Source: a virus | DNA: 42,879 bases | IMG/VR virus record: IMGVR_UViG_3300045988_132779 | Coordinates: 1-42,879 of that record | Reading direction: 5' to 3' (one strand) | Shown: in pieces, positions 1 to 42,879 of the stretch | How positions within the stretch are numbered: position 1 is the stretch's first letter | Layout of the letters: each line of letters opens with the position of its first letter | Notes under the pieces: model-generated | Told to the model about the DNA's origin: nothing | The model's database searches: none | The model's input: only the letters and a program-made list of their open reading frames with translations | Translations under genes and position numbers: made by a program

Positions 1-88
1 CCTTTTTGTCTTTGCCGAACCCGCCTTCGATACCGGTGAATTCAATGCGGCCGATATGCTCACGGCCAATTACTTTTAATTCGTTCAT
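1..88 (-). CDS. Duplicated 5' fragment of the antirepressor gene (artefact of the terminal overlap)
   Basis: The reverse strand encodes MNELKVIGREHIGRIEFTGIEGGFGKDKK, the same as the N-terminus of 42014..42826. GGAGG lies 7 nt upstream of the ATG. Confidence 0.7.
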   Translation of the reverse strand, partial: MNELKVIGREHIGRIEFTGIEGGFGKDKK

Positions 89-105
89 CACTATGCCTCC
101 TTGTA

Positions 106-122
106 AATCTCATCGCGAGATA
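106..122. promoter_or_regulatory. Operator-like palindrome O3 (AATCTCATCGCGAGATA) between the cro stop and the antirepressor RBS
   Basis: Shares the consensus wwTCTCAynnyGAGATA with the sites at 393..409 and 427..443. Confidence 0.55.
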
Positions 123-362
123 TTAGTCTTCAAAAAAAAGAGCTCCAACAGGAATTTCCATCGCTCTGGCAATGATTAACATTTCATAATCATTAAATGG
201 ATACACTCCTTTTTCTTTTAGCTCATATTGCCTACGGCTAAGGCCAACCATTGCGCCAACATATGATGTTGTCCAACGGCGCCGATTGCGCTCTCCACGC
301 AGTTTGTCTTTAGGTTTTAGAAATTCTACACGTAAGTCCTGTTTAGTTGCTCCAGCTAGCAT
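123..362 (-). CDS. Cro-like XRE-family HTH regulator (79 aa)
   Basis: HTH_3-like segment TSYVGAMVGLSRRQYELKEKG. Divergent from the cI-like gene. RBS GAGGTG lies 7 nt before the ATG. Confidence 0.75.
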   Translation of the reverse strand: MLAGATKQDLRVEFLKPKDKLRGERNRRRWTTSYVGAMVGLSRRQYELKEKGVYPFNDYEMLIIARAMEIPVGALFFED

Positions 363-390
363 TTGATGTCACCTCGCTTTCAACATCATT

Positions 391-419
391 AGTATCTCAC
401 GTTGAGATATAGAATGCAA
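391..419 (-). promoter_or_regulatory. Putative early lytic promoter (TTGCAT-17-GATACT) for cro
   Basis: On the minus strand, -35 TTGCAT is at 419..414 and -10 GATACT at 396..391, with a 17-nt spacer that contains operator O1. Confidence 0.45.
393..409. promoter_or_regulatory. Operator O1, perfect palindrome TATCTCA-CGT-TGAGATA
   Basis: 7-bp perfect inverted repeat inside the cI/cro divergent region. Confidence 0.65.
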
Positions 420-426
420 CAACAAA

Positions 427-443
427 TTTCTCATTGTGAGATA
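427..443. promoter_or_regulatory. Operator O2 (TTTCTCATTGTGAGATA)
   Basis: Imperfect copy of O1, immediately upstream of the cI -35 element. Confidence 0.55.
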
Positions 444-449
444 TTTTTC

Positions 450-477
450 TTGAATATACCCGCGTATGTGATATTAT
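450..477 (+). promoter_or_regulatory. Putative cI maintenance promoter (TTGAAT-16-TATTAT)
   Basis: Sigma-A-like hexamers located 23 nt upstream of the cI RBS. Confidence 0.45.
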
Positions 478-499
478 TAACACATAAGAGGTGGACAAA

Positions 500-1333
500 A
501 TGCCAAACAAATCTGCAAATATTCTGGGCCCCGTAATTAAGGAACTAAGGAAGCAAAAGAAAATGACTCAGGCTGACCTTAGCAGAATTACCGGCATCGC
601 CCAAAACACTATTTCAAATCACGAAAATCAGAATAGAGCGCTTGATGAAAATTCCATTATTAAATACGCCAAGGCGCTGGGGGTAACTCCCCAAGCTCTA
701 TATGATGCAGCTATTGTTAAGAAATCAATTGACACTAAATCAATGGTGATCGATGTACGACAAACCGCAATTGACGAAATTAACGATGTTGTTAAAGAAC
801 TAGTAACGCCTCGCGTGCAAAAAGTTGCTTCATATGCCGAAAAGCAGCTCAATGAGCAGCAGAACCCCGATAACGTTGTCAGCTTAGATGAAGCGCGTGT
901 AGAACGTAATCTTGATGAGCCAGCGTTCAATGTTGAGGTTGATGGTATTGTGGCCGCTGGATATGGCGCCTTTAATGATGATCGCTATGAACCAATGGAC
1001 ACAGTTAAGATTCCAGACAGTGCCATTCCGTCTCACTACGATTACTGCTTTAAAGTTGTCGGTGACAGTATGTCTCCCTACTACGAGGATGGCGAATTTG
1101 TCTTTGTTCAGAAAACACAAGATGTTACTAACGGTATGATCGCTGTAGTTGATATTGATGACATGACATTCATTAAAAAGCTGATATTCGAACAAGATCG
1201 TTTGTGTCTTCGTTCATTGAATGATGATGTGGACGAAAAAACGGGTGAACGTATCTACCCAGACTTCTATGCTGATGAAACTGATACCATTGATGTTATC
1301 GGTAAGGTCGTTGGATCATATGCATTTAAATAA
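500..1333 (+). CDS. CI-like repressor: N-terminal XRE HTH plus C-terminal LexA/S24 autopeptidase domain
   Basis: HTH segment MTQADLSRITGIAQNTISNHEN. LexA-like cleavage motif VAAG, Ser motif GDSMSP, Lys in FIKKL. The ATG at 500 is preferred (GAGGTG 6 nt upstream) over the GTG at 491. Confidence 0.9.
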   Translation: MPNKSANILGPVIKELRKQKKMTQADLSRITGIAQNTISNHENQNRALDENSIIKYAKALGVTPQALYDAAIVKKSIDTKSMVIDVRQTAIDEINDVVKELVTPRVQKVASYAEKQLNEQQNPDNVVSLDEARVERNLDEPAFNVEVDGIVAAGYGAFNDDRYEPMDTVKIPDSAIPSHYDYCFKVVGDSMSPYYEDGEFVFVQKTQDVTNGMIAVVDIDDMTFIKKLIFEQDRLCLRSLNDDVDEKTGERIYPDFYADETDTIDVIGKVVGSYAFK

Positions 1334-1395
1334 ATAGCTAACCTACGTCCAAGCCCTGATCGACGTTAAAAGCTGGATTTTTATGGAGGGGAATA

Positions 1396-2073
1396 ATGAA
1401 ACTACTTGTCTTAATTGCCTTTTTGGGATCGCTCCTATTGGCTGCAATATTTGGCACATTGTCTATAGTTCAAAGAAAGGATCCGAGAAAACTAAAGCGG
1501 AACCTTATTATTACCGCATTGTCGGCGGTAGCATTTATTGCAATCTTTTTTTGGATTGGCACCTACTCGGGAGAAAGCAAGAGGTCAGCTGCGTCTAGTT
1601 CGTCTTCAAAAGCTGAATCGTCAAAGGTCGAGTCGTCACAAGATGATGATGACAGTTACGAAGACACTGATAGCGATGACTCTGATGATGAAGAATCATC
1701 AAGCACAGAAACATTCAACGCTGCTGACTACAACACTGGGATCACTTATGAACAGTTGGCACGGACTCCGGACGACTACAAGGGTAAGAACATCACTTTA
1801 ACAGGCGAAGTTATTCAAGTCGTTGAGGGTGACGATGAAACTGATTTGCGTGTTGCAGTTGATGGTAATTATGACAATGTAATTATGGTCGGTTATGATC
1901 CAGATATTATGAACGGCTCTCGCATTCTAGAAAATGACAAGATCACCTTCTATGCTGAAAGCTTGGGTACCACCACTTACAAATCTACCATAGGTGGCAA
2001 AATCACAGTTCCATTGGCTTTGGCCAAGAAGATAGATGACGCCGGAACCGCTCCCGACGACTATGGTGATTAG
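1396..2073 (+). CDS. Membrane-anchored protein (2 N-terminal TM helices, S/D/E-rich linker, ~120-aa C-terminal globular domain); candidate superinfection-exclusion or lysogenic-conversion protein
   Basis: Hydrophobic segments LLVLIAFLGSLLLAAIFGTL and IITALSAVAFIAIFFWIGTY. Acidic low-complexity linker. RBS GGAGG 6 nt upstream. Sits between cI and int. Confidence 0.7.
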   Translation: MKLLVLIAFLGSLLLAAIFGTLSIVQRKDPRKLKRNLIITALSAVAFIAIFFWIGTYSGESKRSAASSSSSKAESSKVESSQDDDDSYEDTDSDDSDDEESSSTETFNAADYNTGITYEQLARTPDDYKGKNITLTGEVIQVVEGDDETDLRVAVDGNYDNVIMVGYDPDIMNGSRILENDKITFYAESLGTTTYKSTIGGKITVPLALAKKIDDAGTAPDDYGD

Positions 2074-2157
2074 TCCCTTCCCCCACGCAAGCGGCGTCTC
2101 CGTGCAAGCCGGAGAGTGGGGCTTGTATCGCATACCAAATAAAGGATGTGAGTCATC

Positions 2158-2265
2158 ATGCTAAAAAAGATAGTTGCCATCTTACTCATTGTTTTGTTGG
2201 CTGGCGCAACAACCGCTTGCGCTAGTGACCAAGACGATGATCAAAATGTCGATCAGTTTAACTGA
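2158..2265 (+). CDS. 35-aa putative mini-lipoprotein (MLKKIVAILLIVLLAGATTAC/ASDQDDDQNVDQFN)
   Basis: Not in the ORF track (<60 aa). Has a K-rich n-region, a hydrophobic core and a lipobox-like TTAC. Intergenic position in the lysogeny arm. Confidence 0.45.
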   Translation: MLKKIVAILLIVLLAGATTACASDQDDDQNVDQFN

Positions 2266-2313
2266 GCGTTGGCGGGATACAAAAGCTTGGTATTTAAGAT
2301 AGGAGACAGCAAA

Positions 2314-2694
2314 ATGGATCGGCCAATAATTAATGCCATCTACTTCACGGAGAAAGACAAATCCAAACCGATGATGGTGCTCCCGTTAGATAGCACTAAA
2401 CTTCACATCGATATTCACGTTCAAGTCATTAATTTCACTTTAGATAAGCATACGTTAACTTTGTCCGTAAGCGATCAGAACGGAAACGTTATGCTCGAAG
2501 CTAGCCAGCAACCCATGGACGCCTCTTCATTGAAGGCAAGAGGAACATATGGCATTGTTGATGCAACTCTTTTCGTTGTATTTGACAAATTAGAGCTTAA
2601 GGGAGTGAATCGGCTAAGGTTTGATATATCCTTCGATAATGATGCTAAGGCTACTGCATATCTGTTTGTTTCACGAGGTGACAAGAATGATTGA
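2314..2694 (+). CDS. Hypothetical 126-aa protein (lysogeny-arm moron)
   Basis: ATG at 2314 is preceded by AGGAGA 7 nt upstream. No TM helix or signal peptide. No motif recognised. Confidence 0.6.
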   Translation: MDRPIINAIYFTEKDKSKPMMVLPLDSTKLHIDIHVQVINFTLDKHTLTLSVSDQNGNVMLEASQQPMDASSLKARGTYGIVDATLFVVFDKLELKGVNRLRFDISFDNDAKATAYLFVSRGDKND

Positions 2695-2839
2695 TGCCGG
2701 GATTAGCAAAGTTATCTTTAGAACTGATACAGAGATAAAACGATCCTCTTCTATAAGGGCATTCATCAAGGGATATAGGATTACTACGGCAACGGGTAAA
2801 AGCAAAACAGAGTATAATAAAACCAAGGAGGCGGATAAC

Positions 2840-3097
2840 ATGACAAATGAAAATACCGTGACTCAAGATCAATTAAAGTTTGCAGAGCAAGACGCTAATC
2901 ACAAGCTTGATATTATCAACATAAAGATTGACGCACTAACAAAATCGGTTAATGCAATTTCAATCAAAGCTGACGGACTCGATGAACTAAAAACTACTAC
3001 TGCTGTTTTATCTGAAAAAGAGTCGACAACACGGGCTTTGGCATGGGCCATTGTTGTTGCCATTGTTGGAGGCCTCATTAAGCTGATTCTTTTTTAG
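2840..3097 (+). CDS. 85-aa coiled-coil protein with a C-terminal TM anchor (XhlA-like architecture)
   Basis: GGAGG lies 8 nt before the ATG. C-terminal segment ALAWAIVVAIVGGLIKLILF is hydrophobic. TATAAT at 2813..2818 upstream and a terminator downstream. Confidence 0.65.
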   Translation: MTNENTVTQDQLKFAEQDANHKLDIINIKIDALTKSVNAISIKADGLDELKTTTAVLSEKESTTRALAWAIVVAIVGGLIKLILF

Positions 3098-3117
3098 TCA
3101 AGGCAAGGTTCATTTCA

Positions 3118-3145
3118 GGCTCACAGCAACGTGGGCTTTTGTTTT
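3118..3145 (+). terminator. Rho-independent terminator
   Basis: GGCUCAC-AGCAAC-GUGGGCU hairpin (one G.U pair) followed by UUUUGUUUU. Confidence 0.65.
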
Positions 3146-3194
3146 CTCTAACTTATTTTTTCACAACTCATTCTCCTTATAGGAGGTATCATCT

Positions 3195-3458
3195 ATGAAA
3201 ACAATTACAGTAATCTCTTATAAGTTTGGCGAAAAAAGCTGGAAAAACTTCGAAGGAGAACCTATCAAAAAATATGAGCACTCAGTTCTCCTAGACATTT
3301 CAAACACCGAAGTCTTCAGTGATAAAGAAAAAGCAGAACTAAATTACAAGATCGTTGTCCCCTTTTCTAGAATTAGAGAGAAACGATTCATCAAAGATAT
3401 TCCACTCAGTAACGTAAACGAGGCGCTTAACAAGAAAAAAGCAAGTAGGAGAAAGTAA
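3195..3458 (+). CDS. Hypothetical 87-aa protein with a basic C-terminus
   Basis: GGAGG RBS (taggaggtatcatctATG). No recognisable motif. Confidence 0.6.
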   Translation: MKTITVISYKFGEKSWKNFEGEPIKKYEHSVLLDISNTEVFSDKEKAELNYKIVVPFSRIREKRFIKDIPLSNVNEALNKKKASRRK

Positions 3459-3565
3459 CGACAAAAAGCGCCTACCCAAGCGAATGGGTAGACGCCTAAC
3501 AGAACGTGACTGCATGGTTAGGTGCAATAGCACCCGTCTGTATTGTAGCACAAGGAGGTGTAAAT

Positions 3566-4693
3566 GTGGCCAGTATTAGTAAGCGTGGCAAAAAATGGCA
3601 ATATCGTGTCTCTTACAAGGATAATGATGGAACACGCAAGTATGTCAACAAGGGTGGCTTCCCCTCAAAAAAGGCTGCTGATATAGCGGCAATCGAAGTC
3701 GAACGTCAGCATAATCGCGGTGCAAATTTGGATCTTAACAAGATAACGTTAATCGACTACTGGGACAAATGGATTGAGCTGTACAAATCTGGTAAGCATT
3801 CTCGTATCACCGAAGCCCGGTATAAAACAATTCGTAAACAGTTATTAGCCTACTGGGGCGAAAGCCGTGAACTAAAATCAATTTCAAAATCAGACTGGCA
3901 GGCATTTATCAATGAGTTTGGCAAAAAAAGGGCTAAAGATACAGTCAGCAAATTGAATGGCTATGTTCGCTCAATGGCTGATTCTGCCGTAGATGACCAA
4001 ATAATATATACTAACTTCACTCATAACGTTGTCCTCACTGGTAATGAGGGCCAAGCAGGAATCATCAAATATTTGCAAGTAAAGGATTTGCGCAAGCTCG
4101 TCAATTACTGCCTAGAATTTGCAGACTACGAGCATATTGCTTACTACATCATCGCAACCGGGGCACTGACCGGAGCTAGGTATTCTGAAGTTCTTGGGCT
4201 CACGTGGGATCATGTTGATCTTAAAAAGCGCGTTGTACACATTACCAGAACGTGGGATCACAGATATGGGAGCGGCTTTGCTGCTACTAAGAACAAATCA
4301 AGTGTACGTGACATCGACATCACGAGAGAACTTGCAGACTTGCTTTTACGTCTCAAGAAAGAACAGCAAGAGGTCTACCTTGCTCAGGGATATCGTGATA
4401 GCAAACAACTATTATTTCGCAGCATACGGCATAACATGCTATCAAGCACGGCAATTAATAAGGATCTAAGGACGATTCAGAAGACTCTCGACATTTCCCC
4501 CGCGATTACTTTCCATGGGCTTAGACACACTCACGTTTCCTATTTGATTGCCAATCACGTTGACATTAACTATATTTCAAAAAGACTTGGGCATGCCAAT
4601 ACAATGATCACTCAAAAAGTCTACGCTCATCTTCTTGAAGATCAAAGAAAAGAGCAGGTATCCCAGACGCTACAAGCACTTTCTAGACTTTAG
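3566..4693 (+). CDS. int: Tyrosine recombinase / phage integrase
   Basis: Catalytic motifs TGARYSEVLGLTW (Arg), HGLRHTH (H-x-x-R) and LGHANTMITQKVYAHL (Tyr). GTG start at 3566 with AAGGAGG 7 nt upstream; the longer track ORF has no RBS. Confidence 0.92.
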   Translation: MASISKRGKKWQYRVSYKDNDGTRKYVNKGGFPSKKAADIAAIEVERQHNRGANLDLNKITLIDYWDKWIELYKSGKHSRITEARYKTIRKQLLAYWGESRELKSISKSDWQAFINEFGKKRAKDTVSKLNGYVRSMADSAVDDQIIYTNFTHNVVLTGNEGQAGIIKYLQVKDLRKLVNYCLEFADYEHIAYYIIATGALTGARYSEVLGLTWDHVDLKKRVVHITRTWDHRYGSGFAATKNKSSVRDIDITRELADLLLRLKKEQQEVYLAQGYRDSKQLLFRSIRHNMLSSTAINKDLRTIQKTLDISPAITFHGLRHTHVSYLIANHVDINYISKRLGHANTMITQKVYAHLLEDQRKEQVSQTLQALSRL

Positions 4694-4890
4694 CTTGTGC
4701 ACATTTTGTGCACCGGAGGAAAAAAACAACCGAAAATAAAAGGAAACAAAAATCCCGAAATGCCTTTATACAAGCATTTCGGGAAGCTATGGAAAGCAAC
4801 TAGAGACAATAAAACGGAGAGTAAGTGCGAAAATAAACGTATATACAATAGTATTAAACCACATTTTGTGCATATTTTGTGCACAAAAAT
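4694..4890. other. Probable attP region with integrase arm-type repeats
   Basis: Convergent intergenic region next to int. (A)TTTTGTGCA(C) occurs as direct repeats at 4695..4702, 4703..4713, 4863..4872 and 4874..4884, flanking ~150 bp. The core position is not determinable without the host attB. Confidence 0.55.
4754..4783 (-). terminator. Rho-independent terminator (minus orientation)
   Basis: Perfect 10-bp stem CCCGAAATGC/GCATTTCGGG with a 10-nt loop. On the minus strand it is followed by AUUUUUGUUUCCUUUU. Confidence 0.65.
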
Positions 4891-4920
4891 AAGCCTCCCG
4901 CCATTGCTGGTAGGAGGCTT
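4882..4920 (-). terminator. Rho-independent terminator of the protease operon
   Basis: 8-bp stem AAGCCTCC/GGAGGCTT. On the minus strand it is followed by AUUUUUGUG. Confidence 0.65.
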
Positions 4921-4938
4921 ACTAATAACACATATAGC

Positions 4939-5085
4939 CTAATATTGAACGATACGGACAACACATTCTTGTGCCGAACCTTGGTTTGTGGGTTCAGCGT
5001 TAGGTTGATTATATTGATTTAACTGTTCATTTGTTTTATTTACTTTATCGAAAAGGGCGTTGATTTGTTCTATTGTGTATGTCAT
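4939..5085 (-). CDS. Unannotated 48-aa Q/N-rich protein translationally coupled to the SDH protease gene
   Basis: MTYTIEQINALFDKVNKTNEQLNQYNQPNAEPTNQGSAQECVVRIVQY. Its ATG overlaps the protease stop (ATGA). GGAGGA lies 4 nt upstream. Below the 60-aa track cutoff. Confidence 0.55.
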   Translation of the reverse strand: MTYTIEQINALFDKVNKTNEQLNQYNQPNAEPTNQGSAQECVVRIVQY

Positions 5086-5990
5086 GGGTTCCTCCTACTT
5101 TGGTCACTGACAATATACGAAGATGATTTGCTTTCAATTAATTTTGAAACATTTGTCTGTTGCAAAGTAATCATAATGGAGTGGTGGAGACTCAAAACTG
5201 AATTTTGCAAGTTCTGATCGTCTTCGAGAGCATTAACTTTTAGACCGATTTCACGAGCCAAATCAATATTGAAGTGTCGAGCATGAGCCTTTGAACGAGT
5301 GTGTTCATTGAGCCTTTTCACTATAGCCTTTACCTTTTCATCTGAATGTGGGTCATCGGCGAACATAACAGACGAAAGCCAGCTTTCTATTAGCTCTCCC
5401 GATAATTGAACGGCATCTTGAGCGAACTTGACGTATGCGGCCGGATATTTTCCTAAAAGTAACGACCAATATTGAAGGTTGTTGGCGTTTTCTTGTAGAT
5501 CATGGTACGCTTCATCAAATTCAGAAATAATATTATAGGCAGGTAACCCCCCTATCTGAGGATCAACCGGTCCCAGGCTTGAATGCTTCCCCATCCAAAT
5601 CTTTTTAGAAGCACACGAAATCATAGTGCCTGCAGACATTGCCATGTGAGGCACGATAACCTCAATATTATCATAAAACATACTTCTAAGATATGAAACG
5701 ATTGATTCTGCAGCATTAGGATCTCCACCTGGTGTATGCAAAACTAAAGAAAGTCCCTTTTGGCGATCTAATCCATTGATGGAACTCATAAACCCTTCCA
5801 TGTCGCTATCATTGATATCAATCTGATTTTTTCGTCCTTGTTGCCAACCAGAGTAATAACAGATTATGGTTCTATTAGTTTGTTTTTCAAGGTCTTCGAG
5901 ATATTTATGCCTAAGAGAGTCTAATCGAGACGGATAAGACTTAAACTCATCGAAAATCGATGACCAACTACCACCGCCTTGATGCTGCAT
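5082..5990 (-). CDS. SDH-family (ClpP/SppA-fold) serine protease, 302 aa
   Basis: Motifs LVLHTPGGDPNAAESI, VPHMAMSAGTMI and LGPVDPQIGG are typical of the serine dehydrogenase proteinase family (PF01972-like). ATG at 5990 with GGGGGGA 7 nt upstream; the 35-aa upstream extension has no RBS. Confidence 0.75.
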   Translation of the reverse strand: MQHQGGGSWSSIFDEFKSYPSRLDSLRHKYLEDLEKQTNRTIICYYSGWQQGRKNQIDINDSDMEGFMSSINGLDRQKGLSLVLHTPGGDPNAAESIVSYLRSMFYDNIEVIVPHMAMSAGTMISCASKKIWMGKHSSLGPVDPQIGGLPAYNIISEFDEAYHDLQENANNLQYWSLLLGKYPAAYVKFAQDAVQLSGELIESWLSSVMFADDPHSDEKVKAIVKRLNEHTRSKAHARHFNIDLAREIGLKVNALEDDQNLQNSVLSLHHSIMITLQQTNVSKLIESKSSSYIVSDQSRRNP

Positions 5991-6180
5991 TGCTTCATCC
6001 CCCCATGTTAATCTATAAGCTTCATGTGATGTGTACGTTTTCCAATCAAATTTGTCATGCACCCATCGCCTACATATTACCAGTGGCAATAACAATATTC
6101 AATTAAAACTGATTAAAACAAGTTAAAACATATTTAAAAAGTAAAAAATTGCAGTGCATTCTTGACAATTAATTTACAAC

Positions 6181-6234
6181 AAAAAGCCCTCCACTTCACA
6201 CACCCGCATTAGCGAGCAGAGGGCCTTTTTGTTA
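6181..6234 (-). terminator. Compound hairpin terminator between yafQ and the protease operon (U-tracts on both strands)
   Basis: Outer stem GCCCTC/GAGGGC, flanked by A5 on one side and T5 on the other. The inner CUCGC/GCGGG stem pairs only on the minus-strand RNA. Confidence 0.5.
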
Positions 6235-6279
6235 CCTGATGTACAGGCTTTTTTGTGAGCGAAACATCACAGCAAATTG

Positions 6280-6564
6280 CTAAATACCAAGCAAGTTGTG
6301 ATGCCTTCCCACTGCAACGACAGTTAAAATCAATTCCTCACCGTCTATGCTGTAGATGACCAGCAAATTTGGACGCAAATGAAATTCTCTGTGATTAATC
6401 CAATTGCCGCTTAAGCTGTGATCGTGATAGCGCTTGGGCAGTTCTTTCCCAACACATAAAGAGTCTAGACACTTTTCCAAGCAATCCTTGTCTTCGCTGC
6501 TTAAATTTATCTTTTTGAGCTGCTTTTTGGCCGAATGCGTGTACTTCAACTTTAGCAAACTCAC
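6280..6564 (-). CDS. yafQ: Type II toxin, YafQ/RelE-family mRNA interferase
   Basis: LPKRYHDHSLSGNWINHREFHLRPNLLVIYSIDGEELILTVVAVGRHHNL matches the YafQ-family pattern (DH.L.G.w...RE.H..pd.LLiY). 4-nt overlap with the upstream antitoxin gene. Confidence 0.8.
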   Translation of the reverse strand: MSLLKLKYTHSAKKQLKKINLSSEDKDCLEKCLDSLCVGKELPKRYHDHSLSGNWINHREFHLRPNLLVIYSIDGEELILTVVAVGRHHNLLGI

Positions 6565-6812
6565 TTGAGCATATCCTCAAGCATATCGTGTGCATTGTCG
6601 AAGGACTTAGATACTCGTCCGTGTTTTTCGTCTTCGATCCCAGACTCTAGATCACCGGTAGGCGTGAATGGAAACTTTCCTTGTTTGTTAAATTCGACCA
6701 AAAACATGTTGATTGCAGTGGAGAGCGTGACTCCCATACTTTCCGCTATGTGTTTGGCTTGTCTCTTTGTGTCCGTGTTTGTCCGTACGTTAATAGTCGC
6801 TCCTTTATCCAT
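6561..6812 (-). CDS. dinJ: Type II antitoxin, RelB/DinJ family
   Basis: INVRTNTDTKRQAKHIAESMGVTLSTAINMFLVEFNKQGKFPF is a DinJ-like ribbon-helix-helix N-terminus. ATG at 6812 with GAGGTG 6 nt upstream. Confidence 0.8.
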   Translation of the reverse strand: MDKGATINVRTNTDTKRQAKHIAESMGVTLSTAINMFLVEFNKQGKFPFTPTGDLESGIEDEKHGRVSKSFDNAHDMLEDMLK

Positions 6813-6865
6813 TGATATCACCTCACGTTGTATTGTAACACGTTATACACACAACGCAACGCTTT

Positions 6866-8050
6866 TTACTTGATATATAAACTTTCACCAGGGTAGATCA
6901 GGCTGTAAATTGACTTGCCGTTGTTGGCCGCTAACGTGTACATACTGATGCCATACCTGCTGGCAATGCTCCAGAAGCTGTCACCAGAGAGGACCGTATA
7001 ATACGTGCGGCTTACCGGTGAGGTGTATCCAGACGAACGCGAGCCATAGCTCTCCCCACCATTCACCCCCAAGGCAACATAATGATACTGGCCGGAGTAG
7101 CTGAGATAACGTGCCCAAACATATGTGCCACGGATATACACGTGATCATAAATCACACTTTCACCGGGTGCATAGCTGCCAACTGCTGTGTATCCTGTAC
7201 CAGCACCAGTGCGGATGTTAACAGTCGTGGAAGGCTTGAACACACCCGCTTGCGCATAGTCGGTATCACTGGCTGCATTCGATTTCGCTGGTTGACTTGG
7301 TGCCGGTGTTACAGGCACCGACGGAGTTGCTGGCTGCTTCGAGTATCCATTATCGGTCACACCAAGCAGATCAATGTTACCATCGAGGCCTTGCGACAGC
7401 CCAAATGCGCTCGTGTACTGCCAAATAGCTACCCCATCCATACTCGGAAAATAACCGTAGTCTGGTTTGGTAGTTGGTAGATAATCACGGTAAGCAGCAA
7501 TCCAAAGGCTGTTAGGAAATTCTTTCAGAATACGCTGATAATCGACATGTGCCAACGTATATGGCTTGTAACTGTAATACATGGGCGTGTAGCCTTCTGA
7601 ACGAATGCGCCGCATGCCAGCTAAAATTGCATCCGTATTAGCTGCCATATTGCCAGAAGCACCATCTTCGTAGTCCAAAGCAACGATGCTTCCCTTTGGT
7701 GTCTGCGCTTTGATACGAGGCATATAACGGTCAAGTGCTTCTAATCCCAACTGGCTACTTCCACCAACGCCATACCAGATGTAGCTATGCACACGTTTTC
7801 CTGCCGCCTTGGCACTAGCAATTTGGCTATCATACGTCCACTGATCGATGTACGTACCACCGTAAGTTCCGCCAATCTGAGCTATGACGAACTTGTCTTG
7901 ATCTGTTCCATATCGTCCACTTGCTCCCTGATACTTCGCCCAATCAGGTCCCTGATCACCCTTTGCTGCATTGACATGCGATGGCAAGGCAAAAGAAATA
8001 GCCGCCAAGAAGGCGACTACCAAGGTGATGAGTTTAGTTTTAAATTTCAT
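6866..8050 (-). CDS. Endolysin: signal peptide + GH25 muramidase + SH3-like region + C-terminal LysM
   Basis: The N-terminus MKFKTKLITLVVAFLAAISFALPSHVNAAKG is Sec-signal-like. GH25-like core (DWAKYQG...DYEDG). C-terminal LysM YTVLSGDSFWSIASRYGISMYTLAANNG. AAGGAGG lies 5 nt before the ATG at 8050. Confidence 0.88.
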   Translation of the reverse strand: MKFKTKLITLVVAFLAAISFALPSHVNAAKGDQGPDWAKYQGASGRYGTDQDKFVIAQIGGTYGGTYIDQWTYDSQIASAKAAGKRVHSYIWYGVGGSSQLGLEALDRYMPRIKAQTPKGSIVALDYEDGASGNMAANTDAILAGMRRIRSEGYTPMYYSYKPYTLAHVDYQRILKEFPNSLWIAAYRDYLPTTKPDYGYFPSMDGVAIWQYTSAFGLSQGLDGNIDLLGVTDNGYSKQPATPSVPVTPAPSQPAKSNAASDTDYAQAGVFKPSTTVNIRTGAGTGYTAVGSYAPGESVIYDHVYIRGTYVWARYLSYSGQYHYVALGVNGGESYGSRSSGYTSPVSRTYYTVLSGDSFWSIASRYGISMYTLAANNGKSIYSLIYPGESLYIK

Positions 8051-8060
8051 GGTGCCCTCC

Positions 8061-8474
8061 TTATTGCTGTGGAGCAAAAGATGCCGGAGCTGACTCCGCC
8101 GGTGCTGCAGAAGACGTCTCTGGAACCACTTCACTAGCAGCAGTTACCTGGTCAGCCTCTTTATCCGCTTGCAGCGCCTTAATCTGGTCCTCTAGCGCCT
8201 TGATCTTAGCTGCCTTGGTGGTAATGAGTGCCGGGTAAGCTAACGCCTGCTGGCTATCACTGACGCCCTCTGTGGTTGGGTCAACGGCTACCCCAACGAT
8301 GGTCAACAGCGCAAATACTGCATTGACCACTGCAGTGAGTTCTTTACCCAAACTAGCAAAGTCCCAGTTGTAACCGAAGACTGCCGCCACCGTTTGAATC
8401 ACCAACAAAGAAGCTGGCACAATGGCCAGCCAGAATTTGACGCTTAATACTCGTACTTTCCAATTAATCTTCAT
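8061..8474 (-). CDS. Holin (phi LC3 / Phage_holin_1-like)
   Basis: MKINWKVRVLSVKFWLAIVPASLLVIQTVAAVFG plus VAVDPTTEGVSDSQQALAY match this holin family. Lies immediately upstream of the lysin. Confidence 0.8.
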   Translation of the reverse strand: MKINWKVRVLSVKFWLAIVPASLLVIQTVAAVFGYNWDFASLGKELTAVVNAVFALLTIVGVAVDPTTEGVSDSQQALAYPALITTKAAKIKALEDQIKALQADKEADQVTAASEVVPETSSAAPAESAPASFAPQQ

Positions 8475-8488
8475 ACTGAACATTCCTT

Positions 8489-8854
8489 TCAGTTTTTAAT
8501 CCGAAGTTGCAAAACTTTGTTATATAGCGCTTCGCCCGTTCCGTTACCGCCCAGTGCTTTGTAGCTGCGGAAAAGGTAATTAAGATCGTCCAAGTCGTCT
8601 GTGCTGATATACCCCACCTCGATATGATGGTTACACAGCATGTAAACCTCATGATGAAGCAAACCGACAAGGCCTGAATCAATTGCCTTTCCATGCTTTC
8701 GATGCATGCGCCATTGGCTTGCAAACCAACCAAACAAAGCTCCACCACCCAACTCCACAAACATATCTATCCAACTCTTGAAATCCACATCTTTATACTT
8801 CCTTCCATAAAAATAGCCGCTAGCTTTTGCTGGCGACTTGCTTAACAAGTTCAT
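8489..8854 (-). CDS. Lysis-module membrane protein (one TM, GGGALFGWFASQW), function unknown
   Basis: Lies between XkdX and the holin. Weak RBS, and the start is uncertain (alternative ATG at MFVELGGG). Confidence 0.5.
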   Translation of the reverse strand: MNLLSKSPAKASGYFYGRKYKDVDFKSWIDMFVELGGGALFGWFASQWRMHRKHGKAIDSGLVGLLHHEVYMLCNHHIEVGYISTDDLDDLNYLFRSYKALGGNGTGEALYNKVLQLRIKN

Positions 8855-8963
8855 CTACTTCTGCTTGGCTAATCCAGCCGACACTCACGAGCAAGGCTAA
8901 GTCATCCTTGTTGTAGATTCCTTGCTGATAGTAACTGATAATCAATGGTTTATATGCGTTCAC
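8820..8963 (-). CDS. xkdX: XkdX-family small phage protein (47 aa)
   Basis: MNAYKPLIISYYQQGIYNKDDLALLVSVGWISQAEVDELV fits the XkdX pattern (YY..g.y...d....V..g.It..e). GTG start with AAGGAGG 7 nt upstream. Below the track cutoff. Confidence 0.65.
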   Translation of the reverse strand: MNAYKPLIISYYQQGIYNKDDLALLVSVGWISQAEVDELVKQVASKS

Positions 8964-9289
8964 GATTTTTCCTCCTTGGTCAATGTTGCCACCTGCTTTA
9001 TCAAAGCTGCGTTTGACATAGTTATACTAGCAACCATCTTCATAGTTTCAGCATTTGCTAAGTCAGCTTCAGATGGCTCAGGTTTAGGTCTGTCAGCGTC
9101 TGGATCATAGCCAGCATCAGGAACGACTTGGCCGTCAATAATGCTGGAGTGGTTCTCATACAAGCCAACAGCATCGTCAACCTCAATAACCTCGAATCCT
9201 TCATCGGTTGGCCCTACTGGTCTGCTTTCATCAGCGTTTGCCCAATGAAGCAGACGGTTATTGCTATCCGTCCACACTTTGATTTTCAT
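8960..9289 (-). CDS. Hypothetical protein downstream of the tail fibre (XkdW-like position)
   Basis: 109-aa ORF with GGGAGA RBS. Synteny only. Confidence 0.55.
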   Translation of the reverse strand: MKIKVWTDSNNRLLHWANADESRPVGPTDEGFEVIEVDDAVGLYENHSSIIDGQVVPDAGYDPDADRPKPEPSEADLANAETMKMVASITMSNAALIKQVATLTKEEKS

Positions 9290-9304
9290 AATGTCATCTC
9301 CCAG

Positions 9305-12244
9305 TTACGCAAAATATGAATCACCCGTCGGATAATCGTCCTGAGTTAGATACGACACCGAGCCACCATAACTACCAGAAGCTTTGGAAATGTTGCTATA
9401 CCAGCCGACCGTTCCTCCGCTTGGCGTACTTGAATACATAGCGGTAGATTGTCCGGGATCTGAAAAGCTCAAGCAGCTTGCAACAATCTTGTTTGTCAAA
9501 TAAGGCTTGTAACCGGGTCTAATATCTGCGAGCCTCAAGAAATTGTACTGATTAGCTATTGTGTGAATTTGAAAGTTGGCGGTCACCAAATTGCCACGTC
9601 TTGTGTAGTAAATATATGCCCAATCAATATCAATATTTCTTGCTGGGGTTGTATCAACATGGAAAAATGTCACGTTGTCTTTTGAAGTGAATTCAGACTG
9701 AATATATTTTTTTGTAGCGGCACTGGGGTCACCGATCAGCGTTTGTAACTGAAGTGCACCACGTTGGAGTGCAACTGACGACACGCTCCCCTTTTGATCA
9801 GGCGTTGTGATGTAGTTGAACATTCCATTTGGGCTCAAAAGTGATTTGTAGTATTGACCATTGGGATTGCCATTATTGTCTTCAATGTTGCCTAGTATAC
9901 TTAGGTTCGCATCTTTTAGTTCAAGATTGCCAGAACTCTTGGCACCGTCAATCTGAACATGGCTGAAAGGCGAATTAATGTCAGGAGAATTAAAGGTTGA
10001 GCTGTCAACCTCAATCGATTGCAGTTTTTTGATGCTAAGCACTGCTTGCTGAATACTTTGATCAATCCAAGTTGACCCATCGTAGTATTGCAATGCTGTG
10101 GCATCGTTAAGTGTTGTCCCATGCCACCACAAATCGCCTTTCTTGGGACTAGCGGGCGTGCCAAGCTGAATGTAAGTGTATGGCACATCCTTGCTTCCGG
10201 GAACACCTTGCGGTCCTTGTGGCCCCTGAGGCCCTTGCGGTCCTTGTGGTCCAGTATCACCTTTTGGTCCTTGTACCAGTTGCCAAGAATAAAGTGCTGG
10301 ATTATTACTGTCTGCTTGCGTGAAGTCTGTATAACTACCGATGTACTTGCGAGAACCGGGAGTATCGAGCGAAAAGTTCGTTGTACCATCACCGCTATCG
10401 GCATAGGCAATATGAAAGTATGATGTTTTACCATCAGCACCGGCTTTACCGGGCACCCCATCTTTACCATCAGCACCGTCCGCACCTTTAATCAGTGACC
10501 AGCTATAGTTGCTTGGATTCGTGCTGTCACCAGATGTGAAGTCACTGTAAAAGCCAATATACTTGCGATTAGAATCAGTGGTTGAAAAGTTGGCATGGCC
10601 GTCTTGGCTGTTTGCATAAGCAAAGTGAGCATAAGAAGTACGACCATCAGCACCCGATTTCCCTGGCAAGCCTTGAGGACCTTTGGGTCCCACATCACCG
10701 TCTTCACCTTTAAAAAGCGCCCATTTGTAATCAGATGGATGGGTGCTATCTGCCTTTGTGAAGTCGCTATACGTGCCAATGTACTTTTTGCCATCGCCAC
10801 CGGATACCGTGAACCCGCTTTGGCCACTTACATCATCCGCCCAAGCAGTGTGGAAATAGCTTGTACGGCCATCAGCACCCTTTGCACCGGGAACACCATC
10901 AGCACCGTCTTTGCCCTGAATAAGTGCCCAATGGCCAGCATAATCTGCCGGATTGTCACTTGCAACGGATGACTTGTTACTATAAACAACTGCCATGTAC
11001 TTCTTTCCGGCTGGTAGTGCTGACATGTTAGTGCCTTTATCGTCATCGGCATATCGAATCCATGGATAAAATTGAATGGCCTTGGGAATATTTTCAATCT
11101 TAACTGCCATATCCTTAAGCGCTGAATACAAATTAGGCTGCTCATTTGCGTAATCCCCCAAAGTGAGCTTGGTATAATGACCAGCGCGGCTGCGTTCAAC
11201 TGACAACACCTTTGCAGAAAGAAATAGATTCTGGTTCTCGTCAACAATGTGTACCGTTTGATTCAATGGCACATAGGGCGCATTTGCCAAATCAACTTCA
11301 TAGTTGACATTTGGATGGTTATACTTCTTCAAGTCTGCCAAAGCTGCTTGCAATAACGTTGCTTGAGTAGTCGACTCAAACGTTTTAACCCGATTCCAGT
11401 CAGACTGTGTTGGGTTAGGGTTGCTGTTGCTTAACAAGCGTGAATACTTCTGTACGGCAATGGTATCGTGCAAGAATCCGTACTGGTCAAGTACAAATTG
11501 TCCGGTTGGATCAGTCCACTTGTACCCAATTAAGTTGATTGGATCGTTTGAACCGTCAGGTGTAGCACCATAGGCCTTCACCGATGTTTCCATGTCGTAG
11601 ATGTCAACTGTCTTTACGATATTGTTGATGTCTTTGTTCATCTCAAAGGAAATCAAGCTGTCGGAAGTTTTCTCGTGTCTGATGTTGATAACACGTTTTA
11701 CAGCAGTCGTACCTACAAAAACAAAGCCAAAGCTAAGCACTGCATCAAAATCTTTTGCGACTGATTTAATACGGCTAAGTGAAGTGTCTTCATCTGTCCA
11801 TGTAAGTGTTCTGACGTCTGTAGGAAATTCATTAATACCGATCTCCCAGCCAGAATCATTTGTAAACATGAGGATGTAATCAGCGATAGTATGGGCTTTG
11901 TCAGCTTTATAGGCACCCACCACTTCATTCATCAGGTCATTGCCTGCATCCGTGCAAATGACTTTATGAACATGTGCTAATGTATCGTGAGTAACACTGG
12001 CAATGACCATTTGATGTCCATTGCCTTCTTCATCCTGATATAAGACAAAATTGTTTTCAGCCGCCATTTCATCAATGGCCTGCTCTTGATCAGTTTTAAA
12101 TGGAATCGTCAGGGTCAAGGCAATGGCAGGCCTATCATCAGTTGTTTTTACTTCACTATCAGCGCTAACAAGCCATTCACCTTTTCCAGTTGTGCGTGCA
12201 ACACCCATGATGTTGAATTTTCGATCTGAAAAATAGTATTCCAT
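9305..12244 (-). CDS. Tail-associated protein / tail fibre (Tal-like N-terminus, collagen-like repeats, C-terminal receptor-binding region)
   Basis: 979 aa, follows Dit. Gly-X-Y runs including (GPQ)5. Four tandem ~70-aa modules. Confidence 0.85.
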   Translation of the reverse strand: MEYYFSDRKFNIMGVARTTGKGEWLVSADSEVKTTDDRPAIALTLTIPFKTDQEQAIDEMAAENNFVLYQDEEGNGHQMVIASVTHDTLAHVHKVICTDAGNDLMNEVVGAYKADKAHTIADYILMFTNDSGWEIGINEFPTDVRTLTWTDEDTSLSRIKSVAKDFDAVLSFGFVFVGTTAVKRVINIRHEKTSDSLISFEMNKDINNIVKTVDIYDMETSVKAYGATPDGSNDPINLIGYKWTDPTGQFVLDQYGFLHDTIAVQKYSRLLSNSNPNPTQSDWNRVKTFESTTQATLLQAALADLKKYNHPNVNYEVDLANAPYVPLNQTVHIVDENQNLFLSAKVLSVERSRAGHYTKLTLGDYANEQPNLYSALKDMAVKIENIPKAIQFYPWIRYADDDKGTNMSALPAGKKYMAVVYSNKSSVASDNPADYAGHWALIQGKDGADGVPGAKGADGRTSYFHTAWADDVSGQSGFTVSGGDGKKYIGTYSDFTKADSTHPSDYKWALFKGEDGDVGPKGPQGLPGKSGADGRTSYAHFAYANSQDGHANFSTTDSNRKYIGFYSDFTSGDSTNPSNYSWSLIKGADGADGKDGVPGKAGADGKTSYFHIAYADSGDGTTNFSLDTPGSRKYIGSYTDFTQADSNNPALYSWQLVQGPKGDTGPQGPQGPQGPQGPQGVPGSKDVPYTYIQLGTPASPKKGDLWWHGTTLNDATALQYYDGSTWIDQSIQQAVLSIKKLQSIEVDSSTFNSPDINSPFSHVQIDGAKSSGNLELKDANLSILGNIEDNNGNPNGQYYKSLLSPNGMFNYITTPDQKGSVSSVALQRGALQLQTLIGDPSAATKKYIQSEFTSKDNVTFFHVDTTPARNIDIDWAYIYYTRRGNLVTANFQIHTIANQYNFLRLADIRPGYKPYLTNKIVASCLSFSDPGQSTAMYSSTPSGGTVGWYSNISKASGSYGGSVSYLTQDDYPTGDSYFA
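10196..11077 (-). repeat. In-frame tandem module repeats with collagen-like G-X-Y tracts inside the tail fibre gene
   Basis: aa 390-683: units ending ..KYIG.YSDFT..DS..PS.Y.W.L. recur, each preceded by GxDGxxGxxG...TSYxHxAYA. GPQGPQGPQGPQGPQG lies at ~10207..10255. Confidence 0.85.
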
Positions 12245-14176
12245 TTATAGCCACGCCTCCTTCAAATCAACTTCACACGCAAATGGTTGTGCCCAGCTTG
12301 ACGGCATAAGCTGAATGATGGTATCTCCGGGCGGTAAAAGAAACTTGTCCCACTGGTTGCCTAATGTATGCAAGGTGCGATCTTCATTGCCATTGAAATA
12401 AGTCTTGGTATTAGCCACATCAATTGCAATCACATCGCCATTACTGAAGCGATTCTTAATATCTGTATACCAGCTTACATTCTGCCATTTAACGGTAGAC
12501 GCAATTAGATACATAGTCGATTCGCCCCACGTCTTGTCTCGCATAAACCATGCTGAAAATTGCTTAGTCTCGACACTAGCAGCGTCCGCAAAAGTGAATT
12601 GACGGGTAATAGTCGTCTCTCGTCCTCGATTGCCAACCCATGGTGACACTCGGAAAACAACCGAATTACCAAATTTCTGCAATTCCAACTGAATGAACTT
12701 GTCATTAGTGAAAATGCTACGATCCAACTGTTCATTGACGACTAGTTGATTTTTGTAGTAACACATCCACCATATTTGGTCAGACAGTGCACTATTGTCT
12801 TTCAGTATCATCTGAAAGATTGGCTTACCGTCACTTTCTAACGTTGTTTCGAGCGCACCTACCTGTGCTACCCCAGTTTGGAAGCGTGTCATAACGTCCC
12901 ATGTGAGATTGCTCTTGAAGTTACCGTTATGCGTCTGGACGAGATTGTGCTTGACTGAAGGACCGTTCCAAAACAGATGAGTGCCAGTAATACTAGGCCA
13001 ATTAGGCTCAACCTTCCAGCCATCGTAGCTGTCCTCTGTCCAAATCGCATTGCCGATCTGTTCGTTCGGCGTAGCTGGGTTGTCCCCCCAGTAAAGATTA
13101 TTCGAAGCTGCTTGATTATCCATGTGTGAGCCTTGAACGGCTGCCAAATTCAAGGCCACTTCACTTTCTTCGCTTGTATAGCCATCAACTTCTTCAGGGT
13201 TGCCAAATTGAAGCACGCCACCCTGACTATTGGCAAATCCTAGAAATCCGTTATCAGCGTGCATAGTTGCCGTAATAACTGGCTCGACAGGATAAGTTCC
13301 GCCATTGTGCACCGTAATGGTGTCGGAATAGTATTCAGGATCAGCTGGGTTAGGCGACCAAGGAGAAGCAGAAGTGCCTAGTTCGAGTTTCTCATGCGTC
13401 CAAGACACAGACGTGTCTGTGGGGAAAGTTTGGCTAAAGTATCTTGGGGTTAGATCAACATAAGCAGCATTACTAGGAGCCGTAAATACGGTTGAGAACC
13501 GTCCCCCTTCAGAGACCCAAGGTATATCCGGACCAGCTTGGCTAGATATCAAGTTATTGGAAGCATCATACCAACCAACTGACGAATGACCAGTGTGTCC
13601 CATATCGCCAAAAGTAATGGTGTAAACATATGTCTGGCCACCATCGACTGGTGCTTTCTTCAGAGTGATACCATCAATTCCGTGAGCATTCGCCTTAATA
13701 ACGCCAGTGTTGTTCGATGATGTCCCTTTAAGCAGGTTCACTGGCACGTCCTTGTATGGCATGTTGTCAAACGTCTTCGTGGCTACCGAGTGCGCAATGC
13801 CACCATCGGGACAGATGAAGCTGATTGAGATTGTCCCTGATCGAAAACCTTCGGTGAAGGTAGGCTGACTGTCTACGATGGCAAGATAATATTTATCCGG
13901 CTCATCCCCAAAGATTAGTTGCTGTGGTTCGTCAGCATCAATAGCGGCGGCCAAGGAACGTCTTAGTGGCACCAAATCGTCATTCATAACAATCCCAGTT
14001 ACCACAATCGTCTTGACGTCCCGTGACATGTATTGCAGCATCTGACCATCGCTGATGCCGACCTTTTGCATTGTGTTGACGTGATTAGTTCCTACATCAC
14101 GTTTGACCATCTGTACATACATCCAATGGGTAATATCTATTCCAGCATATGTGATGCTCATGCCTGCTTGTTTCAA
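12245..14176 (-). CDS. Distal tail protein (Dit), enlarged 'evolved' form with an inserted domain
   Basis: 643 aa, lies between the TMP and Tal. N-terminal ITYAGIDI...VTGIV is Sipho_tail-like. TTG start directly after the TMP stop. Confidence 0.75.
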   Translation of the reverse strand: MKQAGMSITYAGIDITHWMYVQMVKRDVGTNHVNTMQKVGISDGQMLQYMSRDVKTIVVTGIVMNDDLVPLRRSLAAAIDADEPQQLIFGDEPDKYYLAIVDSQPTFTEGFRSGTISISFICPDGGIAHSVATKTFDNMPYKDVPVNLLKGTSSNNTGVIKANAHGIDGITLKKAPVDGGQTYVYTITFGDMGHTGHSSVGWYDASNNLISSQAGPDIPWVSEGGRFSTVFTAPSNAAYVDLTPRYFSQTFPTDTSVSWTHEKLELGTSASPWSPNPADPEYYSDTITVHNGGTYPVEPVITATMHADNGFLGFANSQGGVLQFGNPEEVDGYTSEESEVALNLAAVQGSHMDNQAASNNLYWGDNPATPNEQIGNAIWTEDSYDGWKVEPNWPSITGTHLFWNGPSVKHNLVQTHNGNFKSNLTWDVMTRFQTGVAQVGALETTLESDGKPIFQMILKDNSALSDQIWWMCYYKNQLVVNEQLDRSIFTNDKFIQLELQKFGNSVVFRVSPWVGNRGRETTITRQFTFADAASVETKQFSAWFMRDKTWGESTMYLIASTVKWQNVSWYTDIKNRFSNGDVIAIDVANTKTYFNGNEDRTLHTLGNQWDKFLLPPGDTIIQLMPSSWAQPFACEVDLKEAWL

Positions 14177-17100
14177 TTAAACGGTTCCTCCTTTCCAATA
14201 AGCATTGAACCTGTCTTTTCTGTCGTTGTACTGCTTAACTTTTGGCGCAACTTTTGGATAAAACTGGTCGTCACCAACTTGCAGAACAAAGCTAAGTTTC
14301 GTGAGAAGATCAGCAATATTGTCCAGCTTCTTTCCTAAATCATCTGTACCGCTGCTTTCGCTTTCAGCAACCGCACCATTACCCAAGTTGTGATTGATGT
14401 TGGTAACAGCCTGTCCCAATAGTTGCCAAGCACGGCTCGTTTTAGTTAACGGCAGAATTGTTTCTGGACCATCTTCGCCAACAAGCGCATGGATTGGCTG
14501 TGTGATCAAGCCACCATTGGCATAGCCTTCAGGGCCACTGACACGAGCAAAAGCAGAACTTCCAGAGCCGTAGATGGCCTTCATGTAGTGAATGCCAGCA
14601 AGCAGGTCATCATAACCGTTATAGACATCGTTGTGTCCAGGAAACTTAAACGCATTGAACGTTGGCCCAATGGTCTGGACTAACCCCATTGACGGAATGC
14701 CAGCTTTAGCGTTGCTATCCCACAAGTTAATTGCCCTAGGATTACCATTTGATTCACGCTGGATAACGCGCATCCATGCAGCAACTTGATAATCACTAGC
14801 ATCAAATCCATTAGCCTTTAAAGCTTGAATAACATATGGCTTCCAACGTTGCACGCCTGACCCACCGGGATTAGCACCTAGTGTGTCTTGCAACTTTGCC
14901 AGTTCTTTTTTAAACCAATCAACAACACTGCCTGTCAATTTGTTAATAACACCACTGGCTAAGTTGCTAAACATTTCAACACCGCCGGAAATGCCGCTAA
15001 TACTTGACTTGATTAAATCGGTTACTTTTCCAATAGGGTTAGCAAGCCAATCACCAACGGCTTCCAACTTGTCCCAAGCACCAGAAAAGAATTTGCCAAC
15101 ACCGCCAATGACACCACCTAAGTCATAGTGTTCAACGCCAGCCATATTCATGATGGCTTTGGTTTCTTTCCCATTAAAGACACGGGTGCCTTCTGGTAAT
15201 AGTCCTGTGGCATTACGCTGTTGACTCATACCGATTTGTCCATTTGGTAGCTGGTAAAGTTCTTTCCAATCAGGTCCAGTACCATCGTTGACCATGACAA
15301 GGTGCATCTTTTGGGTGACAGTACCACCAGTGGCAAAGTGAACAGGTGATAGTTTTCTCAGGGCGTCTTTGCCAGTGAACTTCTCCCAAACCCAGTTGAT
15401 ACCGCTAATAGCACCATTGATAACGTTGATAACTGCATTCATGCCATTTGCTGCAGCATCTTTAATGCCATCCCATATGTTGCCGAAGAAAGACTTGAGG
15501 CCTGACCACAGGGAACGCCATCCGGAATCTATTTTGCTGTTGCCATCACTTATCCAACCGTGGACTGTTGACATCCCATTTTGAGCGTTTTTCCCAACAT
15601 TTCCCCAGAACCCGTTCCAATTTTTAGAAGTGTCTGACCAGAAGCTATCCCAACCTTTGTGGATACTGGTATTGGCATTATCAATCCCTGACTTTGTGCT
15701 ATTCATACCGTTCTGAGCATTTTTAACAGTATCTGACCAAAAGTTGTTCCAACCTTTGCTTGCATTACTCCAAAAGCTGTCCCAATCTTTCTTTATCTGC
15801 TTATTAGCGGCATCTTGTTGCTTTTGCTGTTGCTGTTGTGCATTTGAATTTTTCTTATTTACATCATTCCAAAATCCAGTCCAGCCCTTACCAACATCGT
15901 TCCAAAATCCATTCCAGTCTTTTTGCGCCTGCTTATTGGCCGCTTCTTGCTGCTTTTGCTGTTTCTTTTGTGCCGCATCTGTTGACTTGTTGATGCCATC
16001 CCACCATTTGACTACATTGTTAGTCATTTGACGAGCATCCCAGCCAAGGCCACCTAGCCAACTATCAGCTGGCTTTTTTTTAGCATTCCAGCCATCTGTA
16101 AACTTTTTAGCGGCATCGCCGGCCCATTTACCGGCCACTTTGCCAATTGTGGCACCAATTGCGGCGCCCGCGGGTCCACCAAGCATGAAACCGATACCGC
16201 CGCCAATTAAGCTGCCAGATGTCTCACCAACAGCAGAAAACTTTTGTCCCACAGTGCCATGCTTACCAAACGCTTTTGTTAAATCCTTTAAGTCACTGAT
16301 CGCGTCATAAGCAATCACCACGGGAACTGCAATTTTAGCTAGCTTGCTGCCAATGTTCAGTTTACTGAAGTTGGATAGGATTGATTGAGCTAGTTTAGTA
16401 TCACCCAGCGCTTTCAGACCGCTGTACACATGACCCAATCCTGCTGCAAATTCCAGTGCTTTTTTTGTCATCCACAAACCTGCAATTACTTTGACGGTAG
16501 TTTGAATACCAGATTTGTTTTTGACAATATCATCTAGCACATCATGGATAGCTTTTAGCGGGTCTTTCATCGTCTTTGCATTGGAACCACCAACGTTTAG
16601 CCAACCAGCAATATCTTTGATTGCAGTTTTGAACAGGGACCAGACTTCTTCGCCAGCAATTTTGGCAATGTCCCACATATCTTCGGCAATACCAGTAACA
16701 TCTTTTTTATGTGCGGAAACGTAGTCCAGAACGTTCTTGGCCCAATTGGCAATAGTTGCCAGCCCTTTGCCTAGTGTAGTAGCGGCTTTTTGAACAACAG
16801 ATGATGTCAAAATCCCAGCAAGTGATTGCATGCCACTATTCTTAACATTAAGCAATGGTGCTGCCATTTTAGCCTTGATTGATATCCAACTTCCGGACAG
16901 CTGTGCAAGGGCACCTTCGCTAGTTTTTCCAAATTGGTCAAATGTACTCTTGCTTGTTGTTCCAACTTTGTCTACCAAGTTCATGAATTCGTCAGAATTG
17001 ATTTTTCCGTCAGCAACCATTTTGGCAAATGAAGCTTGACTGACTCCGGCAGCCTTGGCTAATTGTGCGCCTAAGGTAGGAGCCTGCTTTTCAAGCTTGG

Positions 17101-18277
17101 CAAGGTTGGTTGTTGTTAAATTACCTGAAGCAACGACACGTGTCATCGCTTTAGACAAGGAATCCATGCCGTCTCCGCCTTTGTGCGAAGCCGTGGCAAT
17201 GCTGGCAATACCAGCACTAATGGCGACAGTTTTTTCTGTGACACCATGTGTCATGGTATCAACGGTGGTTTGCATTTTGTTAACTTCGCCACCGGTTGCA
17301 CCAGTTTCACTGCGCAAATATGACATTTGGTCGGAAAGAATCTGGATATCATTGGTCGATTTGCCCATGTTTTCCCATGTCATTTTCAGCTTTTCTCCGG
17401 CCTCGTTAAGCTCTAGCCCAGACTTTACCGTGTCAGTAATGCTTGAGCTTAGACGTTGCCATCCGCTCGTAATGGCATTGGTGATAAGGCCGCCTTCAAC
17501 AATTTTGTGAAGCAAACCCGGTGTCTTTTCGGCTTGCTTGTTTGTTCCCGATATGGCTTCCTTAACTCTGTTGAAAACAGATGGATTAGCCTTGTCCATT
17601 TCGGTTTGCAAGCCAGTCATTGAAGACTTAGCCTTTGCTAAACTGGTAGCCGTTTCATCAACACGTGTTTTCTGTGTACGCCATGCTTCTGAATCCTTAC
17701 CACTAGCACTGGCAATCTTATCCAACTCAGCAGACTGTTTAGACAGTTGCTCATTCAGATTGGTAATGGAGAACTTATAGCCTTCCATCTTGGCCTTGTT
17801 GGCTTCTTGCTGTTTGCCTTCAGCCTCTAGGCGAGTTACATAGGCTTGATTTGCCCGCGCAGCCGCTGTGTACTCTTGTTGTAAGCCAGCCAACCCAGAC
17901 TTCTGATAGTCCATGGCCTGTTTGGCACGGTCTTGCTGAGCTTGCATACTAGCAAGTTGTTTAGTAGCACCATCAATATCACGTTGATACTTCAAAAACT
18001 GTTGAGCAACATCGGCAGTATTGCCCTTCAACTCAGCTTGTTTGGCTTTTAGAGCGTCAATCTTAGCCTGTTGTGACTCAATAGACTTACCCAGGCCGTC
18101 ATACTTGGCTTGAGCAGCGCCAACTGCATCACCAGCAGATTTCATCTCGGCTTCTTGCGCTTTCCAAGCGTTTTGGCTGGAACGAACAACCGCTGTTAAT
18201 GATTTGACGGATTCACTTGCCGACAATAGATCAAGGGCAATCTTGGTGCTCATTGTTGCGTTAATTTGTTGTGCCAC
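14177..18277 (-). CDS. Tape measure protein with a C-terminal lytic transglycosylase (SLT-like) domain
   Basis: 1366 aa. Coiled-coil N-terminus, G/A-rich TM-like segment, GWxxFWxD repeat block, and [28 protein letters not shown] (E-S...GL.Q SLT motif). Confidence 0.9.
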   Translation of the reverse strand: [1366 protein letters not shown]

Positions 18278-18282
18278 TTAAA

Positions 18283-18490
18283 TCACCCTTTCTCTTGGTA
18301 TTGTTGCCACATAACTGCCGGATCAATTGGCCGATCTTTCTTATCCTTGGCGGACATCATTTCCAGCATTTCAAAATAGTCCGCATCATCAAAATCCTGC
18401 ATTGACCAGTGGAAATACATGACTGCTTGCTTTTTCATCAATCTAAAGTCCTGTAGCTGATTTTCAAGCTCATAAACTTTGACGGCTGGA
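18283..18490 (-). CDS. gpT-like extension of the tail assembly chaperone, reached by a frameshift (+1 frame relative to 18491..18853)
   Basis: An open frame runs from 18528 to the TGA at 18283 and overlaps the end of the chaperone ORF. No RBS of its own. It fills the otherwise empty gap before the TMP. Confidence 0.5.
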
Positions 18491-18853
18491 TTAATCTTTG
18501 CTTTTGCTGGCGTCTTGCTTCTTGGCAGCTAAGTCAATGTCTTCATCACTCATGCCCATCATGCGTTCAAAAGTGTAATTAACTGCTTGAATAGTTTCAG
18601 CGAATTCTAGGTCCCCAAGCTTTTCTGTTTCTTGCTTGTTAAGGCCTAAAACCGTGGTCAAGAAATCGATTGAGTCATGTAACATATCGCGTTGCATTTT
18701 AATAATTTCTACCGGTTCCATATCGGCAACATCGTCTGCCTTGGCCATCAGTAACTGTAAGTCGTACATCTTTTCCATATTCCGATTGGTTGTCTTGACT
18801 TCGTGTACACGGTTGCTAAGTTGACTAACTTTAATTTTCATTGGTAATACCAT
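18491..18853 (-). CDS. Tail assembly chaperone (gpG-like)
   Basis: Acidic 120-aa ORF between the major tail protein and the TMP. The start may be the second ATG (MKIKV, 18841). Confidence 0.7.
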   Translation of the reverse strand: MVLPMKIKVSQLSNRVHEVKTTNRNMEKMYDLQLLMAKADDVADMEPVEIIKMQRDMLHDSIDFLTTVLGLNKQETEKLGDLEFAETIQAVNYTFERMMGMSDEDIDLAAKKQDASKSKD

Positions 18854-18870
18854 CCTCTGTATTTAATAAG

Positions 18871-18915
18871 GTCGCTGTGGTGAATCGGACACCACCAAGT
18901 TCACCAGAAAGCGAC
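18871..18915 (-). other. Long nested RNA hairpin between the major tail and chaperone genes (attenuator/terminator-like)
   Basis: GTCGCT..TGGTGAA-15 nt-TTCACCA..AGCGAC; two stacked perfect stems. Confidence 0.45.
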
Positions 18916-19003
18916 TTTTGAGCATAAAAAATAGCGCACGTTAGTGAGCCATTCATCAGTTGTTGCTATGAAATTGTGTCAGATTGCGTCTGTCAGCACC
19001 GGC

Positions 19004-19615
19004 TTATTTGCCTAATGATGAGGATGTCAATACGTATCCGCCGAACACTTCTTTGTACATGTTGGCTTTATCGAACTTGCTATCAAGATCACTGTAAATC
19101 TTGTACGGCTGGTTATTGAAAGCCACAGTAGAAAGTGCCGTGTAAGTTAAAGTGTCATCTACACGTTGTTCTGCTGCCGCATCAGTCTGAATGTTAGCTG
19201 CGGTTTCGGTCATGATGCCATCGCCAAATCCATAATAGACGAAGTGCAACCGATCAATGGTTTGGGTGGTAATAAGCAAGGCCACATGAGCCTTCAAATT
19301 TTCATCGGTCCAGCCGCCCTTTTTGTCACTTACAAATCCTTTGATTTGCTGCTTGATTGTATGATCCAAATTGTTAATATCCAAAGCCACTGTTGGTTCT
19401 GAAGTACCAACGGTAACGTCTTGGACGTTGTTGTTGCCATAAATCTTAGCAATTGTGCCTGCTAAGCCTGTAATGTTGGCCGTTTTAGCACCTAGATCTT
19501 TGTGATCGACAGTATAGACACCGTCTGTACTTAGTCCTGTATCAGCGCCAGAAATTAACTTTTGTTGTGCATCAACCAAAGCTAGCTGAATTTGATATAA
19601 ACCTACTGTTGCCAT
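19004..19615 (-). CDS. Major tail protein
   Basis: 203 aa, strong RBS TAGGAGG. Position is upstream of the chaperone/TMP genes. T/G-rich, beta-type composition. Confidence 0.75.
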   Translation of the reverse strand: MATVGLYQIQLALVDAQQKLISGADTGLSTDGVYTVDHKDLGAKTANITGLAGTIAKIYGNNNVQDVTVGTSEPTVALDINNLDHTIKQQIKGFVSDKKGGWTDENLKAHVALLITTQTIDRLHFVYYGFGDGIMTETAANIQTDAAAEQRVDDTLTYTALSTVAFNNQPYKIYSDLDSKFDKANMYKEVFGGYVLTSSSLGK

Positions 19616-19626
19616 TTGAATGCCTC

Positions 19627-19998
19627 CTAAATATTCTTTGTTCTACTGAAATAAAATGTGTTAAAAAGTTGCTGTGTGTCTGGGTCTAATGTTCGTTGTC
19701 TAACCGCGGCTACCTGCCAATGTTGATGAGTAAAAGCCTTCATCATGGCGATCTCAATGATTTCGGGATCAGAATCGAGCAATTGTGAGTACCAAATCTG
19801 TACTTCTACTTCCTGATTTAATGCCCAGAAATCATTGTTACCACGGGCGGTAGGATCATCAGCAGCATCAGTAATCAGCACGACTGTTGTGTTCAGATTA
19901 TCAACTAATTCTTGCGGCAGGTTGTTGCCTTCAACTACATCAATACTGGCAATCCCGGCTTGGTTAAGCATCGTTACCGCATCATCTACGGCACTCAT
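19627..19998 (-). CDS. Tail completion / tail terminator-like protein
   Basis: Synteny (after the HK97 gp10-like gene, before the major tail gene). ATGA overlap with the upstream gene. Confidence 0.55.
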   Translation of the reverse strand: MSAVDDAVTMLNQAGIASIDVVEGNNLPQELVDNLNTTVVLITDAADDPTARGNNDFWALNQEVEVQIWYSQLLDSDPEIIEIAMMKAFTHQHWQVAAVRQRTLDPDTQQLFNTFYFSRTKNI

Positions 19999-20414
19999 TT
20001 ATCCCCACCACCATTCGCTTTGGCAATGATTGCCTGATACTTCTCAGCTTCAGCGGCAAATACAGCATCTTTGGCATCGTCACGGGCATTATCAACAAAG
20101 TGATCACCGCGAATATACTTGGTGCCATCATTCAAGAAGCGAGCAATGTAGGCTTTATTGTGGAACCCAACCGTTGAACTTCCATTATGGTCACCGTCAA
20201 TATCTCCCGCAGCACTACTGATGTCCTCACTCAAATGTCCATGCTTACCGCCGTCTCCCTTAGTATTTGGGTGTTTTTCTTTGGTGGTCTCTGCTAGTTC
20301 CTTGGCGTAAACATCAGCACCAGCTTTAGTAATCTTCTCTTGGTCAGATATAGAAAGCTGTGCGGCCTTTGATACTTGCTCAAGCCATTGCCCAAGTGCC
20401 TCATCCATGTCCAC
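19995..20414 (-). CDS. HK97 gp10-family tail/neck component
   Basis: FHNKAYIARFLNDGTKYIRGDHFVDNA resembles the HK97 gp10 family. Synteny supports this. Confidence 0.65.
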   Translation of the reverse strand: MDMDEALGQWLEQVSKAAQLSISDQEKITKAGADVYAKELAETTKEKHPNTKGDGGKHGHLSEDISSAAGDIDGDHNGSSTVGFHNKAYIARFLNDGTKYIRGDHFVDNARDDAKDAVFAAEAEKYQAIIAKANGGGDK

Positions 20415-20416
20415 GG

Positions 20417-20758
20417 TTATGCCCCCTTAGTTGTTTTGACTAGGGTCAGATAGTCATAACGAATAGCATCATTACTGTCGTCCGGGCTAATGTCTGAAAT
20501 GTCATACACAATCCCATCAAGACGTGCCTGTTTCTGACTAGCATTTCTAGTATCGTGCCTGACAATAACTGTGATTGAATTGTCCAAACGTGTGCCCACA
20601 AGCGTGTACTGCTGGGTGAGTGTCCGCGTCTGCTGCTTGAAATGCAGACTATAATTCGGAACAAAGCTAGTGATATTAATGCCGGCACCAGTCTTGTGTG
20701 ATTTTGGAGAGCCAAGATCAACCTTGCGGCTGAAATCGGCTACTTTAAATTTAGCCAT
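20417..20758 (-). CDS. Head closure (head-tail joining) protein
   Basis: The 113-aa ORF from MAKFKVADF has the phage head-closure-family shape (...ITVIVRHD...ARLDGIVYDI). 8-nt overlap with the connector gene. Confidence 0.65.
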   Translation of the reverse strand: MAKFKVADFSRKVDLGSPKSHKTGAGINITSFVPNYSLHFKQQTRTLTQQYTLVGTRLDNSITVIVRHDTRNASQKQARLDGIVYDISDISPDDSNDAIRYDYLTLVKTTKGA

Positions 20759-21095
20759 CAGCCCCACCAGCCTTTGCTGCTTGATCACGCTGAATCTTCC
20801 AACGAATACTGTTGATCATGTAAGCATAGCTGGGTGGATAGGCCTTGTTTTGATCAGATAGTGTGCCTCGTGAGTAATACATGAAGTCCACCAATACACG
20901 TACAGCTTGGTTAAACAATGGGTATTTCCTGTATATACCAACGTCAATCGTGTCATCGATGGCCCCAATGATTGCTTCTTCTGCGGTACTGATCATACCG
21001 GCAAGAACCGAAGCATCCCCATTGGTATCAAGATTAAGGTATTGCTGCATGTCTTCCGGGGTGACTCCCAGGCCAGCAAGGGACTTGTCTGTCAT
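20751..21095 (-). CDS. Head-tail connector (gp6-like DNA packaging protein)
   Basis: The first gene after the capsid gene. Has LAGLGVTPEDMQQYLNLD... and AEEAIIGAIDD, as in the connector family. Confidence 0.65.
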   Translation of the reverse strand: MTDKSLAGLGVTPEDMQQYLNLDTNGDASVLAGMISTAEEAIIGAIDDTIDVGIYRKYPLFNQAVRVLVDFMYYSRGTLSDQNKAYPPSYAYMINSIRWKIQRDQAAKAGGADG

Positions 21096-21167
21096 ATTCA
21101 GCCCTCCCTTAATAGCCGCCCGTCATTATCGGCGAATTGTTTATTTCTTAGGCGACTAATAATCGTA

Positions 21168-22343
21168 TTACTTACCAAGACCGGAACCAGGTACATCTGT
21201 ATTGGTCACAAAATATCCGGCATTGCTATCGGCCTTTTGGACGCCAAACCGAAATGCGGCGCCAAGATATTTACCGTAGATCTTGCTGTCCTCCCATGCC
21301 AGAGTGACCTGCTGACGATCCGTAAACAGGACACCACGCTTCAGATCACCAACGAATGCTTTTTGATCACCGGCAAGAGAGCCGAGAAGAGTATCACCAA
21401 CAACATATACGGGGACACCAAGAATCGTGCCCTTTGCAGTTCCGTCAGTAATAGAATCGGACGCATCATGAAGCAAGTAACGCCCATTCTTATCTTTCAA
21501 CGTATCAAGCGTATTGAACAAGGACTGAGTAACCACAAGCGCACGGCTATATGCTGGATCAAGATCAACGTTAAGGATGTGCTTAAGGCTATCTACAAGA
21601 GTATCAGTGGTTGTTTTCTTGGCCGTGAACGACTGCAATACAGGCGCAATCATCGCGTTGTAGGTATTGACGGACTTTTCGTTGATAGACTGACTAACAA
21701 GTGCGGTCAAGTCCACTGCTGAATCAGCAATAGCTTCCTCAGACAGAGGGATTGCGCCACGGTATGTGCTAACAGACCAATCCACATGTTCAAATTCAGG
21801 TTCAGCAAGTGCTGGATTCTCAGCCAGCTCTGCCACACTGGAAAAACGATCGGTTGCCCGTTTCAAAATAGGGTACGTTCCCTTGGGAGTGGTAACTGGG
21901 GTCTTGGTAACCAAGGTAGACAGATCCACAACCGAATTTACTTCTGCGGTAGGGTCATAAATAATTTCTTCCGGAATCAGCACGCCTGCTTCGGTCGAAG
22001 TGACGTGACTGGCTGCGTTTTCAATCACCTTGCCATGGCTATGGATGTAGTCATTGATAGCTTTCTTCGTGGCGTCAATTGGCTTCTTCTTTAAGTCGGT
22101 ACCAGTCGGATTAGCCTTGTCTTTTGGCTTGTCAGAGTTAGAATCATCCTTCTTTTCAGCTTCAAGGGCTTTAATCTGATCGTTAATAGCGTCCCGACGC
22201 GCCTTGGCAGCGGTCAAGTCATCCTTGATCTTTTGAAAATCATCCACAGATGCGTTTTCATCTTGTAATTTTGCGTTGAGCTGAGCGTTTAGGTCGGCAC
22301 ACTTGGCGCTAACTTCATTAAAAAGCGTTTGTAATTTGTCCAT
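21168..22343 (-). CDS. Major capsid protein, HK97 fold, with an N-terminal coiled-coil delta/scaffold domain
   Basis: 391 aa, directly after the prohead protease. The N-terminal ~100 aa are coiled-coil and K/D-rich. Confidence 0.88.
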   Translation of the reverse strand: MDKLQTLFNEVSAKCADLNAQLNAKLQDENASVDDFQKIKDDLTAAKARRDAINDQIKALEAEKKDDSNSDKPKDKANPTGTDLKKKPIDATKKAINDYIHSHGKVIENAASHVTSTEAGVLIPEEIIYDPTAEVNSVVDLSTLVTKTPVTTPKGTYPILKRATDRFSSVAELAENPALAEPEFEHVDWSVSTYRGAIPLSEEAIADSAVDLTALVSQSINEKSVNTYNAMIAPVLQSFTAKKTTTDTLVDSLKHILNVDLDPAYSRALVVTQSLFNTLDTLKDKNGRYLLHDASDSITDGTAKGTILGVPVYVVGDTLLGSLAGDQKAFVGDLKRGVLFTDRQQVTLAWEDSKIYGKYLGAAFRFGVQKADSNAGYFVTNTDVPGSGLGK

Positions 22344-23029
22344 TATTGGACCTCCTTTTTTTCATAAAAAATAGCCAGCTTCTTGTTTAGCAGATTGTTC
22401 TGCTTTGGAAGTTGACTACGTAGCTTGTTGTTTTCATCTTTCAGGTTCTTAATTCGTTGAACTGCTTGATGTGGAATAATCGGACCCACAGCGTTTACAA
22501 TTGGCGTATCGAAGTCTAGCTTTTCATCTGCCAATCCTAGTTCAACAGCTTGATCAGCGTCTAGCCATGTTTCTTTATCCATTAATGCTAAAAAGTCATC
22601 GGCAGGTTTCCCAGTCTTTGCAGAGTACAGGCTTGCAATTGCACTATCGGTAGTTTGCAGCATTCCAGAAGCGGCATCCATCTCGTGAGAGTTTCCACTA
22701 GCATCACTTGATGCGCGATGAATCATCATCTTAGCACCGGGCGCCATCTGAACCTTATTGGCACCCATAGCAACAATTGTTGCAGCAGAGTACGCATTTG
22801 ATACGATCTTTGCCGTTACATTGCCTTTATAATCACGAAGTGCGTTGCATACTTCTGTAGCTGGGTCAACTTCCCCGCCATCTGACGCAATTTCTAATAC
22901 AACATCAGACCCGTCATTTGGAAGTGATTGAACAATATCGGATGGAGATGTTGCAGTCATTCCGAACCAATCACGATAAATAGGGGCAGAATCATCGCTT
23001 GTAATGTAGCCCTTAACAGGAATAATCAC
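22343..23029 (-). CDS. ClpP-family prohead (head maturation) protease
   Basis: VVLEIASDGGEVDPATEV...SNAYSAATIVAMGANKVQMAPGAKMMIH is ClpP/S14-like. Lies between the portal and capsid genes. Confidence 0.85.
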   Translation of the reverse strand: MIIPVKGYITSDDSAPIYRDWFGMTATSPSDIVQSLPNDGSDVVLEIASDGGEVDPATEVCNALRDYKGNVTAKIVSNAYSAATIVAMGANKVQMAPGAKMMIHRASSDASGNSHEMDAASGMLQTTDSAIASLYSAKTGKPADDFLALMDKETWLDADQAVELGLADEKLDFDTPIVNAVGPIIPHQAVQRIKNLKDENNKLRSQLPKQNNLLNKKLAIFYEKKEVQ

Positions 23030-24177
23030 TCGTCATCACCTCCCTTCACTTGTGTAGTAAGTGGCTCGAACTCAGGCAAGTTATCCGGCAAAAATCCAGA
23101 CCGGGTGAGTATAAATTGTGCCTGTTCTGCACCTAGCACCCCGGACTTGGCAAGATTTGATACCTGGTTGATCAGTGTTGAGTCGTCAACATCCAACATG
23201 TCTTTAATATCTAGCTCAAGGTCAGGCGCATGCATCTTCAAGCGCAACTCATCCACGATTGGATTTACATATGAGTTTAAGTTTGCCAGATATGTTGCCT
23301 TGATCTGGTCAATGTTGGAATGTTGGCTTTCAGTCGATGTGCCACCACCCAAAATGTCGCTGGGTACACCAAAGGCCTTGGAGATTTGATCAGCAGAGTA
23401 CGCTGAATTGTCAGCCAAGGCCTTAAATACATCCGTCTTCATTTCAAGCTGGGTGTAATCGAACCCATCGGGTAAAACCATCAAGCGGCCGGAGTTATCA
23501 CCGGTATTTGCCTTCTCGAACTCTTCACGAGCCGATTCTAAGTCTTTGCCATCGCTTAAATAGTTGCTGATTGTAAGCTTTCCGGCAGGATTAATCTGAT
23601 TTTCCATGGCACTCATGTTACTTTTCGAGGCTTTATCGTCCAAATTAAGGGCGTTTTGTAAGCTTTCTAAAGGTGATCGACCAATCAAATACCGATATTG
23701 TGGGTCTGGCATGAGCCTAAAATGTAGCATTTGGTCCTGCCTAAGCACCATTTGGGGACGATCATTGCTCTCCAAAACCGTATAAACAATGCCTATATTG
23801 CCTGGTAAATAGTTAATTTGGACGTCAGAGTTAGGGATATGCTCCAGATTCTGCCCAACTAACGGGATATAGTCGTTGCCTGACAAACACAGCTGCATCA
23901 ACGCACCTTGCCAAAAAGAAAACCGGCCTATCAAGCTGCTAGGGCTTTCAAGTCGGTTCAGTGTTGCAGTATTTTCAGTTTTGAAGTGTGCCGAGGCAAC
24001 ATCGCTCGCGATACGGTTGATCACACTATAAACATTAGTGTTTTGCAAAGCGGACAGCGCTGAAACATAAGAAAGTTGCATACCGCCAACCGTGGTCGTG
24101 AAAAAAGCAGAATTGCTCGGATATACCATATTTTTGGCCTTACGTTTGTTGAAATTTCTAGGGGTTAGAAGTCCCAT
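23026..24177 (-). CDS. Portal protein (HK97 family)
   Basis: 383 aa, follows terL and precedes the protease. Typical portal size and order. Confidence 0.85.
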   Translation of the reverse strand: MGLLTPRNFNKRKAKNMVYPSNSAFFTTTVGGMQLSYVSALSALQNTNVYSVINRIASDVASAHFKTENTATLNRLESPSSLIGRFSFWQGALMQLCLSGNDYIPLVGQNLEHIPNSDVQINYLPGNIGIVYTVLESNDRPQMVLRQDQMLHFRLMPDPQYRYLIGRSPLESLQNALNLDDKASKSNMSAMENQINPAGKLTISNYLSDGKDLESAREEFEKANTGDNSGRLMVLPDGFDYTQLEMKTDVFKALADNSAYSADQISKAFGVPSDILGGGTSTESQHSNIDQIKATYLANLNSYVNPIVDELRLKMHAPDLELDIKDMLDVDDSTLINQVSNLAKSGVLGAEQAQFILTRSGFLPDNLPEFEPLTTQVKGGDDE

Positions 24178-24183
24178 TTAACT

Positions 24184-24357
24184 TCACCCCCTTTCTTTGT
24201 CCAGAATGTAAGCAACTAAACACAGCTCAAAGCCTGCAACTAGATAACCAATAACAACGTTAAAAGTGAATGCTGCTACCGCAATCAGTGCCAAGCCAGT
24301 GATAAAGATCATCACCGTGCCCCAACTGCTGAAAAAATTGCTAATAATCTTTGCCAT
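24184..24357 (-). CDS. 57-aa two-TM membrane protein between terL and the portal gene
   Basis: MAKIISNFFSSWGTVMIFITGLALIAVAAFTFNVVIGYLVAGFELCLVAYILDKERG. Its ATG overlaps the terL stop (TAATG), with GGAGGTGG upstream. Below the track cutoff. Confidence 0.55.
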   Translation of the reverse strand: MAKIISNFFSSWGTVMIFITGLALIAVAAFTFNVVIGYLVAGFELCLVAYILDKERG

Positions 24358-26249
24358 TATTTACCACCTCCAAACATTGCCTTGAAAAAGTCACGTTTTC
24401 CCTGTGCGTCCAAATCATTCAACGGGTTATATCCCTCATCATGATAGTTTTCGAAGTAGAATTTTGCCTGCGCATGAGCATTAATAAGCGCATCAGTCGT
24501 ATCAATATGATCACTTGTGCGGTTTTGACGGTCAATCTTGACCGAACCGCCGCGATCTTCTACCAACACAGCGTTGTTCAGCCCATCGATTAGCAATGGA
24601 TCGTTCAACATCGAAATATTCCCATTGATAAACAGATTTTGAAAATCCTTGGTAGGTTCATTCAACTTGAACGAGGTAGGAGGCAAAGGAAACCATTGCC
24701 ACTGCGGCTGATAATGCTCCAGTTTCTTTTCTAGCCATTCACCATGGTTTGGATCGGCAATGATGAATTTTACCTTAAGCCGATGTTGATTAACATAATC
24801 AACCAACCACTGGTAAACCTGTTCGGTGTTGATGACGCCTGATGCAAGATTTGTGATGTCAACGAAGCCTTCATCTTGCAATTTAAGGTAATCTAATCCG
24901 TCCTGTTTCGACTTGGCTTCAATGGTTTTTGCCTGTGCGAAGGGAATAAAGCTGTGCTGCTGAACATGAAACATGTGTTTGTCATGATCGGTGTACGGAT
25001 AAATGAAGCCAAAAGACGTATTGTCATTGGTCTGTGATCCGTCAAATCCAATAAACACATCGCGTCCATTCACATCGAAATGGTCAATAATACTGCGTTG
25101 AATGTTGTCTAGGGACAAATAGCTGTTCTGAAATCGCCGGCTCCACAGATTAAGGGACTTATTGACGAAGGTTTCTAGCGTTCCTTCTCGTTCGTTGTCG
25201 TTGCGGTCTTGATTAAGAGCCTTTTGAAGGTTGTCCCGTTTGCTTTTAGGCAGCTCAAGCAGATTAGGATTAGATTTAGCCCATGTTTCGGGTTCAAATA
25301 CCTCATCCTCCGAGTCCTGAGAATAAATTACTTGAAACACGTTGTCAGCGTCTCGAACGGCGTCATGCTCAATGGCAGCCCTAGTTACGTCTTCATCATT
25401 CTTAAACTTGACCTTGATATCAGGGTAAGCTGTTGAAATCTTGACAAACATTCGGTTCTTAATGCCATTTTGACCGGATGTAATCTGCTTCAGGGTCTCA
25501 TTCAAGGCCGGCCTTAAGTTGCCAATTTCATCATAAACAGCGATTGCATTATGGAAACTATCGAAGCCACCGCCTTGTGAGGTGCCTTTCCGGATTGTGT
25601 TCTTGGTGTTTTTTGCGATAACTTGCGTGGTTTGAGCTTCCACGCCACGGTCTCTAGCATCATCTGCAAAGTCCGGCAGGGATAAAATTGTCTTCGCCTG
25701 CAAAGACACGTCATTGAACAGCTTGGTTGCATGTTCACTATCGTAACTGGCCACTAGCAAGTCCTGTGATGTCGCATTCCAGCATACTACAAAGTAGTAG
25801 AAATTGATCAGGATAGAAGCAAGCCAAGTTTTGCCTTGCTGCCGAGCAATAGATATGTTGGAAGTTGTGAATCTGGTACCGTTGTCTAGGGTGCGCCAAC
25901 CAATCAAGCTATCAAGGATAAAGGATTGCCATTTGAATGGTTGAATTTTCTTTGAGGTATCGTCTGGATTGGGCAGCAACCGTGAAAAGTATTCAATTGC
26001 GTTCACCATGTCCGAGTTATATTGGTAGGGGAAATCATCGTTGCCAATTCTAAGCAAATCGTTTAAGTGCCGAATACATGCAAGCTGAACGTCTCTACCA
26101 GTCATGTATTTATTGGTGAACATAACATCATAAGCGTATTTTGTTCCTGGATCATGATACTTATCTAACAGTCCTTGGTAATCTGATTGGTACGGCTTTA
26201 CGTAGCCGCGAATATCTTGCACACCGGTAAAATCAAACGTCCGCACCAA
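24357..26249 (-). CDS. terL: Terminase large subunit (Terminase_1-like)
   Basis: ~630 aa after the P27-type terS. Has an ATPase region and a C-terminal nuclease region. The start is probably TTG 26249 or GTG 26246 (GGAGG upstream). Confidence 0.9.
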   Translation of the reverse strand: [630 protein letters not shown]

Positions 26250-26700
26250 ACCCAACCTCCTTCAATGGACTATTTTGCTTAGGCTTTTCTGGCTCTTCGA
26301 CAGTTATCTGACGTAATCCAGAATCAAATGTAAGGCCCAAATCATGTCCTAACGACTTCATGTTTTTTACACAAGAGTCCATCTGTATCGCTCCGGGAGA
26401 ACGTTTAACAGCAACATTGTCATTGTCATAGATCCACAACCCTTGCTGTTCAATCAGCTGCTCAGACTTGATGTAAAGAGCGTAATAACGGCAATACAAT
26501 TCAAGTGCTGGCTGATCTATCTTTTTAAGATAGCCAATTTTCTTTATTTCCGGAACAATCGCCTTCCAAAGACGCGATGCTTCATCATCAAGATGAGCTG
26601 GCGGTGTATTCTGGATCTCCTTAAGATCATCATCATCAGCTGTCACGGCATTTGAACTTTTTGAGTGCAATACTGTCAATTTTGGTTGATTTTCAGGCAA
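26233..26700 (-). CDS. terS: Terminase small subunit, P27 family
   Basis: APAHLDDEASRLWKAIVPEI..LELYCRYYALYIKSEQLI..GAIQMDSCVKNMKSLGHDLGL is P27-family-like. TTG start 8 nt after AAAGGAGG. Confidence 0.85.
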   Translation of the reverse strand: MPENQPKLTVLHSKSSNAVTADDDDLKEIQNTPPAHLDDEASRLWKAIVPEIKKIGYLKKIDQPALELYCRYYALYIKSEQLIEQQGLWIYDNDNVAVKRSPGAIQMDSCVKNMKSLGHDLGLTFDSGLRQITVEEPEKPKQNSPLKEVGFGADV

Positions 26701-26758
26701 AAAACACACCTCCTTTCAGCATCAGAAACCGCTATTTATTGGGATTCAAGTCTAAAAA

Positions 26759-26842
26759 GCCGAAATTTTTCAAAAAATGGGTTTTCGGCAAATGGACACT
26801 GGTGCGTGAGGTCCCCGGCGAGCAACATAGGGGCCCCCGTTA
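26759..26842. other. Candidate cos / terminase-recognition region
   Basis: The HNH-terS intergenic region is the usual cos location for the HNH + P27 terS + HK97 head gene set. It has the inverted repeat GCCGAAA-17 nt-TTTCGGC and a GC-rich block GTCCCCGGCGAGCAACATAGGGGCCCCCG in an otherwise AT-rich spacer. Confidence 0.4.
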
Positions 26843-27334
26843 TTTTTTGTGAGTGAGAATCCATGCTGATATTTTTTCTCGTGTCCATTTTGTCGCAGTG
26901 TCAAGATTTTCTACTCGTGATTGTGATTTATATATCTTGTCCTCAAGCTGTGTCTTCCAATAATGACAGCCTTTGCACAGTACCCATAGGTTGTCATGAG
27001 CCAAGCACTTGCTTCTGTCAATCCTCAAAGGCACGATGTGATCAGTGACTAGATAGCCTGGCTTGTCATAGGTCTTGCCACAACATGCACAAGTGAAGTA
27101 GGCATGAGCTTTGGCATCGCGTGCGGTGTGTTCCCATATCTTCGACTTATAGAATGCAGCAGACTCTTTGTCGCGCTTGTACTTGTCGTAGTATGATGTG
27201 TCACGTTTAACGTGCTTTGTGACATCAGCATAGTTAGGCTTATAAAGGGATGCATGCACTGTGCAGTATGGATTCTCTTGGCTATAAGGGATTACATTGT
27301 TGCATCCAGCCTTGCGGCATACCTTCACACGCAT
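26840..27334 (-). CDS. HNH endonuclease (terminase-associated type)
   Basis: Cys-rich. DHIVPLRIDRSKCLAHDNLWVLCKGCHYWKT is the HNH motif. Lies directly upstream of cos/terS. Confidence 0.85.
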   Translation of the reverse strand: MRVKVCRKAGCNNVIPYSQENPYCTVHASLYKPNYADVTKHVKRDTSYYDKYKRDKESAAFYKSKIWEHTARDAKAHAYFTCACCGKTYDKPGYLVTDHIVPLRIDRSKCLAHDNLWVLCKGCHYWKTQLEDKIYKSQSRVENLDTATKWTREKISAWILTHKK

Positions 27335-27337
27335 GTG

Positions 27338-27502
27338 CTAGTCCTCATGTAATCCGATGATGATCCCAAATAAGATAAACAACGCCAGCAAAGCAATCAT
27401 CACTATTAGTGGCGCGAATACTAGCAGCCAACTCCATGCGATCAAGCCGAATAACTTGGCCATCACGAATATTAGTGTAAGCAGTAATAAGAAATTGCAC
27501 AT
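27338..27502 (-). CDS. 54-aa hydrophobic membrane protein
   Basis: MCNFLLLLTLIFVMAKLFGLIAWSWLLVFAPLIVMIALLALFILFGIIIGLHED. GGAGG lies 9 nt upstream. Confidence 0.55.
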   Translation of the reverse strand: MCNFLLLLTLIFVMAKLFGLIAWSWLLVFAPLIVMIALLALFILFGIIIGLHED

Positions 27503-27503
27503 G

Positions 27504-27740
27504 CTAAATTGCCTCCGTGTATTGTTTGATCTTGTCAACCTGCAAGTCGCACCATTCATCATGTGTTCCGTCTGGTTTGTAGACTGTTACGACTGGGAAC
27601 GATTGATAGCCACATTTACGGAAACGTTCAATATCGCGCTCGTCAGCCGTCACTGTTTGAACTCTCATCGCTTTCGATAGCTTAGCCACCGTATGCTGGC
27701 ACTTCTGACAGCCGAGTTTAACATAGACAATTGCCTGCAT
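27504..27740 (-). CDS. nrdH: NrdH/glutaredoxin-like redoxin
   Basis: MQAIVYVKLGCQKCQHTVAKL (CxxC at the start of a thioredoxin-fold-sized 78-aa ORF) and SFPVV. An alternative longer start lies at 27830. Confidence 0.65.
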   Translation of the reverse strand: MQAIVYVKLGCQKCQHTVAKLSKAMRVQTVTADERDIERFRKCGYQSFPVVTVYKPDGTHDEWCDLQVDKIKQYTEAI

Positions 27741-27833
27741 TTTTCTTCGTTCTTCCCTCGTTAGTTCTTCAATAATAACTCGCTCAGTCCGACTAACGTA
27801 GCCGTAGCTGAGTCTTCTCATACCCGACATAGC

Positions 27834-28370
27834 TTACACCGCCAACTCAAAAGAGAAGCCACGGTTGTGTTTGAGCTTGCCACGAAGGCACTCGGATACA
27901 TGGCTCTGGTTTAGTCCAAGAAGCTCCGAGGCTTTCTTTGCGCTACCAAAAAAATAGTGATGTCCTGAGCTGGTCACTACATAGACTGGACACTCGTTCG
28001 CTTTCGCTACGCGCTTGTTGCGGGTACCGTACATGTTGTTATAAAGTGCTGAGCACCATTCAAGATTTGATAACACATTGTTTGTCTTGTTTTCGTCTTT
28101 GTGGTTGACCTGCGGAAAATTGTCGGGGTTATCCAAGAACGCCGTAGCCACGAGACGGTGGATAAGCTTATATTCAATGTCTCCGTCTCGACATAGAGCA
28201 ATCTTACGATACCCCCGGCCGCTTGAGCCACCAACGAGCACCGTTCCTTTTATGCGGTGCCCTTGTGCGTCTTCGCGATCAAGGCTTCTTACTCTTCCCA
28301 TATTGCTAACTTGGTAGATGCCTTCAAATCCTTCAATGTCTTTCCAAATCTCATTCTCTTTTTTAAACAT
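27834..28370 (-). CDS. HNH homing endonuclease (NUMOD4 + HNH_3 + C-terminal HTH)
   Basis: NUMOD4 motif WKDIEGFEGIYQVSNMGRVRS. HNH_3 motif HRLVATAFLDNPDNFPQVNHKDENKTNNVLSNLEW. Overlaps the upstream gene by 8 nt. Confidence 0.85.
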   Translation of the reverse strand: MFKKENEIWKDIEGFEGIYQVSNMGRVRSLDREDAQGHRIKGTVLVGGSSGRGYRKIALCRDGDIEYKLIHRLVATAFLDNPDNFPQVNHKDENKTNNVLSNLEWCSALYNNMYGTRNKRVAKANECPVYVVTSSGHHYFFGSAKKASELLGLNQSHVSECLRGKLKHNRGFSFELAV

Positions 28371-29511
28371 AGTAAATCGCCCTCGTATCATGGTCAGAAT
28401 ATTCAATTAGTTCAAATGTCTTATGAGCAACAACTCCGAGATCATCTGTCCACTTATCCGTAGGTTTTCTCGTAGACATCTGCCTTTGAACGAATCCACC
28501 TAAATCCTTGCTCATTTCACTGTGCATGTGACCCGTTATCAATTCGCGGTTCTGTGCCGTGCCTAACATGAAGCCGAACTCATCGAGGTATTTTGCAAGG
28601 TAGTTGTTCTTACCTTTATCACCATGAGTGGCGCCAATGAAGTTATGGCCTAACATTGTGCCTTTGTAATGCTTCAGTGATATATCCCAAGTGATGTTCG
28701 GCTGGTTGCTGTAGGCACGTTTCAATAGACGCGCAAACATATATCCAACTGACGGGTCGTGATTACCTGGTGCATACATGACCTCACACTCATTGGCATT
28801 CTTAATAATCGCTTCAATCAGTGTCTCGAAGTATTGTTCCATTTCGTTCACAGTCTCGCCTAGGTCAGTTGTTTCGAGCTGTGTGCCCTTTGCTGTGGTT
28901 GAGTTGATATTGTCCACGTGAGCAAGATCGCCGCCCAGAATGAGCAATATTTTGGCGTAGTGGCCGCGTTGAATGATTTCTAGTTGCCGTTTAAGAGATT
29001 CCGCATAGACGTCGAATGTGTGACCGTTGAAATGCGTGTCAAATGCAGGAATGACCAGATAGCGATCTGATTCCACAAAAATAGGAGCCTTAGCTTGGTA
29101 TGGCTCCTTGTGTGTGATGATGTCATTCATCAATGATTCGTATTGTTCTGCTTCGACTAACGGCCTAATTTGTATCTTGCTTTGATACAACGTTGCTTCA
29201 GGCGTTTGCTTCCAGAAGTTGCTTGTAGCACGTACAAGCTCCCACTTGGTGTAATCATACCCGTGAGCTTCCAGAACCTCTCTAGGCGTCATTTTGTGGC
29301 CCCTGACAACCTTTAGAATGGTTTCACTGGACTGCGTACCGTCTGAATCGTATTCATTCTTCAGTGGCTTCTGAAATTCGATACCAAGCCTTTTCGCTTT
29401 ACCTTGAAGCGCATCATAGCTAATTCCGAGCTTGTCGGCCGTTTCTCGTCTAGTAAAGCCTTCAGAGGCGAGCTTCCTAATGTCACCGATCTGTTCATCT
29501 GTCCATTGCAT
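28363..29511 (-). CDS. Fusion protein: N-terminal HTH domain + calcineurin-like metallophosphoesterase
   Basis: HTH segment FTRRETADKLGISYDALQGKAKRLG. Phosphoesterase motifs PAFDTHFNG (DxH), LGGDLAH (GDxxH), PGNHD (GNHD) and TGHMH (GHxH). Confidence 0.8.
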   Translation of the reverse strand: MQWTDEQIGDIRKLASEGFTRRETADKLGISYDALQGKAKRLGIEFQKPLKNEYDSDGTQSSETILKVVRGHKMTPREVLEAHGYDYTKWELVRATSNFWKQTPEATLYQSKIQIRPLVEAEQYESLMNDIITHKEPYQAKAPIFVESDRYLVIPAFDTHFNGHTFDVYAESLKRQLEIIQRGHYAKILLILGGDLAHVDNINSTTAKGTQLETTDLGETVNEMEQYFETLIEAIIKNANECEVMYAPGNHDPSVGYMFARLLKRAYSNQPNITWDISLKHYKGTMLGHNFIGATHGDKGKNNYLAKYLDEFGFMLGTAQNRELITGHMHSEMSKDLGGFVQRQMSTRKPTDKWTDDLGVVAHKTFELIEYSDHDTRAIYYV

Positions 29512-29538
29512 CTACTCGCCTCCTAAAATATAATGTCC

Positions 29539-29564
29539 GTGAGCAGTTTGATGACGCTGCTCAC
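29539..29564. other. Hairpin GTGAGCAG-10 nt-CTGCTCAC in the leader of the HTH-phosphoesterase gene
   Basis: Perfect 8-bp stem. The same 8-mer pair recurs at 29774..29817. Confidence 0.5.
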
Positions 29565-29568
29565 ATTC

Positions 29569-29679
29569 TCATGAAGAACTTCCCGAGTTCTTAAGCCCTC
29601 GGATTAGGCCCCGAAAGCTTTTTTGTTGCTTAAAAAATTTCGATGAGTTAGAATTAAATTGTTCCCAACAGATACTCAT
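29569..29679 (-). CDS. Possible 36-aa basic peptide (MSICWEQFNSNSSKFFKQQKSFRGLIRGLKNSGSSS)
   Basis: AAGGAG lies 5 nt before the ATG. Otherwise unsupported, and it sits in a structured intergenic region. Confidence 0.3.
   Translation of the reverse strand: MSICWEQFNSNSSKFFKQQKSFRGLIRGLKNSGSSS
29626..29654 (+). promoter_or_regulatory. Plus-strand sigma-A-type promoter TTGCTT-17-TAGAAT (antisense to all neighbouring genes)
   Basis: Hexamers at 29626..29631 and 29649..29654 with an exact 17-nt spacer. Confidence 0.5.
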
Positions 29680-29738
29680 TTTCACTCCTTTGTAATACCC
29701 TTTCTTTAGGCTCTCGGCCCCCAACCGAGGGCTATTTT
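29661..29738 (+). ncRNA. Candidate antisense sRNA 1 (~75 nt), ending at a + strand hairpin/U-tract
   Basis: Starts downstream of the promoter above. The hairpin 29709..29733 (GGCUCUCGG/CCGAGGGCU) contains G.U pairs that become A.C mismatches on the minus-strand RNA. Followed by AUUUU. Confidence 0.4.
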
Positions 29739-29758
29739 AGTATCTTCTATAAGGAATG

Positions 29759-29767
29759 TGCTAATAT
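29759..29767 (+). promoter_or_regulatory. Plus-strand extended -10 promoter element (TGcTAATAT)
   Basis: TG at 29759-60 and TAATAT at 29762..29767. No good -35 element. Confidence 0.4.
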
Positions 29768-29773
29768 ATATAT

Positions 29774-29879
29774 GTGAGCAGTGGCCTTTCTCCTCCAAGT
29801 CAACCGCTGCTGCTCACACAAGTATTCCGTTTTTTCATTCTTTTGGCCCTTGGACTGGTCTCTGAGGGCCTTTTTGTTG
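29774..29879 (+). ncRNA. Candidate sRNA 2 (~105 nt): 5' hairpin with a CUCCUCC loop, U-rich linker, strong terminator
   Basis: 5' stem GUGAGCAG/CUGCUCAC (29774..29817). The loop contains CCUUUCUCCUCCAAG. The terminator GGCCCUUGGA-CUGGUC-UCUGAGGGCC (29845..29870) is followed by UUUUUGUUG. Its two G.U pairs exist only in the + strand RNA. Confidence 0.45.
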
Positions 29880-29880
29880 C

Positions 29881-29914
29881 ACAAAAATAGCACCTCACCG
29901 TTTGGCGGAGTGCT
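29881..29914 (-). terminator. Rho-independent terminator of the 286-aa orphan gene
   Basis: On the minus-strand RNA: AGCACUCCGCC-AAAC-GGUGAGGUGCU (10 of 11 positions pair, including G.U) followed by AUUUUUGU. Confidence 0.6.
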
Positions 29915-29945
29915 TTAGTAAATAAAAAGATGCCAAAGCGTCATA

Positions 29946-30806
29946 TTAGCTCTCTTGGTTTGTAGCACTAGATTTCGAAACGGCTGCCTTAAGCATATTC
30001 CCAGCATCGGTCGGACGTTCAGCATAAATTAACTCTGAAGGATTATTGGGATTAGCGTATGGTGGATTCAGCGTTCCCGAAATAAATTCAGCTAACTTAT
30101 TTGATTCTAAATCAACGATTGCCATCTGGATGCTTGTCTTCTCAATGTTAGAAAAAACTGGCACTTTGCTAAATGCGGTTGCTACCCATCCAGTATTGTC
30201 TCCCTGCACTCTACCATCTACAGCAATGAATGCTTTTGGTCCTGGAACTAACGGCCAATGGTCTGAATTCCGAAGCAGAGTTAGAGCTAGCGGAGAACTT
30301 CTGTCTATTAAATTCAAAATGCTCTTGTTCTTAGAAAAAGTGCTTCCCCAATCTTTTTCATTTGCAAGATTACCCAGATAATCAGACATAATATCCAACA
30401 TATCATCATCTGATGGAGCATCTGACAGTAGGGAGACTATTTTCGAATAGATACTCAGTCCGTACGGATTTGTGAGGAGAGAACTCAACCTGTGAAGGCC
30501 CTGCTCTTGATCATCGGTCTTTTGTAGATATTCTGCCAAAAGCAAAGTCTTCTTCATGTCATCCAAACGGTCTTTTAAATGATCCCCCGTATCCACAAGA
30601 TCAAGGATCAGATCTCCCCATTTGCCGTTTAAGACGTCTACCGCCAGCTGCTTTCCTTTCGACTTGGCAGTATCGACCACTGCTGACCTCACATCCTTAC
30701 TATCAAGCTTTTTCTGCTCTATTCTCTTATCCAAGCTCATTTTCTCAGCATGCAAAAGATATTCTGGATGCTCAATCATGGCCCGAATTTCCGCTTTCTT
30801 GTCCAT
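29946..30806 (-). CDS. Orphan 286-aa cytoplasmic protein (moron between ArpU and the late-region leader); function unknown
   Basis: Clear ORF with GAGGTGA 6 nt before the ATG. Charged helical N-terminal half and a beta-rich C-terminal half. Has its own terminator. No motif I can name with certainty. Confidence 0.7.
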   Translation of the reverse strand: MDKKAEIRAMIEHPEYLLHAEKMSLDKRIEQKKLDSKDVRSAVVDTAKSKGKQLAVDVLNGKWGDLILDLVDTGDHLKDRLDDMKKTLLLAEYLQKTDDQEQGLHRLSSLLTNPYGLSIYSKIVSLLSDAPSDDDMLDIMSDYLGNLANEKDWGSTFSKNKSILNLIDRSSPLALTLLRNSDHWPLVPGPKAFIAVDGRVQGDNTGWVATAFSKVPVFSNIEKTSIQMAIVDLESNKLAEFISGTLNPPYANPNNPSELIYAERPTDAGNMLKAAVSKSSATNQES

Positions 30807-30926
30807 TTCGTATCACCTCACAAAAATAGTACCCCAGCATGAACTGGAATACTACATTGAGGTGATTAAGTGAGCACTGCGCAGCCGTTTTCCGCCGGCC
30901 AATCTGGTGCACGTTTGATAGCGCAA

Positions 30927-30991
30927 TGTGGCATGCGGGAATCGAACCCGCCTGACTATCACGGTCAGTCCTCATTGCCACGCCTTGCCAC
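30927..30991 (-). other. Non-canonical tRNA-like element (acceptor + T-arm + one extra arm; no D-arm, no variable region)
   Basis: The minus strand reads GTGGCAA-GGC-GTGGCAA-TGAGGA-CTGAC-CGTGATA-GTCAG-GCGGG-TTCGATT-CCCGC-ATGCCAC-A. The T-arm with the GTTCGATTC loop is perfect. A 6-bp acceptor pairing is possible with either GTGGCAA copy. Confidence 0.5.
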
Positions 30992-31090
30992 AGCTTTATC
31001 ATCACTGAGGCTCGGAGGAAAAATGCGGTGTCTCAGGTTTCTCACCTTTGGCACAATACCATAATAAGACGTAAAAACAGTTGAAAGGTC

Positions 31091-31519
31091 TCACAAAGGT
31101 CTCATCTCGATTTCAACCAATGGACAAATCTCGGCGAATGCAATTAGCGCTTCTCGTTTTGTTCGATAATACTGGGCTTTTGATAAAAAAAGCTTGTCCA
31201 TTATTTGCTTGTCACTATATCGTTTGGTTAAGTAAGAGCTTGTTAGTATAATCCGATGATTCTCTGATTCCAGAGATTCGATAGCGCCTTCACAGCACGC
31301 TATATAGTACAGCTCGTCAGCGTGCGATACGAGCTTGTCCTCGGCTTTATTTCCATAGCTGGGTGACTTGGGCATGCCGTCCATCACGGGGCTTCTGAGC
31401 GCTATTTTGGTGCGTTGAGCGAGCCGCTTGTGATGCCAGTAGTTCCCCAAGACCTCTTTGGCGTTTTCAATCGTTTTGTCATGATCAATTGGGCTAAAAT
31501 ATCTCGTTGCTCGCACCAC
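31091..31519 (-). CDS. ArpU-family late transcriptional regulator
   Basis: LRSPVMDGMPKSPSYGNKAEDKL ... IILTSSYLTKRYSDKQIMDKLFLSKAQYYRTKREALIAFAE matches the ArpU family pattern. The GTG at 31519 (AAGGAG 8 nt upstream) is preferred over the GTG at 31528, which overlaps the SD. Confidence 0.8.
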   Translation of the reverse strand: MVRATRYFSPIDHDKTIENAKEVLGNYWHHKRLAQRTKIALRSPVMDGMPKSPSYGNKAEDKLVSHADELYYIACCEGAIESLESENHRIILTSSYLTKRYSDKQIMDKLFLSKAQYYRTKREALIAFAEICPLVEIEMRPL

Positions 31520-31667
31520 TGCGTCCACTCCTTATGGTATAATTTGTCTGGGCTTGTAGGATAAGCGTGCCGTGATGGTGCGCTTTTGTTATACTGTTTT
31601 CGGAGGCATTTCAATATTATAAAATCAATTAAAAATGTTGTTGTCTACAGTGCCTCCAGCGTGCCCC

Positions 31668-31841
31668 TCATAAGGTGCGCTTTTTGTTTGCTCGAAAAAA
31701 GGCAGACCATTGTTTAAACGTGGTAGCGGCCGACTTGAAGACTGGATAAAGTGCTTTTACGAATCCGTCCATGTTGTGCTCATCTTTCCTGCGTTCATAC
31801 CTAATACGTGCTCGCATGACTGCTCGATGTCTGTCATTCAT
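31668..31841 (-). CDS. 57-aa basic hypothetical protein
   Basis: MNDRHRAVMRARIRYERRKDEHNMDGFVKALYPVFKSAATTFKQWSAFFRANKKRTL. Its ATG abuts the upstream stop (TAAATG). Below the track cutoff. Confidence 0.4.
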   Translation of the reverse strand: MNDRHRAVMRARIRYERRKDEHNMDGFVKALYPVFKSAATTFKQWSAFFRANKKRTL

Positions 31842-31913
31842 TTATTTTCCTCTTTTCCAGTTAGCCCACATCCACATTGCAGCGCCTGAGATTAGCAGCA
31901 TTACGGCAATCAT
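31842..31913 (-). CDS. Possible 23-aa hydrophobic peptide (MIAVMLLISGAAMWMWANWKRGK)
   Basis: ATGA overlap with the upstream gene, and the conserved GGAGGGAAAGCAATGA junction supplies the SD. Confidence 0.35.
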   Translation of the reverse strand: MIAVMLLISGAAMWMWANWKRGK

Positions 31914-32092
31914 TGCTTTCCCTCCCTGATTACATCCGAAATGTCCCAAAGCGCAAACAAGATTGCTGATAATGTCAGAAAAACATATGTTTTATAGTAT
32001 CCGTACACCAAAGTTTTCTCAGGTATAAATGAAACCACAATACATAAAATGAAACTAATCCATGACACGAAACGGTAAGGCCTTATTTTCAT
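31910..32092 (-). CDS. 60-aa two-TM membrane protein
   Basis: MKIRPYRFVSWISFILCIVVSFIPEKTLVYGYYKTYVFLTLSAILFALWDI. Uses the GGAGGGAAAACAATGA junction. Confidence 0.55.
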   Translation of the reverse strand: MKIRPYRFVSWISFILCIVVSFIPEKTLVYGYYKTYVFLTLSAILFALWDISDVIREGKQ

Positions 32093-32376
32093 TGTTTTCC
32101 CTCCAGCCTGCGTCCGCACATCGGACAATAATTAATCATGATTGGATCATCGACCTCAGCATTATCAAAGCCAACAGCTTCGCATGTGTGTATTGCTGCA
32201 CCGTTTATTTTTTTAGGCTCGATTCTATCCCATTCATTTCCACCAGTCATACCGATTCGAAGGAAGTTGCCAAGTTCTGATTCAATGAGCTTATGTGGCT
32301 CATGACAATATGGACAGTTTTTCTGGTTCTCCGTAAAGGAGGTCGGATTCGACCCCTTTTCCACTTTTTCAGTCAT
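32089..32376 (-). CDS. Zinc-ribbon protein (CPYC ... CPMC), 95 aa
   Basis: Two CxxC pairs. ATGA coupling to the YopX gene. Confidence 0.6.
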   Translation of the reverse strand: MTEKVEKGSNPTSFTENQKNCPYCHEPHKLIESELGNFLRIGMTGGNEWDRIEPKKINGAAIHTCEAVGFDNAEVDDPIMINYCPMCGRRLEGKQ

Positions 32377-32795
32377 TGCTTGCCCTCCAATAGCTGTTTG
32401 TCCTCAAAGATATTTCCAATGACCTCACATGTTTCAACACCACTTTGAAAAATGGTTGCAAGTGCATTTGCATCATAATTCCACGCTGCCGGTATGCCTG
32501 CCAAATCAAACGCTGGGTAGTCTTCATCGCCAAACCATTTTACGATTGCTACATATGATTCACCGTCTTCTCCGGTTGTGACTCTCAAAATATCGCCTTC
32601 GTAGATTTCTCGGCCGTTCTTGTCTTTGAGCCCAGTGTATTGCATGAGTTCATAGCTATCCGCAAGTTGTAATTCTGCATCATCCGCATCTTCGATAAGG
32701 CTCCAGAATCCGCTTGGGCCAAAATTCATAGCGGCAACATCAACCATAACTTTGTCTTTTTTGTTCCATGCTCTGAACTTAATCTCTCGTTTCAT
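32373..32795 (-). CDS. YopX-family protein
   Basis: MKREIKFRAWNKKDKVM...YTGLKDKNGREIYEGDIL...VIGNIFE is the YopX signature. Confidence 0.8.
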   Translation of the reverse strand: MKREIKFRAWNKKDKVMVDVAAMNFGPSGFWSLIEDADDAELQLADSYELMQYTGLKDKNGREIYEGDILRVTTGEDGESYVAIVKWFGDEDYPAFDLAGIPAAWNYDANALATIFQSGVETCEVIGNIFEDKQLLEGKQ

Positions 32796-32827
32796 TTCTC
32801 CGCCTCCCAATGTCGCGTGATGTATTC

Positions 32828-33037
32828 TTACTCAAATTTGATTGCTGGCATGTTCAGGTGCTCAATCAAGCCAAGGCGTTCCAACCGCTCATAGTTGAGA
32901 CGCTCGCAGTATAAATCTGCTTCGTACTGAGACTCGAATTCCTTGATTTTGGTTTCGCCATTGCGGCCCACAATCTTGAATTTCATTTTTTTATCCGTCC
33001 TATCCAGTTGGCTCATTTCTTCAAAATGTTCGCTCAT
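32828..33037 (-). CDS. Hypothetical early protein (69 aa)
   Basis: GGAGGCGGAG RBS. No motif recognised. Confidence 0.55.
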   Translation of the reverse strand: MSEHFEEMSQLDRTDKKMKFKIVGRNGETKIKEFESQYEADLYCERLNYERLERLGLIEHLNMPAIKFE

Positions 33038-33048
33038 TTCTCCGCCTC

Positions 33049-33309
33049 CTATAAGATGTCTCCGTCTACCAGAAGCATTGTAGGTACCTTAGCGTCCAAG
33101 TCTTCTTTAACCTCCTCGTAGGTGAGATTATCTCCGTCTTCCGTTTTTGAAGAAGCAATACGATGCAGTGCTTCTTCACGGGTTAACTCATTAAACTTTT
33201 CGGGATCATCATTATCCCCATACATTTGACGGAATAAATCAAGGGCTTCGTTAGTGTTGTTAGCAACGATCAAACTATAGAAAGGTTCTTCTGTTTCGTA
33301 GTATTTCAT
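33049..33309 (-). CDS. Hypothetical acidic early protein (86 aa)
   Basis: ATG at 33309 follows GGAGGAAGAAAA. ATGA overlap with the upstream gene. Confidence 0.55.
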   Translation of the reverse strand: MKYYETEEPFYSLIVANNTNEALDLFRQMYGDNDDPEKFNELTREEALHRIASSKTEDGDNLTYEEVKEDLDAKVPTMLLVDGDIL

Positions 33310-33662
33310 TTTTCTTCCTCCAATTCCACGATTTCCCCGGTTCCCTCGACACGCCAGATACCTAGCACCCATGCACGGGCAAAAACGTCTTCGCTGACGC
33401 GCGTTTCACCATCAAGCCCATCCTTTAACGAATGGTGCTTCCTTTTGCACCATATCAACCATTCACTAACGTCTTTCGGAATCACCGGCAGATCATCTGG
33501 CAAGGCAGTGTCATAACGATCTCGAGTTGATGCAATAATATTTCTAAGGTTTAATCTATCAGCCACACCATCGGTCGATATCTCATCAATGACCATATCT
33601 GCAGAATACATGTAGCTCTCCAACAGTCCTTCGAACACGTCCCGCTTCGTCTCATTGCTCAT
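33306..33662 (-). CDS. Hypothetical early protein (118 aa)
   Basis: Start lies in the conserved AAGAGGTGACTGACGATG junction. Confidence 0.55.
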   Translation of the reverse strand: MSNETKRDVFEGLLESYMYSADMVIDEISTDGVADRLNLRNIIASTRDRYDTALPDDLPVIPKDVSEWLIWCKRKHHSLKDGLDGETRVSEDVFARAWVLGIWRVEGTGEIVELEEEK

Positions 33663-33942
33663 CGTCAGTCACCTCTTGGCCATTAATTAATGGTGAAAAT
33701 GCCATGGCACCATAATCTATTCCGCCTTCATGATAAATAGTCGGCTCAAGTTTCCCAGATTCACCTAGCGTAAGCATGATTTTTGGCTTCATGGCCTTTA
33801 GAATAAGACCACGATCTTTTTCACTAATAGGGACGTCTGGAGCGTTAACAAACCTGATAAAGCCGGCATGTTCGTTAATCATCCACAATCGTTCAATATA
33901 ATCCGTGTTTACATAGTCACCGCTGTCTAGCTTAATCAGCAT
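33652..33942 (-). CDS. Hypothetical early protein (96 aa)
   Basis: Start lies in the second copy of the AAGAGGTGACTGACGATG junction. Confidence 0.55.
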   Translation of the reverse strand: MLIKLDSGDYVNTDYIERLWMINEHAGFIRFVNAPDVPISEKDRGLILKAMKPKIMLTLGESGKLEPTIYHEGGIDYGAMAFSPLINGQEVTDDEQ

Positions 33943-34477
33943 CGTCAGTCACCTCTTCTTTCTCGCAGTCTTGCAAGCCGTAATCTTCGATCTCTGATTC
34001 GGTGAACTGAGCCAATGAATCACTTTGGGCTTTGCTATGAAGAAACCATGCTACGGTTCCGGGATGAACCGTAGATCGGTATGCTTGAGCAAAATACTCA
34101 TGCTTCTTCTTATCGACAAGCACTTTGTAGACCAGATACTTCTTCTTCACGGTGTAGCCGTTGACGTAAGCATTCATCAGTAGCTCTTCTAAGCCATTAG
34201 AGTTACCACAATGATCAGTAATATACTTTGCTGGCCGTATATCATCATGCGCCTCCTTAACGACCTGGGCTTGTTCTTTGCTTAGCACTACCTTTTTAGG
34301 CTCATCAACGAACGTGACAACGTGGCCACCAGAGTTTCTTGCCACTTCGGTTGCTAAATCTTTATCGAGCGTTACTGGCACATCAACATTCGAGAAACTA
34401 AAAAATCCGTTTGTTTCACCAAAGTCCCAGTATTTTCCTTCATCGTTCTTTACCGCGTACAGTTTTTCTTCGCTCAT
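33932..34477 (-). CDS. Hypothetical early protein (181 aa)
   Basis: ORF with ATGA coupling. No confident motif. Confidence 0.55.
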   Translation of the reverse strand: MSEEKLYAVKNDEGKYWDFGETNGFFSFSNVDVPVTLDKDLATEVARNSGGHVVTFVDEPKKVVLSKEQAQVVKEAHDDIRPAKYITDHCGNSNGLEELLMNAYVNGYTVKKKYLVYKVLVDKKKHEYFAQAYRSTVHPGTVAWFLHSKAQSDSLAQFTESEIEDYGLQDCEKEEVTDDAD

Positions 34478-34659
34478 TTTTCGTCCTCTACTTTCTTGAT
34501 AATCAGTGGTTCCGGAATATCGACCTTAATGTTGTCGCCACGGCTGTTGTGCGATTCCGTGTGCTTGGCCATGTTCTCGTTTATCCAGCGGATACACTGA
34601 GATTGATACTTGGCTCGGTAATACTCGGTTCCTGTGTTAAAACCTGCTACTACGTACAT
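34474..34659 (-). CDS. Hypothetical 61-aa protein
   Basis: ATG at 34659 with GGAGG 7 nt upstream. Overlaps the end of the VRR-NUC gene. Confidence 0.5.
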   Translation of the reverse strand: MYVVAGFNTGTEYYRAKYQSQCIRWINENMAKHTESHNSRGDNIKVDIPEPLIIKKVEDEK

Positions 34660-34976
34660 TTGTGTGCCTCCAATAGTTTCACAGCATCGTCTGCCGATCT
34701 GCATACTCCGTAAATTACTTTTGTTCCTGATATAGCGGCCGCAAAACGTTTTTGATCTTCACGAAGTCTTCCTTTTTCGTTTTTGCATTCAACCAGTACA
34801 GCACGTCCGTCCGCCTTACGGACCGCCGTAATATCAGGCCACCCAGGCGGTGGTCCTGCGTTGAAAAGTCTTCCGTCCACAGTTCTTACAGTTCCTACGT
34901 TCGTTCTAGCGACAATGCAACCGTGTTCCGATAGTGCCAGCATGATTTCTGATTGAATGGCATGCTCTGATTTCAT
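34650..34976 (-). CDS. VRR-NUC domain nuclease (PD-(D/E)xK)
   Basis: GWPDITAV...AVLVECKNEKGRLREDQKRF is the VRR-NUC D...ExK motif. Confidence 0.8.
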   Translation of the reverse strand: MKSEHAIQSEIMLALSEHGCIVARTNVGTVRTVDGRLFNAGPPPGWPDITAVRKADGRAVLVECKNEKGRLREDQKRFAAAISGTKVIYGVCRSADDAVKLLEAHKCT

Positions 34977-34998
34977 ATATCCTCCTTAAAATTAGGAC

Positions 34999-35221
34999 GT
35001 GACGGATAATGTGACGGATGATTAGAATCCTCTAGGCCTACTCTCGCAACGCTTCTAATCTGTTTGTGACGGATGTGACGGATGAATCGAAAAACAAAGT
35101 TCATACTATACTTTTTTAATATTTACCTATATATACTTTTTAACTATTCATCCGTCACAAGAAAGAAATATAGGCTAAAGCCTTACAGCCGTAAGGGTTG
35201 TCGATAAAATTCATCCGTCAC
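34999..35221. repeat. Probable origin of replication: GTGACGGAT iterons + AT-rich unwinding region
   Basis: GTGACGGAT occurs as direct repeats at 34999, 35011, 35066 and 35075, and inverted (ATCCGTCAC) at 35150 and 35213. An AT-rich block at 35096..35146 contains duplicated TATACTTTTT(T)AA. Inverted repeat GATTAGAA/TTCTAATC at 35020/35053. Lies between the primase-helicase and VRR-NUC genes. Confidence 0.7.
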
Positions 35222-35228
35222 ACATCTT

Positions 35229-37529
35229 TCATATTTTTGCCCAATTTAAGCGCGGATCGGTTTTTTCTTTAATTCCTAAATACATCCGCCCGTTTCGCTT
35301 TCTAACGTATTCGAATTTCTTCTGCATTTCTGCACCAAACTTTTGTTTGCGCATCTTGTACTCACCCGATTTGTCGCACCAGTCAACATACGTTTGGTAA
35401 AGCTGACCAGCGGCGGCCTGATATCCGGGCCCTTTTTCACAGCAATCATTGACAAACAGTTCAAGAACATCCATTTCTGTTCGATACTCATTGCTTGCAT
35501 CCTTCACACTCTGCGGCGGCTCTAACCCTTCGCGCTGCCACTTAAGTGCTCCATCAACTGCCCAATTTAGAATCCCGATTGATTCACGTTCAAGCTTGTA
35601 TGTGAGTCTTTTGTCTACCTGATCCACTGGCACTTGATGAGTAAATGGAATCAGCATCAACCTCCGCCAGATACCATCATCTGTTCCTCGAATAATTGGC
35701 TTGTGGTTAGTTGACAGCCAAAGCTTGAATTCTGGTTTGAATTCGAACTCTGATCCGTATAAAAAACGTGCGGTAACAGATTCTCCTCCGGTTAACTCTT
35801 TGATAAGTCCTTCATCTAGTCGGACGCCTTCATTTGGTTCACTTGCAGATACCAGACGAGCTCCCTTTAGTCTTGCAATATCGCTGTTGGCACCCCCACT
35901 AGACTGCTGAACCATAATTGATTTAGCCTGCATCGTGCGTGAATAACTTCCGGCTATGTGTTTGATAGTATCCATGAAAACAGATTTACCATTTCGCCCT
36001 GATCCGTAAAGGATGAACATGACCTGCTCTTCAACTGATCCTGTCAATGAGTACCCGACTGCTTTTTGAATATAGTCAATTAATTCATTGTCTCCATTGA
36101 AAGTCTGATTCAAAAAGGCTTGCCATTCAGGACACTCAACAGTGTCTGAATATTCAACGTTTGATTTCTTTGAGAACATTTTCTTGATGTCATGCTCGTG
36201 AAGAGTCCCATCAGATAAATCAATATATCCGTTGTCGACATTCATTAAGGTTTGATCAGCATCAAATTCATCAGTTGTCACCGGTAGACGATGTTGAATC
36301 TCATCTTCAAGTGCTCTTTTAGCACGATTTCCACGACTGGTTTTGCAAAACTTTGCCCATTCCTTCTCAGCTTTTTCCGGATCAACATCAGGAGGAGTTT
36401 TTGGCTTTTCATTTTTCAAGTCAGCAACTACTTCGTCAATCATGGTTCGCAATAAGCCACGCTTATCAAGTTCCCAGAAGCTACCATTGTAGATATACCA
36501 AGCCTTATCGATATAGCTGTACCTTGCGACATCACCATATCGATCAACAAACCTATCTGCATTACCTGTGTCATCCCACGAACGAGGAGGAAACGCTTTT
36601 GGCTTACCAGTGTTAGTAATAAATCCAAGCTTATATTTAGGCTTTTCATGTTTCGGCTGATAAGTGTCACGCGCATCATTAATGGCTCGGTTGAGCGTTG
36701 AAACGCCGTAGGTTGTTTTTCCGTGCTTCTCGTCCCACTTTGGTCTCATTAACGATGAATGGCGGAATATACTGTCCATCCGTGTGAAATCTCTGCCTGT
36801 CCAAAATGCCAAGTCATTTGCGAATGCCAGATCAGCCTCCGATTGAGATGGATATAATGGTTCCCAGCCTCCGTTGAGCAGTTTCTTAATCCGATCACCA
36901 CTTTTAGATTTCAGCATTTTAATGATGATCTCATCTTCAGAAAGATTGTTAGGTACTAAATTGTACCTGCTGGGCAAATCGATGACGGTTTTTGGCTCCA
37001 AATACTTTGTATATATCCGCTTGAATTCCTCTTTTGTGGGAGAATTGATTGAATTAAACTTGCCAATCTCATCGCCAGTCATTGCAAAGAACCGCCCGCT
37101 TTGATACATCTCAACATTAGCTTTTCTTCGGCGTGTACCGGGTATTTCGCCTTTGACAATGATGTGAATACCAGTACCAGACATTGACCTTTCGGTATAT
37201 GACTTGAAAGTATTCATGAACTCCCATGCGACATTGTCGTCGGTTTGTCCCTTTTCTAGTCTCTCCAAATCATCGCCAATATGATCAACGTCAATTCCTA
37301 CATATCCGTTTGCAAAGAAAAATCCAAGTCCGTCAAGGTCATAAGCCTGTAATGCTGTGATTGCTTCTTCAAAAGTTACCCACTGTTTTGAGTCCGTTGA
37401 GCTTGTTTTTGTGCCAGTTAAGGCAGAATAAGGAATCTTAGTATATTTATTTTTTTCTGGTTGCCAGATTCGGTGAAAGCAGCCCCATTGTTTTAGGGAC
37501 CGTAGTTCTGCTGGAATGCGTTCATACAT
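35229..37529 (-). CDS. Bifunctional primase-polymerase / SF3 helicase (P4/D5-type phage primase)
   Basis: 766 aa. N-terminal prim-pol-like region (GIDVDH, SGTGIHI). Walker A GSGRNGKS. C-terminal D5/P4-type region. Confidence 0.88.
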   Translation of the reverse strand: MYERIPAELRSLKQWGCFHRIWQPEKNKYTKIPYSALTGTKTSSTDSKQWVTFEEAITALQAYDLDGLGFFFANGYVGIDVDHIGDDLERLEKGQTDDNVAWEFMNTFKSYTERSMSGTGIHIIVKGEIPGTRRRKANVEMYQSGRFFAMTGDEIGKFNSINSPTKEEFKRIYTKYLEPKTVIDLPSRYNLVPNNLSEDEIIIKMLKSKSGDRIKKLLNGGWEPLYPSQSEADLAFANDLAFWTGRDFTRMDSIFRHSSLMRPKWDEKHGKTTYGVSTLNRAINDARDTYQPKHEKPKYKLGFITNTGKPKAFPPRSWDDTGNADRFVDRYGDVARYSYIDKAWYIYNGSFWELDKRGLLRTMIDEVVADLKNEKPKTPPDVDPEKAEKEWAKFCKTSRGNRAKRALEDEIQHRLPVTTDEFDADQTLMNVDNGYIDLSDGTLHEHDIKKMFSKKSNVEYSDTVECPEWQAFLNQTFNGDNELIDYIQKAVGYSLTGSVEEQVMFILYGSGRNGKSVFMDTIKHIAGSYSRTMQAKSIMVQQSSGGANSDIARLKGARLVSASEPNEGVRLDEGLIKELTGGESVTARFLYGSEFEFKPEFKLWLSTNHKPIIRGTDDGIWRRLMLIPFTHQVPVDQVDKRLTYKLERESIGILNWAVDGALKWQREGLEPPQSVKDASNEYRTEMDVLELFVNDCCEKGPGYQAAAGQLYQTYVDWCDKSGEYKMRKQKFGAEMQKKFEYVRKRNGRMYLGIKEKTDPRLNWAKI

Positions 37530-37540
37530 TCTTAATCCTC

Positions 37541-38059
37541 CTAGAATGGCAAGTCGGAATCGTCAATTGGTTCACGAGGATGACTTGGTTGAGAATCATC
37601 CTTAAATTTGTGAGCAACTTGTGGATACTTGCTAGCATGAACGCTCCACGGGGCCACTGTGTTCCGATCACCATATTCAGGGTTTTTCTCAACTTTGACA
37701 TAAACTCGTACAGGCTTGTGATAAATAGCCTTGCAGAAATCATCGACGCTATTTAATGGAGTGCCTTCAGGGATCTTTGTCGCTTCCAATACATACTGGA
37801 GACCGTCCATATCGTATTGGTTCGTAGCTTTGCGCTTCCAGTTATCGAAAAAGACAACCCGGTTATGGTACTTTCCGTTTGTATTTGGCTCTGCTGCATC
37901 AAGATCATTGCGAACCGTGAGACGTAGCTGTAGTGATTCCGATCCATTCTTGGTTGAAATTTCACCGGCTTGCGTAATGACCATTTCATATTCACCCTGT
38001 GGAAGTGGTGAAAAATCGTTTTCCTGATTCTTGCTATAATCTGCGGTAATGAATGACAT
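37541..38059 (-). CDS. DUF669-family ssDNA-binding protein with an SSB-type acidic tail
   Basis: PLPQGEYEMVI... is a DUF669-like N-terminus. The C-terminus ...PIDDSDLPF mimics the SSB DDDIPF tip. Confidence 0.7.
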   Translation of the reverse strand: MSFITADYSKNQENDFSPLPQGEYEMVITQAGEISTKNGSESLQLRLTVRNDLDAAEPNTNGKYHNRVVFFDNWKRKATNQYDMDGLQYVLEATKIPEGTPLNSVDDFCKAIYHKPVRVYVKVEKNPEYGDRNTVAPWSVHASKYPQVAHKFKDDSQPSHPREPIDDSDLPF

Positions 38060-38060
38060 A

Positions 38061-38444
38061 TTAGTTTCCTCCTAAATATTTATGTTCGGCAGCTTTACGG
38101 GCTGCGATGGCTTCGTCTTTGGTATTGAATGTTCCAAGCCAAATCCTTTTTTTATTAATTTTGATGTAAGCGCCCCATTTTCCGGTGCGAAGCCTTGAAA
38201 CTCCGGAGTATCCAGAAGTGTTGTTACTTTGTAAATATTTACGTTGCACAGCATTAAGCTTGTTTCCTAATCCAATTCCAGTTGTGCTCCCACTGCGTAG
38301 TGCTTCGTACCAGTAAACTTTTAAATCTCCTGTACGGTTATTCCTAGCAAGAACACGTTGACTCTTCCCACGCACTTCGGCGTAACCCAAGACTTCAATA
38401 TTTCCGAATGTTTCACCGGTATGATCAATCGCTGGTCTACCCAT
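38061..38444 (-). CDS. AP2-domain DNA-binding protein (homing-endonuclease-associated type, no nuclease motif seen)
   Basis: SGYSGVSRLRTGKWGAYIKINKKRIWLGTFNTKDEAIAARKAAE is a canonical AP2 domain. Confidence 0.75.
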   Translation of the reverse strand: MGRPAIDHTGETFGNIEVLGYAEVRGKSQRVLARNNRTGDLKVYWYEALRSGSTTGIGLGNKLNAVQRKYLQSNNTSGYSGVSRLRTGKWGAYIKINKKRIWLGTFNTKDEAIAARKAAEHKYLGGN

Positions 38445-39821
38445 CTATGCTCGCTTCCTTTCCTTTAGCCATCCCCTAGCCACAATCTGGTGGTAAGCCC
38501 ACCCGGGTTTATAGCCGCGTGCCTTTGCAATTGCGTACATGTCTTCAGGTGACTCGGCATCTTTGGCTTTCATTTGTCCATATTTGGTTTTTGAATAGTC
38601 CGCAACCATTTTGAATACTTTCTTGTCTACCTTTTTTAATTTTGCCGTAGGATCAACTTCAAGATCAGCACCATCTGCTCTGAATGAATATCCGCAAAGT
38701 GGACATTGCTTAACCTGTGCAGGAACAATTCCGTAACATTTTGGACAGCTCTTGATCGCAGGTCCGTCTGATTTACCCCTGTGCTTTTCCTGCTTAGGTC
38801 GATCTTTAAGCGACCATTCACGGTCAGTATCAGGAAGACCAAAGCGATAAACGTTCGCAACGTGATCAATAATGATTGCTCTTTTGTTCGGCTTGTATCG
38901 CATGCCGCGCATTGACTGCTGAATGTCAAGGACAAGAGAAGCAGTTGGCCTCAACATGATGACAACCCCACATTCGGGAACATCAAAGCCTTCCGAGATG
39001 AGATCGACGTTTGATATGATTCTAATTTTTCCCTTTTTAAAGGCCGTCATCGCTTTATCACGATTCAAAGCAGGTGTTTTGCTATCAACATGAATGGCAG
39101 ATATACCGGCAGCGTTGAACGTTGCCGCAACACGCTTGCTTTCTTCGATACTGTGGGCATAGACAATAGCCTGACGTCCATTGGCCAGCTTCTGGTAATG
39201 ACTAACCACATCACCAAAAATCATCTTCGTATTCGCCTCATCAATCGACTTCGTGGAGTAATCACCAGTTGATGATTTCTTTAGCTTTTCAACGTCAATT
39301 AAGGTTGGCGCATAGTAGTCAAAAGGTGCTAAGTAGTGATGTTCAATTAGCCATTTCACTGTTGGACCCTCAACCATGGTTTCATAAACATCCCCCAGTC
39401 CCTTTCCTGAAAGTCTCCAGGGACTTGCTGAAAAACCTAAGCGTGGAACATCTTTATAAAATCCATAAATTTTTAGGTAAGTCTTTGCCAAGCTGTGATG
39501 CGTTTCATCAGTGATGATTAGGGTCGGTTTTGGCAATTTTCCTAAGCGTCTAGCAATTCTGCCAACAGTCATGATGGTGCATTTGTTCAAATCAACTCCG
39601 TTTGCAATAAATGTCTTCGTGATTTGATCAATAAGTTCTTTTCTGTGAACGGTGAACATCACGTGCCCGCCCTTCATGACTGCCAACCTAGCTATTTCAG
39701 CGATGATAACTGATTTACCAGATCCCGCTGGACTGACCAGCAGTACAGATTTGTGACCATCAGCCAGCTTTTCTCTTGCTTGATTAACTAACTCCTTCTG
39801 GTAAGGATGAAGCTGAAACAT
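38445..39821 (-). CDS. SF2 DEAD/DEAH-type helicase with a C-terminal zinc ribbon
   Basis: Walker A SPAGSGKS, DEAH-like ITDETHH, and CPKC...CPLC. ATG at 39821 with GGAGGTG 6 nt upstream. Confidence 0.88.
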   Translation of the reverse strand: MFQLHPYQKELVNQAREKLADGHKSVLLVSPAGSGKSVIIAEIARLAVMKGGHVMFTVHRKELIDQITKTFIANGVDLNKCTIMTVGRIARRLGKLPKPTLIITDETHHSLAKTYLKIYGFYKDVPRLGFSASPWRLSGKGLGDVYETMVEGPTVKWLIEHHYLAPFDYYAPTLIDVEKLKKSSTGDYSTKSIDEANTKMIFGDVVSHYQKLANGRQAIVYAHSIEESKRVAATFNAAGISAIHVDSKTPALNRDKAMTAFKKGKIRIISNVDLISEGFDVPECGVVIMLRPTASLVLDIQQSMRGMRYKPNKRAIIIDHVANVYRFGLPDTDREWSLKDRPKQEKHRGKSDGPAIKSCPKCYGIVPAQVKQCPLCGYSFRADGADLEVDPTAKLKKVDKKVFKMVADYSKTKYGQMKAKDAESPEDMYAIAKARGYKPGWAYHQIVARGWLKERKRA

Positions 39822-40506
39822 CACTATCACCTCCAAACTTAAAGAGGTCCTCAATGGCGCACGCAGTTCGATCATCCAAACGATTTTTGGCAAAAATTGC
39901 ATCTGAGCCTGCAAGGATAACTCCTCGGTGGCTTGTCTTTGTACTGATGACTACGCGTCCTACAACGTCCGTCAGGCCCAATAGCCCATCACGTACGCTG
40001 TCACGAATTGCTGGCGCATACTGGCTGAATGATTGCCCAGTTTCGCTTGTAACGTCTCGTGTGTTCTCCCAAGCGGTTACCAGCACATTAACTGGTGCGT
40101 CCATGAAGATCATGGTCATGATACGGGCAAAATAATTTGTCCATCTGGAGTAATCCTGAAGCTCGTTGCCAATGCCGTTTTTACTGTGCCTGCCCATCTC
40201 GACAAACCAGTCTTTTTCGAACGCTGATACGTTGTCGATCACCAGATTGTCATACCCAGAAACACGCTCAGCCAGATTTTTCAAAAATTCCTTCCATTCC
40301 TCGCTTGGTTTGCTTCGGTCAAATGGTTGCACATCGATATTCGGTGCACCTGATAGCACTTTTGAACTGTCATCCAGATCTAGCACGAGTGTTTTGCCAT
40401 TAAGATTGCGGATAGCTGATGTTTTACCGACGCCGGGCTTCCCATAAATCAAAACTCGCCAGTTCTTTGTTCGATCAATTGCAGATGCATGTTTAATTGG
40501 CTGCAT
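39784..40506 (-). CDS. AAA_24-type ATPase (Sak4-like recombination ATPase)
   Basis: Walker A YGKPGVGKTS, Walker B LVLDLDD/LVIDNV. Synteny with the Gp157-like and helicase genes. Confidence 0.8.
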   Translation of the reverse strand: MQPIKHASAIDRTKNWRVLIYGKPGVGKTSAIRNLNGKTLVLDLDDSSKVLSGAPNIDVQPFDRSKPSEEWKEFLKNLAERVSGYDNLVIDNVSAFEKDWFVEMGRHSKNGIGNELQDYSRWTNYFARIMTMIFMDAPVNVLVTAWENTRDVTSETGQSFSQYAPAIRDSVRDGLLGLTDVVGRVVISTKTSHRGVILAGSDAIFAKNRLDDRTACAIEDLFKFGGDSDVSASSLPEGVS

Positions 40507-40515
40507 AATTTCCTC

Positions 40516-41007
40516 CTACTTAATCAATAAATGCTCACCGCGTGGCTTAAGCTCAGCACCTAGCACTTTTTCTCCGGCTTCTAATCGCTCTCGAATCTTG
40601 TCCGTATCTGGTTCGCGTTTCACCTTGAATACATCAGCCTGCAAATTGTCTTGATCGATGTAAATTGGCTGTTTTCCGCCATTCTTAGCAACACTGATAG
40701 TGAATAGCGGTGTCTTGATTTTGCGTTGATTAGTTTCGTTCATTGCTTCAACCAACCGCTGTGAAATAGTACCGAGGTTAGATTGATAAGCTTTAATCCG
40801 TGCTTCGAAACGGTCACGTTCTTTTTTGTTAGCTTCAATATCGGCCTTGATTTGGCGAATAACCTGTGCATATCCTTCGGCTTTGTCATTAATTGCATCC
40901 ACGATTGAGTCCATGGTGTCGGCCAATACTTCGGGATCAGTTGTTCCATCTTCAGCTAGTTCTAATAAACTCGCATATTTTCCTTGTAAGTCGTATAATG
41001 TTGACAT
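40516..41007 (-). CDS. Siphovirus Gp157-family protein
   Basis: MSTLYDLQGKYASLLEL...DTMDSI...KAEGYAQVIRQIKADIEANKKERDRFEARIKAYQSN...LGAELKPRGEHLLIK matches the Sipho_Gp157 layout. Confidence 0.8.
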   Translation of the reverse strand: MSTLYDLQGKYASLLELAEDGTTDPEVLADTMDSIVDAINDKAEGYAQVIRQIKADIEANKKERDRFEARIKAYQSNLGTISQRLVEAMNETNQRKIKTPLFTISVAKNGGKQPIYIDQDNLQADVFKVKREPDTDKIRERLEAGEKVLGAELKPRGEHLLIK

Positions 41008-41024
41008 AATAATTTTCCTTTCTA

Positions 41025-41228
41025 TCAGTCGTTGGCATGCGGGCCAGCGGCTTTTTTCATGACTTGTTTGATAATGAATAGGATTGTGTCGGCGCCATCT
41101 TCCTGACCCATTGCGTATGTTTGCTTGGAGTCTGTATTGTCAGGACCATAATCATAAGCAACCTTGCGATATGCTGCGATCTGACGGTTAGCTTCGGCTA
41201 AAATGTGCTCGTATACTTCATTAGTCAT
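41025..41228 (-). CDS. Hypothetical 67-aa protein
   Basis: ATG with AAGGGGA upstream. Confidence 0.5.
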   Translation of the reverse strand: MTNEVYEHILAEANRQIAAYRKVAYDYGPDNTDSKQTYAMGQEDGADTILFIIKQVMKKAAGPHAND

Positions 41229-41232
41229 CACG

Positions 41233-41385
41233 TCATCCCCTTAGTTTCGCTAGTCGTGCACGTAACTTCTCATTCTGAGCAAGCAACATCTTTGCAATTG
41301 GTGTGTGGTTGCCGCGCATAATGTCTAACGTCAATCTGTTATGCTCTTTCAGCAAATCACCAATGGTACGTTCTTCTTCATTCAA
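41233..41385 (-). CDS. Possible 50-aa helical protein (TTG start)
   Basis: GGAGG lies 7 nt before the TTG. Fills the gap between annotated ORFs. Below the track cutoff. Confidence 0.4.
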   Translation of the reverse strand: MNEEERTIGDLLKEHNRLTLDIMRGNHTPIAKMLLAQNEKLRARLAKLRG

Positions 41386-41470
41386 TCCACTGCCTCCAAT
41401 TCCCACTGTGGCCTAAGCAGTGACCAATGATCACGCCGAAGGCACCACCAATTAGTAAATATTCAATCAT
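41378..41470 (-). CDS. Possible 30-aa TM peptide (MIEYLLIGGAFGVIIGHCLGHSGNWRQWIE)
   Basis: ATGA overlap with the DUF771-like gene. Confidence 0.35.
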   Translation of the reverse strand: MIEYLLIGGAFGVIIGHCLGHSGNWRQWIE

Positions 41471-41826
41471 TGTTTGCCCTTCTCTCTAAGCGACCTTGAA
41501 ATCTCTGGGAACCATTTGTCTAAGAAGTCGAGCCATGGTTTCGGATGAAACAGATACCCCTTTTTGCCAGGCGGTGGATATGAAACTACGGTATCTTGCA
41601 AGAACTTGTGGAAGCGTGGGACGTTCAAGATATTGTTAACTACCCACGTGTTGTTATGTCCTTCGACATAGCTTGTTGCGGTTGTGAGCGTCCACATGCC
41701 TCGTGCTGCTAGCTTGCGTTTGAGTTCTTGGTTCTCCTTGATCATCTTTGCCAGTTCTTCTTCATCGACCGCTAAATACTTTTTGCTTGAAATCTGATCA
41801 TCTTCAACAACCTGCAACAACGGCAT
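41467..41826 (-). CDS. DUF771-like protein (putative excisionase/early regulator)
   Basis: WVVNNILNVPRFHKFLQDTVVSYPPPGKKGYLFHPKPWLDFLDKWFPEI resembles the DUF771 pattern found next to cro/ant in LAB phages. Confidence 0.55.
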   Translation of the reverse strand: MPLLQVVEDDQISSKKYLAVDEEELAKMIKENQELKRKLAARGMWTLTTATSYVEGHNNTWVVNNILNVPRFHKFLQDTVVSYPPPGKKGYLFHPKPWLDFLDKWFPEISRSLREKGKQ

Positions 41827-41884
41827 GGCATTTCCTCCTTTCCTGTGATTGCCTTCTGACGATGGACATGTTTTGCTCTTATCG

Positions 41885-42013
41885 TTAGGCGATTGACTTG
41901 ATGAGCTCCGCGATGGCTGCCACCATCTCGGGGCTTTTTCCTTTGTTCTTCAGTTGAGCAACAACAAACTCTGTAACGGCATTTTCTAGTTTTTCCTGTG
42001 TGCGTCCGTTCAT
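41885..42013 (-). CDS. Possible 42-aa helical protein
   Basis: The ATG directly follows the antirepressor stop (TAAATG), with GGAGG inside the last ant codons. Below the track cutoff. Confidence 0.45.
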   Translation of the reverse strand: MNGRTQEKLENAVTEFVVAQLKNKGKSPEMVAAIAELIKSIA

Positions 42014-42826
42014 TTAGACAGCCTCCTTAGCTCGCTTTAGTTCATCGGCAATAGCCTTAACGCCCTTATCAAAGTACATCCATTGAGGGACTTCTTTGTC
42101 GCTGTGTTGAGACTTGCTATTAGCCCATCGGCCATATTCGTTTTGCCCTGGCTGTTCGGCCTTAATTCCCAGTCGATTGGCAATGCGGCCAACCATTTGT
42201 CCAGATGATGCATGCACTTTTTTGGCTACCTCACCGGCGCTGTATTCCTTTTTAAGTAGTACCGGAATAGTCATCTCACCGGTGATCGATTCAGCTGCTT
42301 TCGCAAGCAATGCCTGTTTAGCTGTTTCTGATTTTGTTTGCATTGCAATCCGGTAAAGCAATGTTCCCTTGCGTGTTTGCGCATTTTCGCTCATAATTTC
42401 AAGCCGCTTGTCGGAATCGATACGCGGTTTAGTTACCTTGGCTTCTGCCCTCATGGTGAAGTAACCGTCGACAAGTTGGTCATATACTTCCCAAGCTTTG
42501 TCATCTTCAAGGATCTTCAGCAGCTTGGAGTACCCACGTTCGGATAGAAGGTAGATGTTGGCCGAGTTTGAAGCAGACTGTTTGGTGAACCCGAAACTCA
42601 ATGGCTCAAACCCATCGAGTTTTTTTAGGTCCAGAATATCGATGCCATCTTTGAAACGTTTACGGTTGTCATTGATACGTCGATTAATCTCACCAAGTGG
42701 CTGTTCATGAATCTGTGCGATGTCCTTAACCAACATCGCCTTTTTGTCTTTGCCGAACCCGCCTTCGATACCGGTGAATTCAATGCGGCCGATATGCTCA
42801 CGGCCAATTACTTTTAATTCGTTCAT
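42014..42826 (-). CDS. Phage antirepressor (ORF6N/KilA-N-like N-terminus, ORF6C-like C-terminus)
   Basis: EFTGIEGGFGKDKKAMLVKDIAQIHEQPLGEINRRINDNRKRFKDGIDILDL is ORF6N-like. ATG at 42826 with GGAGG 7 nt upstream. Co-oriented downstream of cro across the circular junction. Confidence 0.75.
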   Translation of the reverse strand: MNELKVIGREHIGRIEFTGIEGGFGKDKKAMLVKDIAQIHEQPLGEINRRINDNRKRFKDGIDILDLKKLDGFEPLSFGFTKQSASNSANIYLLSERGYSKLLKILEDDKAWEVYDQLVDGYFTMRAEAKVTKPRIDSDKRLEIMSENAQTRKGTLLYRIAMQTKSETAKQALLAKAAESITGEMTIPVLLKKEYSAGEVAKKVHASSGQMVGRIANRLGIKAEQPGQNEYGRWANSKSQHSDKEVPQWMYFDKGVKAIADELKRAKEAV

Positions 42827-42879
42827 CACTATGCCTCCTTGTAAATCTCATCGCGAGATATTAGTCTTCAAAAAAAAGA
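42739..42879. repeat. Terminal direct repeat, copy 2
   Basis: Identical to 1..141. Confidence 0.9.

Follow-up and report, generated by a model that had tools for sequence, protein, structure and literature searches.

What is the role of a second protease of the ClpP fold, encoded together with a 48-codon open reading frame at the lysin/attP end of a temperate phage? The vehicle is an A2/Lrm1-like Lacticaseibacillus temperate phage, and the whole stretch of DNA analysed, 42,879 nucleotides long, is called the window below. The genes concerned are the following.

8134..6866: GH25/SH3/LysM lysin
5082..5990, minus strand: SDH-type (ClpP/SppA-fold) serine protease, 302 aa, predicted cytoplasmic (PF01972 match, alignment, AF2 model)
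5998..6004, minus strand: Shine-Dalgarno sequence of the protease gene, GGGGGGA, 7 nt before ATG 5990
4939..5085, minus strand: partner gene, 48 aa, MTYTIEQINALFDKVNKTNEQLNQYNQPNAEPTNQGSAQECVVRIVQY (ATGA overlap, profile match, dN/dS)
5091..5096, minus strand: Shine-Dalgarno sequence of the partner gene, AGGAGG, within the last protease codons, 5 nt before the partner ATG
3506..4693, plus strand: integrase
22343..23029, minus strand: ClpP-type protease (PF00574 CLP_protease, E 1.9e-23)

The position of the pair, between lysin and integrase, is what the initial annotation had described as a cargo slot, and sister phages do not have the pair. The same annotation had held that the phage encodes another ClpP-type protease and that the SDH protease is not needed for morphogenesis, and both statements stand. 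Phage prohead proteases of the ClpP type are distant ClpP-fold relatives of the SDH protease, and PHROG head-maturation families match it weakly. However, prohead proteases belong to the head module and are conserved in related phages, whereas the SDH gene is outside the head module, is missing from relatives, and coexists with the separate PF00574 protease. A prohead-protease role was rejected on these grounds.

The 302-aa protein contains the motifs LHTPGGDP, VPHMAMSAGTM and LGPVDPQ, from which it had been read as an SDH-type protease of the ClpP fold. It matched the anticipated Pfam family, PF01972 SDH_protease, over residues 57-254 (E 3.5e-22, 79.2 bits for a cut-off of 31.3), which bears out this reading, and it matched phrog_11747 in PHROG (E 8e-93). 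In the ORF listing, the frame is open back to a TTG at 6095 (337 aa), but we place the start at ATG 5990, because all 29 homologues start at this position in the alignment and the GGGGGGA sequence lies just upstream. At the other end, the protein (..QSRRNP) is about 4 residues longer than its 75-79% identical homologues. With the NCBIfam equivalog NF047768 Clp_like_SDH, the score was 93.3 bits, below the cut-off of 250, so that the window protease belongs to a distinct subfamily. This subfamily comprises about 290 clusters at 50% identity (E ≤ 1e-30), in Bacteria and Archaea.

Residues S119 (in MSAG), D143 (in VDPQ), H236, H239, H269 and H270, as well as HTPGG, are invariant in 30 aligned sequences, and the putative catalytic triad consists of S119, D143 and one of the four histidines. 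In a structure search with the AF2 model (pLDDT 86.9, pTM 0.85), the best PDB folds by Foldseek were Bacillus subtilis SppA (4kwb and 3rst, E about 1e-3) and ClpP, and giant-virus ‘serine dehydrogenase proteinases’ were also near. Profile matches were found to ClpP (1y7o, E 9e-5) and NfeD (2deo and 3bpp, E 2e-3). SppA, ClpP, NfeD (1510-N) and the window protease have their fold and nucleophile position in common, but TM-scores are no more than 0.3-0.4 by query length (0.4-0.6 by target length). Unlike these enzymes, the window protease has a large additional helical domain at its C-terminal side (residues ~150-280) and no membrane anchor; neither a membrane segment nor a secretion signal was predicted. 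Its putative Ser/Asp/His arrangement also differs from the Ser/Lys dyad of SppA and NfeD, and no AAA+ partner is encoded nearby.

The stop codon of the protease gene, TGA (5084-5082), overlaps the ATG of the 48-codon frame (5085-5083), and the AGGAGG sequence lies inside the end of the protease gene, the arrangement first pointed out for this locus. In the predicted product, a variable Q/N-rich linker separates the motif EQINALFDKV at the N-terminus from VVRIVQY at the C-terminus. By itself, a frame of this length is uninformative here, as there are 46 ORFs of 25 aa or more overlapping the surrounding 3.5 kb. Short ORFs are plentiful in such an AT-rich region, and a sequence search with the 48-aa protein returned a single cluster of homologues at 96% identity, so that one might suppose a chance ORF beside a protease functioning alone. 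A plain sequence search would indeed suggest an unconserved ORF; synteny-guided profiles were needed to detect the relatives.

Among 46,638 six-frame segments, the partner profiles gave 86 matches, and all 86 abut an SDH gene, 58 downstream and 28 upstream. These loci comprise 72 distinct pairs, 45 of the downstream and 27 of the upstream type. The downstream-type profile matched directly 3′ of the SDH gene in 58 cases out of 58 (56 on the same strand, 2 convergent), and the window's own 48-aa segment matched this profile with an E value of 4.8e-7. All 28 matches of the upstream-type profile lie directly 5′ of the SDH gene. Iteration of the downstream-type profile left the upstream-type partners undetected; the two types were joined by hhalign after a second set of seeds had been used (probability 92.5%, E 5e-7), over the N-terminal “EIxxLYxxLG” motif common to both. 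Median intergenic distances were 21 nt for the downstream type and -8 nt for the upstream type, for which 19 of 27 pairs overlap. Related genes of 45-50 aa adjoin streptococcal-type proteases 62-68% identical to that of the window.

Partner dN/dS ranged from 0.1 to 0.5 in 12 of 13 pairs, dS being not computable in the remaining one, and partner dN was 2-12 times the protease dN, except in one near-identical pair. At homologous loci, independent pipelines annotated the equivalent small gene. The partner is therefore called real from comparative data, not from ORF length. With the adjacency of all profile matches, dN/dS below 1, a canonical Shine-Dalgarno sequence and ATG, and the independent annotations, the chance-ORF explanation is scarcely credible, and we regard it as refuted in practice. 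The coupled gene proposed for this locus is thus genuine, and the expectation of a conserved small neighbour beside SDH homologues held wherever the profiles detected one. Taken together, these comparisons define the partner as a small-protein family without an earlier model, found with this protease subfamily in Bacteria and in some Archaea. They place it downstream in Firmicutes-type loci and upstream elsewhere.

Across the family, the ends are conserved and the centre of about 25 residues is hypervariable, with 12% Asn. Against Pfam, NCBIfam and PADLOC, the partner showed no family and no DNA-binding or known antitoxin domain. One natural fusion, P0148, joins a protease to a partner-like tail; in its AF2 model, the partner part had pLDDT 36-63 and only a weak helix, over the motif EDLLDFLSEHG. 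Conserved ends around a variable centre, next to a dedicated protease, could also describe a precursor peptide, signal or RiPP-like, from which the protease would release the variable middle or a C-terminal peptide. We consider this very unlikely, given that the variable region is of low complexity rather than a defined core, that no signal peptide was found in the partner, and that neither a secretion signal nor a membrane segment is predicted for the protease. Moreover, in the contexts sampled, no gene for an exporter, a modifying enzyme or a receptor is a conserved neighbour. A secreted-peptide role of the arbitrium type was rejected for lack of a signal peptide.

That the pair is mobile cargo can be read from relatives. 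It is contained in a 1.95-kb insertion, from the lysin stop to the backbone terminator/attP, which is absent from sister phages.

4919..6251, minus strand: mobile SDH module with upstream terminator, promoter region and two genes (blastn breakpoints against R18.1, L001 and L083; GC 38.4%)
6821..6280: RelB/YafQ toxin-antitoxin pair, between the lysin and the upstream hairpin

By blastn, phage R18.1 joins window position 6872 straight to 4918, without the cassette, and prophages L001 and L083 carry, after the lysin, window 4891-6251 only. L. paracasei prophages thus carry the pair as a 1.36-kb unit, and the RelB/YafQ pair is, by the same comparison, a separate insertion. A 23-nt direct repeat around the toxin-antitoxin insertion, suggested by overlapping blast segments, was reduced on inspection to a short AAAAAGC microhomology. 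In related Lacticaseibacillus phage records, only the attP-side portion 4700-4921 of window 4700-6300 was matched, not the pair. At 39.3%, the GC content of the pair is below the 43.95% of the window and ranks among the lowest 3% of equally sized sliding windows, in keeping with the earlier impression that the pair is more AT-rich than the phage core. The pair is best read as a self-contained, horizontally acquired two-gene operon.

Signals that could make the pair independent of its surroundings were then located.

6177..6234, minus strand: upstream intrinsic terminator of the module (RNA fold -28.4 kcal/mol, z -5.1; none of 200 shuffles folds as well; U-tract follows)
6074..6102, minus strand: putative sigma-70-type promoter for the two-gene operon, TTGAAT-17 nt-TAATAT, recognised by eye
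4880..4923, minus strand: hairpin terminator and U-tract directly after the partner gene (4923-4888, fold -22.7 kcal/mol, z -4.7)
4784-4753: second downstream hairpin and U-tract (RNA fold -21.3 kcal/mol, z -5.7)

The initial annotation had described the pair as bracketed by hairpin terminators. All three hairpins do fold strongly (z -4.7 to -5.7), but only the upstream one travels with the module: in L001 and L083, the lysin end joins window 6251, so that the terminator is included. The two downstream hairpins are assigned by homology to the phage backbone, common to cassette-free relatives, because R18.1 matches the window again from 4918. Similarly, 4921-4881 matches a part of phage A2 for which an int terminator is among the annotated features. 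The upstream terminator is predicted to stop transcription arriving from the lysin and toxin-antitoxin side. The putative promoter agrees with the consensus at 8 of 12 positions and was not listed by the scanner, which needs 9 of 12. With strong predicted terminators on either side, the pair reads as its own transcription unit.

Contexts of homologous pairs were sampled at about a dozen loci, of 160. The slots that the pairs occupy are cargo sites of prophages, of a PICI-like island and of an ICE-like element, and toxin-antitoxin, Abi or methyltransferase genes are frequent neighbours. On the Streptococcus uberis PICI-like island, where the protease homologue is 68% identical, the pair is at the island end; in the ICE-like element it adjoins Abi_2, in S. 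suis MazE/PemK, and in a Porphyromonas phage HicAB (the published description of that phage does not mention the SDH gene). Some chromosomal loci carry the pair with no phage genes annotated nearby. Such settings fit the defence or exclusion function first suggested for this locus.

Other cargo slots allow a further reading as well. In Escherichia coli, where 51 of 5,426 genomes gave matches, the pair is found in lambdoid prophages on either side of the lysis genes, towards Q or towards the terminase. In the Mu-like Shewanella phage MuM16-1, it is within the late-expressed region, again next to the lysis genes, and in Gordonia phage BeeGee it follows the minor tail protein gene. For the E. coli and Shewanella pairs, which sit in late-transcribed regions, a role in the lytic cycle would fit too. 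Under such an explanation, the protease would serve the phage's own lytic cycle or counter-defence, for instance by degrading a repressor or a defence protein of the host, while the small protein would be the adaptor that selects the target; the fast change seen in the partner would be in keeping with an adaptor engaged in an arms race. We find this unlikely. In L001 as in the window, a strong terminator stands between the late operon and the pair, and close sister phages manage without the pair. In the Oscillibacter-type prophages L179-L181, which occupy three different integration sites, the pair and the lysin gene converge, and the pair can therefore not be driven there by late transcription. 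Its presence on the PICI-like island, on the ICE-like element and at chromosomal loci lacking annotated phage genes also argues against a lytic function.

Is such a pair already known as a defence system? The SDH_sah of the DefenseFinder system FS_HP_SDH_sah is presumably the former Pfam short name of PF01972. That system reportedly comes from the work of Fillol-Salom et al. on PICI-encoded immune systems (Cell, 2022), in which protection against phages is said to have been shown. We know of no published mechanism for it, and our search of the literature on PF01972/SDH-type proteases, including links to PICIs or anti-phage activity, retrieved nothing on mechanism. DefenseFinder lists FS_HP_SDH_sah as a two-gene system, whose gene model is reported on oral phage contigs (PMC13532340). 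The statement that no characterised defence system combines an SDH protease with a mini-protein is probably wrong, and the novelty of the pair is below the initial estimate, since the system is already in DefenseFinder.

Several features link the window to this system. Its protease has the PF01972 domain, taken here as the one meant by SDH_sah. The carrier is a phage-related mobile element, as the pair is temperate-phage cargo with homologues in prophages and a PICI-like island. Beside the SDH gene lies a co-oriented 48-aa gene, conserved as a family, a candidate counterpart of the ‘HP’. FS_HP_SDH_sah likewise pairs a PF01972 protease with a small hypothetical protein on phage-related mobile elements. 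Homologues of the present pair occur in Porphyromonas phages and streptococcal elements, which may be compared with the oral phage contigs named above. In contrast, the small gene is here downstream and overlapping the protease gene, while an upstream position is indicated by the name of the system and by the non-Firmicutes loci, and the vehicle differs, being a Lacticaseibacillus siphophage with the pair in the lysin-attP slot. By its domain and architecture, the pair is most likely a member of the ‘HP + SDH_sah’ class, anti-phage systems borne by mobile elements. PADLOC-DB 2.0.0, the other resource suggested for this check, gave no relevant match: the window protease hit only a spurious JetB (E 0.011) and the window partner nothing. 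With the same database, 8 diverse SDH homologues, the window's included, matched no protease or SDH model, the seven others giving no hit, and 66 partners had no relevant match, with one spurious hit among them.

Our favoured reading, which we judge somewhat more probable than not, is that of a self-contained acquired operon of the HP + SDH_sah class. As its mechanism we propose that the protease would be kept quiet by its partner and freed by a superinfecting phage, so that infection would abort. In the lysogen, the operon would be expressed from its own promoter. The partner would dock on the protease by its conserved N-terminal helix and, acting as gatekeeper or pseudo-substrate, place its conserved C-terminal strand (..VVRIVQY) at the active site. 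A superinfecting phage might then remove, titrate or out-compete this fast-evolving partner, and the freed protease would cleave phage or host targets. The role of docking inhibitor or pseudo-substrate is one that we infer for the partner.

The architecture invites comparison with type II toxin-antitoxin and abortive-infection pairs, which also show overlapping genes, a small, polar, fast-evolving partner, mobile elements and toxin-antitoxin or Abi neighbours. An addiction module, with the protease as toxin and a labile small protein as antitoxin, would stabilise the prophage or island with no direct anti-phage role. The small gene overlapping that of a larger enzyme and lying upstream in most lineages, together with frequent classical neighbours (RelB/YafQ here, HicAB and MazEF elsewhere), would agree with it. 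However, unlike in type II systems, the partner lacks a recognisable antitoxin fold, with no DNA-binding or known antitoxin domain in the searches above, and the enzyme is a protease of a self-compartmentalising type, not a known toxin class; the classical toxin-antitoxin system at this locus is the adjoining RelB/YafQ. In addition, a PF01972-based system is already listed as anti-phage. An addiction module without anti-phage activity is thus quite unlikely. Toxin-antitoxin and abortive-infection functions can coexist.

Returning to the protease quieted by its partner, a broader proposal can be made, which we hold tentatively and consider possible rather than probable. The SDH protease and its partner may form one ancient and widespread immune module of protease plus gatekeeper, with gene order flipped between lineages. 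The partner, with its N-terminal ‘EIxxLYxxLG’ docking helix, hypervariable linker and C-terminal strand, would then be both the inhibitor and a fast-evolving sensor of infection. If true, this would be a protease-based logic of abortive infection so far without mechanistic description in any defence system.

If the class assignment is right, a phage of lactic acid bacteria is added to the carriers of HP + SDH_sah. This is of relevance for dairy and probiotic Lacticaseibacillus strains, whose sensitivity to phages is shaped by exclusion functions of prophages. The single locus is of less use than the comparative result that the presumed “hypothetical protein” of the system is a definable, fast-evolving family with conserved termini, for which Pfam, NCBIfam and PADLOC have no model. 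S119, the N-terminal helix of the partner and its C-terminal ..VRIVQY strand offer handles on a ClpP-fold protease in immunity. The partner gene is sometimes missed by annotators, as in E. coli prophages of RefSeq and in Gordonia phage BeeGee.

The flanks of the locus are 90-100% identical to A2/Lrm1/Lc-Nu/R18.1-type temperate phages of Lacticaseibacillus, so that the slot corresponds to the lysin-attP-int junction of a siphophage genome.

Features of the window from the lysin gene to the integrase gene (coordinates, strand, description)
8134..6866, -, lysin (GH25/SH3_5/LysM)
6821..6561, -, RelB antitoxin (PF04221, E 1.3e-9)
6564..6280, -, YafQ/RelE-type (YafQ/ParE-type) toxin (PF15738, E 2.3e-24); overlaps the RelB gene by 4 nt
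6234-6177, -, strong hairpin upstream of the protease gene
between this hairpin and the 302-aa ORF, -, AT-rich spacer of 190 nt
5990..5082, -, SDH-type protease ORF, 302 aa
5085..4939, -, partner ORF, 48 aa, ATGA overlap with the 302-aa ORF
4923-4880, -, hairpin and U-tract after the partner gene
4784-4753, -, second downstream hairpin
3506..4693, +, tyrosine integrase

The three motifs that the initial annotation had read in the large ORF (HTPGG, PHMAMSAGT and LGPVDPQ) are all in the 302-aa product, which matches PF01972 as expected (E 3.5e-22, exceeding the gathering score). The ATGA overlap is present as described, and the Shine-Dalgarno placed inside the last protease codons is AGGAGG, 5 nt before the partner's ATG. 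Taken mechanically, the longest ORF in the protease frame begins at TTG 6095; the alignment of 29 homologues instead begins at ATG 5990, a start codon preceded by its own Shine-Dalgarno. The pair, judged AT-rich by eye, has a GC content of 39.3% versus 43.95% overall, in the lowest 3% among same-size windows, and the second, ClpP-type protease noted at 22343..23029 is a PF00574 Clp protease. All three hairpins said to bracket the pair exist, and on RNA folding they are 4.7-5.7 standard deviations better than shuffled sequence, but both downstream ones are backbone elements, found in cassette-free phages too.

The sister phage R18.1, which lacks the cassette, is collinear with the window up to 6872, at the lysin end, and, beyond 13 unrelated bases, matches it again from 4918. 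The 1,953 bp of window 4919-6871 are thus an insertion, reaching from the lysin stop codon to the backbone terminator. In two L. paracasei prophages (L001 and L083), the lysin end is joined directly to window 6251, and collinearity then extends to 4891; the protease and 48-aa genes are the last called before a 250-aa ORF and host FeoA/PEPCK-type genes. These prophages carry the SDH module without the RelB/YafQ insertion, the approximately 0.6 kb between the lysin stop and the SDH module that R18.1 also lacks. From these junctions, the SDH module (~4919-6251, its own upstream terminator included) and the RelB/YafQ unit (~6252-6871) are cargo units independent of each other, one behind the other in the same slot. 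Related Lacticaseibacillus phage records, compared with window 4700-6300, match only the attP-side 4700-4921 and are devoid of the pair, and among all 50,697 records of the phage collection a protein search found the protease in only seven phages, unrelated. The two genes, tightly spaced or overlapping and with a Shine-Dalgarno between their starts, form an operon that is terminated separately and travels as mobile cargo; its products are a protease with conserved putative catalytic residues and a co-inherited, co-varying small partner.

The int-proximal non-coding region also holds three copies of TTGTGCAC(A/T)ATTTTGTGCAC (4695-4713, 4855-4873 and 4866-4884), one of them directly at the stop codon of the integrase gene; the copies may be attP sites or arm sites for the integrase.

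A direct sequence search with the 48-aa protein gave only a 96%-identical copy, which proves nothing by itself. We therefore examined 160 loci encoding protease relatives, 80 from genomes and 80 from viral contigs, for abutting ORFs. Where the protease was ~47% or more identical, an ORF of 45-71 aa immediately follows it at nearly all loci. A profile built from 24 such ORFs was run against all 46,638 six-frame segments of the 160 loci, giving 58 matches at E < 1e-3, all of them directly downstream of an SDH gene, 56 on its strand and 2 convergent with it. At more distant loci (41-48% identity), which span Proteobacteria, Chloroflexota, Actinomycetota, Planctomycetota and a Woesearchaeote, a similar ORF immediately precedes the protease gene; the corresponding profile gave 28 matches, 28/28 directly upstream of an SDH gene. 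The two profiles align by hhalign over their N-terminal motif ('eI..LY.klgI' versus 'eI..vF..LgL') with 92.5% probability and E 5e-7. By a looser, uncontrolled count, most remaining loci also have an abutting small ORF that resembles these in style but has diverged beyond the reach of either profile. Gene spacing has a median of 21 nt in the downstream type, with six ATGA overlaps, and of -8 nt in the upstream type, with overlap in 19/27 pairs. The dN/dS of the small ORF is ~0.1-0.5 in 12/13 related pairs, dS not being computable in the thirteenth, and, the near-identical window/L001 pair aside, the partner has 2-12 times the dN of the protease next to it. Independent gene callers annotated the equivalent small gene in several assemblies, and in one protein (P0148) an SDH-type protease is naturally fused to a tail of 66 residues carrying partner motifs. 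Profiles, spacing, dN/dS, gene calls and fusion thus identify the 48-aa ORF as a real, conserved, fast-evolving partner gene. The proposal of a genuine conserved gene next to SDH homologues is borne out and, since the partner is a conserved family, the initial observation is confirmed and strengthened.

Several partner-type ORFs directly upstream of annotated SDH proteases are absent from public annotation: a 66-aa ORF ending ..HQLYTY in two E. coli RefSeq chromosomes (L162, about 8622-8822, and its equivalent in L164), and a 58-aa ORF ending ..VRYSTSATR in Gordonia phage BeeGee (L167:2816-2992). A variant in another E. coli locus (L163) is annotated as a 69-aa hypothetical protein. At L022, L024 and L174-L176, the partner-type gene is immediately downstream of the protease on the opposite strand, a convergent orientation that would rule out translational coupling there; in L174-L176 it is a 79-aa gene from the assembly's gene caller, a candidate partner by position. 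Oscillibacter-type prophages (L179-L181) have, besides the downstream partner, an extra called 44-aa gene without the partner motif (MGTNGNFSLTEKETYGYNVDTKKIHWNEVQLGATFEVSQLLLWE, 6861-6995), whose end lies 5 nt upstream of the protease gene.

In the Lactobacillales clade, the partner begins with M-x-Y-[ST]-[IML]-E-Q-I-x-x-L-[FY], continues with ~25 variable polar residues and carries V-[RQK]-[IV]-[IV]-x-Y at or near the C-terminus; the window version is MTYTIEQINALFDKV...VVRIVQY. The N-terminal motif is retained in other clades as well, whose partners end in related strand-like, Ser/Thr/Asn-rich motifs (..IRIESTT, ..RLSNSS, ..WSNS, ..YSSGT...YSY). Asn makes up 12% of residues in downstream-type partners versus 5% in proteases. 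None of 66 partners matched any Pfam, NCBIfam or PADLOC model, and the only PHROG to cover any is a small one, for three E. coli-type members. Several otherwise unalignable partners (window 4939-4959, L002, L150, L154, L160, L162 and L163) end in hydrophobic-x-Tyr-COOH (..RIVQY, ..RVITY, ..VMYSY, ..SLYSY, ..QLYSY, ..QLYTY), and the C-terminal Tyr is possibly a docking motif.

The AF2 model of the protease is confident (pLDDT 86.9, pTM 0.85) and combines a ClpP/crotonase-like core with a large, helical domain at the C-terminus. Solved structures include no close relative; the best matches, B. subtilis SppA and ClpP, are weak, with TM-scores of 0.3-0.4 when normalised by query length. Of the predicted viral structures, those closest to the model are the 'serine dehydrogenase proteinases' of giant viruses. 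In the homologue alignment, S119 and D143 never vary, nor do four histidines. Clustered at 50% identity, the subfamily numbers ~290 clusters for E <= 1e-30 and 1,301 for E <= 1e-10. The protease stays under the equivalog cut-off of NCBIfam and so represents a separate branch within the SDH family.

About a dozen contexts of the pair were sampled.

Positions of the pair
Window's phage and L. paracasei prophages: after the lysin
Oscillibacter-type gut prophages: after the lysin and convergent with it, at three different integration sites
E. coli lambdoid prophages (51/5,426 complete genomes): between Q and the lysis genes, or the lysis genes and terminase
Mu-like Shewanella phage: between late regulator and lysis genes
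Porphyromonas phages: beside HicAB
Gordonia phage BeeGee: after a minor tail protein gene
S. uberis PICI-like island (D5_N primase, DUF1492): host-proximal end
ICE-like element: beside an Abi_2 gene
S. suis: beside MazE/PemK
Metagenome scaffolds L174-L176: adjoining an N6_N4 methyltransferase

These are typical sites of lysogen-expressed accessory or defence cargo. A less likely, rival explanation is that the pair is a pure addiction module.

One protein from these loci (P0013, L171-L173) is labelled Campylobacter jejuni. The neighbours of its gene code for an antigen I/II-family adhesin, Muc_B2 and Abi_2, a set usually seen in elements of streptococci or lactobacilli; the label probably comes from a contaminated or mis-assigned assembly.

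PADLOC-DB 2.0.0 has no model for the protease or for the partner. The initial annotation knew of no characterised defence system built from an SDH protease and a mini-protein; this is probably wrong, as DefenseFinder lists a two-gene system, FS_HP_SDH_sah, where SDH_sah is presumably the former Pfam identifier of PF01972. Its gene model is cited in PMC13532340. Like the window's pair, it combines a small hypothetical protein with a PF01972 protease. The vehicle is also alike, phage-related mobile elements, a 68%-identical homologue of the window protease being found in the PICI-like island, and so is the taxon range of window-type pairs, with oral streptococci and Porphyromonas phages. The FS_ systems reportedly stem from a study of PICI-encoded immune systems (Fillol-Salom et al., Cell, 2022), in which phage protection is said to have been shown. 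The window's pair differs in its reversed gene order, its new host and its new phage group. By architecture, vehicle and taxon range it fits FS_HP_SDH_sah, and most likely belongs to this known, mechanistically unexplored defence system; the literature searched gave no mechanism for SDH/PF01972 systems. The earlier interpretation is thus partly supported, with its claim of novelty reduced.

We propose that the operon would be expressed in the lysogen, from a weak putative promoter (TTGAAT-17-TAATAT, 6102-6074). The partner would bind the protease via its N-terminal helix, and its C-terminal strand may occupy or gate the active site. In SppA crystals the C-termini sit in the active sites, mirroring the proposed strand, and an SppA structure (4kwb) is the top fold match of the protease. 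Infection would then relieve the inhibition, and the freed proteolysis would abort infection; the partner's high dN would fit a role in specificity or sensing. In the predicted structure of the natural fusion P0148, the tail is of low confidence. Two less likely, rival explanations assign the small protein other roles: an adaptor of a lytic-cycle or counter-defence protease, or a peptide matured by the protease.

Another locus (L183:5001-7995) has three tandem SDH-type protease paralogues of 372, 303 and 316 aa. The first of them bears, as a fusion, a partner-like tail of 66 residues; since Ala replaces its conserved Asp (GPIAPQ) and several conserved histidines are lost, it may be a pseudo-protease.

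Follow-up and report, generated by a model that had tools for sequence, protein, structure and literature searches.

Gene layout around the plus-strand cassette

The window analyzed here, meaning the whole 42,879-nt stretch of IMG/VR record IMGVR_UViG_3300045988_132779, constitutes a complete viral record that carries terminal repeats, and DNA similarity groups the phage with A2, J-1, PL-1 and BH1, temperate phages of Lacticaseibacillus (casei, paracasei and rhamnosus). Nearly all genes of the window lie on the minus strand, among them those for an ArpU/DUF1492 late regulator, two HNH endonucleases, TerS and TerL (Table 1). The plus strand carries the CI-like repressor and the integrase, and it is this strand that also holds three small RNA (sRNA) genes, C1, C2 and C3, which face the lytic genes. 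C2 sits in a 434-nt gap between a 286-aa open reading frame (ORF) and a gene that encodes a GcrA-like helix-turn-helix (HTH) domain together with a calcineurin-like metallophosphoesterase (Pfam PF07750 and PF00149). Of the lytic-strand genes, the latter, referred to below as the phosphoesterase gene, comes first after the sRNA array. A terminator-like hairpin of the lytic strand lies past the end of the 286-aa ORF and forms the distal border of a slot of variable content, on whose other side are the phosphoesterase, HNH and terminase genes; this hairpin is kept in A2, iLp84, P7.1 and other phages.

The sequence-only reading from which this analysis started had described the C2 cassette as a plus-strand element in an otherwise all-minus region. 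That description needs correction, for two more plus-strand promoter-to-terminator units, C1 and C3, flank the cassette. The -35 hexamer of C1 overlaps the start codon of the phosphoesterase gene. The predicted fold of C3 has a free energy of -36.6 kcal/mol and a z score of -4.2. C1 and C3 are paralogous: the arms of their hairpins are identical, and their terminators are 74% alike over 42 nt, including TTTTTGTTGC. Within the array, the -35 hexamer (TTGC..) of each unit is supplied by the sequence 3' of the preceding terminator's T-run.

Table 1. Positions, within the window, of the genes and sequence elements discussed in the text.
Feature	Position	Strand	Remarks
Complete viral record	1-42,879		IMGVR_UViG_3300045988_132779; terminal repeats
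CI-like repressor	491-1333	+	
Integrase	3506-4693	+	
GcrA-like HTH and calcineurin-like metallophosphoesterase gene	28363-29511	-	Pfam PF07750 and PF00149
C1 sRNA gene	29506-29625	+	upstream of C2; counterpart of sLCB577.3-
C1 promoter	29506-11 (TTGCAT), 29529-34 (TATAAT)	+	17-nt spacer; transcription start about 29541
C1 5' hairpin	29539-64	+	arms GTGAGCAG/CTGCTCAC
C1 terminator	29594-29619	+	T-run to 29625
36-codon open frame	29569-29679	-	ATG 29679-29677
Shine-Dalgarno (SD) sequence of the 36-codon frame	about 29685-29691	-	AAGGAG, five bases before the ATG; CTCCTT on the plus strand
C2 -35 hexamer	29626-29631	+	TTGCTT; directly 3' of the upstream terminator T-run (TTTTTTGTTGCTT)
C2 -10 hexamer	29649-29654	+	TAGAAT; 17-nt spacer from the -35 hexamer
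C2 predicted small RNA	29661-29738	+	about 78 nt; start G29661 placed by homology to BL23
C2 conserved single-stranded stretch	29672-29689	+	AUACUCAUUUUCACUCCU; anti-SD-like; complement of the minus-strand SD and ATG
C2 intrinsic terminator	29709-29733	+	arms GGCTCTCGG/CCGAGGGCT; 9 bp, 7-nt loop CCCCCAA, then AUUUUA at 29734-29739
C3 sRNA gene	29759-29875	+	downstream of C2; counterpart of sLCB577.1-
C3 extended -10	29759-67	+	TGCTAATAT; transcription start about G29774
C3 5' hairpin		+	12 bp, CU-rich loop
C3 terminator	29845-29870	+	strong; followed by UUUUU
Lytic-strand border hairpin	29883-29914	-	terminator-like, hairpin 29914-29889 then AUUUUU; downstream of the 286-aa ORF
286-aa ORF	29946-30806	-	
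ArpU/DUF1492 late regulator	31091-31528	-	

The C2 cassette and its counterpart in L. casei BL23

From the letters of the cassette, a near-consensus promoter, a 9-bp hairpin followed by AUUUU and a plus-strand RNA of about 75 nt running from one to the other had been proposed. The promoter hexamers are indeed found at 29626-29654 with the 17-nt spacing claimed for them, and the hairpin was recovered at its proposed position by a terminator scan, which lists nine pairs and a tail of ATTTTAG. The quality of the promoter, by contrast, had been overstated: it matches the consensus at 8 of 12 positions (3/6 and 5/6), is absent from the list returned by our promoter scan, and belongs to a class of motifs that occurs five times in the window as against 6.1 +/- 2.0 times in shuffled sequences. 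Given that motifs of this quality occur at chance level, the C2 promoter motif by itself is not evidence; the evidence for the promoter is its conservation and a mapped homologue.

In the C2 hairpin, six of the nine pairs are G-C and the free energy is -14.9 kcal/mol, and, as in a Rho-independent terminator, in the transcript a U tract comes right after the GC-rich stem. Pairs 1 and 4 are G.U and become A.C on the minus strand, whose minimum free energy fold does not contain the hairpin, so that the strand specificity claimed for the fold is confirmed. Folding of the plus strand divides the C2 RNA into a 48-nt unstructured, G-poor and CU-rich body and the terminator hairpin. The RNA spans the minus-strand SD and start codon of the 36-codon frame, to which it is fully complementary, as had been pointed out. 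Rfam returned no match at the gathering threshold anywhere in the window, and only chance-level matches (E up to 10) between 29450 and 29960.

A counterpart of C2 has been detected experimentally. In a study of L. casei BL23 that sequenced strand-specific small-RNA libraries with defined 5' and 3' ends from uninduced cultures in MRS, sLCB577.2- is listed as a 79-nt RNA with the -35 hexamer TTGCTT, the -10 element AGCTAAAAT, a start site 6 nt after the box and a predicted terminator; each of the three libraries contained it, at 1,057-8,123 counts per million (CPM), and a Northern blot was positive (Mickute, 2021; BMC Biol 19:129, PMC8220740). We took these and the following data from Tables S2, S4, S6 and S12 of that paper. 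Two further RNAs of the same strand are listed with it, the 86-nt sLCB577.3- (-35 TTGCAT, -10 AAATATAAT) and the 101-nt sLCB577.1- (-10 TGCTATTAT, about 10,000 CPM), as well as one RNA of the opposite strand, the 85-nt sLCB577+, which has an abundance of about 120 CPM and no listed promoter or terminator (Mickute, 2021). In the order given in Table S6, the sLCB577 RNAs lie between a CsbD gene and a gene overlapped by sLCB577.3-, downstream of arpU and integrase (Mickute, 2021). The locus is a prophage with a layout like that of BH1 and C3.1.

In the cassette copy of phage JNU_P10 (L005), all 28 positions of the sLCB577.2- Northern probe are matched, in the sense of the window plus strand. Read from the G found 7 nt past the -10 hexamer to the end of the U-run, the JNU_P10 copy is exactly 79 nt long, and the JNU_P10 cassette is 86% identical to that of the window over 120 nt. 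Because of the perfect probe match and the exact length, we identify the C2 cassette as the orthologue of sLCB577.2-; the window equivalent of the BL23 RNA starts at G29661 and ends at about 29738. The predicted plus-strand RNA is thus supported by a homologue that was both sequenced and seen on a blot. Gene order agrees as well, the succession of arpU, a CsbD slot, three sRNAs and an overlapped gene being common to BL23, the window and its relatives. C1, C2 and C3 are the counterparts of sLCB577.3-, sLCB577.2- and sLCB577.1-, respectively.

The likeness between C2 and sLCB577.2- extends to the -35 hexamer, the 17-nt spacing, the terminator hairpin, the length, the neighbours and the strand relations. 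There are also differences: identity between the window and BL23-type copies is about 86%, the window copy has the -10 hexamer TAGAAT rather than TAAAAT (one base), its stem contains two G.U pairs, its tail reads AUUUUA rather than UUUUUU, and the window phage has no CsbD gene, unlike the BL23 locus. We consider it very likely that C2 is a real sRNA gene of a temperate Lacticaseibacillus phage.

An RNA of the C2 type has thus already been published as an orphan sRNA. The BL23 study gives no function for sLCB577.2- and does not discuss its phage context or its antisense relation (Mickute, 2021), and in the literature on late transcription of phage A2 and on sRNAs of Lacticaseibacillus prophages we found nothing addressing function. 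New here are the test of orthology, the analysis of covariation and strand, the modularity of the cassette, a census of the slot and the rejection of the small ORF as a gene. With these, an abundant, experimentally detected orphan sRNA of a probiotic and dairy species is seen to be phage-borne, and to be one unit of a modular array located right before the packaging region of A2/J-1-type phages.

Conservation, modularity and the 36-codon frame

Our comparison set consisted of the region taken from phage records together with 80 viral contigs and 15 bacterial contigs encoding the phosphoesterase gene. A full-length C2 cassette was found in 38 of the first 88 loci, as 23 distinct 205-nt versions. 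Phage R23.9 carries a cassette that is 100% identical to that of the window. The -35 hexamer reads TTGC(T/C)T and the -10 hexamer TA(G/A)AAT in 23 of 23 aligned variants, with a spacer that varies at 4-6 positions. The RNA itself exists in 18 distinct versions that are 79-100% identical, with the two hexamers, their 17-nt spacing and the hairpin conserved in every one. Within the body, the 18-nt stretch is nearly invariant across variants, and adjoining positions vary.

The hairpin can pair in 100% of 207 cells on the plus strand. Pair 1 occurs as G.U or A-U, pair 4 as U.G, U-A or A-U, and pair 7 as C-G or U.G; the A-U state of pair 4, seen in one variant (L033), is a compensatory change, and all three wobble states would be mismatches on the minus strand. 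The shuffle control for this covariation was modest (28/500), as only nine pairs and related sequences are involved. Most of the diverged variants combine a perfect stem with a UUUUUU tail, compared with which the window type, with its two G.U pairs and AUUUUA, makes a weaker terminator. The bias toward the plus strand does not extend to every unit: the window-type C1 terminator stem has two A.C mismatches on the plus strand that would be G.U pairs on the minus strand, so that the strand asymmetry of the wobbles is not uniform across the array.

We searched more widely with a covariance model built from the 18 C2 RNA variants. Its sole strong match in the window is C2 itself (105.6 bits). Elsewhere it matched L. 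zeae, in two prophages, one further genome and a contig binned as a Prevotella metagenome-assembled genome; matches were found in 3 of 151 sampled Lactobacillaceae genomes, and every match that was inspected lies in the same slot. C2 therefore appears, from these searches, to represent a narrow, phage-bound RNA family. Three 35-bit matches in one genome (G054) were set aside as a different chromosomal repeat that has only the hairpin loop and a CU-rich run in common with C2.

The slot itself is highly variable. Across 83 distinct versions, the phosphoesterase start is separated from the lytic-strand hairpin by as little as 24 nt and by as much as 900 nt or more. About a dozen phages have an empty slot of 24-26 nt and retain the phosphoesterase gene. 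Among the 83 versions, cassette-bearing slots contain one to five plus-strand terminators and no lytic-strand ones, and throughout the slot versions T-runs follow hairpins on the plus strand only. Some slots hold in addition a plus-strand CsbD gene or a further mini-cassette. Phages iLp84 and P7.1 lack the C2 cassette, which JNU_P10 and the window possess, exactly from the preceding T-run to the T-run of the cassette itself. Since the boundaries of presence and absence run from T-run to T-run, C2 behaves as a self-contained promoter-to-terminator unit. Cassettes may be gained and lost by recombination at the shared junction of terminator and -35 hexamer (a T-run followed by GTTGC).

In these respects the C2 array resembles phage morons, which are likewise self-contained promoter-to-terminator units of the lysogeny strand, present or absent between otherwise collinear phages, and it occupies the same slot as the CsbD moron. 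It differs from them in that its cargo is a non-coding RNA and in that its units are arranged head to tail with a borrowed -35 hexamer. Because an unrelated moron uses the same slot, the position of the array may reflect a hot spot of recombination rather than function.

The census and the strand analysis also bear on the idea that the functional molecule is the opposite one, a lytic-strand leader whose hairpins, SD/AUG site and short ORFs exert leader or upstream-ORF control over the phosphoesterase gene, with the plus-strand RNAs as by-products or, in this phage, decaying remnants. Three different module types do have, on their lytic strand, a hairpin followed by SD and ATG, the terminator variants of C1 in the window lineage pair as G.U on the minus strand and mismatch on the plus strand, the tail of window-type C2 is a weak terminator, and a lytic-strand fragment, sLCB577+, exists in BL23. 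That fragment, however, is 10-100 times less abundant than the plus-strand sRNAs of BL23 (Mickute, 2021), for which promoters and terminators are mapped. The confinement of T-runs to plus-strand hairpins, the variation of the C2 hairpin, which fits the plus strand only, the retention of the phosphoesterase gene in the phages that lack the whole slot content, and the upstream ORFs, which are conserved neither in length nor in sequence, likewise speak against a leader. We regard this explanation as improbable.

Type I toxin-antitoxin modules are frequent in prophages, and the sequence-only reading had compared the cassette to such a module, in which the 36-codon frame would encode the toxin and the plus-strand RNA would block its translation. 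The geometry is suggestive, given that C2 RNA covers the SD and start codon and that these are the best-kept part of the ORF. They coincide, however, with the most conserved stretch of the plus-strand RNA, and the rest of the frame behaves unlike a gene. Among variants its pN/pS is 0.85-1.7, and where the DNA is about 80% identical, 9 of the first 21 residues have changed. L054 has ACG at the position of the start codon and L087 has GTG, and the variants show three unrelated C-termini and vary in length between 29 and more than 40 aa. No membrane-spanning stretch is present in the peptide, which is polar and basic, Pfam returned no match for it, and upstream of 29691 we found no convincing minus-strand promoter that could serve the frame. 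The Firmicute type I systems of prophages (txpA/RatA and bsrG/SR4, and Lpt/RNAII in L. rhamnosus) share with this locus an sRNA antisense to the translation start of a short ORF, but here the ORF is not hydrophobic, shows no purifying selection and has lost its start codon in some variants.

The 36-codon frame is thus probably not a gene for a functional peptide, and it would be a by-product rather than a toxin. Since the frame shows no protein constraint, the toxin-antitoxin comparison is not supported, and we rejected it on the grounds of pN/pS, start-codon loss and peptide composition; such a module is highly improbable here. What stands of the sequence-only reading is a short, strand-specific RNA antisense to an SD and start codon, and what falls is the toxin-antitoxin part.

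Possible roles of C2 ahead of the packaging region

Short cis-antisense RNAs of temperate phages are exemplified by sar of P22 and oop of lambda. Both are 70-80-nt RNAs that have a constitutive-type promoter of their own and an intrinsic terminator and are transcribed opposite a lytic-direction transcript; sar, in addition, is the complement of a ribosome-binding site. Homology to BL23 and the orientation of the genes place C2 in the same arrangement, as a short RNA that lies opposite a lytic transcript and has a promoter and terminator of its own. It differs from sar and oop in having no sequence or Rfam relationship to them, in covering an ORF that is not a conserved gene, and in belonging to a modular array in which 0-5 units stand in tandem, and the regulatory effect is here a proposal. 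To our knowledge, antisense and sRNA control in Gram-positive temperate phages has been little studied compared with lambda and P22.

We propose the following mechanism. The housekeeping-type promoter TTGCTT-17-TAGAAT would start the C2 RNA at about G29661, and the terminator at 29709-29733 with its U tract would end it. Judging from the BL23 homologues, the array would be expressed in uninduced lysogens. Whenever a lytic-strand transcript runs past the terminator into the packaging region, the RNA could then pair along its full length with that transcript, which would mask the SD/AUG-like site and make the duplex a target for processing. In concert with C1, C3 and the convergent promoters, C2 would thereby silence the nuclease and terminase genes in the prophage, or delay them after induction. 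That the main role of C2 is that of a cis-antisense lock or insulator on lytic read-through into the packaging region is the reading we tentatively favour, with a confidence that falls somewhat short of even.

The arrangement of the slot speaks for this role. In phages with an empty slot, the SD of the phosphoesterase gene lies about 14 nt, and the start of the gene about 25 nt, after the lytic-strand terminator hairpin. Because the SD follows directly behind the terminator in these phages, lytic transcription seems to reach the phosphoesterase gene by read-through. In the window, the lytic transcript would have to cross 370 nt encoding three antisense RNAs and three convergent promoters, and it is because read-through must cross these antisense units that we favour an antisense lock. 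The confinement of the covariance model matches to this slot supports a cis role by implication, and so does the 5' end of the low-level fragment sLCB577+, which, when mapped onto JNU_P10 as a stand-in for BL23, falls inside the region paired with sLCB577.2-. This start site is compatible with duplex-guided processing, although it provides only a hint. The weak U tract of the window type, the two plus-strand mismatches of the C1 terminator and the chance-level promoter motif count against the proposal, as does a slot in which inspection by eye yielded only poor candidates for a lytic-strand promoter, such as TTAGCA-19-TAAAAT, none of them conserved between module types. A further counter-argument is the near-invariance of the 18-nt CU-rich stretch, since a cis-antisense RNA needs no sequence conservation; the invariant stretch fits a seed for pairing in trans, or a needed SD/AUG on the opposite strand, at least as well.

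C-rich sRNAs of Firmicutes pair with Shine-Dalgarno regions. A close rival to the antisense lock is accordingly that C2 acts mainly in trans, as a riboregulator of lysogenic conversion whose open, CU-rich and anti-SD-like stretch pairs with SD sequences of host or phage mRNAs, its slot being incidental. The unstructured, G-poor body of 48 nt and the contrast between AUACUCAUUUUCACUCCU and its variable flanks suit such an RNA. UCCUC, CUCC or UCCC motifs are exposed in all three RNAs of the array, in the case of C3 in a hairpin loop with no ORF on the opposite strand. High abundance in uninduced BL23 lysogens and the presence of the protein moron CsbD in the same slot point in the same direction. 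Target searches, by contrast, gave little encouragement. When the bodies of C1, C2 and C3 were compared by RNAduplex with all 50-nt windows of both phage strands, only the cis sites stood out; the next-best sites had z scores between about -4 and -5, nothing unusual given 8,566 windows, and the best non-cis phage duplex had a z of about -4.5. The 18-nt complement of the conserved stretch, searched with up to two mismatches in five genomes, was found at the RNA's own loci and at one additional site with two mismatches, and four Lacticaseibacillus genomes contain no extended complementary site beyond the RNA's own locus. A 15-nt pattern with one mismatch retrieved a few SD-like sites from host genomes, including AAGGAGTGATAATGA in two species, which are not clearly above the number expected from SD-rich translation starts. 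The SD/AUG of the opposite strand accounts equally well for the conserved stretch, and the family is narrow and always found in the same slot. We therefore consider a mainly trans-acting C2 possible, but on the unlikely side.

Returning to the antisense lock, the reasoning may extend from C2 to the array as a whole. The modular set of 0-5 units could be a dedicated antisense lock that, by convergent promoters and pairing over the full RNA length, insulates the nuclease and terminase genes from read-through in the lysogen and times the expression of packaging functions after induction, or alternatively a set of anti-SD sRNAs that reprogram host translation; in this general form the proposal is speculative and we think it rather unlikely. 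For three orphan sRNAs of BL23 it provides a testable hypothesis, and in industrial Lacticaseibacillus strains it may be relevant to the stability of prophages and to their spontaneous induction. A second prophage of BL23, marked by arpU and tRNA-Ile, also has sRNAs opposite its lytic genes at the equivalent place (Mickute, 2021).

sRNA genes on either side of the main cassette

Two further sRNA genes, C1 and C3, flank the main sRNA cassette C2 on the same strand, and each has a counterpart in Lacticaseibacillus casei BL23 (see table). C1 and C3 are paralogues of one another, with the hairpin arms GTGAGCAGT and GCTGCTCACA common to both and related terminators that carry TTTTTGTTGC at the end. 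The -35 element of C1 coincides with the start codon region of the GcrA-HTH/phosphoesterase gene. In the lineage of the window, the C1 terminator stem (29594-29619) contains two neighboring A.C mismatches on the + strand, which would become G.U pairs on the minus strand. The same stem is perfect in other lineages, with a compensatory T-A/C-G exchange. Transcription of C1 in the window phage may read through into C2.

Features in and around the slot and related loci
Feature	Location	Strand	Remarks
C1 sRNA gene	window 29506-29625	+	promoter to terminator; counterpart of BL23 sLCB577.3-
C3 sRNA gene	window 29759-29875	+	promoter to terminator; counterpart of BL23 sLCB577.1-
Terminator-like hairpin and U-run	within window 29883-29944; L089 1440-1500	-	downstream of 286-aa ORF
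Gap between ArpU gene and 286-aa ORF	window 30807-31090		284 nt
13-bp hairpin, then UUUUGUG	window 30826-30855	-	immediately before 286-aa ORF
tRNA-like remnant	window ~30926-31010	-	T-arm perfect (GCGGGAATCGAACCCGC)
CsbD-family gene moron	L002 (BH1) 2029-2328; L006 (C3.1) 1729-1947	+	own promoter and terminator
Extra mini-cassette	L001 (R23.9) 1968-2075	+	~100 nt; extended -10 (TGTTATACT) and terminator
G054 element	L107 1501-1575; L108 1501-1574; L109 1501-1568		three chromosomal copies; distinct from C2 family

Other slot contents and lytic-strand signals

The slot, a variable stretch between the terminator-like hairpin of the lytic (minus) strand and the phosphoesterase gene, accommodates other + strand morons in comparison phages, namely a CsbD-family gene, bounded on both sides by the duplicated junction TTTTTTGTTGCAC, and a mini-cassette. 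A second lytic-strand hairpin (29929-29944) is clean in phage A2 but degenerate in the window. Because the phosphoesterase Shine-Dalgarno sequence follows the terminator-like hairpin by ~14 nt in phages with an empty slot, this gene appears to need read-through or antitermination for its expression.

Upstream of the 286-aa ORF, the place of the 13-bp hairpin is equivalent to that of sLCB574.4+, a terminated 5′ UTR-derived RNA of BL23 (PMC8220740). At the tRNA-like remnant, neither ARAGORN nor Rfam called a tRNA; tRNA genes, including tRNA-Ile, lie at this place in the relatives JNU_P10, iLp84 and the BL23 prophage.

Related elements in other genomes

A second BL23 prophage, which carries arpU and tRNA-Ile, encodes sRNAs at the position equivalent to the slot (1,265,637-1,265,810): sLCB1266.7- and sLCB1266.9- on the strand opposing the lytic genes, and sLCB1266+ on the lytic strand (PMC8220740 Table S6). 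The element repeated in the Lactobacillaceae genome G054 forms a hairpin (GCACACG/CGUGUGC) followed by a U-run, and its CCCCCAA loop is identical to that of C2. The opposite strand carries a conserved GGGAGGAAGAAAATGAAA and, ~45 nt further, a second GGGAGGAAG; short ORFs at the element differ among the three copies and are not conserved. A 99-bit copy of the C2 sRNA was also found on a contig labeled as an uncultured Prevotella MAG (L098), whose phosphoesterase gene has a conserved start but is just 37% identical over the remainder. Probably, L098 derives from a Lacticaseibacillus phage and ended up in the Prevotella MAG through a binning error.

What the first reader, a model, noticed from the sequence alone, without database searches (positions are those of the whole stretch)
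29759..29879. Second plus-strand sRNA-like unit with an anti-Shine-Dalgarno loop and a strong strand-specific terminator
An extended -10 element (TGcTAATAT) is followed 7 nt later by a hairpin, GUGAGCAG...CUGCUCAC. Its 28-nt loop exposes CCUUUCUCCUCCAAG, a CU-rich anti-SD-like sequence complementary to the GGAGGAG(A)AA-type ribosome-binding sites used throughout this phage. Next comes a U-rich stretch (CCGUUUUUUCAUUCUUUU), then a 10-bp terminator stem (29845-29870) followed by UUUUUGUUG. The terminator's two wobble pairs form only in the + strand RNA. There is no + strand ORF, so this ~105-nt unit looks like a regulatory RNA. It could be a cis-antisense to the late leader or a trans-acting translational repressor.
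Basis: seen in the sequence. Interest (0 to 1): 0.68.

Follow-up and report, generated by a model that had tools for sequence, protein, structure and literature searches.

The report
Candidate phage-borne small RNA gene
A roughly 105-base stretch of a Lacticaseibacillus temperate phage has the conserved, strand-specific signals of a small non-coding RNA gene and is one of several related tandem units in a swap-prone island, but its expression and targets are untested.

Summary
The described features are all present: an extended -10 element (29757-29767), a 5' hairpin (29774-29817), a U-rich linker and an intrinsic terminator (29845-29879). All are on the + strand, opposite to every lytic gene and in the direction of the lysogeny genes.

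The unit is conserved in 12 phage records, 2 plasmids, 57 IMG/VR contigs and 22 metagenome contigs, all Lacticaseibacillus where the source is named. Across 24 variants, 97.5% of stem cells pair on the + strand against 75.8% on the - strand. The -10 and the terminator are the best-conserved parts. There is no coding signal and no Rfam match.

It is one member of a paralogous family of small + strand units (promoter, 5' hairpin, pyrimidine-rich single strand, terminator). These sit in tandem in a mosaic island next to the phage exonuclease gene. In relatives the island also holds a csbD moron.

My best reading is a moron-type small RNA made in lysogens that pairs through CU-rich unpaired segments, much like Listeria LhrC. 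This is unproven.

No convincing target was found in the window.

It is a new member of a known kind, of moderate interest.

The parts
29757..29767 (+). Promoter-like element of unit 2: TGTG-C-TAATAT (TRTG motif plus extended -10). There is no good -35.
   Evidence: Sequence. 8 of 11 columns are invariant in 45 island variants, while the 6-nt discriminator just downstream has 1 of 6 invariant. Variants read TGTGCTATTAT.
29774..29817 (+). 5' hairpin starting at the predicted transcription start: 12-bp stem (29774-29785 with 29806-29817) and 20-nt loop (29786-29805).
   Evidence: RNAfold. 95.5% of cells pair across 24 variants on the + strand, against 82.3% on the - strand.
29786..29805 (+). Loop CUUUCUCCUCCAAGUCAACC. 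The CU-rich tract is variable; the core UCCAAGUCA (29794-29802) is invariant.
   Evidence: Alignment A1 invariant columns 22-30. The paralogue's loop is UUUGCUUCCCCAAAUCGAUC.
29818..29844 (+). Single-stranded pyrimidine/U-rich linker ACACAAGUAUUCCGUUUUUUCAUUCUUUU.
   Evidence: Unpaired in the MFE and centroid structures. A linker-based scan and a terminator-based scan of IMG/VR recover essentially the same contigs.
29845..29879 (+). Intrinsic terminator: 10-bp stem (29845-29854 with 29861-29870), loop CUGGUC, then UUUUUGUUG.
   Evidence: 100% of cells pair on the + strand against 67.9% on the - strand. 21 of 24 columns are invariant.
29876..29881 (+). TTGCAC directly after the T-run. In relatives this hexamer is the -35 of the next cassette (the csbD promoter). 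It is vestigial here.
   Evidence: L002 and L011 read TTGCAC-17-TATGATAAT, then SD, then csbD. In the window no -10 follows.
29880..29914 (-). Convergent - strand intrinsic terminator after the 286-aa gene: hairpin 29889-29914, then AUUUUUGUG at 29888-29880. It sits back to back with the unit-2 terminator.
   Evidence: Minus-strand sequence. This segment is conserved even in phages that lack unit 2, such as A2 and iLp84.
29506..29630 (+). Unit 1, a paralogue: promoter TTGCAT-17-TATAAT (29506-29534) overlapping the SD and start codon of the 382-aa gene on the other strand; hairpin 29539-29564; weak terminator 29594-29619 plus T-run.
   Evidence: The unit-2 covariance model hits 29538-29631 at 29.2 bits, E about 1e-3.
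29626..29741 (+). Possible third unit (U1b): TTGCTT-17-TAGAAT (29626-29654), an unstructured CU-rich RNA containing UUUUCACUCCUUUG, and terminator 29709-29733 plus a U-run.
   Evidence: The same terminator closes the unit-2 paralogue in phage P7.1. Weak model hit, E about 1.3. The promoter is inferred from sequence only.

Best explanation
Unit 2 is a small non-coding RNA gene of the moron type.

Shown:
- It has a conserved extended -10 element, a hairpin and a terminator, all specific to the + strand.
- It is non-coding.
- It belongs to a family of paralogous small units arranged in tandem.
- These units sit in a mosaic, recombination-prone island between the early/ArpU region and the exonuclease/HNH/terminase genes of Lacticaseibacillus temperate phages.
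- They are oriented like the lysogeny genes and opposite to all lytic genes.

Inferred:
- RNA polymerase with the housekeeping sigma factor starts at about 29772-29775 and stops at about 29875-29879.
- This gives an RNA of about 105 nt whose 5' end is locked in a hairpin, which would protect it from 5'-end-dependent decay.
- The RNA is made in lysogens.
- It acts in trans by pairing its unpaired pyrimidine-rich segments (the loop CUCCUCCAAGUCA and the U/C-rich linker) with purine-rich regions around ribosome-binding sites of host or phage mRNAs, lowering translation or stability.
- This is the mode described for CU/C-rich-seed sRNAs of Firmicutes, such as LhrC.

The targets are unknown.
For: - Conservation: the unit is present in 12 phage records and 2 plasmids, 57 IMG/VR contigs and 22 metagenome contigs. 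There are 24 distinct 110-nt variants without a single indel.
- Strand specificity: 97.5% of stem cells pair on the + strand against 75.8% on the - strand. The substitutions are G-C to G-U, U-G to U-A to C-G, and C-G to U-G.
- Element-wise conservation: terminator 21/24 invariant, TRTG/-10 8/11, discriminator 1/6, and 48/150 in the adjacent exonuclease coding sequence.
- Non-coding: variable columns split 10/7/10 by codon phase (assigned by hand from the alignment), and there is no SD or ATG.
- Autonomy: the same unit is followed by three different contexts. These are another sRNA-like unit, a csbD gene with its own promoter, or directly the convergent terminator. It also sits in an IS-flanked segment of plasmid pMGB0734-1.
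- Family: the covariance model finds a paralogue at 62-64 bits, plus unit 1 and iLp84-type units at 27-36 bits. With paralogues included, 6 pairs change on both sides and 0 of 500 shuffles reach the covariation score. That alignment was fitted to the model, so it leans towards the structure.
- Shared architecture: five of the six related units folded adopt 5' hairpin, pyrimidine-rich single strand, terminator, with z from -2.2 to -5.0; U1b shows only the terminator (z -1.6).
- SD complementarity: the loop is more SD-complementary than composition-matched shuffles, p about 0.015.
- Precedent: LhrC sRNAs have the same layout and bind SD regions through redundant CU-rich sites without needing Hfq (PMC4132741).
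Against: - There are no transcript data of any kind, and no paper mentions these units.
- Within unit 2 alone the covariation measures do not exceed shuffles, because the sequences are closely related. There is only one two-sided change, and it passes through a wobble intermediate.
- There is no good -35.
- No significant target exists in the window. The 15-mer complement has 3 matches at 3 or fewer mismatches against 1.0 expected. The 12-mer has 6 against 3.3.
- Pairing with the csbD and exonuclease leaders is no better than for shuffles.
- The CU tract of the loop is not strictly conserved (CUCCUCC, CUCUUCC, CUUCUCC).
- Host genomes could not be searched for targets.
Confidence: 0.55

Rival explanations
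1. The unit acts in cis as an antisense or transcriptional-interference module. The act of + strand transcription, and the resulting RNAs that are perfectly complementary to any - strand transcript crossing the island, damp leaky expression of the exonuclease/HNH/terminase (late) genes in lysogens. The RNA sequence matters only for stability and termination.
For: - All flanking genes are on the - strand, and the 382-aa gene has no obvious promoter of its own, so its mRNA probably traverses the island.
- Promoter P1 of unit 1 overlaps that gene's SD and start codon.
- The + and - strand terminators are back to back at 29845-29914.
- The promoter and terminator are the best-conserved parts, and cassette content is highly diverse among phages.
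Against: - The loop core UCCAAGUCA is invariant, and hairpin pairing is maintained by + strand-compatible substitutions. Pure interference would not need this.
- The island persists on an IS-flanked plasmid segment where the exonuclease gene is truncated, and in L012 next to different genes.
- Phages such as A2 and J-1 lack the units entirely.
Confidence: 0.22
2. The unit is a functionless relic: promoter and terminator debris left by repeated insertion and deletion of moron cassettes such as csbD, carried along by recombination.
For: - In the window no gene follows the unit.
- The TTGCAC after the T-run is a vestigial -35.
- The island is mosaic, and its breakpoints fall at the shared terminator ends.
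Against: - The unit is intact, without indels, in about 90 loci and in three downstream contexts.
- The -10 and terminator are more conserved than the adjacent coding sequence.
- Paralogues keep the same architecture despite about 30% divergence.
Confidence: 0.1
3. The unit encodes a small protein, either the 38-aa + strand ORF 29774-29890 with a hydrophobic tail or the 48-aa - strand ORF 29747-29893, possibly a type I toxin.
For: ORFs exist in both directions. The + strand frame stays open in the divergent copies L011 and L012.
Against: - There is no SD and no conserved ATG.
- The GTG would be the first transcribed base.
- Variable columns by codon phase are 10/7/10 (assigned by hand from the alignment).
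- The hydrophobic stretch is simply the translated terminator.
- The neighbouring 36-aa - strand ORF also lacks third-position bias (17/24/20) and has frameshifted C-termini.
Confidence: 0.03
4. The unit is a protein-binding decoy RNA, for example an RNA anti-CRISPR mimicking host crRNA or tracrRNA as described for rAcrIIA1, or a mimic of the 16S rRNA 3' tail.
For: - Phage-encoded guide-mimic RNAs of about 111 nt with their own promoter exist (preprint 10.64898/2026.06.03.729762).
- The hosts carry II-A, I-E and I-C CRISPR systems (PMC7156538).
- The loop contains CCUUUCU and CCUCC, both of which occur in the 16S tail (own knowledge of the Lactobacillus 16S 3' end).
Against: Local alignment of the four host repeat types, on both strands, with six island versions is no better than shuffled repeats. 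tracrRNA sequences beyond the anti-repeat were not available to test.
Confidence: 0.05
5. The unit is a structured element of the - strand mRNA leader, such as an SD-like GGAGGAGAAAGG sequestered in a hairpin.
For: The 8-bp outer stem is a perfect palindrome, so it forms on both strands. The - strand shows an SD-like purine run.
Against: - The - strand fold is not better than shuffles (z = -1.0).
- Only 75.8% of cells pair on the - strand, and the terminator stem has two fixed mismatches there.
- No start codon follows the SD-like run.
Confidence: 0.03

Closest known systems
Listeria monocytogenes LhrC1-5 multicopy sRNAs (PMC4132741)
   Same: - RNAs of about 100-110 nt with stem-loop A, a single-stranded stretch and a terminator.
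- Several homologous copies, each with its own promoter and terminator.
- Redundant CU-rich motifs in the loop and the single-stranded region that bind SD regions.
- Works without Hfq.
   Different: - No sequence or Rfam similarity.
- LhrC is chromosomal and LisRK-controlled, whereas these units are on phages and plasmids with constitutive-looking promoters.
- The motif here is CUCCUCC / UCCAAGUCA rather than UCCC.
- Targets and expression are untested here.
Prophage- and island-encoded sRNAs: S. aureus SprD and SprX; E. coli DicF; EHEC AgvB and AsxR (PMC4104026; partly own knowledge)
   Same: Small RNA genes carried as accessory cargo of temperate phages, with their own promoter and terminator, expressed from the prophage and acting on host mRNAs or sRNAs.
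   Different: - Unrelated sequences.
- The Gram-negative examples depend on Hfq, which Lactobacillales largely lack (own knowledge).
- None is described as a tandem array of exchangeable paralogous cassettes.
Phage morons (own knowledge: autonomous promoter-gene-terminator cassettes inserted between phage genes)
   Same: - Autonomous promoter and terminator.
- Orientation opposite to the lytic genes.
- Present or absent among otherwise related phages.
- Neighbour of a classic protein moron, csbD.
   Different: The cargo is a non-coding RNA. Cassettes share a junction in which the T-run is followed by TTGC, which serves as the -35 of the next cassette.
RNA anti-CRISPRs such as rAcrIIA1 (preprint 10.64898/2026.06.03.729762)
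   Same: A phage intergenic small RNA of about 111 nt with its own promoter.
   Different: No similarity to host CRISPR repeats was found.

Membership tests
Any curated Rfam family (including LhrC, RsaE/RoxS, tracrRNA, type I antitoxin RNAs) | A covariance-model match at or above the family's gathering score. | tested here: not met
   0 matches in the whole window at gathering thresholds. In 29450-29980 at E up to 10, only chance-level terminator matches appear, the best being mmgR/suhB at 18.1 bits against a gathering score of 41.
Intrinsic (Rho-independent) terminator | A GC-rich stem-loop followed at once by a U-run on the transcribed strand. | tested here: met
   10-bp stem with 6 G-C pairs, 6-nt loop, then TTTTTGTTG. 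100% of cells pair across 24 variants, with wobble pairs valid only on the + strand.
Housekeeping-sigma promoter with extended -10 (TRTGnTATAAT) | TG at -15/-14 and a -10 hexamer with A2 and T6. Activity must be shown experimentally. | tested here: inconclusive
   The sequence TGTG-C-TAATAT, or TATTAT in variants, is conserved (8 of 11 invariant). There is no recognisable -35, and activity cannot be tested with these tools.
Trans-acting base-pairing sRNA | A discrete, stable transcript. | not testable with these tools
   No RNA data are available, and no publication was found.
Trans-acting base-pairing sRNA | Non-coding. | tested here: met
   No SD or ATG. Variable columns by codon phase are 10/7/10 (assigned by hand from the alignment).
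Trans-acting base-pairing sRNA | A conserved unpaired seed with complementary targets. | tested here: inconclusive
   UCCAAGUCA is invariant and unpaired. No significant complementary site exists in the phage. Host genomes were not searchable.
Moron | An autonomous promoter and terminator, variable presence among related phages, and insertion between conserved phage genes. | tested here: met
   Searches show the unit absent in A2, iLp84 and J-1 and present in R23.9, C3.1, BH1 and P7.1. The boundaries are at the SD of the exonuclease gene and at the - strand terminator.
Type I toxin-antitoxin locus | A small hydrophobic toxin ORF with an SD, overlapped by or convergent with an antisense RNA. 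| tested here: not met
   The only SD-bearing small ORF (29569-29679, - strand) is hydrophilic and basic, shows no third-position bias, and has frameshifted ends. The + strand ORFs lack an SD.
RNA anti-CRISPR (repeat or guide mimic) | Sequence similarity to the host CRISPR repeat or anti-repeat. | tested here: not met
   The II-A, II-A(Z11), I-E and I-C repeats compared with six island versions score no better than shuffles.

The most novel reading that the evidence does not exclude
The island may be an exchangeable array of regulatory-RNA cassettes. Each cassette has a promoter, a 5' hairpin, a pyrimidine-rich seed and a terminator. Each ends in a shared junction (a T-run followed by TTGC) that also serves as the -35 of the next cassette. 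Homologous recombination at these junctions would shuffle sRNA genes and small stress genes such as csbD among Lacticaseibacillus phages and plasmids. The RNAs would then be lysogenic-conversion factors that retune translation initiation of host genes, or of rival phages, through anti-SD-like seeds.
Probability: 0.2. Interest if true: 0.7.

Novelty: new member of a known kind. Interest (0 to 1): 0.5.

Why it matters
Regulatory RNAs of lactobacilli and their phages are almost unexplored. Phage-encoded sRNAs are known mainly from enterobacteria and staphylococci.

If transcribed, this family would give a compact, testable example of RNA-based lysogenic conversion in industrial and probiotic Lacticaseibacillus strains. 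It would also show how sRNA genes are shuffled as cassettes between phages and plasmids.

In practical terms, these units are unannotated in all records examined. On the opposite strand they mimic Shine-Dalgarno sequences and small ORFs, which can mislead gene callers.

Tried and rejected
- **Rfam.** The whole window at gathering thresholds and the region at a permissive E-value gave nothing.
- **Genome-collection scan.** The pattern TCCAAGTCAN{20,35}TTTTTTCAT was too loose.
- **CRISPR-repeat mimicry.** No similarity was found.
- **Targets within the phage.**
  - The exact complement occurs only in cis.
  - The best loop hit is the RBS of the 979-aa tail gene (start 12244, -26.1 kcal/mol).
  - The best linker hit is the SD region of the adjacent small - strand ORF (14 bp including 2 G-U pairs, -20.8 kcal/mol).
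  - Neither stands out from the background, and the linker pairing is broken in the common C67 variants.
- **Neighbouring genes as targets.** The csbD and exonuclease leaders pair no better than shuffles.
- **Small-protein readings.** Both the unit-2 ORFs and the 36-aa - strand ORF were rejected on codon-phase and frameshift evidence (alignment).
- **A - strand promoter from the invariant loop core.** TTGACT on the - strand has no -10 at a workable spacing, and the paralogue lacks it.
- **Literature.** Four searches for these units or for Lacticaseibacillus phage sRNAs found nothing relevant.
- **More divergent homologues.** Viral and metagenome scans keyed on the terminator gave only the same variants.

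Full report
**Context**

The window is a temperate siphophage of the Lacticaseibacillus casei/paracasei/rhamnosus group. The 600 bases around the finding match 44 phage records, all Lactobacillus or Lacticaseibacillus, and best match phages R23.9 and R10.1 at 98.4% identity.

All lytic genes lie on the - strand. The + strand carries only a block at 491-4693, which I take to be the lysogeny module from its position and orientation; I did not check its genes by homology.

The finding sits in a 434-nt gap (29512-29945) between two - strand genes. One is a 286-aa gene (29946-30806). The other is a 382-aa gene (28363-29511) that other records annotate as 'DNA repair exonuclease'. Downstream of the 382-aa gene in the lytic direction are an ORF whose homologues in related phages are annotated HNH endonuclease and then the large structural ORFs. 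An ArpU-type regulator lies upstream at 31091-31528.

**Observation**

Four refinements follow.

- The -10 reads TGTG-C-TAATAT. This is the TRTG-type extended -10 typical of Gram-positive promoters (own knowledge).
- The hairpin is 12 bp with a 20-nt loop.
- The + strand folds significantly better than shuffles (z = -2.85), and the - strand does not (z = -1.0).
- Directly beyond the + strand terminator lies a - strand terminator for the 286-aa gene (hairpin 29889-29914, then AUUUUUGUG). Two terminators therefore face each other.

Two statements need correction.

- Short GTG-started + strand ORFs do exist, but they show no coding signal.
- The loop is not complementary to an RBS type 'used throughout this phage'. 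0 of 51 predicted starts contain GGAGGAG.

**Conservation and strand**

The unit occurs in the following collections:

| Collection | Loci with the unit |
|---|---|
| Phage records | 12 |
| L. paracasei plasmids | 2 |
| IMG/VR contigs | 57 |
| Metagenome contigs | 22 |

Several of the metagenome contigs are 200-360 kb long, which suggests chromosomal prophages.

The loci give 24 distinct 110-nt variants with no indel. On the + strand, 97.5% of stem cells form standard pairs (terminator 100%, hairpin 95.5%). On the - strand only 75.8% do.

The substitutions are the kind that RNA tolerates on one strand only: G-C to G-U, U-G to U-A to C-G, and C-G to U-G. Formal covariation within unit 2 does not exceed shuffles, because the sequences are close relatives. 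The strand asymmetry is the informative result.

Across 45 island variants the conservation is uneven:

| Element | Invariant columns |
|---|---|
| Terminator | 21/24 |
| TRTG/-10 | 8/11 |
| Discriminator | 1/6 |
| First 150 nt of the adjacent coding sequence | 48/150 |

Variable columns fall 10/7/10 across codon phases; I assigned these by hand from the invariant-column list of alignment A1. The unit is therefore non-coding.

**A family in a mosaic island**

The same unit is followed by one of three things:

- another small unit, as in R23.9: TGTG-T-TATACT, a hairpin with a CACCUC loop, and a terminator;
- a csbD gene with its own promoter and terminator plus a further small unit with an ACCCCC-rich linker, as in C3.1, BH1 and plasmid pMGB0734-1;
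- nothing, as in the window.

Each cassette ends in TTTTTTGTTGC. The TTGC(A/T) part serves as the -35 of the next promoter. Homology breakpoints between phages fall at these shared ends.

Other phages carry different units of the same design at the same place:

- iLp84 and JNU_P10 have different units.
- P7.1 has a clear paralogue of unit 2, driven by promoter P1 and closed by the terminator that the window has at 29709-29733.

A covariance model of unit 2 recovers this paralogue at 62-64 bits. It recovers window unit 1 (29538-29631) and the iLp84-type units at 27-36 bits. With paralogues included, six pairs change on both sides and no shuffle reaches the observed covariation. That alignment was fitted to the model, so the result leans towards the structure.

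Five of the six related units folded adopt 5' hairpin, pyrimidine-rich single strand, terminator, with z from -2.2 to -5.0; U1b shows only the terminator, at z -1.6.

The window therefore holds two or three such units:

- unit 1, from promoter TTGCAT-17-TATAAT, which overlaps the SD and start codon of the 382-aa gene on the other strand;
- a possible unit U1b (29626-29741);
- unit 2.

The 36-aa - strand ORF with a 'strong SD' between the units is probably a mirror image of the + strand CU-rich motif UUUUCACUCCUUUG. It has no third-position bias (17/24/20) and has frameshifted C-termini.

**Mechanism**

What is shown:

- autonomous promoter-like and terminator signals on the + strand;
- RNA-type structural constraint;
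- non-coding status;
- modular mobility, including onto an IS-flanked plasmid segment where the exonuclease gene is truncated.

What is inferred:

- an RNA of about 105 nt made in lysogens;
- pairing through unpaired pyrimidine-rich segments with purine-rich ribosome-binding regions.

Two observations support the inferred mode. First, the loop is more SD-complementary than composition-matched shuffles, with a mean longest match of 5.2 nt against 4.3 (p about 0.015), close to the true 16S tail at 5.6. Second, Listeria LhrC is a close precedent: multicopy, two stem-loops with a single-stranded stretch, redundant CU-rich sites binding SD regions, and no need for Hfq.

Four observations weigh against it.

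- No specific target appears in the phage.
- The csbD and exonuclease leaders pair no better than shuffles.
- The CU tract varies, while the invariant core is UCCAAGUCA.
- Host genomes could not be searched.

The main rival is a cis role. Late-direction transcripts probably have to cross the island, so convergent + strand transcription and perfectly complementary RNAs could silence leaky late expression. Conservation of the loop core and the plasmid copy argue that this is not the whole story, but it cannot be excluded.

The remaining readings are disfavoured: a relic, a small protein, a CRISPR-repeat mimic, and a - strand leader structure.

**Comparison, novelty and verdict**

There is no Rfam family match, and I found no publication on these units.

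In kind, this is a phage or moron-borne sRNA gene candidate with a Firmicutes-style CU-rich seed. That makes it a new member of a known kind. The tandem, exchangeable cassette organisation with a shared terminator/-35 junction is the less ordinary aspect.

Confidence that it is a real, discrete RNA gene is about 0.55-0.6. Confidence in the anti-SD trans mechanism is about 0.3. Interest is moderate (0.5), because everything functional still depends on transcript and target experiments.

Noticed in passing
window 29506-29630 (+): Unit 1, a paralogue of the finding. Its near-consensus promoter TTGCAT-17-TATAAT overlaps the SD and start codon of the 382-aa exonuclease-like gene on the opposite strand. 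Its hairpin has the same GUGAGCAG/CUGCUCAC stem. Its terminator is degenerate in this window, with two C·A mismatches.
   Followed up: partly
window 29626-29741 (+): A possible third small unit: TTGCTT-17-TAGAAT, an unstructured CU-rich RNA (UUUUCACUCCUUUG) and terminator 29709-29733. The same terminator closes the unit-2 paralogue in phage P7.1 (L008 1637-1740).
   Followed up: partly
window 29569-29679 (-): A 36-aa ORF with a strong-looking SD (AAAGGAGTGAAAATG). Across 61 loci it shows no third-position bias (17/24/20) and has frameshifted C-termini. It is probably a mirror-image artefact of a + strand CU-rich motif, though the N-terminal MSI(C/Y)WEQFN is conserved.
   Followed up: yes
window 29880-29914 (-) and about 29919-29940 (-): One good and one degenerate - strand intrinsic terminator after the 286-aa gene. 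The segment is conserved even in phages without the island (A2, iLp84, PLE3). In A2 it leaves almost no room for a promoter before the next gene. How late-direction transcription passes this point is unexplained.
   Followed up: partly
L002 1980-2432 (phage C3.1); L011 3150-3603 (plasmid pMGB0734-1): A csbD-family stress-protein moron with its own promoter and terminator, followed by another sRNA-like unit with linker ACUUACCCCCAUACAC. On the conjugative L. paracasei plasmid, the whole island plus a truncated exonuclease gene sits between IS30, IS3 and IS5 elements.
   Followed up: partly
window about 30926-30980 (-): A tRNA-like remnant with acceptor, anticodon-like arm and T-arm (GGCGGGTTCGATTCCCGC) but no D-arm. 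ARAGORN calls no tRNA, and Rfam gives only a 17-nt tmRNA T-arm match. Phage iLp84 has a tRNA-Ile at the equivalent place.
   Followed up: partly
L012 (plasmid pBF11, NZ_CP094948.1) 1-6151: A record deposited as a 35-kb 'plasmid' carries portal, TerL, HNH and ArpU genes together with the sRNA island. It is probably a phage-plasmid or an excised or misassigned prophage.
   Followed up: no
window 29768-29773 and homologues: The discriminator between the -10 and the hairpin is an (AT)n microsatellite. Its length varies among loci (6 or 8 nt), and it is replaced by GTAGTC or GTACGC in other variants. This could tune the start site or promoter strength.
   Followed up: no

Follow-up and report, generated by a model that had tools for sequence, protein, structure and literature searches.

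A cargo slot between the ArpU unit and the packaging genes of Lacticaseibacillus temperate phages, and the PHROG 15873 gene that it carries

In lambdoid phages, moron-type genes are found downstream of the late regulator Q. Variable defence hotspots, in which cargo is exchanged at a fixed position, are known from P2/P4 phages (Rousset et al., 2022, PMC9122126). Among the non-enzymatic prophage defences that bind a component of the invading phage is the virion-assembly blocker of a second report (PMC10884400). No description of the Lacticaseibacillus phage slot analyzed in this study was found in the literature searched.

This slot shares with the P2/P4 hotspots and the lambdoid Q region a fixed position, conserved flanks and unrelated, exchanged cargo in close relatives, as well as its location beside a late activator and its terminator-bounded layout. 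It differs from P2/P4 hotspots and morons by the absence of a detected separate promoter, by a 5' edge that consists of a putative Shine-Dalgarno (SD)-sequestering hairpin with tRNA genes or remnants within the unit, and by a cargo in which a methylase and tRNAs, as aids to lytic growth, occur alongside possible defence genes.

A swap slot at the end of the ArpU transcription unit

The window, i.e., the entire stretch of 42,879 nucleotides that was analyzed, represents a temperate Lacticaseibacillus siphophage with 99% identity to phage R23.9. Features of the region were as follows, in order of transcription:

31091 to 31528, minus strand: ArpU/DUF1492-type late transcription activator (Pfam DUF1492, E = 2.6e-6; phrog_248, E = 4e-46)
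30920 to 31062, minus strand: near-invariant non-coding block with a tRNA-like fold that lacks a D-arm (alignment, RNAalifold)
30867 to 30923, minus strand: variable spacer, site of tRNA genes in relatives (breaks between blastn blocks)
30812 to 30866, minus strand: conserved 5' edge of the slot, terminator-like and predicted to sequester the ribosome-binding site (fold, cross-phage comparison)
29946 to 30806, minus strand: 286-aa cargo gene, member of PHROG 15873 (ORF call, PHROG match, AlphaFold model)
29880 to 29914, minus strand: intrinsic terminator hairpin with T-run, 3' edge of the slot (fold, conservation in 9 phages)
29512 to 29879, minus strand: leader of the downstream packaging and late genes (repeats, hairpin, small ORF)
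28363 to 29511, minus strand: 382-aa GcrA-like HTH and metallophosphatase protein (Pfam GcrA and Metallophos; phrog_704, E = 1e-106)

The region is bounded upstream by the ArpU gene, whose family phrog_248 is annotated as 'transcriptional activator'. The gene for the 382-aa protein, whose family phrog_704 is annotated as 'DNA repair exonuclease', comes first after the slot and precedes the HNH and terminase genes. The slot forms the end of the ArpU transcription unit, directly 5' of the packaging and late genes, and its edges are fixed, with a conserved hairpin upstream and a conserved terminator downstream. Conserved backbone blocks stop at approximately 29943 and 30804, which correspond to the stop and start codons of the 286-aa gene.

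A gap of approximately 1.58 kb separates the ArpU gene from the exonuclease-type gene, in agreement with the 1.6 kb noted in a first-pass annotation of this DNA, which had interpreted it as extra, inserted sequence. However, since relatives with an empty slot still carry approximately 1.0 kb between ArpU and the next gene, the event was a replacement rather than a simple 1.6-kb insertion. Rather than being inserted between ArpU and the leader, the cassette was swapped in at a slot whose 5' and 3' edges are conserved.

By tblastn, just 2 Lacticaseibacillus phages were found to carry the 286-aa gene, compared with 44 related records with a match to the surrounding region, and viable induced phages without the gene exist. 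Its earlier description as a variable accessory gene was thereby confirmed; the gene was absent from most relatives, and no HMM match to a housekeeping function was obtained. Other phages carry different cargo at the same position: the R18.1 gene encodes 215 aa, that of BH1 approximately 333 aa and that of iLp84/A2 137 aa. The slots of R24.2, JNU_P10 and Lc-Nu hold no cargo gene. Lc-Nu does encode a D12-class, orphan-type Dam-type DNA methylase in the same interval between ArpU and the exonuclease gene. None of the alternative cargo tested was related to the 286-aa family, as shown by hhalign comparison of the family profile with the BH1 and R18.1 cargo proteins. A weak TIR-like match was observed for the BH1 cargo gene.

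In 16 phage genomes, nucleotide sequences of the 286-aa gene were 99.8-100% identical; in the same genomes, the adjacent exonuclease gene was 86-94% identical and the ArpU allele was often replaced. Near-identity of the gene across diverged backbones indicates that it was exchanged recently. Presence or absence in close relatives, conserved flanks and unrelated alternatives, by which moron or hotspot cargo is recognized, were all found for this gene. These comparisons show that unrelated genes swap between the slot edges through recombination, and that the 286-aa gene is non-essential cargo in a dedicated swap slot of A2/Lc-Nu/J-1-like temperate phages of Lacticaseibacillus.

RNA elements at the slot edges

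In the 5' edge of the slot, an outer stem pairs an anti-SD sequence, AUCACCUC (30866-30859), with the SD sequence, GAGGUGAU (30819-30812). Within this stem lies a hairpin of 13 bp (30855-30826) and, after it, a U-run. The predicted fold had a dG of -31.3 kcal/mol and a z-score of -6.6, and none of 200 shuffled sequences was as stable. The same two-tier fold also precedes four unrelated cargo genes, those of R18.1, BH1, iLp84 and A2. As judged from its predicted fold, the element resembles a terminator and would sequester the ribosome-binding site. A search of the minus strand upstream of the 286-aa gene detected no sigma-70-type promoter. By inspection, a weak extended -10 element (TGGTATTGT, approximately 31053-31061) was observed in the conserved non-coding block. 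With respect to an autonomous transcription unit, the 286-aa gene is followed by a terminator, but this belongs to the backbone, and no sigma-70-like site precedes the gene on the minus strand.

The non-coding block at 30920-31062, directly 3' of ArpU, was near-invariant in 8 phages, whereas ArpU and its adjoining DNA (30924-31599) were only 80-94% identical among the phages compared. RNAalifold predicted a tRNA-like fold on the minus strand at approximately 30927-30982, with acceptor, anticodon-like and T arms and one-sided changes only; a D-arm and a variable loop were lacking. ARAGORN identified no tRNA genes in the window or in the interval 29450-31150, and a search of the same sequences against Rfam yielded nothing at gathering score, with just a 17-nt match of the T-arm and acceptor to the tmRNA model. 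The tRNA-like element reported upstream of the gene in the first-pass annotation is therefore retained as a conserved remnant, but not as a tRNA. Reading frames of 59 to 83 aa that overlap the block (ORF51 in the A2 annotation) were rejected as genes and interpreted as the RNA element in translation. The adjoining spacer, at whose limits (30866 and 30924) the blastn blocks break, is occupied in relatives by tRNA-Ile(TAT) in iLp84, tRNA-Leu(TAA) in A2 and an odd tRNA in Lc-Nu.

At the 3' edge, the hairpin at 29880-29914 was found in 9 of the 9 phages compared, including R24.2, JNU_P10 and Lc-Nu. The hairpin with T-run had been assigned to the 286-aa gene as its own terminator. The structure exists, but that assignment is ruled out by its presence in these three phages without cargo: the terminator is a backbone feature that ends the transcription unit formed by ArpU, tRNA and cargo.

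Downstream of this terminator, the late leader (29512-29879) contains GTGAGCAG and CTGCTCAC arranged as two inverted pairs, and a unit that recurs with a period of approximately 252 bp. It also includes a second hairpin, at 29845-29870, and an ORF of 36 aa (29569-29679) that has a strong SD. Its sequence was 98-99.5% identical in 15 of 16 gene-carrying genomes and 85.6% identical in the other (L024). All four exact copies of GTGAGCAG in the window lie within 29539-29817, as two inverted pairs. Near-identical 10-mers that had been proposed as an insertion or recombination scar do occur at 29774 and 30870, but the real junctions are at approximately 29943 and 30804. A scar at the 10-mers was rejected, since the copy at 29774 is an arm of a late-leader hairpin. 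Antisense RNA cassettes proposed for the same DNA correspond to two hairpins with T-runs on the plus strand, but no promoter-like site was found on that strand within 29500-29900.

The 286-aa protein and its family

The reading frame at 29946-30806 starts with ATG (30804-30806), is preceded by the SD GAGGTGAT (30812-30819) and stops at TAA (29946-29948). Clusters of homologues and purifying selection support its original identification as a real, coding gene on the minus strand. It is not, as had been assumed, an orphan: residues 1-279 of the protein matched positions 1-278 of the 278-position PHROG 15873 profile (E = 3.6e-155), which was also matched by 84 of the 84 diverse relatives examined. 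Its homologues fell into 17 close clusters, and at 50% identity the family comprised 152 clusters; a second, profile-based homologue search added just one protein. No function, Pfam domain or solved structure is annotated for PHROG 15873, and a literature search on the family found no paper.

For pairs of sequences with unsaturated synonymous sites, dN/dS of the 286-aa gene was 0.08-0.18, from which the gene is concluded to be under purifying selection. Homologues with 25-65% identity were found in several genera of Bacillota and on one probable Bacteroidota contig, and length and fold of the family are well conserved. These data bear on the idea of a neutral or selfish passenger, which would be kept by recombination-promoting slot edges and serve no host- or phage-directed function. 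Such a passenger would be in line with a slot that takes unrelated genes and with library and fold searches that assigned no function to the protein. Clear purifying selection across such diverged and taxonomically dispersed homologues, together with the conservation of length and fold, however, renders this idea very improbable.

AlphaFold yielded a confident model of the 286-aa protein (pLDDT 84, pTM 0.77), in which residues 1-75 are flexible and charged, residues 78-180 form a helical bundle and residues 185-276 a winged-helix-like C-terminal domain. The C-terminal half comprises three helices and about five short strands, with the topology helix, helix, beta-hairpin, helix. Its earlier characterization as beta-rich was overstated, and the model is rather winged-helix-like. 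A maximum 19-residue Kyte-Doolittle mean of 0.86 agrees with the reported absence of a transmembrane helix. A pI of 5.2 marks the protein as acidic, and that of the winged-helix-like part, with its recognition and wing region, is lower still (4.4).

Searches with the 286-aa protein gave no matches in Pfam (E ≤ 0.1), PADLOC-DB v2 (E ≤ 1), NCBIfam or PDB sequences. When 84 family members were searched, Abi_alpha/DUF4393 remained unmatched in Pfam at E ≤ 0.01, with scattered, chance-level matches only, and PADLOC returned single scattered matches (E > 4e-4) and nothing consistent. The previously suggested resemblance to the Abi-alpha/DUF4393 class was thus not borne out. Like these and other Abi proteins of lactic acid bacteria, the 286-aa protein is encoded by a single gene, falls within a size range of approximately 250-350 aa and comes from a mobile element of such a bacterium, and one of its relatives adjoins an AbiL system; its sequence, however, matched no Abi model in Pfam or PADLOC.

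The top match of the family profile among PDB sequences was a MarR wing (E = 0.034 over 40 residues). Foldseek searches of the pLDDT 84 model against PDB, and of a first model (pLDDT 70) against PDB and BFVD, gave nothing at E < 0.2; the recurrent fragments were winged-helix domains of Cdc6, TFE, PadR and RQC, at non-significant E-values of 0.45-3. MarR/PadR proteins and the helical-lid and winged-helix modules of Cdc6/ORC, which were recurrent top Foldseek and profile matches, have a similar C-terminal topology. In contrast to these proteins, the 286-aa protein has an acidic recognition region and, relative to Cdc6/ORC, no ATPase domain, and the matches were insignificant (E 0.03-3, TM 0.2). 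Assignment to the MarR/PadR-type DNA-binding regulators was not supported, given the sequence match (E = 0.034), the Foldseek values (E ≥ 0.45) and the pI of 4.4 of the recognition and wing region. Near-invariant residues of the family formed no recognizable catalytic motif.

Genomic contexts and candidate functions

Members of the 286-aa family were also located 5' of HNH or terS genes in prophages of L. plantarum, Lapidilactobacillus and other hosts, with different terminases. In six different Lactobacillaceae phage backbones, the family gene was directly 5' of HNH or terS, sometimes with a gap of 18 bp. Homologues at this distance from terS are probably co-transcribed with the late genes, a position that speaks against a defence role. 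In a myophage, a family member was found between the MuF and scaffold genes. Proximity to HNH/terS, combined with the weak winged-helix similarity of the C-terminal domain, would fit a phage-internal regulator or packaging helper that acts as a winged-helix DNA binder on the late leader or in cos/pac recognition. Such a role is considered improbable: the family occurs with both cos-type (HNH and Terminase_4) and pac-type (Terminase_2 and SPP1 portal) modules as well as in non-phage defence islands, the gene is missing from most related phages and from viable induced ones, the recognition-helix and wing region is acidic, and the winged-helix matches are insignificant.

Three independent defence-island contexts were found, in all of which the family member matched phrog_15873. 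In the first, AbiLi (E = 3e-87), the family member and Mrr_cat_2 occur in this order. In the second, the family member is followed by an LmuA-like protease and DndB. The third, on a Paenisporosarcina plasmid, consists of an Eco57I-type restriction-modification gene, PDC-S60, the family member, PycC and PycTM, with HamA further on. No conserved partner gene was found, as neighbours of 107, approximately 428 and approximately 240 aa from different contexts were not mutually homologous; hhalign comparison of the family profile with one defence-island neighbour indicated no relationship. With three contexts, a small sample, the association of the family with defence islands is a tentative one.

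Occurrence of distant members in defence islands, lack of a catalytic motif and lack of a conserved partner therefore make a single-gene, binding-based defence the most likely function. The corresponding proposal, that the 286-aa protein is a non-enzymatic anti-phage (superinfection) defence delivered from the swap slot, is tentatively favoured, at a probability that we place slightly below even. It gives contextual support to the general idea of single-gene defence in the first-pass annotation, though not to the Abi-alpha class named there. The protein would bind, in stoichiometric amounts, to a component of a competing phage, thereby blocking or sensing it without enzymatic action, and the SD-sequestering hairpin would hold its synthesis low or make it conditional. 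Like the blocker of PMC10884400, with which no homology is claimed, it is small, cytosolic, prophage-borne and devoid of a catalytic domain, and is proposed to act as a binder. As the protein had no PADLOC match, known effector domain or PDB match, this mechanism is a guess.

Several observations point elsewhere. The 286-aa gene has lytic-gene orientation and comes last in an early/middle unit, and no sigma-70-type promoter of its own was detected, which argues against a prophage defence, since the latter requires expression in the lysogen. The main rival to the defence reading is that the gene encodes a counter-defence or host-takeover protein, made with the ArpU unit at the transition from early to late transcription, that binds and neutralizes a host immunity protein or another host protein, thereby clearing the way for replication and packaging. 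The D12-class methylase of Lc-Nu and the tRNAs in or beside the slot serve lytic growth of the phage and fit counter-defence better than defence. The low pI values of the protein and of its winged-helix-like part suggest a protein binder or DNA mimic rather than a DNA binder, and patchy distribution with recent horizontal spread is typical of anti-defence genes as well. Nevertheless, counter-defence is judged unlikely. Distant members in chromosomal and plasmid defence islands, beside AbiL, an Mrr-like nuclease, DndB, Pycsar and Hachiman, would be unusual for an anti-defence family; another member adjoins a serine recombinase/integrase and an XRE gene, a typical site of prophage-expressed genes; and a gene that has to act fast during infection would be oddly designed if its SD were sequestered in a stem behind a hairpin resembling a terminator.

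Returning to the defence reading, a more extensive version holds that PHROG 15873 is an unrecognized, binding-based single-gene defence family with a fold new to the PDB, delivered via a slot in which the hairpin and the tRNA-like RNA act as a riboregulator of cargo translation. This complete scenario is rather unlikely to apply as a whole.

Lacticaseibacillus rhamnosus, L. casei and L. paracasei are major probiotic and dairy organisms, in which prophages decide the phage sensitivity of fermentations. The bounded slot provides a list of candidate defence or counter-defence genes, comprising PHROG 15873, the 215-aa gene of R18.1, the BH1 gene and the 137-aa gene of iLp84/A2, and represents a natural insertion site for engineering. 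The predicted SD-locking hairpin and the near-invariant tRNA-like block suggest that accessory genes are under a common post-transcriptional control. Should PHROG 15873 prove to be a defence family, it would add a structurally new, non-enzymatic single-gene system that also occurs in other Bacillota and on at least one probable Bacteroidota contig.

A horizontally exchanged cargo gene in a conserved slot

Positions 29500-31100 of the window showed 99.2% nucleotide identity to Lacticaseibacillus phage R23.9 (Junavirus) and 97% to phage R10.1, with partial matches in 44 Lactobacillus and Lacticaseibacillus phage records. Every gene around the cargo gene lies on the minus strand; in order of transcription, these are:

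31091-31528 (-), ArpU/DUF1492 activator (Pfam, E = 2.6e-6; phrog_248, E = 4e-46)
29946-30806 (-), 286-aa cargo gene, matching PHROG 15873 (E = 3.6e-155)
28363-29511 (-), 382-aa protein with GcrA-like HTH and metallophosphatase (phrog_704, 'DNA repair exonuclease')
27834-28406 (-), I-HmuI-like HNH endonuclease (Pfam)
27504-27830 (-), thioredoxin-like gene (weak Pfam matches; phrog_22)

In relatives, the exonuclease/HNH block is followed by the gene for the terminase small subunit (terS). In the 382-aa protein, a GcrA-like HTH forms the N-terminus and is fused to a calcineurin-like metallophosphatase; across this phage group its gene keeps its place immediately before the HNH and terminase genes.

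The cargo ORF is a real gene and agrees with the first-pass annotation. It comprises 286 codons with an ATG at 30804-30806, a Shine-Dalgarno (SD) sequence GAGGTGAT and a TAA stop. Homologues formed 17 clusters at 49-100% identity, and an exhaustive profile search extended these to 152 clusters (50% identity), nearly all 245-290 aa long. Comparison with 50-65%-identical homologues showed saturated synonymous sites (pS 0.76-0.89; pN 0.24-0.36), while pairs without such saturation gave dN/dS values of 0.08-0.18. The gene had been called an orphan, a label contradicted by the full-length match of its product to PHROG 15873, a family of unassigned function that was also matched by 84 of 84 diverse relatives tested. 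Database names of family members are "hypothetical protein" throughout.

Alignments and blastn searches against eight relatives showed that conserved blocks stop exactly at the ends of the cargo gene: the downstream block reaches ~29943 and the upstream block begins at ~30804. Between these edges, related phages carry different contents.

Contents of the interval between the ArpU and exonuclease genes in related phages
R18.1: 215-aa gene in the slot
BH1: ~333-aa gene in the slot, with a CsbD-like gene on the opposite strand
iLp84 and PLE3: 137-aa gene in the slot, and tRNA-Ile
A2: homologue of the iLp84/PLE3 137-aa gene and tRNA-Leu
Lc-Nu: D12-class DNA methylase and an odd tRNA; 5' slot element absent
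R24.2 and JNU_P10: no gene; ~400-490 bp carrying tRNA-like remnants

The BH1 and R18.1 cargo genes proved unrelated to the family when compared with it, and a further Lacticaseibacillus phage (loci L045/L059) carries a 39%-identical allele of PHROG 15873 in this slot. The interval had been read as 1.6 kb of extra DNA. Because ~1.0 kb separates ArpU from the next gene even in gene-less relatives, it instead reflects replacement of ~0.4-0.5 kb by a 0.86-kb gene. These comparisons showed that the cargo gene is horizontally exchanged and non-essential, and that it sits in a slot whose regulatory edges are conserved. Variable accessory slots are well known in temperate phages, and the PHROG to which the cargo gene belongs is an existing, uncharacterised one.

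Across 16 phage genomes the cargo gene was 99.8-100% identical, and the leader of the downstream genes was 98-99.5% identical in 15 of them (85.6% in the remaining locus, L024). In the same genomes, identities were 86-94% for the adjacent exonuclease gene and 81-98% for the upstream intergenic region, and the ArpU allele often differed. These nucleotide identities indicate that the cargo gene spread horizontally and recently.

Two of the alternative slot genes gave weak matches of their own. The BH1 gene (3892-4896, -) matched a PADLOC TIR effector model (E = 4e-4); its annotated start appears too far upstream, the conserved SD pointing to a start near 4893, and the CsbD-like stress gene (3431-3730, +) adjoins it. 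The R18.1 gene (3627-4274, -; 215 aa) showed a sub-threshold match to the proteasome-subunit (Ntn-hydrolase) family (E = 2e-4; 21.4 bits vs a cut-off of 22.4).

RNA elements at the slot edges and in the leader

The hairpin and T-run at 29880-29914 had been taken for the cargo gene's own terminator. The structure is real, but it was conserved in all nine phages compared, including those whose slot holds no cargo gene at all; it terminates the ArpU/tRNA/cargo unit and forms the 3' edge of the slot. The 5' edge (30812-30866, -) folds with a dG of -31.3 kcal/mol (z = -6.6), and no shuffled sequence was equally stable. Its inner part, a hairpin of 13 bp with a U-run after it, resembles a terminator. 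Around this hairpin, AUCACCUC and the SD sequence GAGGUGAU pair to form an outer stem. This two-tier fold recurs ahead of four unrelated cargo genes, with products starting MDKKAEI, MSFISGF, MMKTNLS and MKPINF; in the window and the R18.1, BH1, iLp84 and A2 loci its dG is about -29 to -37 kcal/mol. Any gene installed in the slot inherits a sequestered ribosome-binding site, which suggests that the anti-SD:SD element is a shared, predicted translational gate for slot cargo. A search for a minus-strand sigma-70-like promoter between ArpU and the cargo gene found none.

Just downstream of ArpU, ~140 nt (~30920-31062, -) were nearly invariant in eight phages; by contrast, ArpU and adjacent DNA (30924-31599) were only 80-94% identical. 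ARAGORN and Rfam called no tRNA. RNAalifold predicted a tRNA-like structure in the 3' part of the block, made up of acceptor stem, anticodon-like arm and T-arm with the D-arm missing, and changes within it were exclusively one-sided and pair-preserving. Real tRNA genes adjoin the block in iLp84, A2 and Lc-Nu. This conserved block is tRNA-derived and appears as a small ORF in the annotation of A2 and other records.

Two near-identical 10-mers (29774 and 30870), proposed as an insertion scar, do exist, but neither falls on a cargo junction and the 30870 copy is a one-mismatch variant. All four exact GTGAGCAG octamers of the 42.9-kb window lie within 29539-29817, and the recombination-scar reading was rejected. 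There, in the leader that precedes the downstream genes, they are arranged as two inverted pairs (29539/29557 and 29774/29810), as they are in relatives.

This late or packaging leader (29512-29879) further contains a repeated unit with a period of ~252 bp, including a 42-nt repeat at 29595 and 29846, and hairpin and T-run sites on the plus strand. All these leader features may be ArpU-type activator binding sites or leader RNA structures. Just downstream of the slot terminator, the R23.9 and R18.1 leaders are ~100 bp longer than that of the window; in R23.9 (locus L001) this indel, at about 3376-3467 vs about 29860-29875 in the window, sits at the repeated hairpin unit. A 36-aa ORF (29569-29679, -; MSICWEQFNSNSSKFFKQQKSFRGLIRGLKNSGSSS) with a strong SD (AAAGGAG) overlaps a leader hairpin, is conserved in R23.9, R18.1, BH1 and R24.2, and may encode a leader peptide ahead of the 382-aa gene.

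The cargo protein and the contexts of its family

Searches of Pfam, NCBIfam, PADLOC and PDB sequences assigned the cargo protein to no family, and the absence of a hydrophobic segment agreed with the earlier statement that it has no TM helix. An AlphaFold model based on an 84-sequence alignment (pLDDT 84, pTM 0.77) contained charged, poorly ordered helices (residues 1-75), a confident helical bundle (78-180) and a C-terminal alpha/beta domain of winged-helix topology (185-276). Foldseek searches against PDB and BFVD gave no significant match; weak recurring matches were to winged-helix domains (Cdc6, TFE-alpha, PadR, BLM-RQC, MarR), and the sole profile match among PDB sequences was to a MarR wing (E = 0.034). 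The protein is acidic (pI 5.2), especially in its recognition-helix and wing region (pI 4.4), and is probably not a classical DNA binder. Its near-invariant residues (K85, G116, K122, L140, F157, L233, G269) form no recognisable catalytic motif. We read it as a candidate binding protein, non-enzymatic in nature.

Across Lactobacillaceae prophages of quite dissimilar backbone, the family gene always lies between the late activator and HNH/terS. These include prophages with DUF722, HNH and Terminase_4 modules and others with Terminase_2 and SPP1-portal modules, and the distance to terS is sometimes just 18 bp. Elsewhere the contexts are diverse.

Other contexts of the family gene (X)
Myophage: between MuF and scaffold gene
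Eubacterium MAG phage: upstream of terS
Integrase-proximal copy: adjoining a large serine recombinase and an XRE gene
Probable Bacteroidota chromosomal contig: TonB-receptor and housekeeping neighbours, with long intergenic gaps on the flanks
Defence island 1: AbiLi (E = 3e-87), 148-aa gene, 244-aa gene, X, Mrr_cat_2 nuclease
Defence island 2: X, LmuA-like trypsin protease, DndB
Defence island 3, Paenisporosarcina plasmid: Eco57I-type RM, PDC-S60, 429-aa gene, X, PycC, PycTM, recombinase, nuclease and, further on, HamA

No neighbouring gene was conserved between these contexts, and the unit is therefore a single gene.

The plasmid locus (L066; Paenisporosarcina antarctica, NZ_CP038016, 1-14717) is a dense defence island, in which PDC-S60 is a 1023-aa metallophosphoesterase and the nuclease is non-specific. 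Its middle holds two unannotated genes, one of 429 aa and the other the family member itself (264 aa), both of them candidate new systems. A conserved ~56-aa ORF (…KYGYVTPQEAEMDAHLDKWMK…) lies directly downstream of the family member in prophages of L. plantarum and Lapidilactobacillus (L009-L015, L040/L044), where it starts immediately after the family gene or overlaps its stop codon; this ORF may be part of these backbones or a partner gene.

Possible functions of the cargo gene

From the occurrence of the family in defence islands, its copy near an integrase and its moron-type positions, we tentatively infer single-gene anti-phage defence, in which the cargo protein would act by binding. 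The broad form of the defence proposal in the first-pass annotation survives; its suggested resemblance to Abi-alpha does not, as the only membership test available did not place the protein in that class. The main rival, a counter-defence or takeover protein, is favoured by the lytic orientation of the cargo gene, by the lack of a detected promoter and by the presence of the methylase and tRNAs in the slot or next to it, and is possible but rather unlikely. A regulatory or packaging-helper role is improbable, and that the gene is a neutral passenger seems slightly less probable still. Single-gene defence remains our preferred, if tentative, reading. Three aspects go beyond the routine, each directly testable: a confident model without a structural relative, the apparent association of the family with defence islands, and a conserved SD-locking hairpin and tRNA-like block common to all cargo genes.
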